Shown here piece by piece: positions 1-64,000 of a stretch of DNA of 64,000 nucleotides. The position numbers and the translations under genes are program-made. The stretch spans positions 73,036,001-73,100,000 of the forward strand of contig NC_042998.1 in assembly GCF_006345805.1 (NCBI RefSeq), given 5' to 3'. Within the stretch, counting starts at the first letter, position 1. Every line of letters begins with the position of its first letter. Origin of the DNA: Octopus sinensis. Lineage: Eukaryota. The notes below the pieces were generated by a model. It was not told the origin of the DNA, did no database searches, and saw only the letters and a list, made by a program, of their open reading frames with translations.

Positions 1-1149
1 AATGACTTTTGAATATATTTCAGATGGAAAATAACATTCTAATAAATAATTGATTCAGGAATAAAATGAAAATAGAGTATTTATTTCAATATTAGAATTG
101 TAGAGATTGTTTTATATTTCTATTCACATTTACATTAAAGAATCAAAACACTCTACTACTTCTTAAAGTAGAGATAACAAACTATATAAAATGGCTTCAA
201 TTGAATCTGGTAAATATAATATATTACCAAAACATCATATAATCAATTGGACAGCTTCGCTTTACAATATACTGAAGAAAAATGATAATTTACTAGTTTT
301 CTGTTGGATGTGTTCATATCAATGTAAGAAAAAAGAAATGAAAGAAATGAAACCAAAATGAAGGAAGAGAGGTGTGTTAGGGGTCATATTACGGGGAAGT
401 AGCAATTTAATCTTGCTTTCTTCCAATAATTATTTTTTCCATTCTATTTTGGACGAAAACCAAATCATTGAGATACGTAAATGGTTAGAGGTTATGGAGA
501 TCATCTATCGACATTTGAAAAAATATATCAGTTTGTGCACACAGTTAGTCACAAACTCACGCACGCACGCACGCATGCAGACTCACACATATATTTGCTA
601 ACATTAAATAATACACGTTCGAATTAATACCAGGTTGTAACATAGAAAAATAGAAAAAGGAAGAGAGAGAGAGCCAGATATATAGTGAAAGATATGTAAA
701 GATATATATATATATATACATATGTGTATCTATGTACGTATGTATGTTTATATATATGTTTGCGTGTATGTATGTATGCATATATAGAGAAAGATACATA
801 TATACATAAACATATACATATTCATACTTATATATTAACATATATGCATGTAAATAGAGCTATACAAATGTGTGCGTTAGTAAGGTTGTGTGTGAATATG
901 TATTGATTTAATAATATATCTTTAATAAGCTAGTGCATGTCTGAGTATTCATTTTATTTTTTGAACATTCGCTGTTTTTCAAATGATTACTAGTGTTCTG
1001 CCGAGTTTACTTAAAGCTGCCAATGGTATGATTGCTGTTGTTTTATTTTTGTAAAGAAATATTTTGATTAGGGTGAGGAGTAAAAAAAATCTCTTCAACC
1101 TGAATGTAAAATTAAGCATAAAATACACAAACGAAATAAAATCGGATTC

Positions 1150-1510
1150 GAACCAGCAATGTATAAGAAAATAACATCTGATCTGACTGCGACAGAGATC
1201 ACAGAAACCTGTTTTGGGATTTAATCTAGAGTTATATTAAATAAGATTCTAGTGTTCCAAATCTGTTTGCTGGCATTTACATCTGGTGATACACTGCCAT
1301 ATAATTATGGGAAAACTTTGAAAGGAACTTGAGATAGAGAAGTTCAAAGTACATTCAGGTTTTAATAAAACTTATATGTCAAAGAAAAATAGTTGAAATG
1401 TATTTCATAATATTCTATACCATATGCTTTCACTCTTTTGTAAAATACAAATGTCAGAATATGGGTAACCTCGGTATTGGTTTCATTTATTTTATAATAA
1501 GATTCCATTG
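1150..1510 (-). mobile_element. possible decayed hAT (Charlie/SPIN-like) transposase remnant
   Basis: ORF 1362-1592 contains YYKINETNTEVTHILTFVFY, loosely resembling the hAT 'LQLDE.TD....L.FVRY' catalytic block. There is no other strong support. Confidence 0.25.
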
Positions 1511-1714
1511 GATAATTCAGAGAATTACATGACCCTTCTTTCACTGAAAGTATCAAATACCGAGAATACAACGTGCAATGATCCAAAGACAACGAATGTG
1601 AAATTTGTAACTAAGTGTCATCTATAAATTCTTTTCTTGAGAACCTTCTAAGAACTTGGAAAATATCAAAATACCGTGAATAAGGATGATTTCTAATATA
1701 GCAATACCTGGACC

Positions 1715-1895
1715 GTGGGTTGGCCTAAATGTTTGAGTGACAGACTCAAATAATTTGGAGAATTTAGTTGTGTTAGTTGTTCGTATACCACCGAAGTCGA
1801 TATTTATTTCTCTCTTTCTCTGAGTGGATACAATATTTACAAGTTATTGACTTTTGGTAGATACGATGAAATATCTCTCCCCATTCCCAAAATTA
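1715..1895 (+). mobile_element. highly degenerate SINE family A copy
   Basis: GTTCGTATACCACCGAAGTCGA matches the family A B-box/core GTTCAAATTCCGCCGAGGTCGA. Downstream segments are collinear but diverged. Confidence 0.4.
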
Positions 1896-2602
1896 CGTCA
1901 GTAATTGATAACATGTTACGTATTAACTGGCTTATTCAAAATAAGCCAGACACGTTCTGATTTAACGTTTTCTACAGTTTTCTAGAATATTCTGAATGTA
2001 AGTCTTTGCGATTCATTTCTAATAATACTAAAAAAACTCAGTTCAGTAGGTTACGGATTCTTGGTTCATTTGAAGGAGATTGCTTCTGCAACTGAAAATT
2101 ACAATTTAGTCAGGAAATTAACTTCTCACGAAATCACATCGCGCTTATATAAGAAGATTTTACAAAAGGTTATCATATGATAAAATATATTTCACGTGTT
2201 ATTGTTGAACAATTTAAGTCGTGTAAACTTGAAAAGAAATTAAGTTTTATAAAAATATTCATTCTACCTTTTCAAATATCGTTTTTATTATACTTGATTT
2301 ATAAGTAGGTTATTTTATCGCTTAGCTGTTACAAACAGCATTACACATAATTGCCATATTCAATTCGATGTTTGTCGTCGGTTTCACTTTTAACAAAGCC
2401 TCCTTCCAGAAGCAGAAATATTTTTGAAGAGGTTTCTTCGTGAGTATCCCTGTCGTCTTTCTGGTGCTAAGTATCTATAAAACAAAATTAAATATCCAGG
2501 ACTGCATTATCCAGAAACTCGCTTCTTTTTCAAATACCGAAGCTTAATCGAGCGATAACTGTTATTACTCACCAATTACTTCTCATAAAAATCTATGTAT
2601 CT

Positions 2603-2819
2603 AAGACGGCTATTTGGCGGAAACGTTAGCACACCGGGCGTAATGCTTAGGGGTATTTCGTCTGTCCTTACGTTCTGAGTTCAAATTCCGCCGAAGTCGA
2701 CTATGCCCTTTATCTTTTCAGGGTCGAGAAATTAAGTACCAGTTGCGTACTGGGGTCGGTCTAATCGACTGGCGCCCTCCCAAAAAATTTCGGGCCTGGT
2801 GCCTAGAGTAGAAAAGAAT
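2603..2819 (+). mobile_element. tRNA-derived SINE family A, monomer with tail 1
   Basis: A-box-like TGGCGGAAACG, B-box GTTCAAATTCC, and a core shared with about 10 other loci in the window. Flanked by a 13-bp TSD AATC(T/C)ATGTATCT at 2590-2602 and 2820-2832. Confidence 0.9.
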
Positions 2820-2866
2820 AATCCATGTATCTTGCTCGCCAGTAACACTAGTTTTACTTAATACGC

Positions 2867-3175
2867 CTGGAAATAATTCATATAAGAGTTAACGTATCTG
2901 GAACTACTCTGCATTACTAGTTCTTTCTGGACATACTCTGCATGGCTGTATATGATATCTCGAAATAATCCACGCAGTCAGTTATTATATCTAAGTATAT
3001 TTTATGGGGCTAATTATTATATTCTGAAGTTATCCATATACATTATTATTATATTTGGAAATAATCCATATTGATGGCTATAAAATATTCCACGTAGTTA
3101 GTTATTGTGTGTTGTAATAAGATATGTAGCTAGTTATTAAACCTGGAAATAATCCATATAGCTGGTTAGTGTACC
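2867..3175 (+). repeat. degenerate ~31-32 bp minisatellite
   Basis: Recurring CTGGAAATAATCCAT...AGTTATTATAT units, about 9 diverged copies. Confidence 0.55.
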
Positions 3176-3810
3176 CTATATTCATCAAAGATGGCATTCT
3201 TCTTGAATACATTGATAGCCGAGATAGGAAAATTGGAATTATATTGAAATGCAGGTTAAAAGAATTTAATCAATGAAACAGCATTAAAGCATGTCAATAT
3301 AAGAACGTCAATGCCGACTGTAAATAGTTTTCGGCAAGGTTATTACAATATTTTGCTGAAATCTATTCAGTATCCGCGGCAAATATTTCGTCTATATTAA
3401 TACCAATAAATGTCAATATTCTGCTCAGTATGTAAAAGGAAGAAAACTAAAAAAGAATATCCTTTGGTAAAAAATAAATAAAGTAAGCTCGCAGTCTAAT
3501 TTGCAATATAAAAGTGATTATGTAGCCTAGGTTATATAATAAGTTGTTATATCATATGTACTTATTTCCTGGGTGAAAAAACTACAAATGCTGGTATTAT
3601 CATATATAGGCCATTTGTATTCTAAGAGTTTGCATCAATACAAATACAAACTATATAATTCAATTATTGGAACTTTGTAACTCAAGGATTTCTAGAGAAA
3701 TGCTTCCTAACATTTTTTTAAAAATCAGTAACTTAATCGATTAGGATGATCATCTACCTTAACAAATAACACAAAATAACATGCAATGTATTATATGAAT
3801 TGTTAAATAT

Positions 3811-4604
3811 ACTTTTCTAATCAAGACAAGAGCACGAAATTTTGGGAGAGGGGGCCAGTCGAATAGATCGACCCCAGTACGCAACTGATACTTAATTTAT
3901 CGAGCCCGAAAGGATGAAAGGAAAAGTCGACCTCGGCAGAATATGGACTCAGAACGAAAGAGATACGAAATGCAGCTAAGCATTTCGCCCGGCATGCTAA
4001 CCTTTCTTATTTCTTTATTGCCCACTAGGAGCTAAACATAGAGGGGACAGACAAAGGGATTAAGGTGATTACATCGACCCCCAGTGCATAGCTGGTACTT
4101 AATTACTTCACCCCGAAAGGATGAAAAGCAAGGTCAACCTCGGCGGAATTTGAACTCAGAACGTAACGGCAGACGTAATACCTATTTCTTTACTGCCCAC
4201 AAGGAGCTACACAGAGAAGGGGCAAACAAGGACAGACAAACGGATTAAGTCGATTATATATGGATCCCAGTGCATAACTGGTACTTAATTTATCGACCCC
4301 GTAAGGATGAAAGGCAAAGTCGACCTCGCCGGAATTTGAACTCAGAACGTAGCGGCAAACGAAATACCTATTTGTTTACTACCCACAAGGGGATAAACAC
4401 AGAGAGGACAAACAAGGACAGACAAACGGATTAAGTCGATTAAATCGACCCCAGTGCGTAACTGGTACTTATTTAATTGACATCGAAATGATGAAAGGCA
4501 AAGTCGACCTCGGCGGAATTTGAACTCAGAACGTAACAGCAAACGAAATACCACTAAGCATTTCGCCCGGCGTGGTAACGTTTCCGCCAGCTCGCCACCA
4601 TAAA
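3811..4604 (-). mobile_element. composite SINE family A tetramer: head-core-tail2a-core-tail2a-core-tail2b-partial head-core-tail1
   Basis: Four copies of the core with ~185 bp periodicity and a single complete head at 4552-4599. Flanked by a 13-bp TSD AATTGTTA(A/G)ATAT at 3798-3810 and 4605-4617. Confidence 0.9.
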
Positions 4605-5501
4605 AATTGTTAGATATTGACTGATCTGTTGATCGGTTTAGTATTGAGTGGTCACTCGAAAATCAACCCATTTCTTCAATTGATTTATCAGTTGATTTAC
4701 TCATTATATCCGTTGAGTATCAGCAGATCTGCTCTACATCAACTAAGTTAAGTAACAACTGATTTGGGCAGCACCACCGGCGCTTTTAAATATCAAGATC
4801 TCTCTAAAATATCAATTCCTGTATTAAATCGCAAGCATTTTACAGTAATTAATTTTCTTTTGTTGCAACAGCAAAAGCATTCGATGGAATTCTTTTCATT
4901 ATTTCTGATATACTACATCAACACTTTATCCACTGTGCCTTAGTTATTTAAAACTGCATTGCGTTCAATATGATGAAGAGAACGCTTTACTGTCAATTTA
5001 AGATTCCATACTTTGTGCAAAGATTAGATAAATGTTTAAAAAAAGTAAACACAAGCATAAGCGGTAAAAAAAAATGCGTATCTTTAGGCTTCAGGTTTTA
5101 GATGTAGCATTGAATTTACTGCTCTCCAAAGCTTCAGCCGTAAAAATGATTCAGGTTCTGTTTAGAACTATTCACGAAAGTATTTAATTTTATTTTGAAA
5201 AGTAAACAAAAATAATCTCTTAATTTCCACTATCCTAAAACCTCAAATACGATGCCTACATAAAAAGGCAATTTTATTCTACATTAAAGTGATTCATATA
5301 TATTATATGCGTTTACGCTATTTTATATTTTTAACGTTATTCATTGCATCACTTAGAAAGTAGTGTAGCCCAGAGAACGCATAAATTGTGGCTTATTTAT
5401 GTTTTCTCGATTCTTTTCTGTTATATATTCACTTTATTTTTCACCCGTGTTTAATGGTAGTGCTTATATATGTGGATTACGCGCGTACACACGGTAAGGT
5501 G

Positions 5502-5517
5502 TATATATATATATATA

Positions 5518-5583
<66 letters not shown>

Positions 5584-5645
5584 TGTGTGTGTCTGTCTCT
5601 GTGAGAGAGAGAGAGGGAGAGAGAGAGAGGGAGAGAGAGAGAGAT
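5502..5645. repeat. compound (TA)n(TG)n(GA)n microsatellite
   Basis: Read directly from the sequence. Confidence 0.95.
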
Positions 5646-5953
5646 GATTCTATATACAGTGGTAAGCGAATCTGAGACTGTGAGCACGCTGGCATGTTTA
5701 ATAACGATCGCTTCTATATCTAAAACCTTCTGCTTTGAATTCAGGAATATTTCTGGAAAATATTGAAGAGGCAAACGATTTTATTAATATTAAATTCTCA
5801 GTAGGAGCAAGCAAAAAGAAGACAATTATCTTTTAGGAAGATAAAATAAAGTTCATGAAAAACAAATACTAAATGTTAATGAAGTGAAATAGATAACATT
5901 TATATTCGTATTTCAATATATACTTATCTCTCTCCTTTTGTATATCAATCACC

Positions 5954-5976
5954 ATATATATATATACATACATATA

Positions 5977-6053
<77 letters not shown>
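5954..6053. repeat. (TA)n microsatellite
   Basis: Read directly from the sequence. Confidence 0.95.
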
Positions 6054-6056
<3 letters not shown>

Positions 6057-6396
6057 CGTGATGCATGCATTTATGTATGTACGTACGTATGTATCTGTGC
6101 ATGTATGTATGTAAGCGTATTTGTATCTACGAAATTATGCATGTGCATAATCAGTTTAGAGTACTTTAAGAAGAAAACATATATACATTAAAAGTTATAT
6201 GTGTTTACATAAAAGGTCGTTTGATATGTTCACGTACAAAAAAATTGCATATACATTTATATATATATATTTAAGTTTAAAGATGTATATTTGCATAAAC
6301 ATACGTGTGAAAAATACAGCACATTGCTACGAATATTTCACTCCATTCATAGACACATGTTTGTATTCCTACATATTTATATTTATTAGCTAAAAC

Positions 6397-6430
<34 letters not shown>

Positions 6431-7157
6431 GGAGGTAGCGAGATACAGGAGGATTTCATGGAAGCAGAGAAGTGAAATCGATGATAGATTGTGTATGGAA
6501 GAGAGTAGTAATTGCAATCTTTCTGACAAGCTAGTCATGTGTTGTACAATTGATTAACTTGCCACATAATTTAATACAGTCATGAATTCATCTCAGTATG
6601 TTTACGGATGGGTACATGTTTCTGTGAGATTTAGCTTCGGGAGATATCCTCCTGAACAAGATCTACGTTCAGCTAATTCTGTTTTCTATCCCAAGCTATA
6701 TCGCCGCTGGACAATTTCTTGGAAGTGTTTCTATCACGACGACATTGTAAATTTTCATTCTTACACTTCTTGAAACTTTTAAACTTCCATTGCATTATTC
6801 AACAAGCTTTTGAATATTCTGCCTTTCCTTTCTCTACTTATTTCCATTTCCTATCCTAACTGAAATATTATAGAATAATTGTAATCGCCATTAAAGAATA
6901 TGAAATAATAAAAAAAATATTCATTTGTACCTAAATTATCACAAAATATGTTATTGATGTTTTTTTGTAGTTGCATGAAGTGTTGCTCTGTGAAGTGTTT
7001 GATGAAAAGTATTAAGTTTATTGATTATGGTATAATTGTATTTTGCTATTTATTTACCTATAACTTCAATAATTGAATATATATATAATTTACTGTCGCT
7101 ATTGTTGTTACTAAGATAATTATGTGTACTAGTAGAAGTATTAGCAGCAGTAAAGTA

Positions 7158-7177
7158 ATCATCATCATCATCATCAT

Positions 7178-7208
<31 letters not shown>

Positions 7209-7210
7209 AA

Positions 7211-7250
<40 letters not shown>
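7158..7250. repeat. compound (ATC)n(AGC)n(AGT)n microsatellite
   Basis: Read directly from the sequence. It explains the poly-L and poly-S ORFs. Confidence 0.95.
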
Positions 7251-7251
<1 letters not shown>

Positions 7252-7259
7252 CCATTAGA

Positions 7260-7835
7260 GTTGTTACCGTTCTGCTGGTAATCTTGTCCTGTATTCGGGC
7301 CGGCAATTTCGGCCGTCTTTACGTTGTGTTAAAATTCTACAGGGGTTGACTTTGACTTTTATACTTTCGGGGTCGAGAAAATAGGTACTAATTGAACACT
7401 GGAGTCGATGTAATCGACTTAGCATTGCAGGCCTTCTGCCAGAATGTGACACCAATATTATTGTTCTGAGTGAAGGATGTGAGCTGGCAGAATTGTTAAC
7501 CCGCCGGGAAAAATGCTCAGCGGCATATTGACTGCCTTTACGTTCGGGTTTCGAATACCGCAGGAGTTGAGTTTTACCTTTCATCCTTCCGGGGCTCGAT
7601 AACATTATGATCAACTGAACCCTGGAATCGATGTAATCGATTAGTTCCTCCCATGGAATTGCCTTGTGTCAAACTTTGAAATTAGTATCATTTTTCTGAG
7701 TTGAGTGCAAATTCCACCGGATTGATTTTGTATTTCGTATTTTCGGAGACGATAAATTATATACCAGCTGAACATTAGAATCAATATAATCGACTTAACC
7801 TGGGTTTGTGCGTCTTGTGCCAAAATTTGAACCCC
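7260..7835 (+). mobile_element. three tandem, older SINE family A copies
   Basis: Three successive cores (B-box-like AAATTC/GAATACC, TTTCGGGGTCGA, ...CTGGAGTCGATGTAATCGACT) starting near 7270, 7475 and 7695. Confidence 0.75.
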
Positions 7836-7869
7836 CAAATACTGTTCTATTGCCGTCATCATTTCGGGG

Positions 7870-8910
7870 TCACTAAGATAAGTACATCGCTCTGCACTAT
7901 TTATTTGGTTATAAAATCTCCTCTGGTCTGTCTCAAATAATCTATTCAGTTGATACTGATTTATTATTTTCTGATATCTGGAGAGCTTGCCAGTTACTGC
8001 TATGATATGTTGTTTCAACCCTTCTATTATTGTCCCAAAATCCTTTCCGCGAGGCAATATTTGCATCTTGTGTTTCCTAACTTTTTTATTTTCCAGGCTT
8101 CTATTCTTCTCAGATCTCGTTTTAAAGCCTTTGCCTTTTGTAGTCTCCTTTTCCACATTTGCTCTTTTCTAATCTTTCCCTATGAGATATCTAATCTTCT
8201 GGTGACTACTACCCCTCGTGCATAGATCAATAAGTTAGTGTTTTCAATATGTTTTAGAACCTAGCCTCCTGGGAACAGTATGTACTTTCGTAATCATTTC
8301 TTGTAGCTTCCTTGTGTTGCTGCTTTTTAATGTGTGCAGTCTTTTTCTTACTTCTCTTGATACTTCATGCAAGTCACCTAAAATCTTCTGATCTTCCTCA
8401 CTTAAAGTACTTAAGTCGCTGGAAGGCAAGCTAGCAGAAACGACAGAATTCCGGGCGAAATACTTAGCGGTATTTTGTCTCTTTTTACGATCAAATTTGG
8501 CCGAGGGTCGACTTTGCCTTTCGGGGTTGATAAATTAAGCCCCAGTTGCGTACTGGGGTCGATCTAATCGACTGACCCCGTCCCCCAAAATTTCGGAGCT
8601 TGTGCCTAGAGTTGAAAAGTCGTTGGTGCTAGTTGTCTCTTCCTTATTGGTAACGCTATTGTTATTTTTTTCTTTAAGTTCTTCTTTGGTTTGAGTTATA
8701 TCTCATATGTTGTCGTTTGTCTTTCCCACTGCCTGGTTTTTGTTTTCCAGTTCTCTTGTGATCTCTTACTACCACAAATTCTGTCATCCACTTTCGTCTC
8801 CTAATAGCATTAGCTTGATCAAATAATCTCTGATCAATCATTTTTATTATATCCTTCTCTACCCAAAGTGTTATCATCCGTTTTCTATAGCCCCTTCTTT
8901 TAGGTTCATT
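7870..8910 (-). mobile_element. R4/Dong-type (RLE) non-LTR retrotransposon, N-terminal region, decayed and interrupted by a SINE
   Basis: Contains DQRLFDQANAIRRRKW (8674-8877) and EGLKQHIIAVTGKLSRYQ...NQYQLNRLFETDQRRFY (7641-8156), typical pre-RT blocks of R4/Dong-like elements. Confidence 0.7.
8423..8616 (+). mobile_element. SINE family A monomer nested in the R4/Dong fragment
   Basis: Family A head, core and tail 1. TSD AAGTCG(C/T)TGG at 8413-8422 and 8617-8626. Confidence 0.88.
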
Positions 8911-8929
8911 TTCTACATTACCCGCTCAC

Positions 8930-10105
8930 ATTCTGTACAGTCTTCCCATATCCACTTTCAGTTTGGAGTACTTGGTTAATTTTTCATCCTCTTTACTCAC
9001 GCAATTCATATCATTTGGTATGGCTACATCAATGATCTAACAGTATTTATTTCTCTGATTCAATATGACAATATCCGGCCGACGGAGTTCGATAACACGA
9101 TCTGTCTGGAAATCATAGCCTCAGAGGTTTTATAGATGTTATATTTCACTCAAATTGTAGCAAGAACCTGGTCTTGTGTAGCAATGATCAGGCTTTCAGT
9201 GGTACGCTTCAGATCACCTCGATCAAGCCGTGCCCACGATGCTGTATTATCCTTAACGTTTTGTGTATTCCATTCAAACTGTACATGCATTCTCATTTCA
9301 AGAATGTCTTCTTTCCTCTTCACCTCAGTTCCTTGGTTAAACTCTTCCTTGCCCATCATTTCATCTGCATTTAGACCCATATCTTTCGCGGCACATTGCA
9401 GCAGGTCTTCGTCACTATTTACCGAGTACTCGGCAATCGTTCTCCTTCCACTCCTTATACAATGGTCTATACTAATTAGTCCTCTGCCACTATTCTTTCT
9501 TTTTATATGCAGTTTGTTTACGCTTGTTTTGGTGTGTAGTGCCCCATGCAGCAGCATCAATTGCCTCGTCCTTCAAACCAGTGTTGATATTTCCTCCTAA
9601 GTCCATTTGAGTATGGACCCACTATATCTGACCACTGCAACTGCCCAAATATTCATTACGATAATCAAATATTTGGCATTCAGGTTCGATTTCAACACGA
9701 TCTTCCCCCTTTCTTGATACGCCTCGCTGACCTTGACTTTCTTTTCTTTGTGTTGAATGTCATCCAGCTCCAAAATCCTCAAATATCTACACCCATGGTC
9801 TCTCCTGATGGAAAACATAATTCTCTGCTTTCTTGCCCCTTTTCATATTAAGTACTGAGCATTTGATAATCTCAAATTCCATGCCAGTGTCCCTACCACA
9901 CTTCTGGACTGTTTCAATTAAAGAATCTATCTCTTTCTCATATTTCCTAAACAATTTCAGGTCATCCATAAACAGAAGATGGTTCAATGATTGGCCTTAC
10001 TTCCCACATTGGTAACCCGTCGTAAATTTCCTAAGTGTCATTTTTATGGGTATTAGTGCACTTACAAAAAGTAACGGTGAGAACGTGTCACCTTGGAAGA
10101 TCCCC
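8930..10105 (-). mobile_element. R4/Dong-type element, 5'-truncated RT plus restriction-like endonuclease, decayed
   Basis: GIFQGDTFSPLLF, NHLLFMDDLKLF, GRGLISI, LKRTTESLIIATQDQVL, then RRPDIVI...IIDVAIP...EKLTKY. Begins directly after a (TAA)n tract. Confidence 0.88.
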
Positions 10106-10106
10106 C

Positions 10107-10175
<69 letters not shown>

Positions 10176-10215
10176 TACTACTACTACTATATTATTATTA
10201 TTATTATTATTATTA

Positions 10216-10262
<47 letters not shown>

Positions 10263-10310
10263 TATTATTATTATTATATTATTATTATTATATTATTATT
10301 ATTATTATTA
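10107..10310. repeat. (TAA/TTA)n microsatellite
   Basis: Read directly. Separates two R4/Dong pieces. Confidence 0.95.
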
Positions 10311-10700
10311 TTTCTTATACATACAACAAGTAACAGACTGCAACAAGTAACCTTAGATGATAAGAACCCTCCTAATTATTCTAGCTGTCTTAGTTTTCTG
10401 TAGCTGTACTAAATCGGTTTTTATACCTATTTCCTCTATTCATATGTTCAAATCTTCAGGGATAGTTCTTAATGCACCTATAACTACTAGGAAACATTTA
10501 ACCCGCACTTTCCATAGTCTCTGTAATTCAATGGCAATGTTCTGGTACTTTGCTATTTTTTCTATACCTCTTGTATGGATTTTTTGATAGTTTGGGACCA
10601 TAAAATCAATTATTGGGCACTTTCTATTCTCTTTGTCTACTACTAATAAATCAGGCATTCTAGCTTGCATTACTCTGTGAATCTAAATTTTAAAGGCCTT
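10311..10700 (-). mobile_element. R4/Dong-type 3' end (RLE PD..D domain)
   Basis: RMPDLLVVDKENRKCPIIDFMVP...EKIAKYQNIAIELQRLWK...VVIGAL. The 3' end runs into (TAA)n. Confidence 0.85.
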
Positions 10701-10916
10701 CCAGCTTCTATTACTCTCATTATTATCATTATAATATTGAGACAGAAGTGAATGTCATTAAAGCGACATTGGGGTAAAATATACAGGGCCAGTATAACCA
10801 TCATGACAACACGTCTGATAAGAGTACACCATGCACAGGCATCACAACCATATGTGCGCGAGATGGTGATCTCACATCAAGATAAACAGCGCATAACCCT
10901 ACAGGTGGGGCCCAGT

Positions 10917-10923
10917 TTTGTTG

Positions 10924-11003
<80 letters not shown>

Positions 11004-11040
11004 GTTATTATCATTATTATTAACATCATTGTTGTTGTTT
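10917..11040. repeat. (TTA)n/(TTG)n microsatellite
   Basis: Read directly from the sequence. Confidence 0.95.
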
Positions 11041-12420
11041 TGTTCTATTTTGTTTATCCGATAAACATGGTTGTTTTCAGCACCATCGTAAAAAAAACAT
11101 GAGTCGATCGTAGGGGCTAAAATCAACGGTGAGAAATCGGTTGATTTGCTGTTGGGCTCCTGGAGCGGCAGGAAGATGTAATCGTATGGCGTCGTCGGAC
11201 CGTGGACCGATGGACCAGTTAAATTGCTCGGGGTCTGGTTTGGTCCCCACCTCCAGGTTGATAAGAACTGGGACGAGGTGGCAAACAGGCTGGCCAGTCT
11301 TATTCAGAAATGGGCTGAAAGAAAGCTGTCATTGAAAGGTTGGGCAGAGGTGGTCAATGCTTACATTGCCCCCGTTATCATTTATCCGATGAACATGCTT
11401 CCTTGCCCCGTTAATGCCTGACCAGGTTGGAGCGTCTCATTTAAATTCTTGTGGAAGGGACGCATTCGAATGGTCAGGTGATCAGTCTGTTGCCAACATC
11501 TTTTGAGTGGCAGATTAGTTATGGCTCCTAATTCACAGACACGCTCTTTTGTTACGCCAGCTGCAACGATTTCTGGACGGTATGCGTGAGTGGGCTCCGT
11601 TTGTGTGGTTCATCTTTCCGCAGCTCGTGCCTTGATGGAGCTGCAGTCCTGAATGAAAACAACACCGAGATTTGGCGCCTGCCATCTAGAATGTTGTCAG
11701 GCGGTCACAACCCTCTACCAGTCGGGAATTAGGATCGGTGGATGTTCTTCTTTAGAAATTCATATAGGATTAGTGACATGGAAGTGTGACGATTTCTTGG
11801 GGAGACTCTGGGCGCCGACGAGGATGAACTGACTAATCTGTTCTGGGGGACTTTGCAGTCGGGAACTATCATGGATAATTTCCAGATATTCTTTGCTTGG
11901 CAATGCTACTGGGGGATAGGCGTAACCGGTTTGAGATAAAATCTACAGGCACGTATGTGCTGTCAGACGGTCTTGTGCAAGGTGCGCGCAGTGATGAAAC
12001 CGTTGTACATGCCCTCGTTCAGTGTCCGGGCACTGCTGAATTGTGAGGTTATGTTGAACAGCTGCTGTCACGTGTGGGACGGGTCCATCTATCAGCCGTG
12101 TCTGCAGTGATGATTTTAGCGCCGCCCACCTTTCATCGGGCAGGCAAGGCAGTTTTCCTTTGCCTGGTGGCTGTAGCAATAAAGGTTGCTTGGTGGTCAA
12201 GGCTGAAAGGTATGAGGACCGATACATTCCTCTTTGGTAAAGTTCTCATTGAATTTTTCAGGTTCCACTTGAAAAAGAAATTGAGATCAGAGAGTGCAGT
12301 GTTGTCCCTGAGTGAGTTTATTAAAATGTGTGTGAAAGTTGCGAAAATGGCAAGAGTGTATGGTACCTCTCTAAGTGTAGGGCCTGTAAGACGGAGAGAA
12401 GGAATTGGAGAGAGCACTTG
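11040..12420 (+). mobile_element. Tx1/L1-clade LINE, internally deleted and decayed (post-RT region and C-terminal Cys-His motif)
   Basis: GAKINGEKS, LGVWFGP, WAERKLSLKGWAEVVN and C..C...ETVVHALVQC. Homologous to 30590-31590, 33850-34470 and 60130-60450. Confidence 0.85.
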
Positions 12421-12449
12421 CTCCTGGGGTTTCAGAGAAATATTGGACT

Positions 12450-12700
12450 GTGGACAGTGGATAACAACATTATTTGCAACCTTAAAAAGTTTGACCGGTG
12501 GAAGTTAAACCAAAGAACGAAAAATGTCAATGATATTCTGAAATACATCAAAACAAACATCACAGAAACAAATAACTTGATCAAGGCAGCAAGTATTTTT
12601 GTAGCAGAAAATGTAGGTGTTGATGTCAAGAAAAAGAAATACAATGGGAGTGACAAAAGAAAAGACCAATGGTGGATAAGAAGAATACAGGCAGGGTTAG
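12450..12700 (+). mobile_element. R4/Dong-type N-terminal fragment
   Basis: LKKFDRWKL...NITETNNLIKAASIFVAENVG...QWWIRRIQ matches the pre-RT region of R4/Dong-like ORFs. Confidence 0.6.
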
Positions 12701-12869
12701 ATATGCTCTCGGAGGAAAATTCTGTTAGACCGAAAAAAGAAAGGGCTTTACAAGATGTAAATTTCGTAATAGATTTTGGTTTGTTATTTTGGCTCCATAA
12801 AGTCTGCAATTCTTGATTATATAGGAATCCTGGCAAAACCGTAATCTTCACACGTTCGTGTTAAAACTA

Positions 12870-12990
12870 TATAATATGGGATTCGATCCCTTTTCGAGAC
12901 AGATAGGAGACATGTTTACTGCCATAGCCTAGCCATTAGCCAAAGGTTCACGAGTGAAAATTCTTGGGCAGAAATATTATGAAATTCTTG
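12870..12990 (+). mobile_element. degenerate 5' part of SINE family B
   Basis: GGGATTCGATCCC B-box followed by CCATAGCC...CCAAAGG...GAGTG, collinear with the copy at 43077. Confidence 0.4.
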
Positions 12991-13819
12991 TAGAATTTTT
13001 TCTGTTGCGTAGTAATGGGTATTACACGCCAATGTTTCGCAAGAACAGTTGGCCATTTTGTTTTTGTTAATTTATCTTAGTATATTCACACAGCAGCATC
13101 TAAGCTAGATAAGTTTTCTGAAGATAACTCCTTCAGTAAGTCTTGGCTCTGGCTTTCATCTAACTCAGCAATCGAAAAACTATACAAATAGAGAATTGTA
13201 TTTCCAGAGACATGTTGAATTTAATTATAATTAAATCATTTTTTCAATATAAATTCTGCTCGTATGAGTATCATGATATAAAATTAAAAGACATTTTCTC
13301 CGCTCTAACACAATAAAAAATTACAGCGGCTTCAGTTGGCTTTTGAAATTTAATTACTTTCACTTCCTCGTGTCTATGTCCTAAGGCTAGGTATTATGCA
13401 TACGTGCACACTTGATATCAGTAGTATAACTTACACGATACAAGTCGATTATTAGTTGGCAATTATTTCAGGGATTTTTCATATTTGCAGGAACGATAAG
13501 GAAAGGAATTATTTAAGGTTTTTGAAACATAATTTAATTGAATACGTGATACGTTTGTTAAATACAATATTCAAAATCAGGAATAAATGATTAACCACGA
13601 TAAAGCCTTAGACGCAAACGCTTATAGAATTCAATATGGGCCAATATGGGCTATTCTTTACCTGAAAGCAGGCAATAACAAATCACCAGAAGTTTCAAGT
13701 AGTGCCTTCTCCTCCGATTCAAAGAGACAAAACTCTCCTTAGAATGCGAGCTATACCCAACAATGCTGTCTTCTGGATCACCTCGAGGCTGACAGCAGCT
13801 CCAATATTCTTAATACGTA

Positions 13820-14220
13820 AGGCGGCGAGCTGGCAGAAACATTAGCGCGTCGGGCGAAATGCTTAGCGGTATTTCGTCTGCCGTTACGTTGTGATTTCAA
13901 ATTCCACCGAGATCGACTTTGCCTTTCATCCTTTCGGGATCGATTAAATAAGTACCAGTTACGCACCTGGGTAGATATAATCGACTTAATCCGTGTGTCT
14001 GTCCTTGTTCGTCCCCTCTGTGTTTAGCCCCTTATGGGTAGTAAAGACATAGGTATTTCGTCTGCTGCTACGTTCTGAGTTCAAATTCCGCCGAGATCGA
14101 CTTTGCCTTTTGTTCTTTCGGGGGTCAATAATTTAAGTACCAGTTGCGTACTAGGGTCGATTTAATCTACTGCACCCTTCCTCAAAAATTTCGGGTCTTG
14201 TTCCTAGAGTTGATAAGAAT
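13820..14220 (+). mobile_element. composite SINE family A dimer: head-core-tail2a-core-tail1
   Basis: Full head GGCGGCGAGCTGGCAGAAAC, two cores, and junction GTAAAGACATAG|GTATTTCG at ~14052. Confidence 0.9.
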
Positions 14221-14547
14221 ATGACCCAAATGTAGTTACCAGTTGATACGCTTGAAATAAAAGTAAAATTTCATTGAATTCAACGGTGCTTAGTGAAATT
14301 AAATGAAGGACATATCATATGACCTATATATTATAAATGTGTTAACCATGTGACTCGGACAAAAATCTTATATATTGTAATCGTATGAAGAATATCATTC
14401 TGGATAAGGTTTGGACGATCGAGAAGAAAAAAATATTTAGTATCTTCCATTAGATATATGAAAGTGTATGTATGACGCATATAAAATATACGCAATATGA
14501 ATTTAATATATAGACGTGCCACTTATTAAATCGCATTTATCTATACT

Positions 14548-14762
14548 TATTGGTTTCAAATTTTGGCTCAAATCCCGCAAGCTCGGGGAGGGGTAATTTG
14601 ATTACCTCCACCCCAGTGCTCACCTGGTACTTGTTTTATCTACACCAAAAGAGTAAAAGATGACCCTACCGCATTGGAATTTGAACTTAGAATGTGTGAA
14701 CGGATGATATGCCACTAAGAAGTTTATCCAGCGTGCTAATGATTCTACGAGCTCACCGCCTT
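14548..14762 (-). mobile_element. SINE family A monomer, diverged
   Basis: Reverse complement of head (CTCACCGCC), B-box (GGAATTTGAAC) and CCCCAGTG...CTGGTACTT. Confidence 0.75.
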
Positions 14763-14999
14763 ATTCGGTATAATAATTTTAGTTGACATTCATTATATTC
14801 TTATCACAGTACAAATAAACAGCTGCTAACCGCCACATACTTGCAACAAATGCTAGGTTTCAGCCTCTTATAATCTCTAATAACTTTCTCACCTACATTA
14901 AAACGTTGATAGACAACATTCCTAACGCTTAGATTTTTCTTTAGTATTCTGTTTTCATGAGTCTGTATTTTCTTTTCCATAATTTCCAATGATTAAACG

Positions 15000-15720
15000 C
15001 TTCTTTCAAATAACATAGAATTTCTCTAGATCCTTAAGTAGCTCCTTACTGATGAGGAGGTAAATAATATATTACAAGAGAAACGCAAAGAGTACAGGAA
15101 AGAAGTATATGACTATTGTAAAATTTAGCTACTGATGGACTGAATGATTATAGAAGACAGCCTTAGCATAGCTTGGATTATGTATCCAAAAGTATATTTC
15201 ACACTCCTGAAAACTTGACTTACATTGCATGATTAAATTACGCTCAATTCTAAACATACACATCAGTCCTACCTATGAAAATACTTACTAGTGTAAACAG
15301 AAATCCAAAATAAACATATAGAGATGAATTTCCCAAAGAATTGCATTATCTACCCAATGATTTGCCGTGGCCTAACTCCATTAACTAACGTCGTCAAAGA
15401 AACCACCACTCGTTAAAGATGTTACGGTTATACTATAAACAGCCACCTTTATATGATCAGGTTGAAAATATTCGTGAAGATTAATAGTTAGAAATTTCAT
15501 CAATCAACAAAGACCACGAAATAACCACTATAAAATTTGGCAAATGTACAAGATTTATAAAAGTAAATGGCAAAATAATTAAAACTGAGTGCCTTAAGTT
15601 GGATGAAGGAACCGAAGCCAGAGAATTTGAAGAAGGTCGTCCATGTAAATGCAAAAGACTGGATGTGACTGATAAAATGCCAAACAAAGAAACGAAGGGT
15701 AGAATCAAGTAAATTATATT
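15000..15720 (+). mobile_element. heavily decayed R4/Dong-type RT fragment
   Basis: Ordered remnants of AW.DY.K..., GIFQG-like, SHL.YMD.LKIF and KFG..KC motifs, with many stops and frameshifts. Confidence 0.5.
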
Positions 15721-16149
15721 AAAACAAGACAGCCCAATATAACAAGCATTCACCTGGGGAGGATGGGACATATCAGGTTGGAAACGGTGTTCACTGGACG
15801 ACATGCCGGTTGATGATTGAGTTTCCACCTATATCAATCGAACAATATACTAAGATGTCAGTGTGGACATGGATTGGGAGTGAGCAGAAAATAAACACAG
15901 TATGTGAACATGACACAACCACACTATCTCACACATATCGACCCAATCTGACAAGAAAATTAGCTCCTACACTTTAAGTATTAGAATAATAAAAAAAAGA
16001 TAACAAACATATGTGCAATATACTAGCCATTAGAATGCATTCTCTCTAAAAGTTTGTCTGAAAGGAAGAAATTTTCAAATATACACATTTCCCAAATTTA
16101 ATATTACGAAACCCTATTCTGCACCTCCAAGGCATTTGATACTGCCTGC

Positions 16150-16895
16150 ACATGTTTACCTCATATTTTCACCCCCTTTTCCATTGGCTAGCCCCGCAAA
16201 GCCCAAGTGAGCATCCAAGATACCGTTCAAATATTTATCCGAATTGAGGATTTTCCCAAGTATGGTTATCAGCTGGATACAAAATGTACTTTTATATTCA
16301 TCACAGCTAGTCAAAGTAGGTGCATAGGCACTTATTAGAGTAGCAAATCGCCCACCTTTCAGGTGCACTTGCAGAGTCATTAGACGTTCATTTATAGAAA
16401 CAGGAAACTCCTCCAACTTCTTAGGATATCAGATCGAACTGCTAAGCCAACACCAGCTTCTCTGCGTCCCCGCTTCTGCCGCAACAAGGGCATTGCGTTT
16501 TTCAGGCCTACAATCACTCTTCTTATCCAATAGAGTGCGCACATTTCAACATGAAATTTGAAGTTCCAACCAGATTTTGTAAGTAAAAGTATCTTTATTT
16601 TTCGATCGCAGGATGGACTTCCATCAGTCCGGCTAAACTGACCAGATATAGAAAGACAGGCAATTTTTGGTTCACCTTTTCTGGAACCACCCCCGGCCTC
16701 CGGGTAAGCAGTGCCCTCTTCAAATGGAGCTGCCCAGACACCCATGCAGCAACCGATTCTTACCGTTGTCTTGGGCAACAACGAGAGGACTTTATATCTA
16801 GCATGGGCCGCCTATGTGCATGTCGCTGAATACATGCTTCCAACCCGTCAGGTATGCATGCTTCACCACTTTCCCATCGCTGCAGGACTTCCAGA
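16150..16895 (-). mobile_element. RTE-clade LINE 5' UTR plus APE endonuclease fragment
   Basis: REAGVGLAVRS and INERLMTLQVHL...ATLISAYAPTLTS are characteristic RTE/BovB endonuclease motifs. Confidence 0.85.
16755..16813 (-). ncRNA. decayed HDV-like ribozyme in the RTE 5' UTR
   Basis: Minus strand reads GGCGGC ccatgcta GATATA AAG TCCTCTC GTT GTTGCCC AA GACAAC GGTA AGAATC. This follows the HDV order P1-P2-P3-L3-P3'-P1'-P1.1-P4-J4/2-P2', with several lesions. Confidence 0.55.
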
Positions 16896-16917
16896 TAAAA
16901 AAATATATATATACTAA

Positions 16918-16975
<58 letters not shown>

Positions 16976-17021
16976 ATCTATCTATCTATCTATCTATATA
17001 TATATATATATATATATATAT
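16918..17021. repeat. (TCTA)n + (TA)n microsatellite
   Basis: Read directly from the sequence. Confidence 0.95.
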
Positions 17022-17035
17022 GATTTTGATTTTTG

Positions 17036-17088
17036 ATTTTTCCAGTTTCAGCTAATGAGCTGTGGCCATGCTGGGGCACCGCCATTTT
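17036..17088 (-). mobile_element. isolated 3' tail of a CR1-type LINE or SINE B-related element, between (TA)n tracts
   Basis: Reverse complement GGCGGTGCCCCAGCATGGCCACAGCTCATTAGCTGAAAC matches both the SINE B tail and the LINE 3' end at 23085-23135. Confidence 0.7.
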
Positions 17089-17110
17089 ATATATATATAT
17101 ATATATATTT

Positions 17111-17161
<51 letters not shown>

Positions 17162-17734
17162 CTAATACGCATATACTAAAACTAAACTAAATATATATAG
17201 GGAAAAACACATATCGAGCAGAGTTCAGCAATGCCTGTGCAAAGTTTTAGGTCCAATGAGGCTTGCACAACACTTCATAGACCCTCTCCACTTTATTGTT
17301 ATTATCCAGAGACAATCCAGAGCAAGATGTATGGTGCCAATATGAGTCGCAGGCTCAGGGGTATGAGAGCGCCATGATCTCTAGCATAAACCAAAGATGC
17401 CCAAAACCATTCCCTGCATATCTGGCTTTATATCTGATTTATTTCAATATTATGCTCATCAAAAAATTGCCATTGATTAGTATAATAACGAGAAAATCCC
17501 GAGGAGAGAGCTTGTACACACGAAAATCTCGACGAAAGAGTTTCTGCAAAGTCACCCAATCTGCTAGAAATAATAGCCAAGCGTGACCCCACTGACTGTA
17601 TAGTTTCTAACAAAACTATTACCTTTATTTATGTTGTACTTTGCATGTTTGCCATAATACAGCTTTCCAGTCACAGTTTGTATGGTGCATGTAGAGGATA
17701 GAAGTTACGGTCATTTTAACAGATATACTCTTAG

Positions 17735-18115
17735 TATTTTACTCTTTTACTTTTGTCAGTCATTTGACTGTGCCCATGCTGGAGCACCTCATTTAGTCGA
17801 GCAAATCGACCACAGAAGTAGTACTTATTCTATCGGGCTTTTTGCCCCACCGCTAAGTTACGGGAACGTAAACAAACTAGCATCGGTTGTCAAGTGATGT
17901 TGGGGAGGACAAACACAGACACACAAACACACACACATCTATATACATATACATATATACGACGGGCTTCTTTCAGTTTCCGTCTACCAAATCCACTGAG
18001 AAGGTTTTGGTCGGCCCGAGGCTATAGTAGAAGACACTTGCCCAAGATGCCACGCAGTGGGACTGAACCCGGAACCATGTGGTTCGTAAGCAAGCTACTT
18101 ACCACACAGCCACTC
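17735..18115 (-). mobile_element. tRNA-derived SINE family B (CORE-like CTTGGGCAAGT segment)
   Basis: Near full-length reverse complement of the 43077-43470 copy, with B-box GGTTCAGTCCC and an internal (TA/TG) tract. Confidence 0.9.
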
Positions 18116-18971
18116 GTTTACAAACTTTCAGATAAACGTTATTTTTTTAGGAAAGAACAATATAATGTTAGTGGAATCACCTATAATTATTATAAGATTA
18201 TGTGGAGGTGGAAAAGATGATTTAGATAATAATAATTCTGGACACGACTGTAATGATTACAGTGGTAACAAAGACGATAATGTTAATTTCGTCAGGGCTT
18301 GTAACGTGTAAGTTAATGCACCTTTGAAATCTTGATATTGCTATTTCTCAAACGCTGTTGGTACTTTGATTTACCTTTCTAAAGATTTCATTTGAACTCA
18401 AAGCTTCGCCGTGTTTGACCATCAAGAGTCAGTTGTTTCTCTAAATTAACTAAATTAACATTCTCCGATAAGATTTATTGTTAGGATTCAAATGAATAGC
18501 TCTGTTTACTTACTATAACGAAGCATGTTGTTAAATTTGGTATTAGATATTTCATATAACACAGGTATCATTGAAAGCAAGTCCAGATTATTTCTTTTTA
18601 CTCATTATCATAATCATGGTTATCATCACCTTCATCAACATGGTTGTCATCTTCGTTGTCCTTATGCGTTAAATTCGTTTCTACGTTCACACACCGTCAC
18701 ACAACATGTTCAATTTTCACTATCTACCTTGCAGTTCACTTTAAACTATTATCGAAAATATTTTTCTAGCCAACAACATTGTGTAATGGGAAATCTTTAC
18801 GTTGTTAATCAATAAAATACATCTGCTTCTATCTTCTATACACCCTTAATTTCTAATAACTTTTAAAAGACAAGATTTAGAGGCATAAATGAACAATAAA
18901 GATTATGCCAGATCACATTTGTAGTACTAAACAGGTTTGCATAAGATTTTCTAAGATCCTCTATGTTAGCA

Positions 18972-19400
18972 GTGCTAACGATTCTTATTTCTTTATTGCC
19001 CAGAAGGGGCTAAACATAGAGGGACAAACAAGGACAGACATAGGGAATAAGTCGATTACATCGACCCCAGTGCATAACTGGTACTTATTTATCGACCCTG
19101 AAAGGATGAAAGGCAAAGTCGATCTCGGCGAAATTCTTAACTCAGAACGTAACGGCAGACGAAATACCTATTTCTTTACTTCCCACAAGGGGCTAAACAC
19201 AGAGGGGACAAACAAGGACTGAAAAACGGATTAAGTCGATTAAATGGACCTCAGTGCGTAACTGGTACTTAATTTATCGACCGCGAAAGGATGAATGGCA
19301 AAGTCGACCTCGGCGGAATTTGAACTCAGAACGTAACGGCAGACGAAATACAGCTAAGCATTTCGCCCGGCTTGCTAAGGTTTCTGCCAGCTCACCGCCC
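18972..19400 (-). mobile_element. composite SINE family A dimer: head-core-tail2a-core-tail2b-12 nt of head
   Basis: Two cores and two tail-2 variants. Candidate 6-bp TSD TTAGCA at 18966-18971 and 19401-19406. Confidence 0.9.
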
Positions 19401-19749
19401 TTAGCACTTACAGAAACAATGAACAAAGAATAAATATTATGAAAAATCTAAATTATAACTATTCCAGGAAGTTTGCTTATTTCTTCATACGTTATAATCA
19501 AGGACTTATTAAAATATCAAAAATTCTCCCACTAAATTAGATTTAAATAACCAGGAAAGAAATCGTCAATTAGAATAAAACTCATTAGACAATTCGGTAC
19601 TGCCTAAACATTAATATTAATTTACATGATAAAGTTTTCATTTGTTAAAAGTTATGTCATGGAAACTATACGGTGTTTGAAATATGAAATGAAATATTTG
19701 TTCCAGTTAAACGTTGTAGAATCCGTTGATTACTGTTACTAATGAAATA

Positions 19750-20225
19750 GTTGTAAAGAACAGAACACAAATACTAATTAGTTTGTGCAACTTCAAGTAG
19801 TCACTGCATTGCCCATTCAGTGATCGAAATATTTCTATGTAATTGTCTATATATGAATGCCTCTGTGCGATCCACATACGTGTACTGCTGCAAATGCTAT
19901 GTGTTTTCTCACCTTCTGACGCTCTACGTGTTTTCATGCTACCAAAACCGATAGTGTTTTGTAAAGAGTACATCCGTAACATATACTATCTCAGGACAAA
20001 TACCATAGCAAGTTTGCATTTTTGCAATGTATTTCCATTAAGTATGATAAGTAGTTGGCTATTTTTATCTCATATTGCTTCTGCTGCTTATAATTGATAT
20101 TTATTCAACTGCGCGGCAAATTACCATATCAGTGATCACTGTGTCATTGTTTTCCTCTATCAATAACGACGGTTGGCTGAGATTTATATGACAAAGCACA
20201 GCAAGGCACAAATGCACATTTTGTA
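19750..20225 (-). mobile_element. possible decayed hAT transposase fragment
   Basis: Minus strand KCAFVPCCALSY (cf. A.FVPC.AHSLNL) followed by ICSSTRMW (cf. C.TRW / SST.RW). Confidence 0.35.
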
Positions 20226-21616
20226 TTTTCACTTATTGTTGCTGGATGATATTCGTCAGCTACCTCAATATTTTGCTCTTTTTTTATATTTTGTTGAAAA
20301 TTTTGACCTTTGTTGAAAATTGTGAACTTTGTTTTGTTTTCTATAATGAAAAAAGTGCTTTAACTGAATATATAGTTTTTAAAATTTGTTGTTCTCTGTA
20401 TAGATTATTTTACATATTTATTTCAAATATACATTTCGCCACAAGTAGCTTATAAGCATTAACCACTTCAGTAAATGCGCTTATATTTAAACAGAAGTGT
20501 CCATTTATTAAATAACAAACATTAAAAAACGAAAGTACATTATAACCAACACCTTTCGCAAATAAGTTTTTTCGCTCCTATTCAATAACGCTAACATTTG
20601 TAACAAGTGCTGATATTTCATTACCAAATTGAAACACTTTGTACAAAAAATCGAGATTAAACTTTCTGTAGATCTATGATCAGGGTGATATTTTGGTAAC
20701 TTACATTTGAGAACATCATTTTCAGAAAATCGTATAGTTTGTGTAGCACACAATGCTTATGTTATCGCTTCTCACAAATATTATGGAAACTCCCCTCACC
20801 TGAATTTTCATCAACCCCAAGAATTTTGTGAATATTGAGTTTCTATGAGGGCATTGGATTCATGGACTGTTTTGTCGTCTTGGGTTCGAATATATCTGGT
20901 AGAATATTCTCGGAAATGAATGTGCATGTTGATAGCTTAATTAATATACCAAAATATCAACAAATTACCGCTTCGCTTATATTAGATTAATTACTCCGTG
21001 ATGACCTAGAATAAATTCTGATTGCAGCTTTAAAGTATACTTAGTTCTACAAACAAATTTCTATCGCAATTTCAAAATTTTCTACTTACAAGAATAGTAA
21101 ATTTACGCAATAATCTCTAGTTATATTGACATGCTAAAGACAAAGTAGGCTGTCATTTTAAACCTGAATACATCCACATTTTTTTCCTGGGAAACACTTC
21201 AAACAGCATAGAAATATCTCCTTACCACAATAATCCCTACAATGTTTACAAAAGTTACAATTATTATTGTGGCTAATCTGTGAACAAAATATGTGTTAGA
21301 ATATTTCTATTTTTATTCTAATTATTGAAATATATTACTGATGTTTTAGTCACGAAGTAATGCTCCATTAATAATGTTAAAATAGTGTCAAATTTGAAAA
21401 CTGATATTTTGCTGATGTTACAAAATTGTTGAATTTGAAAATTAATTTTGTAAATTGAAGTATAATTGACTATCAATAAAATATGAAATTGAAATACACA
21501 TCTATTAATTAACGAGAGCAATTAGATAAAATATACGTAATGAGTATTTTATTTCAATGTTTTATATGGGAAAAAAGTAGATATATTGGCGAACTATTAG
21601 ACGTAAATAAGTATTA

Positions 21617-22519
21617 TACGAGGAGATACCCAAAGGTAACCGGAAACGCACTCTGTGGGGGTAAGTTCGTTGTATTTCAGGCTTTTGCCGCTAGAAGCCA
21701 CTTAATGCGACCTGTAGGCATCAGTCTGCCGACCGCATTGTCTGCTTAGTCGTACTGCCACGTGTTAAGTCTTTGTTTTGCGGTGTTTCTCCCTGTTCGT
21801 CGATTTTTGCAGAGGTTGAAACGAAGGAATAGAGTGCTTTCCGTGAAACTTTGTTTTCTGCTGGGGAAAACAGCAGCCGAAATAGTTGATATGCTTAAAA
21901 CAGCGTTCAATGACGCTGTCATGAGCAAAATGCAAGTTTGCGAGTGGTTTCCACGCTTTAGGAATGGTCACTTGTCGAAATGAACCTCGTTCAGGTCGAA
22001 AGTCGATCTCCGGAACGAATGAAAACATCATGAGAATTCATGAACTTCTCTTGTAAGACCATCACCAAACAATTTACGAACTTATTGATATGGCTGGTGT
22101 GTCCTGGAGCTTCTGCCAATGAATTTTGAACGAGGAATTACGAATGAAAAGAGTTTCAGCAAAATATGTCCCTCACTTGCTCACGGATGATCAAAAGCAG
22201 TCATGTCTGAATGCGTATCGTGAACTGAAAGAACAGTTAGAAGTTGATCTGGACCTTTCTTCGAAGTTCATCACTGGTGATTAAAGCTGACGGTACGGAA
22301 TTTGTAGATGTGGAAGAAGTGAAGAAAGCAACGACGGGGACGTTAAAAGGCATCCCTTCGCAAGAGTTCCAGCACTGCTTCGAACAGTGGAAAACGCGCC
22401 TGGACTGGTGAATTGCTTCAAATGGAGAATACTTTGAAGGCGATAAAAGTGTAAACATGAAAACTAAGTGAATAACAATAATATTGCAAAATTCCGGATT
22501 CTTTTGGGTACACCTCGTA
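21617..22519 (+). mobile_element. mariner DNA transposon, internally deleted
   Basis: Imperfect ~28-bp TIRs TACGAGG..TACCCAAA...CCGGAA at both ends, flanked by TA. Contains HTH (LGKTAAEIVDML..CEWFPRF), KYVPHLL and ITGD, then jumps to the C-terminal FQHCFEQW...NGEYFEGD. Confidence 0.92.
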
Positions 22520-22977
22520 TATAAAAAATACATACACTATTCTAGTTTCGCAATTTTGATAGGTATGGAAGTTAAATTATTATAATTAACGTGACTGCTA
22601 TAAGATAAAAGTTATACGAGAAAAGTTAAATTATATTTGGCTTTTAGTCATTTTGTAGAATATAAGTATCTAGGAGTTATTCCTCGTATGAATATATTAC
22701 AAACATGATTGTTTTTTCTATTTTTCCATAGTTCAGTTGTAACATCGGTGGTAAGCTATATCGGTACCTACTGAGAGATTGATATATACGTTATTAAGCA
22801 GTTAGTGCCACAACAAAGGATGAAAAGTAAGAAAAAGAAAACTTTACATCTCATTGTAAGTTATAGCAACATCGACGTCATCCATATTCTCAGTGCGGAA
22901 TCTAAAGGGAAATTGACTGAATTTATAATATACGCATAACTTATTCAATATGAAATACGTTTACATCATAGCAGGAG

Positions 22978-23036
<59 letters not shown>

Positions 23037-23084
23037 CAACAATTTAATGGTTCATTGTAACTCATCAATATGTTTCTTCATTGT

Positions 23085-23720
23085 TTTTCTTTACTAGTTT
23101 CATCTCGAGAGCTGTGGCACGCTTGAGCGTCATTAGCTTTGTTACACTTTCACTACTTGATATGTGCCATTCGGTGAATGGACGAGTTTTGATGTTGCTG
23201 CCTTCATCTGCGTTTCTTGCTGCGCGGTAGAGTCATCTGGAACTGTTGACAGGAGGAGGTTCAGTTTTGTTTTAAAAATAACTAAACCACCCCATTTCGG
23301 TCTCCTAGGCTTTTTGGGAGGATATTGAAGAGATCTGGGCCATTGAAACCCGCGCTGTTGAGGTTCTGATCCTGTATCCTGATAGCAATGTTGGGATTTT
23401 GGCACTATGCAGTGGCGCACCGTTCTCCTCTTTGTGTAACATTCAATGCCAAATTTGGTGAATTTCTTCAAGGATTTTCCAGATGTATGTCACTGCATAG
23501 CTTTTCCGCCTTTGTCCTGGGGAGCAGAGTCTTAACATTTTCATTTCCTCCCAGTAACTGACATGTCGCATCGAGATGATACATTTTGTGCAGCTTCGCT
23601 ACATTGCTTCGCGTTAATTTTACACTCTGGTGACCATATCTAGGAGGGGCTATCTAAACGGCTGTGGTGAAATTTCTTTCAGAGGCCCATCTTGGTTTTG
23701 TGTCCTCTCTTTAAAGAATT
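23085..23720 (-). mobile_element. CR1-type LINE 3' end
   Basis: LRLCSPGQRRKSYAVTYIWKIL...KFGIECY (cf. LYSLERRRERY.IIY.WKIL), FKTKLNLLLSTVPDD, and a short 3' tail. Confidence 0.75.
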
Positions 23721-26700
23721 TAAAATACTGTACAATTTCTGCATTAAATGCTAATCTTCAATTTAAGATAATATTTAATGTTTCAACGATATGTTGAGCA
23801 CACACACATACATATATATATATGTACGTATTTTTGTATATATATATATTTGTGTGTGTGTGTACTCATATAAAACAGTTATTTCCGCGATTATATAGCA
23901 AGATCAGCATACTAAAAACCGCCATGCATCATAACAAACACGTGGTGAGATACTACTACTGTGTGCTCAAAAGTTCTAATCACCAAAACAAAATATGTAC
24001 GTATGGCCATGTACAAAGGAAAGGTACGAAATGTTTCAGGAGTTACGGTATCCATTTCAATAAACGCCGGCTTTGTTAGAACGTAATACAACTGTTCTAA
24101 TGAAAGAAGAAATATCTATAATGACCAACTCTGCAGAATGTTCCTATATACATTCATATATACGTACCTCTGGTTTCACTTTTCGCATTCCTTACTAATG
24201 GATAAAAAGCTCATTTCTAACACAGAAGCACTTTTTGTTATTAGAATATAGCAACAAGACCGGAATATGTATGAAGTTAAGCATAGAGGTTTGGATATTT
24301 TTATTCACATAATTTTGAATGTTTCTACGGATTTATATGAAGAAGTATGCGTGTTTACAAGTACGGATATATGTGTATACGTGTATAAGCACGTTTTAAC
24401 TTATAACTAACTACACATACATCTGTTTTTATGTCTACATGCCAATATATGCCCTTATTATATAACAAATTTATGGAATGGATGTCTGGATGTAAACACA
24501 TGCATGTAAGTACGAAGAATTTTGTATATATACCTCTGAATTACTATGTATACATAGATACGTTTATATGCCTACATACTTTTGCTGAACACATAGATAC
24601 GTTGGATGTATTTATAGCTGTCCGCTCGTGTGCGTAGATATATGTGTGCAACCAAATGCTCGAATGTATGCGAGTGTATCGGTGTGGATGTAGCAAGTTT
24701 TACTTGGTTAGATGATCCTATAACAGAATATGGATACCCACTTGACGTTCTTTCATTTATTCACCTAATATGTTCTCCTCCCCATCCTCGGACCACTTCA
24801 TTTCGATAAGACGGATATCACTACATTGTATATATTCTATTTGTTAAATGTGAAGCATTTGAATACATGAACAGCCGTAATGTGTATTATGACAAATATA
24901 TTTATAGTTGCGTTTCCCTATAATATAAACACGTATAAACATGTATTACACACGTATTCATATAAACGTACCGAGACACAGACACGCATGTTTGTATGAA
25001 TTTATATGTCCCTTTATTTATGTATATATGTATGGATCCATTATTTTTGTGTACATATATGTATGGATCCATTATGTTTGTGTACATATATGTATATTTT
25101 GGGGAACCGCATATATGTTCGAATTATTTTAGACATTAAACGTATGTTGATTTAAAGATGTTTACAATTGTATATATGTAAACCAGATGTTTAAAATTAT
25201 ACTCAGTCAGATTTACATATACATATATATGTACATATGTGTAGTATGTGAATGTAAATATGTATATACGTATATATGTACATACTTTAAATATGTGCAT
25301 ATTAAAGTGCATATATGTTTTATATCTGTACGCCTGTAGTATATACTGTTTAATATGAGCGCACGTTTAAGTGAATGGCACTTGTATGCAATTTTGCAGT
25401 AATTATTTGACCATAGCATACTTTGCTGCGAATTGTTGGAATAATAATAAGATTCATATTACTATTTACACTGATTTATTCGAATGCCAAAGGCTAGTTT
25501 AGGGAGAAGGAGGAGAACACTTAAAGTATTCTTTCTATCAATTCAAATACAAACGGGTGTATTCAATGAAAATGCGTCGTTTATGTAATATAAATAACGG
25601 AAAAGAATGATAAATGGTTAATCACAGAAGAACGGCGTCATCGTACCACTTTATCCATTTGGAAGATATTGAGATATATGAGGAAATTTTCCTCAATTGA
25701 AAACTTATCCTATCTCTTAGCTACATCCCAAAGGTTATAGATTGCTTGGATCATAAAGGTGTTCGGTTATTTTTTATTTGACGTTTTCAAATTGCACATG
25801 CCTAGAAAACTGTTGCTGCCTTTACAGCTATTGCTGCTTCAACTTCATTTGTATTAACATTGTGTGAATGTTGGTGAGATACTGTCGTTATTGTTCATAC
25901 CACAAAGACTTATGTTAATCTCTCGATATGTCATGCATAAGCCATATGTTTTATATTGTTTTTCAACGGCCAAATAAGCTGACTTCTTGACATGGAATCC
26001 TTCTTTGTGACAAGCAATTTCTTTTCACTTATGTCATAAATGCATTTGAAAACTGCAAACGCCCGCTAATCTCTCTTCTCTAATATTCTCAGCATTTTTT
26101 TCTTATTTGACATTTGTTCGAGATAAACATATTTTTCTATGATCTATATTGTTCCAAATCAATATATGTTCAAGCCTCAGCGACATTAGCGAAGCTGGAA
26201 AGATTTCTATTAAGATTGGAGTAGCAGGAGATAAGAGTGTTTATTTTTATGTTGTATCATAAAAATTACTGAGTTGTTTAAATCATACGTTAAGGCAGGA
26301 TTGTATTGAACTCACATACAGAAGTTAATATCTAACTAATAAACTTACCTAAGAAACAGAATAGATTTCCAGAGGAAATTCTGTATGAGTATAGATATAT
26401 ATGCGTTTACGCGCGTGTGCTTGTAATACGTACGTGTATAAGACAGAAATAAATATTCCTCTGATATCGCGAGAATAATATTGGTGCATATATCACTTAA
26501 AATTCTCCATGAAGTTGAATAGGGTATAGAATTCCGTCGAATTCAGAGATGTTATTCAATATTATATAAAGTAATACAAACTAAATGACACGTGAAAATA
26601 AATCAAGGCGTACATGAAAATAAATATACATATTTTATAAATATTTCCTCAGAAACAGGAGAGTGTTTCTGACTCTCAAATGCTTATAAAAATATGCAGA

Positions 26701-28149
26701 CATTCGTGGTCTTAATCAGAAAACTAACTTGGAAGGCATCATACTTACGTAAAAACATTAGTGTTTTTTCATAAGCAGAAACCCAAGCATAGCATATCGC
26801 TAAGAGTTGAAATGTCGTGGACTGCAGATATCGCCTTCTCATTATTCAATATTATATTCAACTTCATAGTACACTTTGCAGGGAAATATTCTCGGTATGT
26901 TATACTGTTAATCTTTTAAGAAGTCGTTGCTCCCTAAAATTAATAACCATGTGGAATATTTCCCTCGTCTTGTTTCGCCTACGAAGATCTCTCCAAAACA
27001 TGCAAGATAAGCCGGGATTTTATCAAACTTTCCCATTTTGCATACTAACCGATGGCTGTTCAAAGCATCATTCTGCCAGCTACTGATGAATTTAAAACTA
27101 CTAGATCTGATGAAAGATTTTACCGTGTAAACAATAGTAAGTAATTTCCTTGGTATATACTCTATTATATGTCAGAAGATTTACCTTTGTCAGCTCTTCT
27201 ATAGTCCGGTGCTTTAATGATGTAGAGTTCTTAATATATATGTTTTCATAACGATCAGCAATATTAGCAAATATATCCCACATTTTCTTTCTCCTCTCGT
27301 GAATATTTCAAATTGAGGATTTCATAGAAAAAAACACTCTCTGAAGACACCAAATGAACCGGTAATGTTATTAAATGACAGTGCATTCTCTACCCCTCAA
27401 AAATCAAATGCATCGGATATGGCTTTAACTTTGACACTGACTCACTCAAAACAACCGTATCACAGTTCCATCAATAAAAGTTTCACTGGCATGAACTCTT
27501 CCAAATGGTCAGTAATTTTTGGGTGCCACCACTCTTGATATCTTTCAGTTCTTATCCATCGTCGTCGATATAATATTATTTGGCGTGATTCTTTTCCACA
27601 GAAACAGACTTGAGTTCTAAACATTAGATTCAAACTGTCGAGCCTGCTGGCCGTAGTAATTTTCGAATACTGCTTATCGTGTTCATCAGATAAGCATGTA
27701 ACATCCTCATTCTGAGGATATATATATATATAACATTTATAAACGTTATGGTTTCCGTTTTGATATATTCCATTAGTTCTACAACTCAAAACTGCTTATA
27801 TATATTAATGCATATCATTCCTGCTTCAGTTACAGTATCCGGGCATCTCCTCGAGATCTCTACTTCCGCTTGGTTTGGTGGCATAGAGAGTGATCAGATG
27901 AGATATTTATGCATTTCCTCTACTGGCGAGTTCTTTTTGTATCTAAAGTCCCCTTATTTCTTGTGGGATTTGAAATTTATTTTTCTCGTGGAAAAACCTA
28001 TTGAATTTTCAGTGAATAGCAGTAATAGAAATATTCGATAGCGATCCAGTTGAATTGTCAATGAGACAGTGGGAGAGAGATGGAGCAGGGTTATATGACG
28101 ACGAAGAGAGAGGGTGATCACGTTGCTTTTTGGCTATGCTACTGGAATG

Positions 28150-28300
28150 GTAGCAAGCACGCAAAACGAAGAGATGACCAACACCACCACCGTCACCAAC
28201 AACAACACCATCACCACCACCACGACCACCATCAAAATTGCCACCACAGCCACGACCACTACGAACTGCAAGAACAACAACAACGATAACAACAACAGCA
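28150..28300. repeat. (CAC/CAA)n-rich low-complexity tract
   Basis: Read directly. It produces the poly-T/H/N ORFs. Confidence 0.85.
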
Positions 28301-28389
28301 AAGTTTCGAGGCGGGTAAAACATAAGCACTATAGCTGGAATCTAGTTCATTTCTTCCCTGCTCAAAACCTCAATTAAGTGACTTCTTCC

Positions 28390-31300
28390 CTGTTTGTTTC
28401 TCCGATAAATATGGCTGTTTTCAGAGTGGAGTGCGTGAATCTACGTGCCTTATAGTCAGCTTCGAAGCAAGGTCACTTGCTCAATGATCTCAGATTTCTG
28501 GATGTAGATGTGGCTGAAATTATCAGGACATGGATTCCAAATGTGGAAGTACTAGTGGCCATTTTCGATGACTATGAAATATTCTCACCTCGTTGACTGT
28601 AGGGAGCGGGCGATGGGATAGCCGTACTATTCCGAAAATCTTTACATGTCGAAGAAATCGCAATCTTTATGACCCGGACGGGAATGACAGCGAAGGTGGT
28701 GCCTTTAGTTTGGTAGGCGTTTATGCCATGAGAGGGGCTGAAGAACCAGATTTCGTCAGGCGTCTAGAAACATTCCTAAGAGCATCTCGCAATTTAGCAA
28801 TAATAGCGGAAAGGAATAGAATTTTCAATGCACAGAAAGATTGTGTGGGGCTAATACATTTCAGAAGCGGGTGCAAAAGCCCCGTAAACCTGCTCAGAAA
28901 CTTCCATTTATTTGATAGGTGTCAACAGCATTTCCCTCATTTCCGATGTGGACATGAAGCAACCGCTATCTGGATAGAGTATTTGTTATGTCAGTGGGTA
29001 GGTATAGCGTAGATTGTGTACAGTTGAAACTGGTCTGCTGCACAGACTACAAATTTGTGATCTGCACAGTAAATTTAGATATGGCTAGCAAGGCGATTGC
29101 TAAAGGCGATCAGGCAAGGCGACAAGCTAGCTGCGAGAAAAGCCACTGACCACTTCATTGAGACGAAACACGATGGCTGCGTTGTCAGAGCGCTCGAACC
29201 CCAAGGAACGAAAAATATTTCGATGGAACCAAACAATGGAGATGCAATATGGTAACAAAGGCATGGTCAGATCTTTGATGGATCGGGACAAATGCGTGCT
29301 ATTCGGTTACGAGCAGAGGGCTCACTTGTCTAGAACCACTTTGGTGCGGCTTTTGTGGTATAGCGACAGTAGCAGACTTTAGTTTATACCTGGACAGTCC
29401 GCCACCGCTCTTAGCAGCGGACGTGAAGTTCTACGAAAAGCCAATAACGGCAACTGAACAACGGGAGGGGATGTGCGATTGCACAAGTCGCAGATTGCAT
29501 GTTTAGGATCATCTTCCCTGTGAATTGTATGAGTCATGCTAGATTTGCTTTGTGGCCTTTTGGCAGGCATCTACCGTAACTGGCAACAGAACTAGAGACT
29601 TGTTTCAGCTGTTAACCAGGTAGTAGTGACACTGATGAAGAAGGAAGTTGAAAGTGGGGACGTGCGACAGAATGTTTGTCACATAAGTCTGCTAAATGCA
29701 GAGTTTAAGATTTTGGCCAATGTGTTAGCGAAAATGTTGGCGCTTTTCTTCAGTAGTTTCGACGGGGAAGCGCAAATGACTGCTATCTCGAACGGGTCTA
29801 ACCTCGACAACCTTCCCCTCAAGCGATATATCACAGGAGACAGAAATTGGCATCGATAGGGTTTCAATCCATTTGGACCAATCCAAATCATTCGATATGG
29901 TGCACCATCACAACTCGGAAGCTGTCCGGAATGCGGTCGGTTTCCGACCCAAATTCAGAGGATGGATCACTGCATTACACAGAGACACCTATTTGGTAGT
30001 CTAAGTAATCGGAAACATATCGGGATCGTTTGAGACAGCACGGTCGGTCCGCCAAGTCTGCCTGATGTCACCCCTTCTTTATGTGCTGGCTTTTAATCCA
30101 CTGCTGCCGAAGTTGGAACAGTTGAAGTGCATACTGTCAAACTGGGTTACGGGAGAGCAGAGTCGGTGTACACGGACGACGTCACCGTCATGTTGTTGGA
30201 CGCATCAGAAGTGGAGACGGTCGGCACCAATCTGAAGGAATATCGGTTGTTTAAGGATGTTGAACGAAACACCCATTTTTCAGGGGTGAATTGTTCAAAC
30301 ACCAAAGAATTCTTCTCAACATATGGCTATGATCCGCCCCACTACTTCTCGTGGTCATAGATGTACGTATCGTTAACCACAAAGGGACATGCTCAACTGA
30401 CAAGCAAATCTGTGGTATTGAGCAGAATATTTCCTGTAGCTCATATTCTATTCCAAAACTTGTACATGATAGCGCTTACAACCAGTTAAGATCAAAAGCC
30501 ATGACAGCCAGTGCCTATTACTGCATCAGGGCATCTATTTTTATTACTATTATTAATATTATTATTATCATTATCATTGGAAAACTCGGTGGGCTGGAGA
30601 GGTAAGTCCATGCCGTCCAACAGCGTCGTGGGGCGCTGGACAGATGGTTCGTTTAAACTGCTCGGGATCTGATTTTTTCCGGACCTCCAGGTGGAGACAA
30701 ACTGGGACGAGGTGGTGGACAGCGTGGCCAATCTCACTCAGAAATGGGCCGAGAGGAAGCTGTCCCTGAAAGGACAAGCTGAGATGGCGAATGCGGATAT
30801 CGCACCCGTCATCTACTACTGCTTGACCGCCGTCATTTACCCTATATGTTGGCCGAACAAGTTGGTGGGCTTCCTCTTTTGATTTCTGTGGAGGGACGCG
30901 TGCTGCTGATCAGGCGTTCCATCTGCTGTCTACAGCCGCTGAATAGGGGTCCGGGCATGCCGTGGTTGCTGATTTGCGGGCATTCTCTCAAGCTGCGACG
31001 TCTCCAGCGTTTCCTTGACGGTGAGCGACTGTGGTCACCGTCTGTTAGACTCGCTTCCCACAGCTCGATTCTTTGACTGAGCTGCAATCCCAGATTAGGC
31101 GTAGACTGAGCTGGGGCGCTTGATACCTCGAGCGCCGTCAAGCGATCACGGCCATCTGCCAGTCAGACAATTCGGTTGGTGCTAGTTCCACTCTAGCGTT
31201 CTTTAGAAGAAAAGTGCGACGACATTCTCGGGGAAGCTCTGGGCGTCGACGAGGTCAGCTTACCGCTTTGTTCCGGCGGACTTTCCTGCTGAGGTCTATG

Positions 31301-31590
31301 GATAACTTCCAGAAATCCCTGGCTTAGCAGAGTTACGAGGGGTGCTACTCGTTCTAGATAAACTTTACCGGCATAGAAGTGCCGACAACCGATCCTACCC
31401 GTGCTGTACGCTGAGTGACAAAACCGTTCTGCGCGCACACGTCCAGTGCCCGAACATGGCTGACCTATGGGTTTACATCGAATACCTGCTGGTGCATGTG
31501 GTACGGTTCCCACTATCAGTTGAATCCATAGTGAAGATTGCCACACCGCTTTCCTTTGGCTGGGAGGGGCAAGCAATTTTTATTTTCTGG
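28390..31590 (+). mobile_element. Tx1/L1-clade LINE ORF2 (APE-RT-Cys motif), decayed and interrupted
   Basis: MAVFRVECVNLRAL (APE start), FSLVGVYA, ISLLNAEFKILA, VRQVCLMSPLLYVLA, YTDDVT, WAERKLSLKG, and C..C...TVLRAHVQC. Confidence 0.88.
30245..30537. mobile_element. SINE-like family C insert within the Tx1 copy
   Basis: Breaks the Tx1 coding continuity and ends in an (ATT)n tract. Shares CCCCACTACTTC...GCAAATCTGTGGTATTGAGCAGAATATTTCCTGTAGC with 31590-31768. Confidence 0.7.
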
Positions 31591-31767
31591 CTATGATGCT
31601 TCCCCACTACTTCTGCTCGTGATCAGAGATGCACATATCGTCAGCCACTAAGGGACATACTCAACTGGTTAAGGTCAAACAACTGACAGGCAAATCTGTG
31701 GTATTGAGCAGAATATTTCCTGTAGCCCATCTTTTATACCAAGACAAAACAATGTACATGATAACAC

Positions 31768-31768
<1 letters not shown>
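31590..31768. mobile_element. second SINE-like family C fragment
   Basis: Direct repeat of ~30325-30480. Confidence 0.7.
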
Positions 31769-31822
<54 letters not shown>

Positions 31823-31832
31823 CATTATTATT

Positions 31833-33265
31833 TTCGTTGCACAGCTTCTAACAACGGTGTCAGCTGTTCAGTAACAGTGAACTAAGGTAACACCTCTTAT
31901 TTTTCGAGCACCTTCCGGTGTATTCAAGCGTGCTGTTTTCTGCAAGTACTCAACCCTTATTGCAGCCCATAATATGTTCTTCATGTACTTCTCAAGATTT
32001 TACTCACTGTTCCCTGGGCTCCGACAATTATTGGCACAACTGCCATTTCCGGTGTATGTTGTTACCAAGCACCCGTATGTTGTTACCAAGTACCCGTAGC
32101 CTCATATCCATACTTCCGGCATAGTAGCCAGTTTTCGGCTACTTCGTCGTGTCAACACTTGTACTCTTTCTGTACAAGACTTTCACAAGCACTAACAATG
32201 AGAATCACTTTCGGCCCTCTGCAGAATGCGTAGGAAGAATTACTGTGGTTTATATCATTTTTCACCCAGTTGGTATTCAATGCCTGATCCTGGGCCGCGA
32301 TGATTAGGCTTTCAGTATTCTTTTTTTAGGTCACCTTTGTTGCACCACCTCCATGATACTTCCCGGCCTTTTAATTTGTTGGTTTCACGGTGGAATTGAC
32401 CATGTACTTCCATACGGAGTAGGGCTTCTTCTCTCTCGTTGTTTGTTCTTGTTCGGAATTCATAAGCACTCTTGAGTCAATTTTTGTTAACTCCTTCTAC
32501 ACAAGCAGCATACTGTAGCAGGTCTTCTTTGCTGTTTACCAAATATTCTGCCATGTTTCTTCTTTTACTGTTGATGCATTCCCGTACGCTAAGCAGCCCA
32601 CATCCACCCATACCTCTCTTCATGTATAGCCTGTGTATATTAGCCTTAGTGTGGGGATCACCATGCATTGTCATTGTCTTTTGAGTAGTGAGATCGAGTT
32701 GGTCAATTTCCGTTTGTGTCCATCTCAGGATGGTTGCACTCTAGCGGCCTACAGCAACAGCCCGTATGGTGATGGCAGTCACAAAGTTCTTTGAGTTGAG
32801 CTTTTATTTCAAGAGAAGTTTGAGGCACTTCAAATATGCAGTGTGGAACTTGTCTTTCGTTTCTCTGTGCAAGATATTTTCCAGCTCCAGGATCCTAAGG
32901 TACTTGTACTCATTATCATCCGGGTCTTCCATTCTCTTTTTGTTTGGAAATTCTATATCCCTACTCTTTTCCCCCGCTTCAAAGTAAGCACCGTACACTT
33001 CGATATACCGAATTCCATCCCCATATCGTTGCTGCACATTTGCAGTCTCAACCAGCCTCTCCATTTCAGGCTCTGTTTTTTCGAACAGTTTTAAATCTTC
33101 CATGAAGATAACGTGGCTGAGACGAAGTCCATTGTTTCTCAGCTAATAGTGCACGTTGATTTTACGTATGACTACAGAAAGTAGGATCAAGGCCATAACA
33201 AATAACAGAGGTGAACAAGAGTTTCCTTGGAAGATACATCTTTTCATTGTTATCTCGGCTCAGTG
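31833..33265 (-). mobile_element. R4/Dong-type element, 5'-truncated, 3' end in (TAA)n
   Basis: CIFQG.SCSPLLF, LSHVIFMEDLKLF, YKYLRILE, RLYMKRGMGGCGLLSV, ESLIIAAQDQAL and VLAENSTLEY. (TTA)n at 31768-31832. A 21-bp tandem duplication lies at ~32054-32095. Confidence 0.88.
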
Positions 33266-33277
33266 CTGGTTATTACA

Positions 33278-34470
33278 GGAAATTCCAGGCCCATAACTCT
33301 GCTGAACACAGAGTTAAAGGTGCTAGTGAAAAGGTTGGCGCACGTTGTAGACGGACTTGTAGGGGAAGCGCAAAAGTACGCCATCTCGGGCAGGTTGATC
33401 CACGACAATCTCCATCTTATACAGTACTCCTTGGAGAGGGTGAGGAAAATTTCTGGCGTAGGAGGGCACTAGTACATTTAGACTAGCCTAACGCATTTGA
33501 TAGGGTCGGCCATCGGTATTTGGCGTCGGTCTTCGAGAAGGCTGGCTTGGGTCCGACCTTCCGCGGTTGGATTGCTGCGTTGTACAGCGACATCCAGTCT
33601 GTCGTGAAAGTGAATGGTTTCTTTTCGAGGCCAAGAAGGATCAAACGAGCAGTGCGTCAGGATTGTACCCTATCTCCGCTTTTATATGTACTGGCCCTTG
33701 AGCCATTGCTGCGGAAGATGGATGCGTTGGGGGCGCGCGGCATAATCTATAGTGTGGAAGATGAGCAACGGCGTACGCGGATGGCATCTCCATCATATTG
33801 GCGGATGAAGGCCAGCTTCCTATGGTGGAAAAGGCCATCGAAACTTACGAGGCTGTGACAGGAGCAAAGGTTAACAAGAAGTCGGTCGGTTTGCAACTCG
33901 GCACCTGGAGGCGCAAGCCAATGCCGCACAATAACTTCGTGGGGCGTTGGACGGAAGGTGCCGTTAAGCTACCCGGAGTTTAGATTGGATCCAGACCTCC
34001 AGACAGAAAAATTGGAATGAGGTGGCCAGCAAAGTGACTGCTCTAACCCAGACCTGGACTGGGTGGGCGTTATCCTTGCTAGGAGGGGCGGAGGTGGTAC
34101 AGATGTTTATAGCATCAGTAATCACCTACTGTCTGACCGCGGTGCCTTGCCCCGATTTGTGACTGAACAAGTTGGAGAGAATCTTTTTCCGCTTTTTGTG
34201 GAAGGGAGGAAAGCCTCTGGTGAAGCACTCTATCTGCTGCCAGAAACCGCTAAAGCGTGGGTTAGGGTTGCCTTGACTGAAGATGCGAAAATTCGCTTTA
34301 AGGTTGAGGCACCTATGGCTTTACCTGGATGGAGAACAGGTGTGGGCACCGCATATCCGGTTCTATTTTCCGCAGTTAAAGTCCATAACGGATGTTGGTA
34401 CATGTATCAGAGACCTAGCCTGGGGGACTGGCAATTGGAGTGCCGTGAGGAACTTCAGTTACTCTCTCGA
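33278..34470 (+). mobile_element. Tx1/L1-clade LINE RT fragment
   Basis: RPITLLNTELK, AFDRV, VRQDCTLSPLLYVLALEPLLRK, AYADG and TGAKVNKKS. Confidence 0.9.
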
Positions 34471-34471
34471 G

Positions 34472-34637
34472 TGGTGTGTGTTTACGTCTCCGTAACTTAG
34501 CGGTTCAGCAAAAGATACACCGATAGAATAAGTACTAGACTTACAAAGAATCAGTCCTGGGGTTGATTTTTCAACTACAGGCAGTGCTCCAGCATGGCTG
34601 TAGTCAAATGACTGAAACAAACAATAGAATAAAAGAA
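34472..34637 (+). mobile_element. 3' half of SINE family B
   Basis: GTTTACGTC.CCGTAACTTAGCGGTTC...GTGCTCCAGCATGGC..AGTCAAATGACTGAAAC matches 43310-43470. Confidence 0.88.
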
Positions 34638-37600
34638 TATATATACACGCAAACACACATACACACAATCACAAACACAGACACACGCGAACATACATAT
34701 ACACACACCTAAAATTATCCATAAGATTACCATTGATGCCATTAAAATATGAAGTATGCTCTACACTTTATTACACTACATGTATATTTGGAGCGTGCCT
34801 GACGATCCTATAACCTATCCATTGATTTACTTTCTCCAAAACATGATCTCGAATTTTAGCACTTGCCAATTAAATGTTACTTAAGATCTGAAATTCTGTG
34901 GGGTTCTATTTGATGAGAAACCAAACTGTGTGGATGTATAGACATTTAATATGATACAATATAAGCTTATACCCGACTCTACAGTATTCAGAGAATCTTG
35001 CTTAATCGATTCGATTTGATAGAATACAAAGATCCGAAATATTTTATACAGTGAAATGGAAACCGTTTTATTCATGTCTTTCAGCCATGCTAGTAACATT
35101 TAGGAAATGGAATTGCTTAAACCATTTGCGATTTACGATTTCTTCAACCTTATATTTGACTCAGTAGTACTCGTTAAATAAAGCTATATCATATTAATTT
35201 GATTACTATCTGAAAAACCATCCAGATCTTTTCACTAAATTCACAATATAGTGTCCTACTAGGATATTTTAACAGCGAGTTCCTCTCATGAAAGAAATAA
35301 AAATTTAATGATATCGAAATAAATGTAACCTTTCTACGTGAACTAAGTTTTACCCTTTACATTCTATTCCCAACTCTAATACATTCCTTCTAATTAATAT
35401 AGACGGTGTAATGAAACGGTACTTTTATACCCTCAAAATATCCTTATAACCTCTCATTTTCAGCCTCACCGCCAGTTTCAATTTAAAAACTTCATGAGAA
35501 ATGTAAATTCCCCATTGATCAATATTTTATCTATGATATAAAGTATGGTCTAATAAAATAAGTCTTACATCACGTGCGAAATTAATCATAATATTCAGAT
35601 ATTTAAGGAGGCGTTCCTGTTTTAATGGCATGACATAAGAATCTCATTAGTTTATGAGATTAAGATAATTCAACTTCCAATTAAAAGGTTGCAGAAATAA
35701 AGATGCCATGTCATTGTGACCTTACTCTTAGCACGTAATTCGAAGCTGAATGCATAGCAGTGTATTCACACAACACATTGACGACTGATATCTTCAATAA
35801 AATTCCCAAAGTTCACACACGCTGGCGAATATGCACACACACACACACATGCATGCACACACACACACGCACACACACACGCACACACACTCATAGCTAC
35901 ACATACACACGCATACACGCTAGCTCATAGTTCACAGGAGTATGCTTCTCATTAAAGTGATACGCCACCGATTCTTCAATAGAAGCCAAATTTTAAAATT
36001 TCAAAGCATCAATTCTGTAACCAACCCACATTCATTAGACTTAGAGGCAATCAATTAATTGCAGTGGCATTAATATCTATCTCACGTGAAGTTGTAACCG
36101 ATTGGCTACCTATGTTTGCATGTTTTTCTGTGTAGCGTAGTTCCTGTTTTCAATATATATTACTTATAGATTAATATATGTGAATGTAGCATTTAGTGTG
36201 TTTCCTTTCTTCTGAACCTAAAATTTTAGAAATGAAAGCTATTTCGTATTAAATCAGTTTCCATAAGAGAACAAATAAATAGCCGTCTCATGATGCTTAG
36301 TGGAATCTCGTTTAACGTTACTGCGAGTATAGTTTATGAAAACATTGCAGAAAGTAGTATAGAATTTCCCACATATGAATTGAAAACAAAATTTCTGGCT
36401 TTTATCACAGAGATTTCCCTTTTAATATTTTGCACGTTGAAAACCGCCAGCAAACAATGAGATTTGATATTTATAATGAGTAATTGACGTAAAGCAATTG
36501 TTTAAATTATACATAAACTTGAAATACCATACATATTGAAGGTGTTGAATTACCCAGATGTTTAAACTATTTCGATATTTCAATACGTGCGAATGTAGCT
36601 GAAATATTGCGACTGAAATAAATATGACATGTACTGCATATCGCTTCCTGTCGGCCCATAGTTTGTTATTTAATTAATATCAAGTTTTGTGGACCAACGA
36701 AAAGTAGAGTGTCCTGAACAATAATATATATTTCAAGAGAAAACATGCATAAAAAAGCGTGTTGAATAACGTTATATTATATGTAAAACATTAACAATGA
36801 TGTATTTCTTTGTGACGAAATATGTTTATATAGACAGCGAAAACGTAGCTGTTTGAAACATTGTGATATTACAGGTAGGGAAAGGAAAGTTGAAAGGCAC
36901 AATGCCTTGCACTATTTAGCTATAGCAACATTAAGTCATATTACGATACAGTCGAAGTTTCCAATTTATGATTCCAACCTACAATAAGTTCTATTCAAAG
37001 AATACTTCCAATTTTGTCGATTATACATGTTCCTAGCATCCATGATATTGCGCATATATTTGTGCCCCAGTTCACTGATAGTGTACTTTACAATGACTTA
37101 AATTTTATCCAAGATCGTCTACATGACTCGATTCCCGAATTCTGCGCTTGGAACCTTTGGAAGACCTTTGTTTCTTGAGAAGTTTATCAAACTGCATAGT
37201 CGTACAAACTAAAATTTCAAAAGTTCTCCGCTGTCAATGATACAGCATTGGCTAACACATCTGTATTCCACTGACTAGTAGTGGGGAATTAAAAATATCT
37301 ATTACATAGACACGCATAATTTGTACAAGCAACACAAGCCAACGCCAAAACACACATCTTACTCCACCACCAACACCACTATGAAATGGTAAATCAAATT
37401 TAATAGCGTTGATGCATCGAGCATGGAATTATAAAATCTGCCACTATTCCCCAAGCGAGAGATTATGCCTTAAGCCTGACTATCCCTTCTTTCATTTTCC
37501 ATGGACTGGGCGCAATACGAAGCACATGACTCCAAAACACCACTAAGTCCACAGTAATAACACCCCTTAGAGTGGTTGTCTTGGTCTAGCCATTCCCAGA

Positions 37601-37889
37601 AACTCACAAGTCACCCAGATATCCACCGATTAAAATCAACAGCAACAAACCAGATAACCATAGCGATATCCAGTAGTCAAACCATAACAATTCCTGACAC
37701 CAGCCATTTCCAAAACAAGAAACTTATTTTTTACCCATGATGAATTTGGCATAATAAATCAAAAGAAACCTTTTATCTCTCACACAGCATTAGCTACTGC
37801 TGTTACCCTTATACTCAAACACACAATATTGCTATCATTAACTCATAAATTCAATAATATTGAATTACCAGGTTACACAAATCGAACAA

Positions 37890-39240
37890 AAATGTCATAC
37901 CCCAGAGTCCTTGCACACAGAGAAAAGACAATATGTGTACCACTAAGTGAAACACTCCTGACCCCAAACATATTGGATGCAGAAACACACGGGCCGGTTA
38001 AAGTTCTACACAGTGCTAAACGCAGGATACAGAAACAAGGGGAAGTTGTGCTCTTCGTGCGTGAAGATCTAGCAATCAATGTCCTCGTCTCCTACTCCAA
38101 CACAGATCACGATGTACTAAAAATGCATGTTATCGACCTTAATTTGATCATAGGTATTGCCTACTGCTCTCCTGATGTGGCTATTCACGGAGATCACTTC
38201 AACGATACTTTGTCTCTCATAATCACAATCCAATGTACTTTTAACAGACGAATCTAATTACGCTAATCCCAGCTGGCCTGGGGGTTATATCAAACCTGGA
38301 ACTAAACAACTAAACAAAAGAGATCTAAATACTTTTTTTCGAAAACTCCCTCATGATGCAAGTCATTACTTCAGTAATTAGGGGAAATACTATACTCGAC
38401 CTAGTCTTTACCACTGAAGCAGACTCTATTCACTGTTCAATCATTTGAACAGCTGTTTCTGACAACATCATTATACAATTATCTCTGCATGATTCAAAGA
38501 GGGAAACACACACAAATAATATCAAACATGTTTCACTGCCCATGAGCCTGAATTTGCCCTCACACACCAAAATGAGCCAAACCTCATTTATCAATGGGTA
38601 GACATGAAAATATGAAGTTTAATTTATCAAAATTTCAGACTCCGTATTACGGATGGAGTACAGACAGGTCACATTATTTGACAACAGATGATTCGATGAC
38701 GAATGTTGCTAATGACATACAGGACTTAGGAGTAATCATGCCAAATGATGTATCCTTCATTAGCCACATCACTAAACTGGCCTCTAAATACAGACATCTC
38801 ATAGGACGGACCCTACGACCTCCTTGGCAAGAGAACCGGTAGTTATGCTCACTTTATTGAAAACCTAAGTTCTGAGCATTCTGAGCAGATTAGATTGCTG
38901 CTCACATCTTTAGTCTCCAAATTCATACAAGAGATTGAAAGGTTACAAAAAATGATTACCAGTAAAATAACTGCGGTTATAAAGCCTACATTGCTGGAAA
39001 TGTCTGTAAGCTTTGCGTCTCTACTCCTTTGGACGCTGAAGAGACAGATATGCTATCATAAACGTGTGGAAAGTCCTGAGAGTACTGTTCCAGATTTCGA
39101 CACTAAACAAAATTTTAATGCATGAACTGGTAGATACCGTCAGCTTCCAAATATACCGTTTTCGAAATCACCAGAAAAATTACTCTATTGTACGAATCCG
39201 ATATTTAGAAGTCTTAATCCGTTCCATTGCTTACTTAAAG
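37890..39240 (+). mobile_element. CR1-type LINE, decayed (APE domain and 3' region; RT core deleted)
   Basis: LSETLLTPNILDAE, GEVVLFVR, IAYCSPD and RGNTILDLVFT, then MKFNLSKFQ, DLGVIM and WKVL. Confidence 0.75.
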
Positions 39241-40239
39241 AAATTAGAAATAGAATAGGGAACTCTACTGAAACATAAAAAATAAATAAATAAACTAACG
39301 ACGGTATGACACCAGCCAAGTATTCAATGATACACTCGGGGAAAATCAGCTCCTACCAGTTCAATTATTTCAGACATGAAGCAACAACAAAACAAGGAAA
39401 ATTAACTGAGGTAAAATAAAAGAATAACAGAATATGTAAACACCATAATTAACATATTTAGATATACAGAACCTTATGAGCCATACGAAGAGGTGCTACA
39501 TGAGAAGAATCCACCTAGGGTTACCAGCAAAATCATCTTCTTGTACAAATGACTGGGGAATGTAGTATCAATACAATGTTTGGAAAAGAAAACACCAGCA
39601 TAACATGGCTGACATTAGTTTGATAAAACATTCCCTCGATCAAGTCTAAAATATACTAAACAACAGTGCTATGATTAATTTGTAAGCGATGCAGATCAAG
39701 AAAATAAACTTGTGATTGTTTTGTAAATCTGCTGTGTGAAGTTTAAATACTGATATAAACATGGAACATGAAATAAGGAAATATCCCTGTAATCCCATAT
39801 GAAATATACAACTGATCCAATGTTTCCTTACGTAATCCTCTGTTTCATTAAGTTTCTAATGTCGGTAATTACGAAAAAGAAAACGGCTATTTCCTCAAAT
39901 ATCAAGCGTAGTATTACAGCTCCCTAATCATTTAAATACAACATTCATATTAATGTAGAGACACAATAATGTAAAGCGGTGAATATAGCTTTCTAGAATA
40001 GAATATATCGTTCTAAAACAATATTTAATTTCGTGTAATCCTATTGAGAGAATGTTAAATGTTTGTGGAAATTAATTAAGGAAAAGAAAACAGCTTAACT
40101 AAAATAAAGATTTGTTTTTCTCGTTTTAATCTATTTTCAAAAGATCCATTAATTGCTGGAATAAAACTGGAGTTCGAATACATAAAAAATAACTCAACTA
40201 AACAAAATTACACTGTTAAAATAGAGCATCTTTTATGGA

Positions 40240-40870
40240 CGTGATTGTGATACTGATGTTAGATAATGGGTATAGTAGGAAAAGCGCGATTGTTATGATA
40301 ATAGATGGCTGTTAGCGGATGGTGTAAAAAAGGACGGTGATGGTGAGGCATAACGGTGGGAAAGGTAACGATAATGGTGATGATGGTGAAGATGTTAGTG
40401 TGGACAGGAGATAAAAGAGAAGTCTGTAATGGTGGTTATTGAGTTGGAAGTATTGAAATTGCTGTTGTAGTATTAGTCGTGATAATACAGGTGGTAATGC
40501 TGAGTTGCGGGTGGTGTGGTATACTGAATGTGAAATGTGCTGCATTTATTTAGCCCCAACCAGGAGAGCTATCATCAGTCGTGCTCATCTCGGCTATATC
40601 TATGTGCCTGTACCTAGAACTCATGAGCCAACGCAAAGCTTTTAAAGCGATGACATGTGATTTGGTTAATAATTGTAGTAGATCCAGCGGGAACAATTCT
40701 TTCCGCCTCCGATCAATGAGGCTGTACTTAGTGAAGATGATGAGGAGGAAGGAAGGATACGTTGCTGTCGTTGTTGTTAGAGACGATGGTGGAGACAGCG
40801 GTAGTGAGGGTATTGGTGGTGGTTTCCATGGCAGTTGTAATGATGGTGTTGGTAATGACGAAAATTAACA
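40240..40870. repeat. degenerate GGT/GAT/GTT-rich low-complexity region
   Basis: Purine-rich trinucleotide-like tracts on either side of a ~170-bp ordinary segment. Confidence 0.6.
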
Positions 40871-41178
40871 CTAAAATTATATCATCGACGGAGAAGAGGA
40901 CCAAAATGAAGACTGAAGTGCCGCAGTTCCTGCTGGTGAGAATCATAGAATTTATAATGATTATTTACATATCGATATAATTTCCCACGTTGAGATTAGT
41001 CACATTTTAGAAGTGAATTGTGAATATCTTACAGAGTCAGTTTGAAATGAAATACAGCATCATTTCAAGTATAACGTAAACGTGTGTACAAGTACGTATG
41101 CTTCTATGTATAAAAGCGTTTATTCATTTGTCAAAATAAATAGTATATCCATATGCATACACACACACACATACACAC

Positions 41179-41242
<64 letters not shown>

Positions 41243-41284
41243 AGAGAGAGATGGAGAGAGAGAACGAGAGAGAGTGAAAGAGAA

Positions 41285-41515
41285 AAGCGCGGACGTGGAT
41301 CTGTAGTAAGTTTACTTCTTAACCACATGGCTCTGGTCGTCACACTGTGCGGCACCTTGGGTAAGTGCCTTTTCTTGTAGCCCCGGTGAGCTTACCATGG
41401 TCTTGTGCGTGGATTTGGTAAATGGAAACTGAAAGAAGCCTCTCCTCTATATGTTTGTGTGTCTGTCTTTGCGTTTCTGTATCCTCAACCCGCTTGACGG
41501 TCGTTGTTGGCTTTT
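41285..41515 (+). mobile_element. 5' half of SINE family B, diverged
   Basis: GGCACCTTGGGTAAGT...GGATTTGGTAAATGGAAACTGAAAGAAGCC matches the copy at 43077. Confidence 0.8.
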
Positions 41516-41516
41516 G

Positions 41517-41805
<289 letters not shown>

Positions 41806-43076
41806 GAATACCTTCACGCGCATGTGGAAACAGCAGGAATCAGAGCGATGGAGTGCATATTCATTCGGAACAAGTTACAGCAAGTTTCAGCGTGAATATT
41901 TTTATCGCTGTTCTATCTCCCCTATGGAGAAAAATATCATTGTGATTTCACGTAGATTTGTGTCGTTGCTCTGATGTTCTAACAACACGGGGAACCCTGA
42001 TGTGAAGAATCAAGTACTCTGGCATCAAACTGTACGTTTGTATACGAGCACGCGTTGAAATATACATTCATACATATTTAGGTGTATATATACATATATA
42101 CATATATATATATATTTATAATATATATATATATATGTATGTATGTATATATATGTGAGTGTGTATCTATGTACACAATTATGCATAACTGTCAGTGATT
42201 ACGTGTTTGTGCGTGTGTTTAAGTAAAAGAAATAGCAGAAATAGATATTTGATATATGCTCTGGACTACCAATCATAATCTCTGCAATATGATAATTTCA
42301 AGTGAAATTGAAAGACCTACACAAAAGATTGGTTCTGCAAATAGAAGATGTAAATTAATCCGCAAAATATATGTCCACACCCGGTCGCATATTCACGTAC
42401 AAGCAAAAATCAAATGCGTAATAATGAATTTTAATATATATGCATATGCATATACATGTGTGTGTGTGTGTGTGTGTTGTGTGTGTGTGTGTGTGTGTGT
42501 GTCTGGATATATGTAAATTTATATGAACTCCAGATATATTTGGAACGTCGTGGGCCAGGATGTCTTTCTAATACTCTGATTTTGCATATACAGCGCTAAT
42601 ATTTTTTAAATGCCTTTTACGTAAGCGTTATAACGCATTTTGTTTCACTTCTATTTGCACCCAGACCCTGCGTCTAGAAATTAATTCTTTAAGAGGACAT
42701 ATTTCTTTGACAGTGCAAAATATATGGTTTTAGCCATTATATAAATGCTCGTGGCTGGGGATTACGTCATGATAATACATGTGTTACCGGAAAATTATGA
42801 AAGGCAATTATAACATTTATCATCCTTTGCCATTTTTGAGTAAAACATCAGAACTTGTGATAATTTTGCAAATACTTTCTTGTATATGTATATCAAATAC
42901 TCAAAACACCTAATTTTTTGCGTATTATAGCCTCAGAGGTAAATACATATTTGTAAGGAAAAATCAGATGATGACCAACACACCCTTCTCATTGACAGGG
43001 GTTGCTTTCTATGTGCGTTTATGTATGTGAGCGTGTCTTCCCCATATTATATTCCACGTATGAATATATATATATA

Positions 43077-43470
43077 GGCGCAGAAGTGGTTGTGTGGTAA
43101 GTAGCTTGCTTACCATTCACATGGTTCCGAGTGCAGTCCCACTACGTCACCTTGGGCAAGTTTCTTCTACCATAGCCTCGGGCTGACCAAAGCCATATGA
43201 GGGGATTTGGTAGACGGAAACTGAAAGAAGCCCGTCGTACATTCATATATGTATATGTCTGTGTGTCTGTGTTTGCCCCCCCACCATCGCTTGAAAACCG
43301 ATGTTGGTTCGTTTACGTCAACGTAACTTAGCGTTTCGGCAAAAGATAGCGGGATAGAATAACTACAAGGTTTACAAAAAATAAGTCCTGGGGTCAACTG
43401 GTACGACTAAAGGCGGTGCTCCAGCATGACCACAGTCAGATGACTGAAACAAATAAAAGAATAAAAGAAT
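43077..43470 (+). mobile_element. full-length SINE family B
   Basis: tRNA-like head (GTGTGGTAAG...GGTTCCGAGTGCAGTCCC), CACCTTGGGCAAGT segment, internal microsatellite, and tail ending in AATAAAAGA repeats. Confidence 0.9.
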
Positions 43471-43471
43471 G

Positions 43472-43532
<61 letters not shown>

Positions 43533-44679
43533 TGACTTCAGTGTCTGGCACTTGAATGTTTGAATAAGTGCAGGATGTTTTAATAATTCATGCCAACCAT
43601 CATATTGCTGTAGATATTCTTGATCTAGTTCCATACTTAATCATTTAAATTCAGATAATCTTTTCACTAATCCTTATATTCTATTAGAAAAAAATACGTA
43701 TGTGACTTTATACGTATATCCATGAACGATAGAATACACGTTTGTATACGTACGCGCCCGCGCGTGTGTGTATGTGTGTATGTGTGTATGCGCGCGCGTG
43801 CGTTTGCATGTGTGCGTGTCTAAAGTTTTGTAGATGAGAAAGAAGTAGCATACCATATTCAAGAGCGAAATTAAAACATAATTTAATTGGGAGCTAAATT
43901 ATTGCTGTGTTTCTAGTTTCCGATATTCTGTCCTCGAGCAAAAGAGAAACAGGAATAAGGAAGAGTTGAAGCGAAAATTAATTGGGTGTCTGAACAAGGG
44001 TTCTTCTCTGGAAGATTATAGATGAATTACATTATTTGAACTATATATATATATAATGCCTCCCGTCCAATGGACGGTGCTGAGTTGTCAAACATTTAAA
44101 CCGAATTTTCTCAAAACAACTTGTCCGACCGTCCCATAGGCCTCCCCTTTGAGAAACGCTGATTTAACCTAAATTTGAGACACCAGCAAAAGAAGAAATA
44201 AAGATAAACATTTTTCTAATCCAAAGAAAAATTATTTTATTCACACAAATATGCAACCGAACAGTTTAAAGCACCAGTAATAATAAGGCTGTTGACTACG
44301 AGAACACAAACATGGTTTAAACAGTAAGCTTGGCAGGAAATAAACGTGCCTTTAAGAAGTACAAAAACAACATAAAATAGAAGGTGCAGTTATGTACAGG
44401 TTGACGGAAGAAAAGCAGGACAAAGACGATGCATGCAAATGGGTTAGCTGGAGGTAAATTTAGATGGAAAAGCATGATGAATTTATGAAAACGTAGCTTA
44501 TCCAATAAAACATGTAGCAAATCAACTTGGGGCGATTTTTGATGAAAACCAACAACCTAGGGAACTAAGTAACTGATTTTAAGCTAAGATACTTTACGGG
44601 ATGTTCAAGGGTATGGGAAATCTAGTGGAGCACGTACTTGCGCGTACAAATGCACATTCTCACGGGTTTATAGATCACA

Positions 44680-44830
44680 TTCTCACCTACAATCGATTTT
44701 TGTATTTTTTTAAAGATTTATACACACCCTGATACCGTAGGTATCTACATATCGAATTTGTGCGCAGTCGGATGGAGGATGCCCGAGATCCTAGAACACA
44801 CACACAGACAGACAGAACGGATTTTATATA

Positions 44831-44835
<5 letters not shown>
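44680..44835 (+). mobile_element. possible Helitron/Helentron-like non-autonomous element end
   Basis: ...AATTTG...TCGGATG..GGATG.CCGAGATCC followed by (AC)n(ACAG)n and TTTTATATA, a layout I recall from DINE/Lep1-like elements. Single copy in this window. Confidence 0.35.
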
Positions 44836-44913
<78 letters not shown>

Positions 44914-45235
44914 TAATTAAATATAATTTATTTAATCAGTCGAACACATTTGTATAATTTTACCTAAATCCTCTAAGAGGGTAAAAAGACAGACAATACC
45001 CATGCTGTATACATTTCTTTATGCAGCTGAGGGCAGCTCTGCATTTAAATTGATGTAATGATTGCATTATTCAATTAAATGGAGTCGCTTGAAACGATCG
45101 TACTGCATCACCAGTAGATATCCTGTTATTTGTTTGAACTTAATTCACCTTTTTTGAAACTGTACGGATAATTCCGCACTAAATTTTGGTGCCGCAACTC
45201 AAGTACTTAATTTATCTGAATCTCAATTATTTTGC

Positions 45236-45278
<43 letters not shown>

Positions 45279-45416
45279 AATGAATAATAACAGACGATGT
45301 TAATTACAGGTGTTTCTTGCTGATTTTTAATAGAAGAATGCGAGCATAACTTCGTTGCAATTTTAAAAACAAAAAAAAGAATATCCCAAGAATACAGCAG
45401 TCGGGGCTCGAGTCTG

Positions 45417-45451
<35 letters not shown>

Positions 45452-46356
45452 TCACTAAATCATAAATCTGATAAAGAAGGATACTAAGTTATGGAGAAGT
45501 AGAGTATATAGGTAATGATAGATACACCCATATCTATTTTCATCTATCTATCTATTTCCGTGTGTGCAGAGGTGTGTAGGTGTATGCGCGTGAAGATATG
45601 TGAATGGATAAATATTTTAAGCACTTTGATTCGGTTGCATGCGACTTGCAGTCTTCTAGCCTGGTTACTTCAGGCTCAGATTACTATATCTAATAGAGAA
45701 ATACATGTATATGCGTGCGTTTGTGTGTGTTTATGTATGTTTGTGAGTTTTTCTGTGTGTCTGTGTGTGTGTCTGTGTGATGGGGTGATATCAGAGATGG
45801 TTTGAGAAAGTAGACGAGTTGCTTTTACTAGGCTGGTTAATTGGTTTAGTGAACAAAAAGGAGCGATTTTCTTGATTAATAGACAAAAGGATTTGAGTCT
45901 GTTCACGTGGACAAGTAGACAAACGTGTCGTTATGATCAAATATGGTGGATATTCAGTTCTGGAATTCACGTAGCAACTGTGGCACTTGGATTTAACAGG
46001 ATGAGTGGTTTGTTATTCCTTTTCGCTATGCTGCAATGCTTTGATCTATTCTGATATGAATTTCTTTCCAGCAACCTCAAAGCAATGTTGCTGACACTTA
46101 TTTGCCAGATAAAGCTGATAACATGGTGTTATTTCCCCAATCTTCCTGAATTCCGAATAATGATTCTAAAATATTGTCTTGAAGTCTAGTCCATGCTGAC
46201 AATTTGGGTTAGCCTGTTTGGGATGAATTCGTCTTGCGCATACTCCTCACTAGGCGTTCCATACGCGATTTCAAGGACAACGTTTTTGTATTTCCATATG
46301 TAAAGTTTGGAGTAGTCCGTTTGGTGGATCTACGTGACATTATTTTCTTAATATTG

Positions 46357-46535
46357 AAGGCTGCGTGCTGGCAGAATCGTTAACACGCCGGGAAAAATTT
46401 CGTCCATTTCTCCGAGGTTGACTTTGCTTTTCATCCTTTTAGGATCGATGAAATAAGTACCAATTGAGCGCAGAATTCAATATAATTGATTTACCCACCC
46501 CTAAAACTGCTGACTTTCTGCCAAAGTTTGAAACT
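46357..46535 (+). mobile_element. SINE family A monomer, internally deleted
   Basis: Head GCTGGCAGAATCGTTAACACGCCGGG, core CCGAGGTTGACTTTGCTTTTCATCC, and an imperfect TSD ATT(A/G)TTTTCTT(A/T)AT. Confidence 0.8.
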
Positions 46536-46831
46536 ATTGTTTTCTTTATGCTGGGTACGCAATTATAGCTTGTCTTAACAGATCACCTATTCACAACTTT
46601 TTCTTTATCTATAGCTCCCGTGGTCTAATTCGTGAGAAAGGTTTGGCTTGCCCCTGCTCTTCTTCTTGATCTGTTCGATTTCTTTAGAAACGAAGAGTCC
46701 AGGTATACTCGCACAAATATTAGTTCAGATAGTTTTAAACATTCGTAGAGATGCTGGTTCAGAATCGGAGGAATTGCTTAATAATTCATTTAACATTCTC
46801 ATTTGGCTTAGAAAATGGTTTCGATTCTAGG

Positions 46832-46879
46832 TCGAGGCAAGTATGTAGGAAGCCGAAAATGTTTATATTAATAGTGACT
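46832..46879. repeat. 48-bp dispersed direct repeat, copy 1 (copy 2 at 48909-48956)
   Basis: 44/48 identical by eye. Confidence 0.85.
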
Positions 46880-47505
46880 GTAATTTTCAGTGACTGTATT
46901 AAGCATCTTTACTGTTTGCCAATAAACCTGCTAAAAGTACATGCATAATGCACCCATTGACACTTTTATAACGTCATAAAAACTAGTAAAGCGAGAGAGT
47001 ACCTACACACGGGACATTTCTCCAAAGACACAACCAGTAGATAATTTTATACTTCAAAATTCCGAGCACAGTTAACATATTCCACAACATGTACATTAAA
47101 TACAACAAAATACATTTGCAAAAACAAATTACATTTTTTTCTGCTATTTACAATATTTTTGACATGTTAAAATTTCTTTAAACTATTTAAATTGACAAGG
47201 CTCCAAGGGGAAGGGAAAGTTTTATATAAACTTTAAATTCTGCTGATTTACGTCTATTCAAAGCAAAATAAGTTTTAACCTTAAGTAGCTTTCTTTTCTT
47301 ATAGCCTTGAAAAATGATGGTTAGGGGAATGGCAATAGTTTGAGCCGTGCTTAACCGGCTTCTTTCACGTTCCATGTAACTCCGAGTACTGTGTCTCATG
47401 TAAGATGAACCACCATATACATATATATGTGCGTGTGTATTATATATACATGTATATATACATGTATATTCTATATATATATATGTATATATATGTATAT
47501 ACATA

Positions 47506-47536
<31 letters not shown>

Positions 47537-48290
47537 GTATTTACATTGTATATATAGTTATGCATTTATGCATTTCGTGCTAGAAATGAAAGCATGAAAT
47601 GTTCATTACCTCGAGTTCACCATCTCCCTTGTCTTGTTCGATTTGCAAGTCATTTTGTGTTTGTCGTGTCGCATAGACCACTTGTTCATAGTCATGGGAA
47701 GTAGCACCCACCCTTAGTTAAACAACGTTGTTAGTTTTTCTCTTCAATACATTAAAAAATTATATACAATGTGTGCGCGTGTACGTATACACACATATGA
47801 ACGTATACCTACCCGACACATGTATGTATGTTTGTTTGTGCTGGTGTGTATATGAATCTGAGCATGTAGGCCTATGATAATGCTTAAATCATTGTGCGGT
47901 GTATCTCAAAGTGAATACAATATAAAATATGAAATTGCTTATCTATAGTTGCTTCGCGATGTATTTAGGTATGTATGTATGTATATATATACTGTATGTA
48001 TGTATATACTGTGTGTTCTCTCATGCCACCACACAAGAAGGCTAAAAAGCAAAGTTTGTGGTTAGTACTCCGTTGTGCATTGAACGACTATATCTTTCTG
48101 AAGTATAAATTTAATTATCATTTAGAAAGACAAGCTAATATACAGCATTTTCTCTTCTTTGCCTTTGTACATACACCTATTTCACTGTGTTTACTCACAT
48201 TTCTATTCGTTACAACGGGAAAAAGTGTATTTTCACCACTGTCTTGAAGATGCATAAAGAAATATATCAGAATTATTTTCGTTTTCCTAT

Positions 48291-48321
<31 letters not shown>

Positions 48322-48322
48322 C

Positions 48323-48407
<85 letters not shown>

Positions 48408-48974
48408 GAGTTGTTACCAACTTAACTGTCTCCGGGAACAATTCCCTAACATCTCCGGCGGTTTATGTAGAGTCAATACTGTTCGCAATCGAAAATTCTA
48501 GTAACCGGAAAATAAAACAGACTAGAAGATTAAGATGTCTTCTTTAAATATATCGGCCTTAGCATCTCCATATATATATATATATAAACAACTTATAAAC
48601 AAGGGCAAAAGAAAAAATTATAATGCCAAATATGCCGAAAATAGACAAATCGTCAATAATCGTCAATATAATTTATCACTATATGCACGCATCTCGAAGT
48701 AAGCCGACAGAAATTTCTAAAAAATTCCGTTATTATCTTATCGGTCCCAATTTCAGAGTTAATTCATAAGAATTTTCTCTTCGTGAGCGATAAATACGGT
48801 AAGAAATAGATGAAATACTCACGTATACCCATGGAAGAAGCAAACACTAAGTTGTGAGCACACTTAAGTACCCCAAATACATCCAAAATAGAAATTCTCC
48901 AGCACACTTCGAGACAAGCATGTAGGAAGCCGAAAATGTTTAGATTAGTAGTGACTTTAGAATGTTTAGATTAG

Positions 48975-49345
48975 CGTAGAAACCGTTCTGCATGCCCTTG
49001 TACTGTGTCCGGAGCTTTCAGGCTCGATAATTTACGTAGAACATGTGCTGTCGCATCTAGGAAGAGTACAGCTGTCTGCTGAGTCCATGATCGAGATAGT
49101 ATTGCCACCCGGACAATCAATTCAAGGTGAGGCATGTTTTTATGCACAGTCGCAGTATTGAAAGAGTGTATATGGAAAACTAGAATGAAAGAGTCGTCAC
49201 TGGAATTTTCATCTCCGGTCCTGGTTTGCTATATTATTTCAGGTATCATCTGAAGAGCAAGATAGGGCTGGAGAGGAGACATCTGTCGCAAAGTATATTC
49301 GGGAAAAGATAGAAGGATGTAGCAAGTAAGTTGGGTATGAATGAC
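48975..49345 (+). mobile_element. Tx1/L1-clade LINE C-terminal fragment
   Basis: ETVLHALVLCP, VAVLKECIWKTRMK and FRYHLKSKIGLER, homologous to ORF 60132-60449. Confidence 0.8.
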
Positions 49346-49569
49346 CCTACTTAATCCCATCCATGGTAGAAAAGTACGGTGTAGCTGTTGGGTTTCATGA
49401 GCAAGGGTAAACTTGTAAAACTTGTAAATTTTACAACTATAACCATCATCATATTTTTAAAACCACTTTAAAAAGAACTCATAAACGCAACATTTGTTTG
49501 TAACGTCCTGTGTTGTCCCATGTATGTATGATACATAATTATCGTAATAAAAAATCATCTCTTAGATTC

Positions 49570-49616
49570 ATCTCATCGACGAGAGTCAATAAACTCGAAA
49601 CATCGGTGTCTGAGAT
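49570..49616 (+). ncRNA. type I minimal hammerhead ribozyme-like motif, variant core
   Basis: Stem I ATCTCA/TGAGAT, core TCGACGA, stem II GAGT-caataa-ACTC, GAAA, stem III ACA-tcgg-TGT, and cleavage triplet GTC. Confidence 0.75.
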
Positions 49617-49775
49617 TCCTGAGAGAGAGAGAGAGGGAGAGAGAGAGGGACAATGAACGAAGGGGGTGCTTTCACACCTTTTTACCATAAAAGAGATTTT
49701 TCTGCACGTAACTGCAGTGTATTTGCCTTTAGCAGTTGAAATATATGACAGACATATATATATATATATATATAT

Positions 49776-49954
49776 CGATTTTGTTCCTCTGTCTTCCCTT
49801 CTCTGGATCTCTCCTTCTCCTATGTTTCCGACGAAGAGCTCCGCTCGAAACGTTAGATCCTCCTTATTTCCTTCTTTCCTAAGCGTCCAATAATACTATA
49901 TTTGTTCCACGTCTTCGCGTTGATGTGTTTTTGTGCTTTCTTGTTTGGATTAAC
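49776..49954 (+). mobile_element. ~180-bp insert in (TA)n carrying a second hammerhead-like motif (probable solo Penelope-like pLTR)
   Basis: CCGACGA-A-GAGC-tcc-GCTC-GAAA-CGTT at 49828-49854, with palindromic (A)ACGT(T) helix III. Flanked on both sides by (TA)n. Confidence 0.6.
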
Positions 49955-49956
49955 TA

Positions 49957-50052
<96 letters not shown>

Positions 50053-51259
50053 TTATAAGATTCTTATGCCATATGGGCAGTGTCATAAACTGAGACTCCC
50101 AGATATGTTTTATAAAGTAATGTGCAACATGGTCTCATCGTACGAATCTAATAATAGCACATAAAAACATATTGTGTTTATTAAATAATTATACACATAT
50201 ATAATTGTTTGTCTTTCTCAATGTATTCGTTGTGTACATCAGATCACTTGTATAAATATTATCCAGTACCTCATTTGAATACTCATATAAAAATATCTAG
50301 ATTGATTAAACTCCATCTCTTATTTCAGTTACATCTCTATCTAAATATAACTGAACTTGTGAATAAAGCTTATTGAAAATTGTAATGCATTCACACAGAG
50401 AGAATCAAAAACACTTCCAGTTTTTAATCTTATATCTGTCAAATAAATCTTCATAAATACTTGTCGTGAACAGCTGTTGAAGCCATATAACATTTCTGAA
50501 GATTGCCGGATTAAAATTGGGTTCCAAGTAGTGTGAGAGAATAGAAAAAGTTCATAGGAGTCATATTAAAGAAATCTTCTGTGAGCATGATGTAAGAATT
50601 TTCAATAATCAAACACAATAATTAAATTGAAGGAAGTATTGCAACCGACATATGAGCAAATACTCTATCATTAATGCGGCAACCAGAGAATAAATGCCAT
50701 ATATAATCTGAAAAGAAAAAAAGAAATCTCCTATTTGTTGCACACTGATCTAAGATCAAGTAAAGTGTACATGTATATGTTCTTAAATTAACTGAACGAA
50801 AATTAAACGATGCAGTCTAAAAAAAGAAAACACATCGACTGGGGCATGCTTTGATCACGATAACTACCGTTGTCTAGGAGAAACTGTGATGTCTATATTA
50901 CATAAACATACGTATTTCCTAAGTCAGTGGCATTAACAGAAGAGCTTTTTTAAAATCCCACCCTGGTTGAATCACCACCAATGCTCTCCATTTACTTCCA
51001 TCAACCATATTATTTTGAACGATTGAATAAGCTTATGTATTTTTTGGTTCGATAAGGGTTAGCTTTGTTAAATTCGGTCAGACGTTTAAAGAACATATTA
51101 GGAGCTCTATATGCAGTCTTAGATATATAAATGTAATTTAAATTCTATTTTTCGAAAATGAATTACACATCTAATTTTACTTTTAAGATGTAGTTTATAT
51201 ATCATCAGTTGAGCTACGAACGTGATCCTTAGCTAGGTTGAGTATTAGAATCACTTAGC

Positions 51260-51900
51260 TTTTGGTCAGGGAACCAAGAAACAGGTGTTGCTGTCCGAGA
51301 ATTCCTGATTCATGAAAGTAAATAAAATATGCAGCGATAAAATCCTACACGCTTGGGTAAATACAATCGCTCTCTGGATACAGGGAAATTTAATAATAAT
51401 CACTAAAATCGTAGTGAATTGAAGGGTGCAGCAAATTAGTTGTTCAATAAACGTAATTTCGGTGAACATATTTTAATTGCACTGCATTACCCGTCTATTT
51501 CATTCTCTTCAAGTCAGTTATGTATACGTGTGCGGTTGTTAGGAGTGGAGATTTCAAGTTGATGTCCATATCCTGAGGATTTTAATGACTATGGAGTGGA
51601 TTTCTGGTACAGAATAGTGAAGTGCCACAAATGATGGAATCGGCGTTGCGACTGCAAATGTATTGTGGCATATTGTCTTGTTGTAAGAGGAGAGTTCCGA
51701 CTGCTATATGTTTCTAAGTTTGGTATAATATTCTTGGGTCACTAAGTTTTTATTAAGAGTACCTGCGTGTATATTTTCACCAATGAATAATACTTGTAGC
51801 CTACTTCGTGTGTGACAGGAGAAATCATGATTTCGATGCACAAGTATTTGGTCTAGGGTTTGATTTTCCTCGTTCAATAATCAAATATGAACATTTCCTT
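51260..51900 (-). mobile_element. possible decayed Penelope-like RT fragment
   Basis: Remnants resembling MG..SP.L..VYI.DLE and H..LQFT.....IKF.. (cf. HP.IKFT..E....L.FLD). Confidence 0.35.
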
Positions 51901-52088
51901 TGGCCAAATTCAATTCCTATGTCAGCAAAGAATCTTTGTCAGAATTTTAGCCAAAATTATGCGATCTCCCACAGCGAAATTATTTGTTACATTAACAGCT
52001 CTAACAGTTGTAGATCCTAGCATGTAGCCATTTGAGTCTTGTAGTGGGAATGATAATGGATTTAATTTTATGTTGTTGTGTGTTTAAA

Positions 52089-52302
52089 TGTATGTATGTA
52101 TGTATGTATCTTTGCATGTTTGCTTGTATTTATATGTATACATGTATGGATGTGTGTATGTATGTATGTATGTATGTGTGTGTATGTATATGTGTATGTG
52201 CTTGATATTTATATTATATGTTATATATTATGATTAAATTTAAAGTATATGTGTGTGTGTGATAGTGAAAGAGAAAATGGATAGACAGATAGATAGACAG
52301 AC

Positions 52303-52383
<81 letters not shown>

Positions 52384-52436
52384 CAGACGGACGGACAGAC
52401 AGACATACATACAGACAGACAGACAGACAGGCAGGC

Positions 52437-52509
<73 letters not shown>

Positions 52510-52510
52510 C
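52089..52510. repeat. (TATG)n followed by long (GATA/GACA)n microsatellites
   Basis: Read directly from the sequence. Confidence 0.95.
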
Positions 52511-53469
52511 ACTTACCTCAGTCCGAGGGCTGAATAAGTCGAAAAATTTATAGTTAAACGATTAAAATACTTTTATGTATTGTTTTATTGTGTGTGAGTG
52601 ATTATATTTGCATATAACCTTTATTGTAATGCAGATTCATGTCTAAAGTTGAATTTCTCCCGCTTTCTATGATGCGTGAAGCTTCGGAGACTGTTTTCAT
52701 TGATAATTTTAATGTTATGACTTGAGAAATAATATCTTTATGTTGTAATTTATATATTTTCTTCTAATTCTAAATTTATATGCAACACATAAAAGAGAAG
52801 CAATTTTATGAAAAATGTGTTTTACGCAGACAGATATCTGGATTAGAAAACATTTCTTATTCTGTGGTTTAGTATTCTCATAAAAATATATGTATTCGGT
52901 CGAACACGTGAGAATGTAGTATGGAGCTAATCAGTGAAGGAACTTTGATGTGTCAGTTCAAATCCAACAACCCTGAGTGTCTGTCCCTGGGACTTACCGA
53001 TGGGGTCACAAAAAGAGAGTCACTGGAATCTGAATGTACTAGAAAGGAAATGGCATATCGGATTAAATATGGCAAATAGTGGGAAAGCAAATTTCAGAGG
53101 AATATAATTGGTCTTTTATGTTCAATGCTACATTGTAAGAAACGAAAGATGAGAAAAGAAAGTTGAGAGAGTGCGACTGACATTTAGCGATGTCATCTAT
53201 AACATCAACTACAGGTACAATTAAGCGAAACGGTGGTGACATTAATATCTTGCTCATTGTTTGTTTCTGGAAGTTAAGATGTTACAATTAAGATACCACC
53301 AATACTTTCTATAATTCGGTGTGAGTCCAGAACCCAGTTGGAGCCCATTTGAAAATGTTAGTATCTACTTAGAAATGTTGAATGGTACTATAGGCAGTCA
53401 CAAAATTCCAGTGTCTGGGCTATTGTGCTCTAGTCTCATATTTTCTTTTTAACCTGCTTTAGGACATCT

Positions 53470-54100
53470 ACCTATCTGGACCTTTTGCCAGTTTAATGGC
53501 ACAGCATTATCAATGGCTGTAAGATTTAGTAAAGGCTCAAAAGGAGAATGATCTCTCTTGCCATACGCGGCCAATGTTGCTGTAATTACAAATGAATTAA
53601 TTGCAATATGAAGCTGCTTGCGGATATGAATATTTTCCTCAGAACCAATTCATCAAATCATTTTGGCTTTTCTACATGAAAAACGAAATATTCCAATTCA
53701 GAAGTCACTATTTGATACCCGTATCAGTTATTTTCATTCAGATCATTTTGATTTCAGCAGTTGAATGAGCTTGAAGTATCTCTTATGTAAGAGTCACAGT
53801 GTAATTTGAAAGGGGTTGATAGTCCAAGAAACTTACAAGCTATTGTTTGCACAATGGGGGCTAGAGCTTGCTTGTACATTGTATTAGTAAGCTCTAGGTT
53901 CATTTTATTTATTCGTGTTTTGGTTGATGCAATACATTTTCCATCGTGCTCTCCGAGTTATTAAGCATGGTAAATCTGCTATGGTACATCCTCTTCTCAG
54001 TAGTGTTTCCCATTGCACCAGCATCTAAAATGGATTTTGGATAGCTAGCGTACGTTACATAGATATATGATGCAACAGGTTTGAAGTCAAGTAGGAAGCT
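53470..54100 (+). mobile_element. possible decayed Penelope-like RT fragment
   Basis: Ordered remnants RP (CCATACGCGGCCAAT), KSLF, MGARAC and VRYID. Confidence 0.4.
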
Positions 54101-54953
54101 GGAATAAAATTATCATGCAAGAATTGTTTGCGATATAAGTATCTTACACAAATGAAAATATTTGAGAATCGAGAAAGGTTTTCGGAAAACAGAAATAAGA
54201 TATTTTATTCATTATTTCACATATCAATTTGTATATACGCTTGTCGAATTATAAATATTTAAAGTGTTTTAATTGACTCTGAAACAATATAGGGAAACCA
54301 TGATATTTCAAGTGAAATAAATAGTTAATATTTGCCGATATAACTTTTCAGTTAAAGGAAAAAAAATTCAGAAATTCAGAAGGTATGGTTTCAAATATCA
54401 TGAAACACAGAAACCAGTTTATCTTTCATTCTTTGTTACACATTTAGGTTTTATATCCAGCAATTATATTCTCCAAACGAGATTGCTACCACCTTTCAAA
54501 TTTGAAATATATTCAACATTATAATAGTTAAGATAATTTGTAACTCATAAAGCCCAGTTATGTTACAAACATAAATATTTAAAAGCAAATCAGGCAATGA
54601 AAGAACAAATCATTTTCTCTCTCTTTAGTTATCTGAAACTACGTCATAAGGTTTTACAGACAGCTATTTTAAATGCGGAATTTTAATAGCAAATACTGAA
54701 TGTGTGCGTGTGTATGCGTGTGTGTGTGTGTTCCTGTGGCATATACGTATATATATATGTGTGTATGTATGTGTGTATGTACGTTGCAGTTATATGCGTA
54801 CTTATATTTGTAGTATGAGAAAATATATATATGGTAGTTGCTGACATAGAAAGAAAGATTAAAGACAGACGGTGAAAGGAACTAAAAAATATCAGCTACT
54901 CACTCATGCTGTAACTTTGATATTTTCGATTTAACGTTGTCTAAATTTTCAAT

Positions 54954-55120
54954 ATTCTCTTCTACTCTAGGCACAAAGCACGAAATTCTTGGGGAGGGGG
55001 CTAGTCGATTAGATCGACCCCAGTACGAAACTGGTACTTATTTTATCGACCCTGATAGGATGAAAAGCAAAGTCAACCTCGACGGAATTTGAACTCAGAA
55101 CGTAACGACAGACGAAATAT
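54954..55120 (-). mobile_element. headless SINE family A copy (core + tail 1)
   Basis: Reverse complement of core and tail 1. Starts at TATTTCGTC, next to a TA-rich tract. Confidence 0.88.
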
Positions 55121-55409
55121 AGATACATATATATACATATATATATATACGTATATACACATACAATTATATATAGATTCACATTCATACACATATATGC
55201 ACGACCATATACATTGATATGCATACACCCACATACGTATATTTAAAAAGAGGTGCCTACGCTAATACAAATATAGATATTCATATACACACAAGTACGC
55301 AGGCATACTCATATAAGTACAAGTCCAAATATTCTACTGTGCCTGTATATTGGAATATACACCCACATACCCATATACTGGCAGTGGAGAGGCCCATCCT
55401 ACATATACA

Positions 55410-55468
<59 letters not shown>

Positions 55469-55567
55469 TTAATGTCAAAATGAGGGTGAAAAAATTGGAT
55501 AACATCAATTTAAACACCAGTAGTCAAACGTATAAAAGACTGAGATTCAGTAAATATTATTAATACC

Positions 55568-55716
55568 CAACTATGAGAGAGAATCCACTATGTGGACGCT
55601 CTTACATTCTTGGTGTGTAGACTTATTTCTTGAGAACAATTCTTAGTGGTTGAGTCCCTTTGCGGATCTATATCTAGCGTAAGAGCGTCCTCATAGTGGA
55701 TTCTCTCTCATAGTTG
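55568..55716. repeat. 38-bp inverted repeat with 73-bp spacer
   Basis: Arms 55568-55605 and 55679-55716, 37/38 complementary. Confidence 0.92.
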
Positions 55717-57105
55717 TATATATATATATAAACATATTTACATAGAGATATACACATATTATTTTATATATATATACATCGGTACACAAAAGTTTGAAAT
55801 ATATCATACAAGTTATATGTCTTCAAATATAGAAATGAAAATATCGTGAATTCACGATCAGTGTGTTGAGGTCCTCTGGATGTAATATTAGAAAAATTTA
55901 CATACACATACCTTGAGAATTGAATCCGATCCTATACGTGAGGATATTCAAATTTTATGAAAATAATCAAAAGATTCGTCAAAACACTATTATAGTCAAT
56001 ATATTTAGATGTAAGTCAATTAGATAATTTTAGCTATTGGATTTTATATAGAATTAAGTTGTATAATTGAATTAAGCAATTAATATATAGTATGATAATG
56101 GTAATGCTTTTAAAAATTGAATTGAAGATTTTCGGATGATATTAAATAATATCAATATATTGTTTTCGTTTAATAAAGAGGTCCTTGCCATGTGTTTATA
56201 ATAAAATCTTTTTCACCCCTCTCATTAACTAGGTTCCCTTTCCTTTTCATTATTTTATTGTTTTCTTCTAAGCATAATCTACGGAATTTATTGTTAATTT
56301 TGTAACGTGCTAAAATGTTTCATTTGATTATGAAGTTCACTTTGTATTTTTTCTTTTCTTTCTTTTTTTGGAGCCATATTCTTTTTGAGAGTCCGGCACA
56401 GTTCATTTTGTTTTGGACCCTGAATATCGATTCGGGGTTCGCTATTCGGAATTTAATCCAATTTTCTGTCGATCCGGTATAATGGTATTTATTCGAATCC
56501 TATGTTATAATTTTTCTTGGTATACTACATTTTTTCTTTTATAGTCCCTGTCTAATTTGCATGTATTTGGGTCTCTACAATTACAGTTATTATGTGTAGG
56601 TAATGGTATGCTATTATTCATCTTTGTTAATTTATATAAGATATTGTCAGTAGGGATGTTTACATTGTTATTTGTTCCATTAAGTTAAACTTTTGTATTT
56701 TAGTGTGCTTTAGTATCAATTTATATTTTTAAATTTTCATAGAATAAATGAAGATTTCTATTATTAAGGGAATATATCTTAAAACAGTTGGGAGAAAATG
56801 AAAATTCACATCTCACGTTTTTTATTAAATAATTTTGCATATCTTGTGTTTATAAATCTTTTATTAATAATCATTCTATTAGATTTAATAAAATGTTCTG
56901 TCTAACTATATTTTTATTATCATTATTACTTTTATTATTATTCGTATAATTATTGTTATTCTTATTGTTAATAATCGAGATCGGGCTATTCATATTTTTC
57001 GCTTTTCTTCACATTATGATTTCATTCTTATCTTTATTTTAAGTTTGTAATAGTCGTTATTTACCCAAGTACTACTTTGGGGTTTGTTGACATTTGTGTT
57101 ATAAA

Positions 57106-57177
<72 letters not shown>

Positions 57178-57180
<3 letters not shown>

Positions 57181-57573
57181 CTGAGCAAATATAAAGATCT
57201 TGAAATAGAAATCAGCAAAATGTGGAACCTGAAGACTAAAACAATACCTGTTGTCATAGGTACCCTGGGAATGATAACGAAAGGGGCTGATTGGTACCTA
57301 ACTCAGATACCAGGAAATCCAAAAATGGCAGAAATTCAAAAGATAGTACTCATGGGAACTGCTCATATCCTACGCAAAATACTTTCTACGTAATCTCAAG
57401 GTTTAAAACCAACATTTTTAGACATTCACTAGTACAACACAAAAAAATCCAAATATATGGCACTCTAGGCATAACAACAACATGAACTTCCGACTTGTTG
57501 TCTCTTGAGGTCTCTGGGTGAGACTTGCAGCCAACCTGTACAAATATAAAGCAAAAGTCAAACATAAAATAAA
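57178..57573 (+). mobile_element. young R4/Dong-type 3' end inserted in (TAA)n
   Basis: Uninterrupted KLSKYKDLEIEISKMWNLKTKTIPVVIGTLG...GTAHILRKILST* plus 3' UTR. (TAA)n on both sides. Confidence 0.9.
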
Positions 57574-57645
<72 letters not shown>

Positions 57646-57735
57646 CAGAGCATCACAACAAATCACAGCACTTACCCAAGGCACACAGAGCTGCGCTCGG
57701 TAGTGAAGTGAAAGCACGCTATAAAAATAAAACTA

Positions 57736-57739
<4 letters not shown>
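57646..57739 (+). mobile_element. ~95-bp unique insert between (TAA)n tracts, probably an extreme 5'-truncated Dong-type 3' UTR
   Basis: Flanked by TAA repeats and has an A-rich end. No coding sequence is present to confirm the family. Confidence 0.45.
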
Positions 57740-57790
<51 letters not shown>

Positions 57791-57816
57791 TAATAATATA
57801 ATAATAATAATAATAA

Positions 57817-57847
<31 letters not shown>

Positions 57848-58079
57848 AAGAAGAAGAAGAAGAAGAAAGAAGAAGAAGAAGGAGAATTGTTATGATGCTT
57901 GTTTTTATTTTAAATTTCATTTTTGATATTATGTTTCTCATGTTTTAGTTTACTTCTTTATTATAATTGCCTCGTTTAATATGTTTGTAATATTTATGTT
58001 TGTTATTGAGACTTTTCATTTCTACTTTGTGAGTATCTGAGTTTCTAGTTTTATCATTATTATTTTTGTATTTATTTTC

Positions 58080-58817
58080 AATTAGAAGGTGGATTATACA
58101 GAGACGATGCCCTATTCTTAGTAACGAACAATACAAAGAGAAAATTGGAAAATTACAAGAAGAGACTTCATGCATTTTTTTAAGAACCAAGGACTATCGA
58201 TACCAATTGAAAAACATAATATATCTGTGAACATTCTTGTGTTTAACGTTAACTTTAACACAAGTCTTTACCAACCTTATCAAAAACCTAGCGCGAACAT
58301 TAGATATATAAACACAGAAACCATCCACATAATATTATAGAAAACCTTTGTACAAATATAGAGAGAAAAATCAATTACCTATCTTTAAACTAAGACGTAT
58401 TTAATAAACACAATAATTATTACTTCGCAATTCCTATTGTACTTAATTTCATACTTATATCCTACCTTCTTAAGTAATAATTATTGTGTTTATTAAATAC
58501 GTCTTAGTTTAAAGATAGGTACTTGATTTTTCTCTCTATATTTGTACAAAGGTTTTCTATAATATTATGTAGATGGTTTCTGTGTTTATATATCTAATGT
58601 TCGCGCTAGGTTTTTGATAAGGTTGGTAAAGACTTGTGTTAAAGTTAACGTTAAACACAAGAATGTTCACAGATATATTATGTTTTTCAATTGGTATCAA
58701 TAGTCCTTGGTTCTTAAAAAAATGCATGATGTCTCTTCTTGTAATTTTCCAATTTTCTCTTTGTATTGTTCGTTACTAAGAATAGGGCATCGTCTCTGTA
58801 TAATCCACCTTCTAATT
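58080..58817. repeat. 346-bp near-perfect inverted duplication with 46-bp spacer
   Basis: Arms 58080-58425 and 58472-58817. I counted 4 mismatches by eye. Confidence 0.95.
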
Positions 58818-59670
58818 CAGGAAATTCCTCCATAAATTTATGTAGTAGATAGATACCGACTATGTCGGTTACCTCTGCGGAATCCTGTGCACCCATTGCT
58901 ATATCGAAATAATCTGGTGTACTATTCTTGCAGAATATCTGTTTTCGTTGGATATCAGTTTTTCTAGCTGCGAGTATGATTTTAATTTCTTTCATGGGTA
59001 AGTTTTTTCTATTCTTAGGAAATATGAATGGCTTATTTAATGAAATTGGGTTAATAGATTGGTAATAATCGTTAATGTCTATTTGGATAAATTTGTATTT
59101 TTTTTGTCTCGAATCTTTGTAAACCAATTAATTGCATCTTGTGTTCTTGACAATAGGCTAAATTTAATTTTGGTTTTTAGAGAGTATGTATACTTATCTA
59201 GTTTTCTAAGGTCCGATTTACATAGGCATATCAGCTTAACTTTAGGACCGATTTCAAATATATATTCTAAAAGATTGATACAGAATATACCCTACGCACA
59301 CACCGGAATTCCGGACATAATGCTGATGACGCCTGATAGCCATAAGTGGTGAAGTGCTCTTCAGGCACACTATCTGTTATTCACCCTAAAACAAGTCTTG
59401 GGTATTTCATTAGTTCTTTAATTCTAAATTTATAAAACATTGGGAAAATTATCCTTACAAATATTTCGCTTGGGCATTGCGCCGCTAATAACGGAACTCA
59501 ATATACTTCAGGTTTGAAGCTCCAAGTAAGTTATAGGGTGATCCTCAAGTAATCAACTATAAGTGCATCGTATCTTGTAGCAGAAATAGCTGTAACTTAA
59601 TGAAGTTCATAGCAATTATTTATTTTTCTGTCACATTAATGTCTTAGATAGATAGATAGATAGATAGATA

Positions 59671-60451
59671 AGTTTCTGTATTGGCCACACAGGGCTGCAC
59701 ACAGATGGGACAAGTTACAAGGTAGAGCTTTTCTTTTGGGGGATGAAAAAAACAAAAAACAAAAGAAACAAAAAAAGGGTGTTGGCGTAGGTTTTCGATC
59801 AAGGGGGATCGTAAAAGGGAAGAAAAGAACAAAAAAAATAAATAAAATAAAAAATAAAAACGAAAAATAAAAAAAAGAAAAGGAAAAGGAACAAAAGAAA
59901 GAGAAATGAAAAAAGAAGAAAAAAGGGGGAAAAAGGGAAAGAGGAAAAAAAAACGATCAATAGGGATCGTGTATCACAGTGTTATGATATATGGTGTAAA
60001 GGGGAAAGCAGGTAAGGTTTATCCGTGGGAAGAAAAGCCTACGAAAAAGACTACGGTAACCTTGGTCAATATTGTTATATGTTACCACATTTGTTTGCAA
60101 GTGGGTAACCCTCTGTTTTCAATTTCTGGGTTCATAGGATTATGCTCAAGGTGGCTTCGTCATTCATACGTGCCATCCTTGCTACATTCACCCATCTTTT
60201 TTTAAAACATTCGCTAGACAAAACTTGTATCTCTACTCTCACTTTCCTTTTCAAGTGGTACTTGAAGAAGTTGATGAGAGATTGATCAGAGAGGAAAGTG
60301 TTTGTCTCCAATCCTTTCAGACGCGTCCACCAGATACATTCTTTCGCCATAGCCACAAGGATGATGAAAATAGCTCTTCCTTCCCGTTTGAAGGAAGGAG
60401 GCGTGACAATATTGACGATAGACTCAGCTGATAAACCGACTCGTCCCACTC
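59671..60451 (-). mobile_element. Tx1/L1-clade LINE 3' end with complete 3' UTR, embedded in (GATA)n
   Basis: Uninterrupted ORF end (LSAESIVNI...VAMAKECIWWTRLKGL...FKYHLKRKVRVE) and a pyrimidine-rich 3' UTR. GATA repeats at 59646-59670 and 60452-60545. Confidence 0.9.
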
Positions 60452-61137
60452 AGATAGATAGATAGAGAGATAGATAGATCGATAGATAGATAGATATATA
60501 GATAGATAGATAGATAGACAGACAGATAGATAGACAGACAGACAGAGAGATAGGTATAAAGAAAGTGGGGAGATTACAGAAAAGAGCAAAAAAGGGAAAT
60601 TAAGCAATCTTATTTTTTTACCTCCAGTCAATACTTTCTTTTTGCACACATTAATGGTTTAACAGTTTTCTAGCTCATCGCTTACAGTAAAAAATAGTGC
60701 AAATTATTGAAGCTGTCAAACTGACTGAATGCTAACACTGCCAAGTTAATTTTAGTTAATAATTAAATTTTCTTATTTGTCTTTGACTTTGTGCAAATTG
60801 TTTTATTGAATGAGGTCAGTTCAAAATGCTTTGCACATTTTGAAATTTATTGACTGTAGCTTTTTTAAGAAGCATCAGAAGTGAAGGTGAAAATTTTGAA
60901 ATGTAGAAAACTAGCTTCCAGACTTTGGTGTCATCACCCTGGTCTCTCAACTTCTTGATGTCACCCTCTTGGCATACCTTGTGCCATCGGTATCTTTAGA
61001 CTGGTCGACAACGGATTTGTATAGTAGGCGAGACAGATTACGGGCAATGAAATGAATAGAAAAAGAATAATCGAAACCAATACACGGTTAGTACTACTAG
61101 ACCCCGAAGCATTGAAATGCAAAATTGAATTTGGATT

Positions 61138-61982
61138 CGGACTCACTAAGCAGAGATCTGGTCGAATTCTTTCCACTGGATCATCTCACTGAATCGGTGA
61201 TTTTACCGAAAGGAAAACTCTTCATTGACAATGTCGTATTTTTTTCCAGGATGATTTTTATTGGATTAGCTGTTACCATCAAACGTAGATCATTAGTTTG
61301 AGGTATTGCTTGTTTTTAAGGACTCAGACTTTCTTTTTCCCACCTGATGTTTATAATTTTCATCGCTATAAAGAAATCACTGTGTGCACAAATAGCTAGG
61401 ACATCAGCGAGCAAACGGTTGGTGATATAGGGCCACTGAAAATTGTCAGTTTAGTTTAGAGCGTTCAGGACCTATACACCGACATTTTGGCCCTTACCCA
61501 TCGAGTGAAGGTGCCGAGCAACAGTGTCACGAAAGCATACAATCTGTTAAATTATTCTTTAGTTGACTGAAGTGGATCCTAGTGGATGAGCTCGTTTAAT
61601 CAATCCTCATTGACTAAGCATATCGGCTAGAAGACGAAGAGTCTATGGTTGGAAATTCTTCTCGTTCAAGCTTGAGAACATCTCCACAATTCTTTCAGTA
61701 ATATCGCCTTCTCCACATGAAGCCCAAAAGTCGCCACTCGAGCAGCTTTGGCAGTTTTGAACCTTGGTTAAATATAAAGAAATAGGTATAAAGAAGCCAC
61801 ATATTTTTTCTGTTTGGTACATCATTGTGGAATGTCTGAAAAGAGTTAAAATATGTTATTTCAAAAAATAAAAATTGCAGACAAAGAATAAAGCTACAAT
61901 AAAAACACATAAATCGCTACAATAGAAATATTTTTTCTCGTCAATTGCCAAGAAATGAACGAGTTTATTTAACAACGTGATA
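61138..61982 (-). mobile_element. mariner 5' TIR and N-terminal/middle transposase (inverted segment)
   Basis: HTH-like CGEGDITERIVEMF, GV*VLNAL (cf. WVPHEL), SDE (cf. TGDE) and NPIKIIL. TIR-like sequence at 61953-61982. Confidence 0.7.
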
Positions 61983-62268
61983 CTTTCCTTATTAGGTCAA
62001 TCTATATGCGTGTTTGGTGTTTCGGAGTTACCGTATATAATGTGTGACATCTATAATGTACAATTAAATAAACGTGAGATAAATTTCTTCATGGCATTTG
62101 TGTTGTGTACGGACAAGCCTCTATTATTGAACGGGGCGCACAGAAATGGTTTTTCTGAGAAACAATTACATGTGCTGGCGCACAAGGCTACTCGCCAGTC
62201 TGCGAGAGCATTGACCCAGCAGGTGGAATCTCTGATGGTTTGTTGCCGATCACCTTCATTAGAAGGGC

Positions 62269-62675
62269 AATCCAAATGAAGCCACCCGACCGGTTACACG
62301 GATACTCCTTCACAGCAACACTCGCCCCACATCTCCAGTTGAACCGAAACTATTATTTAAGAGTTCGGATGTGAAGTTTTGCTGCACGCACCGTATTCTC
62401 CTGATGTATTGCCTCAGATTATTAACTTTTTCCGTCGCTCAACAACATCTGCAAGGCATTCAACAACGATGCAAAGATTAAATCGTTGCTCTACGGATTT
62501 TTCGAGTCAAGAGCCAACGATTTCTACCGCCCAGTCATTGAAAAGCTAGTAAAATGTTGACAAGAATTCGTGAATAGGGAAGGAGAATACTTTCTTAAAC
62601 TGTTTTGCTAAAATTATTCACGAAAATGTATTCAAACAGATGTGAAAAGTGGACGAATATGTCTGACAACCAATA
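62269..62675 (+). mobile_element. mariner C-terminal transposase and 3' TIR
   Basis: ILLHSNTRP (cf. LLHDNARPH), HAPYSPD and EGEYF. TIR-like sequence at 62647-62675. Confidence 0.85.
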
Positions 62676-62744
62676 TTTAGGTCTTTTACGCTCTATGTAC
62701 AACCTTGAGTTTTGTTAATGCTTCTGATAAAATGCATGTCACAA

Positions 62745-62870
62745 AATGCTGGGTTCAAATTTCGTCGAATTCAACTTTGTACGGCATCATTTCAAAAAAA
62801 TAAGCTACCATTTACGATTAAACTACTCATCAAAATTTGTGCCATAGTGCCTGTGTTTGAAACCATTTGA
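62745..62870 (+). mobile_element. degenerate headless SINE family A remnant
   Basis: CTGGGTTCAAATTTCGTCGAA..CAACTTTG and a tail-1-like AAAATTTGTGCC.TAGTGCC. Confidence 0.45.
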
Positions 62871-63845
62871 TTACGCTGTCTCAATAGATATAAATCAGAA
62901 TTTAATTCTGTATATTTAATATTTTTTCTTAATGTGTTCATATTATATTACGCTTGATTGAAATATTAAAAGTGTTCTCACCCTCATGCTAAAGTTTTCT
63001 GAAATTGTTGATTTATTATAAAGTTGATCCTTTCAAGTAAAATTTTTATTTCCGTTTCAATTTTCATTGAAATAAATTAATGTGAATATTTCACATTAAT
63101 GTGAAAAATATTTTCAATAAAGAATGTGGATATTCCTGTGATAAATGTAGTTAAACTCATTGAATTCTAGTTATCTTTTAAATTTTTATTTATCGATAAA
63201 ATATTTGTCCAATAGATATATCAACTTCTCAAAAGACAATTCTAAGTAAATAGGTATCCTTCAAAAATAGCTCACCAAATTGAATATTTATATTATTCCA
63301 TTTCTTTCATTCGCCATGAGAAAACATTTTACACGAGAATACCAATTTCATAATAAATGATTAAATAAAGAATTTAGTTTTAGAACTGTTGTTTTAGTTT
63401 TCACACAAATACAATTGTGTATATTAAGGGGCTTGACGATTAACTGTAATACGTAACTTCAATATGATTCTTACATTAAATTCCATTTCATTTTAACTAA
63501 CACTTCTCAGAAGTTTACATTTATACATGTTTTTCTCTTTCTCTTCCATAGTTCATTCTGGAAGATCTTTATCTCTTGTTACAACAACGTTCGTTCTAAG
63601 CTACACAAGAGAAATCTCCCTAAGTTTATGATCTAAATTTTTCAAACAGCAATTTTCTAGTTGCAACGCTTAGCTTCAATTTTCAAATTCTGTGAATTGT
63701 TTTGTAAGATATATTTGGATAAAACACGACAAGAATTTATTTATCAAAAGAAAGTGAACGAAAAGAAGTGGTAAATGAAATCAGACGTTGGAAAAAATAC
63801 AACGCAAATAGATAACTGAAATTACATATATTTAGGTTACAATGC

Positions 63846-63906
<61 letters not shown>

Positions 63907-64000
63907 AGCATGCATAGATAACTGCATATCTGCTATTTCTCTTTCGGCGAGAAAAATTCAAAATATAGGTAGAAGAGATAAATTACAAAACTTATTTTAA

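What the first reader, a model, noticed from the sequence alone, without database searches (positions are those of the whole stretch)
59671..59722. The SINE A concatemer linker (tail 2) is homologous to the Tx1 3' terminus
Seen: the Tx1 end (minus) is CCTTGTAACTTGTCCCATCTGTGTGCAGCCCTGTGTGGCCAATACAGAAAC. Tail 2b (18984-19033, minus) is CCTTGTTTGTCCCTCTATGTTTAGCCCCTTCTGGGCAATAAAGAAAT. About 38 of ~50 positions match by eye and both end in register. Known: L1-group elements usually mobilise SINEs via poly-A rather than a shared tail, while Tx1 endonucleases can be sequence-specific. Inference: SINE A captured Tx1 3' ends and is mobilised by Tx1 relatives whose target is the SINE's own tRNA-like head. 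That would explain the fixed junctions and give a self-amplifying target-and-passenger system.
Basis: partly seen in the sequence, partly recalled or inferred. Interest (0 to 1): 0.8.

Follow-up and report, generated by a model that had tools for sequence, protein, structure and literature searches.

The report
SINE with Tx1 tail self-inserts
A very abundant short jumping repeat (SINE) in this animal genome ends in a tail related to the ends of Tx1-type retrotransposons, inserts at a five-base site that also lies in its own head, and likely builds its chains of copies when such nested insertions are transcribed straight through and re-copied by a Tx1 enzyme that was not identified.

Summary
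The similarity is real: 38/50 identities, above all 2,000 shuffles. Tail 2 is a true 3' end, not only a linker: 31 of 50 full monomers carry target-site duplications (control 0/200). A related end closes all five Tx1-like families examined. The closest (48/55) is an ORF1-only non-autonomous derivative, not the window's element, which sits in GATA-type microsatellites (29 of 30 loci) and looks younger than the SINE. No LINE ending in tail 2 or sitting in a SINE A head was found. SINE A does insert into its own head: 191 nested signatures versus 10 and 27 at control positions, with host-private duplications. The target is a five-base motif used genome-wide (6,003 vs 705 control), and the head is favoured only about 1.5-fold (rough estimate). 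Nested events are under 1% of the 30,131 fixed junctions, so most concatemers are likely re-retrotransposed read-through transcripts. A separate Tx1-like family sits in the head of another SINE (B). Verdict: observation confirmed, interpretation partly supported; a new variant of SINE/LINE tail sharing, with the autonomous partner unidentified.

The parts
59671..60450 (-). 5'-truncated (780 bp) copy of a young, high-copy Tx1-like LINE ('Tx1-GATA'): ORF2 C-terminus 60132-60449 and 3' UTR 59671-60131
   Evidence: translation; 150 scored genome matches, the 149 others at 97-98% aa identity; near-full copy L032 with ORF1 and a 1149-aa ORF2. APE endonuclease, RT and zf-RVT domains; best PDB match human L1 ORF2p.
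59671..59722 (-). Terminal ~50 nt of the LINE: pyrimidine tract, short inverted repeat (hairpin read by eye, not computed) and A-rich end; homologous to SINE A tail 2
   Evidence: same end in 29 of 30 loci
59645..59670 (.). GATA-type tetranucleotide microsatellite at the LINE 3' junction (target)
   Evidence: (TRF)
60452..60553 (.). Same microsatellite at the LINE 5' truncation point (other half of the target)
19169..19399 (-). SINE A unit 1: full head, core, tail 2a (19232-19169)
18986..19168 (-). SINE A unit 2: starts at head position 48, core, tail 2b (about 19049-18986)
18972..18985 (-). 14-nt remnant of a third unit starting at head position 15, then unique DNA
   Evidence: read directly
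3807..4599 (-). Four-unit SINE A array: full unit, two units from head 48 (all tail 2), last unit from head 15 ending in tail 1
13821..14222 (+). SINE A dimer: full unit with tail 2a (13821-14051), then a unit from head 48 with tail 1 (14052-14222)
13868..13872 (+). Five-base target motif at head position 48; it recurs at every head-48 junction (e.g. 14052-14056)
   Evidence: target profile
11189..12460 (+). Old, 3'-truncated fragment of another Tx1-like family ('12k'), whose relatives end in a tail-2-like motif followed by ATC/ATT repeats
30594..31585 (+). Old fragment of a third Tx1-like family ('31k'), whose relatives share the terminal motif and end in ATT repeats
17737..18114 (-). SINE B copy; its head is the insertion site of Tx1-like family F-B elsewhere in the genome and of one SINE A monomer (L049)

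Best explanation
SINE A carries a ~65-nt tail homologous to the 3' end shared by this genome's Tx1-like LINEs, inserts with 10-24 bp duplications at a five-base motif that also lies at position 48 of its own head, and is likely copied by a Tx1 ORF2 protein that recognises this tail; its concatemers likely arise when a rare nested insertion is transcribed from the inserted copy's start through tail 2 into the host copy and that read-through RNA is retrotransposed again. SHOWN: tail homology; TSD-bounded monomers and dimers; the target profile; nested full-head insertions at head 48, with host-private duplications, including into internal junctions of existing arrays; arrays start with a full head and continue at position 48/49 or 15. 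INFERRED: capture of the tail by template switching from a Tx1 RNA; recognition of a terminal hairpin by ORF2p; Pol III read-through; mobilisation of each multimer through whichever tail is last. The head-15 junction is the same process for the other tail allele, which goes with other target sites. The autonomous partner is not the window's microsatellite-targeting family. It is probably a relative of the lineage that left the ORF1-only element F-A, and it was not found.
For: Homology beyond shuffles for five families, best F-A 48/55 and F-B 26/28 over the 5' half. TSDs in 31/50 monomers and 11/27 dimers; control 0/200. Target profile in 33 elements of the T/G-type alleles: 26, 23, 32, 26 and 22 of 33 at the five positions, with no base above 15 of 33 at the eight upstream positions. 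The first two target bases are present in the upstream copy in 19 of 22. Genome-wide motif-plus-head count 6,003 versus 705 for the reverse complement. Nested signature 191 versus 10 and 27, and 44 at head 15. All 30 fetched nested loci (25 independent) lie in SINE A, 6 in internal junctions, and 7 duplicate host-private variants on both sides. 30,131 exact head-48 junctions versus 191 nested. 28 of 33 arrays start with a full head, and 47 of 47 later units start at 15, 48 or 49 (chaining required these registers). Array heads are as young as tail-2 monomers (0.049 vs 0.055) and younger than target-bearing tail-1 monomers (0.099). One old target-bearing tail-1 subfamily is 8/22 of monomers but 2/26 of array ends (p 0.03). 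246 of 316 tail-2 units lack a run of four T. Tail allele is linked to junction type (p 5e-7).
Against: No autonomous LINE with tail 2 or with this target was found. 0 of 7 arrays of three or more units ending in tail 2 showed a flanking TSD, which whole-array retrotransposition predicts; 3 of 7 ending in tail 1 did, and the 10-unit array L068/L070 has a 10-bp one. Head divergence correlated with the last unit (rho 0.29, p 0.02) and not with the first unit's body (rho 0.08) in 59 arrays, which fits host-derived heads (the seam model) as well or better. Many loci were chosen through tail-2 patterns, so the subfamily comparison is biased. A young tail-1 subfamily also exists as monomers and could be the host directly. 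70 of 316 units contain a four-T run. No RNA evidence was sought. Placement in the Tx1 clade was not tested by phylogeny.
Confidence: 0.65

Rival explanations
1. Homology-seamed self-insertion: most junctions are primary events in which a tail-2 copy inserts at head 48 of a resident SINE A and its cDNA joins the homologous upstream head without leaving a second head.
For: Primary nested insertions exist. Head divergence tracks the last unit weakly (p 0.02). The products would look the same as read-through multimers.
Against: Full-head insertions favour the own head only about 1.5-fold, while 50 of 110 tail-2 units in unselected blocks are followed by head 48 or 15. Array heads are young. An old target-bearing subfamily is under-represented as terminal unit.
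Confidence: 0.15
2. One reading: a dedicated autonomous Tx1 family ends in tail 2a/2b and has an endonuclease specific for the SINE A head.
For: A parallel case exists: family F-B has ORF2 and lies in the SINE B head. The searches were pattern-limited and could miss an old or rare family.
Against: All 30 fetched of 32 hits for a LINE-type end at the head-48 junction were SINE A variants or truncations. 698 and 210 hits of two patterns that exclude the SINE core gave only F-A, F-B and mutated SINEs (100 listed rows read each, 30 loci inspected for the first, none for the second). About 97% of motif-targeted insertions are outside SINE A.
Confidence: 0.08
3. DNA-level tandem duplication (unequal crossover or slippage between the short direct repeats left by a nested insertion) makes most multimers in place.
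For: The 10-unit array L068 shows patchwork sharing of variants among units. There are 65-bp head tandems (L399-L405) and a 45-bp tail tandem on C11. Unequal recombination is proposed for squamate SINE-derived satellites (PMC10702118, passages).
Against: It does not produce tail-2-to-tail-1 chimeras at a fixed register in thousands of loci without an insertion step. Units within dimers often belong to different subfamilies. TSDs flank whole dimers in 11/27.
Confidence: 0.08
4. The 50-bp likeness is convergent low-complexity similarity, and another LINE clade mobilises tail 2.
For: Pyrimidine-rich composition. The match to the 31k family is weak (p 0.01-0.3 in some pairs).
Against: 48/55 to F-A with ends in register. 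p<=0.0005 in 22 of 24 pairs and p<=0.0015 and 0.021 in the other two for the GATA, F-A, F-B and 12k families. Only tail-2 and Tx1 ends reach the score among 12,496 genomic 64-mers.
Confidence: 0.04

Closest known systems
Stringent SINE/LINE pairs with a shared 3' tail (eel UnaSINE/UnaL2, zebrafish ZfL2; L1-clade cases maize ZmSINE2 and Chlamydomonas SINEX-3_CR/L1-1_CR; PMC3747384, PMC4176376)
   Same: The SINE ends in a LINE-derived ~55-65 nt tail with a small inverted repeat, in register with the LINE end.
   Different: The partner is L1-group/Tx1-like. PMC3747384 counts only 3 SINEs with L1-clade tails among 58 pairs and names plant and algal cases in the passages I read. There is no poly(A), and the insertion site is a defined short motif.
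SINEU and Tx1-Mar of crocodilians (PMC4494074)
   Same: A SINE inferred to be mobilised by target-preferring Tx1 elements; often in tandem; the target is another repeat.
   Different: There the link is a shared target (Mariner-N4_AMi), and no LINE-like tail was found for SINEU-1. Here the link is a shared tail, the target is a 5-base motif present in the SINE itself, and fixed-register concatemers result.
Microsatellite-targeting Tx1 families Kibi/Koshi and transposon-targeting Tx1L (as summarised in PMC4494074)
   Same: The window's LINE sits in a simple repeat on both sides; F-B sits in a fixed site of another repeat.
   Different: Targets are a GATA-type tetranucleotide, ATC/ATT repeats, or a SINE head; phylogenetic position not tested.
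HAL1, ORF1-only non-autonomous L1 derivatives (PMC5753468, passage)
   Same: F-A encodes only an ORF1 homologue and keeps the 3' end, with 5' truncations and TSDs.
   Different: It derives from a Tx1-like element, has a defined tail rather than poly(A), and uses another target preference.
SINE-derived satellites of squamates (PMC10702118)
   Same: Head-to-tail arrays of partial SINE units.
   Different: Those are attributed mainly to unequal recombination; here arrays are short, dispersed, TSD-bounded, and seeded by a demonstrated nested insertion.
Octopus OR1/OR2 CORE-SINEs (named in PMC4824008 and PMC4758252; original 1994 paper not read)
   Same: SINE A probably is one of these families (recalled resemblance).
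   Different: Not compared by sequence; tails, partners and multimers are not described in the passages read.

Membership tests
L1 group non-LTR retrotransposon (window LINE) | ORF1 plus ORF2 with N-terminal APE endonuclease, RT and C-terminal zinc knuckle; closest to L1 ORF2p | tested here: met
   PF03372, PF00078, PF13966; human L1 ORF2p E 7e-53 versus R2 E 3e-20
Tx1 clade (window LINE and relatives) | RT phylogeny groups with Xenopus Tx1L/Keno/Koshi | not testable with these tools
   No named Tx1 reference came back (11 hits, none named); no tree built
Tx1 clade (window LINE and relatives) | Target preference for microsatellites or other repeats | tested here: met
   3' junction in the GATA-type repeat in 29 of 30 loci and 10 of 10 long copies; F-B in the SINE B head
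Stringent SINE/LINE pair | SINE 3' tail homologous to a LINE 3' end, in register | tested here: met
Stringent SINE/LINE pair | An autonomous partner with a near-identical tail and the same target | tested here: not met
   The closest tail (F-A) has no ORF2 hit within the 1.5 kb flanks held for 12 of 12 ORF1 loci or in 30 further loci, and it uses other sites. No such LINE. The search was not exhaustive.
Stringent SINE/LINE pair | Conserved terminal stem-loop with compensatory changes | not tested
   Inverted repeat seen by eye in the sequences printed; no folding or covariation result
Stringent SINE/LINE pair | Tail required for trans-mobilisation | not testable with these tools
   Needs an assay
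Retrotransposed SINE | Target-site duplications, 5' truncations, fixed 3' end, high copy number | tested here: met
   (33,634 exact tail-2a matches)
tRNA-derived SINE | Head alignable to a tRNA with A and B boxes | tested here: inconclusive
   ARAGORN none; Rfam no tRNA match to E 5 in 13700-19500; boxes seen by eye only
CORE-SINE OR1/OR2 | ~60-bp CORE domain matching the published consensus | not tested
   No reference sequence available from a call; resemblance recalled
HAL1-like element (F-A) | ORF1 homologue, no ORF2, retrotransposition marks | tested here: met
   ORF1 hits to L032 ORF1 down to E 8e-21 upstream of the tail; no ORF2; TSDs of 15-21 bp in several copies

The most novel reading that the evidence does not exclude
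Target choice is set in part by the SINE's own read-through RNA. The few bases of host head that follow tail 2 in the transcript pair with the nicked target and prime reverse transcription. Each tail allele therefore seeks sites resembling the head position where its source copy once landed. This gives a feed-forward, RNA-programmed self-targeting loop: every insertion regenerates its target and breeds concatemers, using a Tx1 enzyme that normally serves simple repeats. It fits the one-sided target profile, the allele-junction-target linkage, and 3 of 22 junctions with bases absent from the target. Different partner enzymes for different alleles explain the same data.
Probability: 0.3. Interest if true: 0.8.

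Novelty: new variant of a known kind. Interest (0 to 1): 0.58.

Why it matters
SINEs with a tail from the L1 group are rare (3 of 58 pairs in PMC3747384). An animal Tx1 lineage that keeps a defined 3' end and lends it to a SINE with tens of thousands of copies gives a test case for whether L1-group RNA recognition was ancestrally stringent. The locus-level data show how a short target motif inside a SINE's own promoter can seed fixed-register multimers, a route from dispersed SINE to tandem array that does not need recombination. Several related families with one tail and different targets (two microsatellite types, a SINE head, a five-base motif) would let one separate endonuclease specificity from RNA-primer pairing in target choice.

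Tried and rejected
Window Tx1 family as the direct partner: rejected, because it targets a microsatellite, its copies are mostly 97-99% identical (one 94%) while SINE A tail-2 monomers differ 4-5% from the column majority, and its tail is 38/50 versus 48/55 for F-A. Search for a LINE-type end at the head-48 junction: one search was mis-specified (it required an extra base) and its zero means nothing; the corrected one search gave 32 hits, 30 inspected, none a LINE. A LINE-type end at the head-15 junction was not searched. Two core-excluding patterns found only F-A, F-B and damaged SINEs; they miss any LINE with an A at the excluded positions or a changed anchor. F-A as an autonomous partner: no ORF2. 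A survey of full-length relatives listed could not be fetched, so their tails and targets are unknown. Pfam on the 105-aa window ORF: nothing. Rfam and ARAGORN on the head: nothing relevant. Correlation of head and body divergence did not settle read-through versus seam. One search timed out and crashed; both were replaced. Hairpin folding, a genome count of F-B junctions and a direct five-base background count were not obtained. Literature: 9 searches found no description of this system. Earlier scan findings: none.

Full report
Setting. The window is G000:C2:73036001-73100000 of a 2.72-Gb animal genome. From recall its SINEs resemble octopus families; this was not tested. Motifs are given by window coordinates. 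M5 is the five bases at 13868-13872 (+), SINE A head positions 48-52.

Observation. The two stretches are as described. They align at 38/50, above all 2,000 dinucleotide shuffles. Among 12,496 neighbouring 64-mers only SINE tail-2 copies (12) and one other Tx1-like end reach that score.

The LINE at 59671-60450. It is a 780-bp 5'-truncated copy, with a GATA-type microsatellite on both sides. A genome search gave 150 scored matches, the 149 others at 97-98%. In 29 of 30 fetched loci the same 3' end runs into that microsatellite (L025 gave no anchor match, L009 has one unit only), and so do 10 of 10 long copies. L032 holds ORF1 and a 1149-aa ORF2 with APE, RT and zf-RVT domains, closest in PDB to human L1 ORF2p. 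So it is L1-group with Tx1-like targeting. No named Tx1 reference was returned, and clade placement is untested. This family does not sit in SINE heads, and its copies are more uniform than SINE A's.

The end motif is shared across families. Relatives of two older fragments in the window end in a similar motif followed by ATC/ATT repeats (part of the output was cut from view). A pattern that excludes the SINE core (698 hits; 30 loci inspected) revealed two more families. F-A matches tail 2b at 48/55. It carries an ORF1 homologue but no ORF2 hit in 30 plus 12 loci with 1.5-kb flanks, shows 5' truncations and TSDs, and uses sites unlike M5: a HAL1-like element. F-B has ORF2 and matches the 5' half of tail 2 at 26/28. 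In 28 of 30 loci with a visible 3' end it abuts the head of another SINE (B), continuing well into it in 25 (counted by eye). By eye, six copies (L177, L181, L216, L220, L223, L226) have the 5' part of that head upstream, L216 with a clear duplication. Ten have no head at their 5' junction, and the rest were unresolved or ran off the locus. So F-B is probably site-specific for SINE B, but co-mobilisation with the SINE B remainder is not excluded.

No LINE with tail 2 in a SINE A head. A LINE-type end at the head-48 junction gave 32 hits; the 30 fetched are SINE A variants or truncations. A second core-excluding pattern gave 210 hits, whose first 100 listed rows look like damaged SINEs or one 45-bp tandem (its loci were not inspected one by one). 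These searches are not exhaustive, and full-length relatives listed could not be fetched.

Tail 2 is a real terminus with a target. One exact 32-mer of tail 2a occurs 33,634 times. Among full-head elements ending in tail 2 in non-SINE DNA, TSDs were found in 31/50 monomers, 11/27 dimers and 0/7 longer arrays, against 0/200 mismatched controls. In 47 TSD-bounded elements kept after filters (exact end, TSD score at least 10, not low-complexity), TSDs are 10-24 bp, mostly 15-17. For the T/G-type tail alleles (33 elements) the pre-integration site matches M5 at 26, 23, 32, 26 and 22 of 33, with no strong constraint upstream. The C/A allele (10 elements) uses A-richer sites, several like head position 15. 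Four elements were unclassified. Genome-wide, M5 lies 6-20 bases before a head anchor 6,003 times versus 705 for its reverse complement.

Self-insertion is shown. A full head directly after head positions 48-58 occurs 191 times (about 10 of the first 100 rows are tandem duplicates), versus 10 and 27 for two other SINE A positions and 44 at position 15. All 30 fetched loci (25 independent) lie in SINE A: 24 in a head and 6 at an internal array junction. Seven duplicate host-private variants on both sides of an inserted tail-2 copy, and five showed no tail within 700 bases. But the head is only one target among millions. The 11-mer site occurs 102,453 times. With a four-base background of 0.00263 and an assumed 0.33-0.40 for the fifth base, about 2% of M5 sites are SINE A heads, against about 3% of insertions observed: roughly 1.5-fold. 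This is an estimate, not a direct count.

How arrays form. There are 30,131 exact tail-2/head-48 junctions against 191 nested signatures. In 864 kb of contiguous sequence not selected locus by locus (two of three blocks are SINE-rich), 50 of 110 tail-2 units are followed by head 48 or 15. 28 of 33 arrays start with a full head, and terminal units are tail 1 (18), tail 2 (13) or other (2). Tail-1 units are followed by a head piece in 12 of 155 cases, in no fixed register. A nested full-length insertion creates exactly the template needed: transcription from the inserted copy's start through tail 2 into the host remainder gives full head, tail 2, head 48 onward, host tail. Each junction keeps the target, so repeats of the process give trimers and longer. 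In favour: young array heads, under-representation of an old target-bearing subfamily at array ends, and no four-T run in 246 of 316 units. Against: no TSD in 7 longer tail-2-ended arrays, and a weak correlation of head age with the last unit, which leaves seamed insertion open. Long arrays such as L068 probably also grew at the DNA level. Tail allele is tied to junction type (C/A: 8 head-15, 1 head-48; others: 10 and 99). Either RNA-primed target choice or different partner enzymes could cause this.

Comparison. Shared SINE/LINE tails are well known, but only 3 of 58 pairs were L1-clade (PMC3747384, section 1.4 and passages read). Tx1 mobilisation of a SINE has been inferred for SINEU from shared targets (PMC4494074, passages and part 3 of 5 read). 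Also seen as passages only: PMC4824008, PMC4758252, PMC10702118, PMC11481361 (no mention of Tx1), PMC5753468, PMC4176376. PMC13282606: part 1 of 3 and passages; it lists active L1-Tx1 families in an octopus but no tails. PMC3472496: search listing only. Nine searches found no account of this system; repeat databases and supplements were not seen.

Verdict. Observation confirmed; interpretation partly supported. This is a new variant of a known kind: a Tx1-tailed SINE with a short target that it also contains, likely amplifying as read-through multimers. Interest 0.58.

Noticed in passing
L171, L177, L181, L183, L187, L189, L193, L201-L230: Tx1-like family F-B (ORF2-bearing) lies at a fixed site in the head of SINE B; a LINE targeting a SINE promoter region.
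   Followed up: partly
L231-L290, L421-L432: F-A, an ORF1-only (HAL1-like) Tx1 derivative of about 1.9 kb with TSDs; several copies are followed by one recurring unidentified repeat.
   Followed up: partly
window 14172-14222 (+), 3807-3856 (-); SINE A has at least two further tails (tail 1 and a third type) that by eye contain the same short inverted repeat as the Tx1-like ends and run into ATT/ATC repeats like the 12k and 31k families, so these tails may also be Tx1-derived.
   Followed up: no
L068 (G000:C1:8969349-8972380): Ten-unit SINE A array flanked by a 10-bp duplication, with patchwork sharing of variants among units.
   Followed up: partly
G000:C11:6020008-6022074: Tandem array of a 45-bp unit made from part of tail 2, over 40 copies listed.
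   Followed up: no
L399-L405; G000:C7:15322782-15323080: Tandem repeats of the first ~65 bases of the SINE A head, up to five copies.
   Followed up: no
L013, L014, L017, L034, L037: Tx1-GATA copies in tandem, separated by microsatellite, as expected when the 3' repeat regenerates the target; at least two 3' UTR subfamilies of different length.
   Followed up: no
L049: Full SINE A-tail 2a monomer inserted in a SINE B head with a 17-bp duplication, three bases from the F-B site.
   Followed up: yes
window 33280-34460 (+): Another old L1-group fragment related to 30594-30928, lacking its 3' end.
   Followed up: no
window 31900-33250: Decayed coding-like stretch on the minus strand that by eye resembles another retroelement; not identified.
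   Followed up: no
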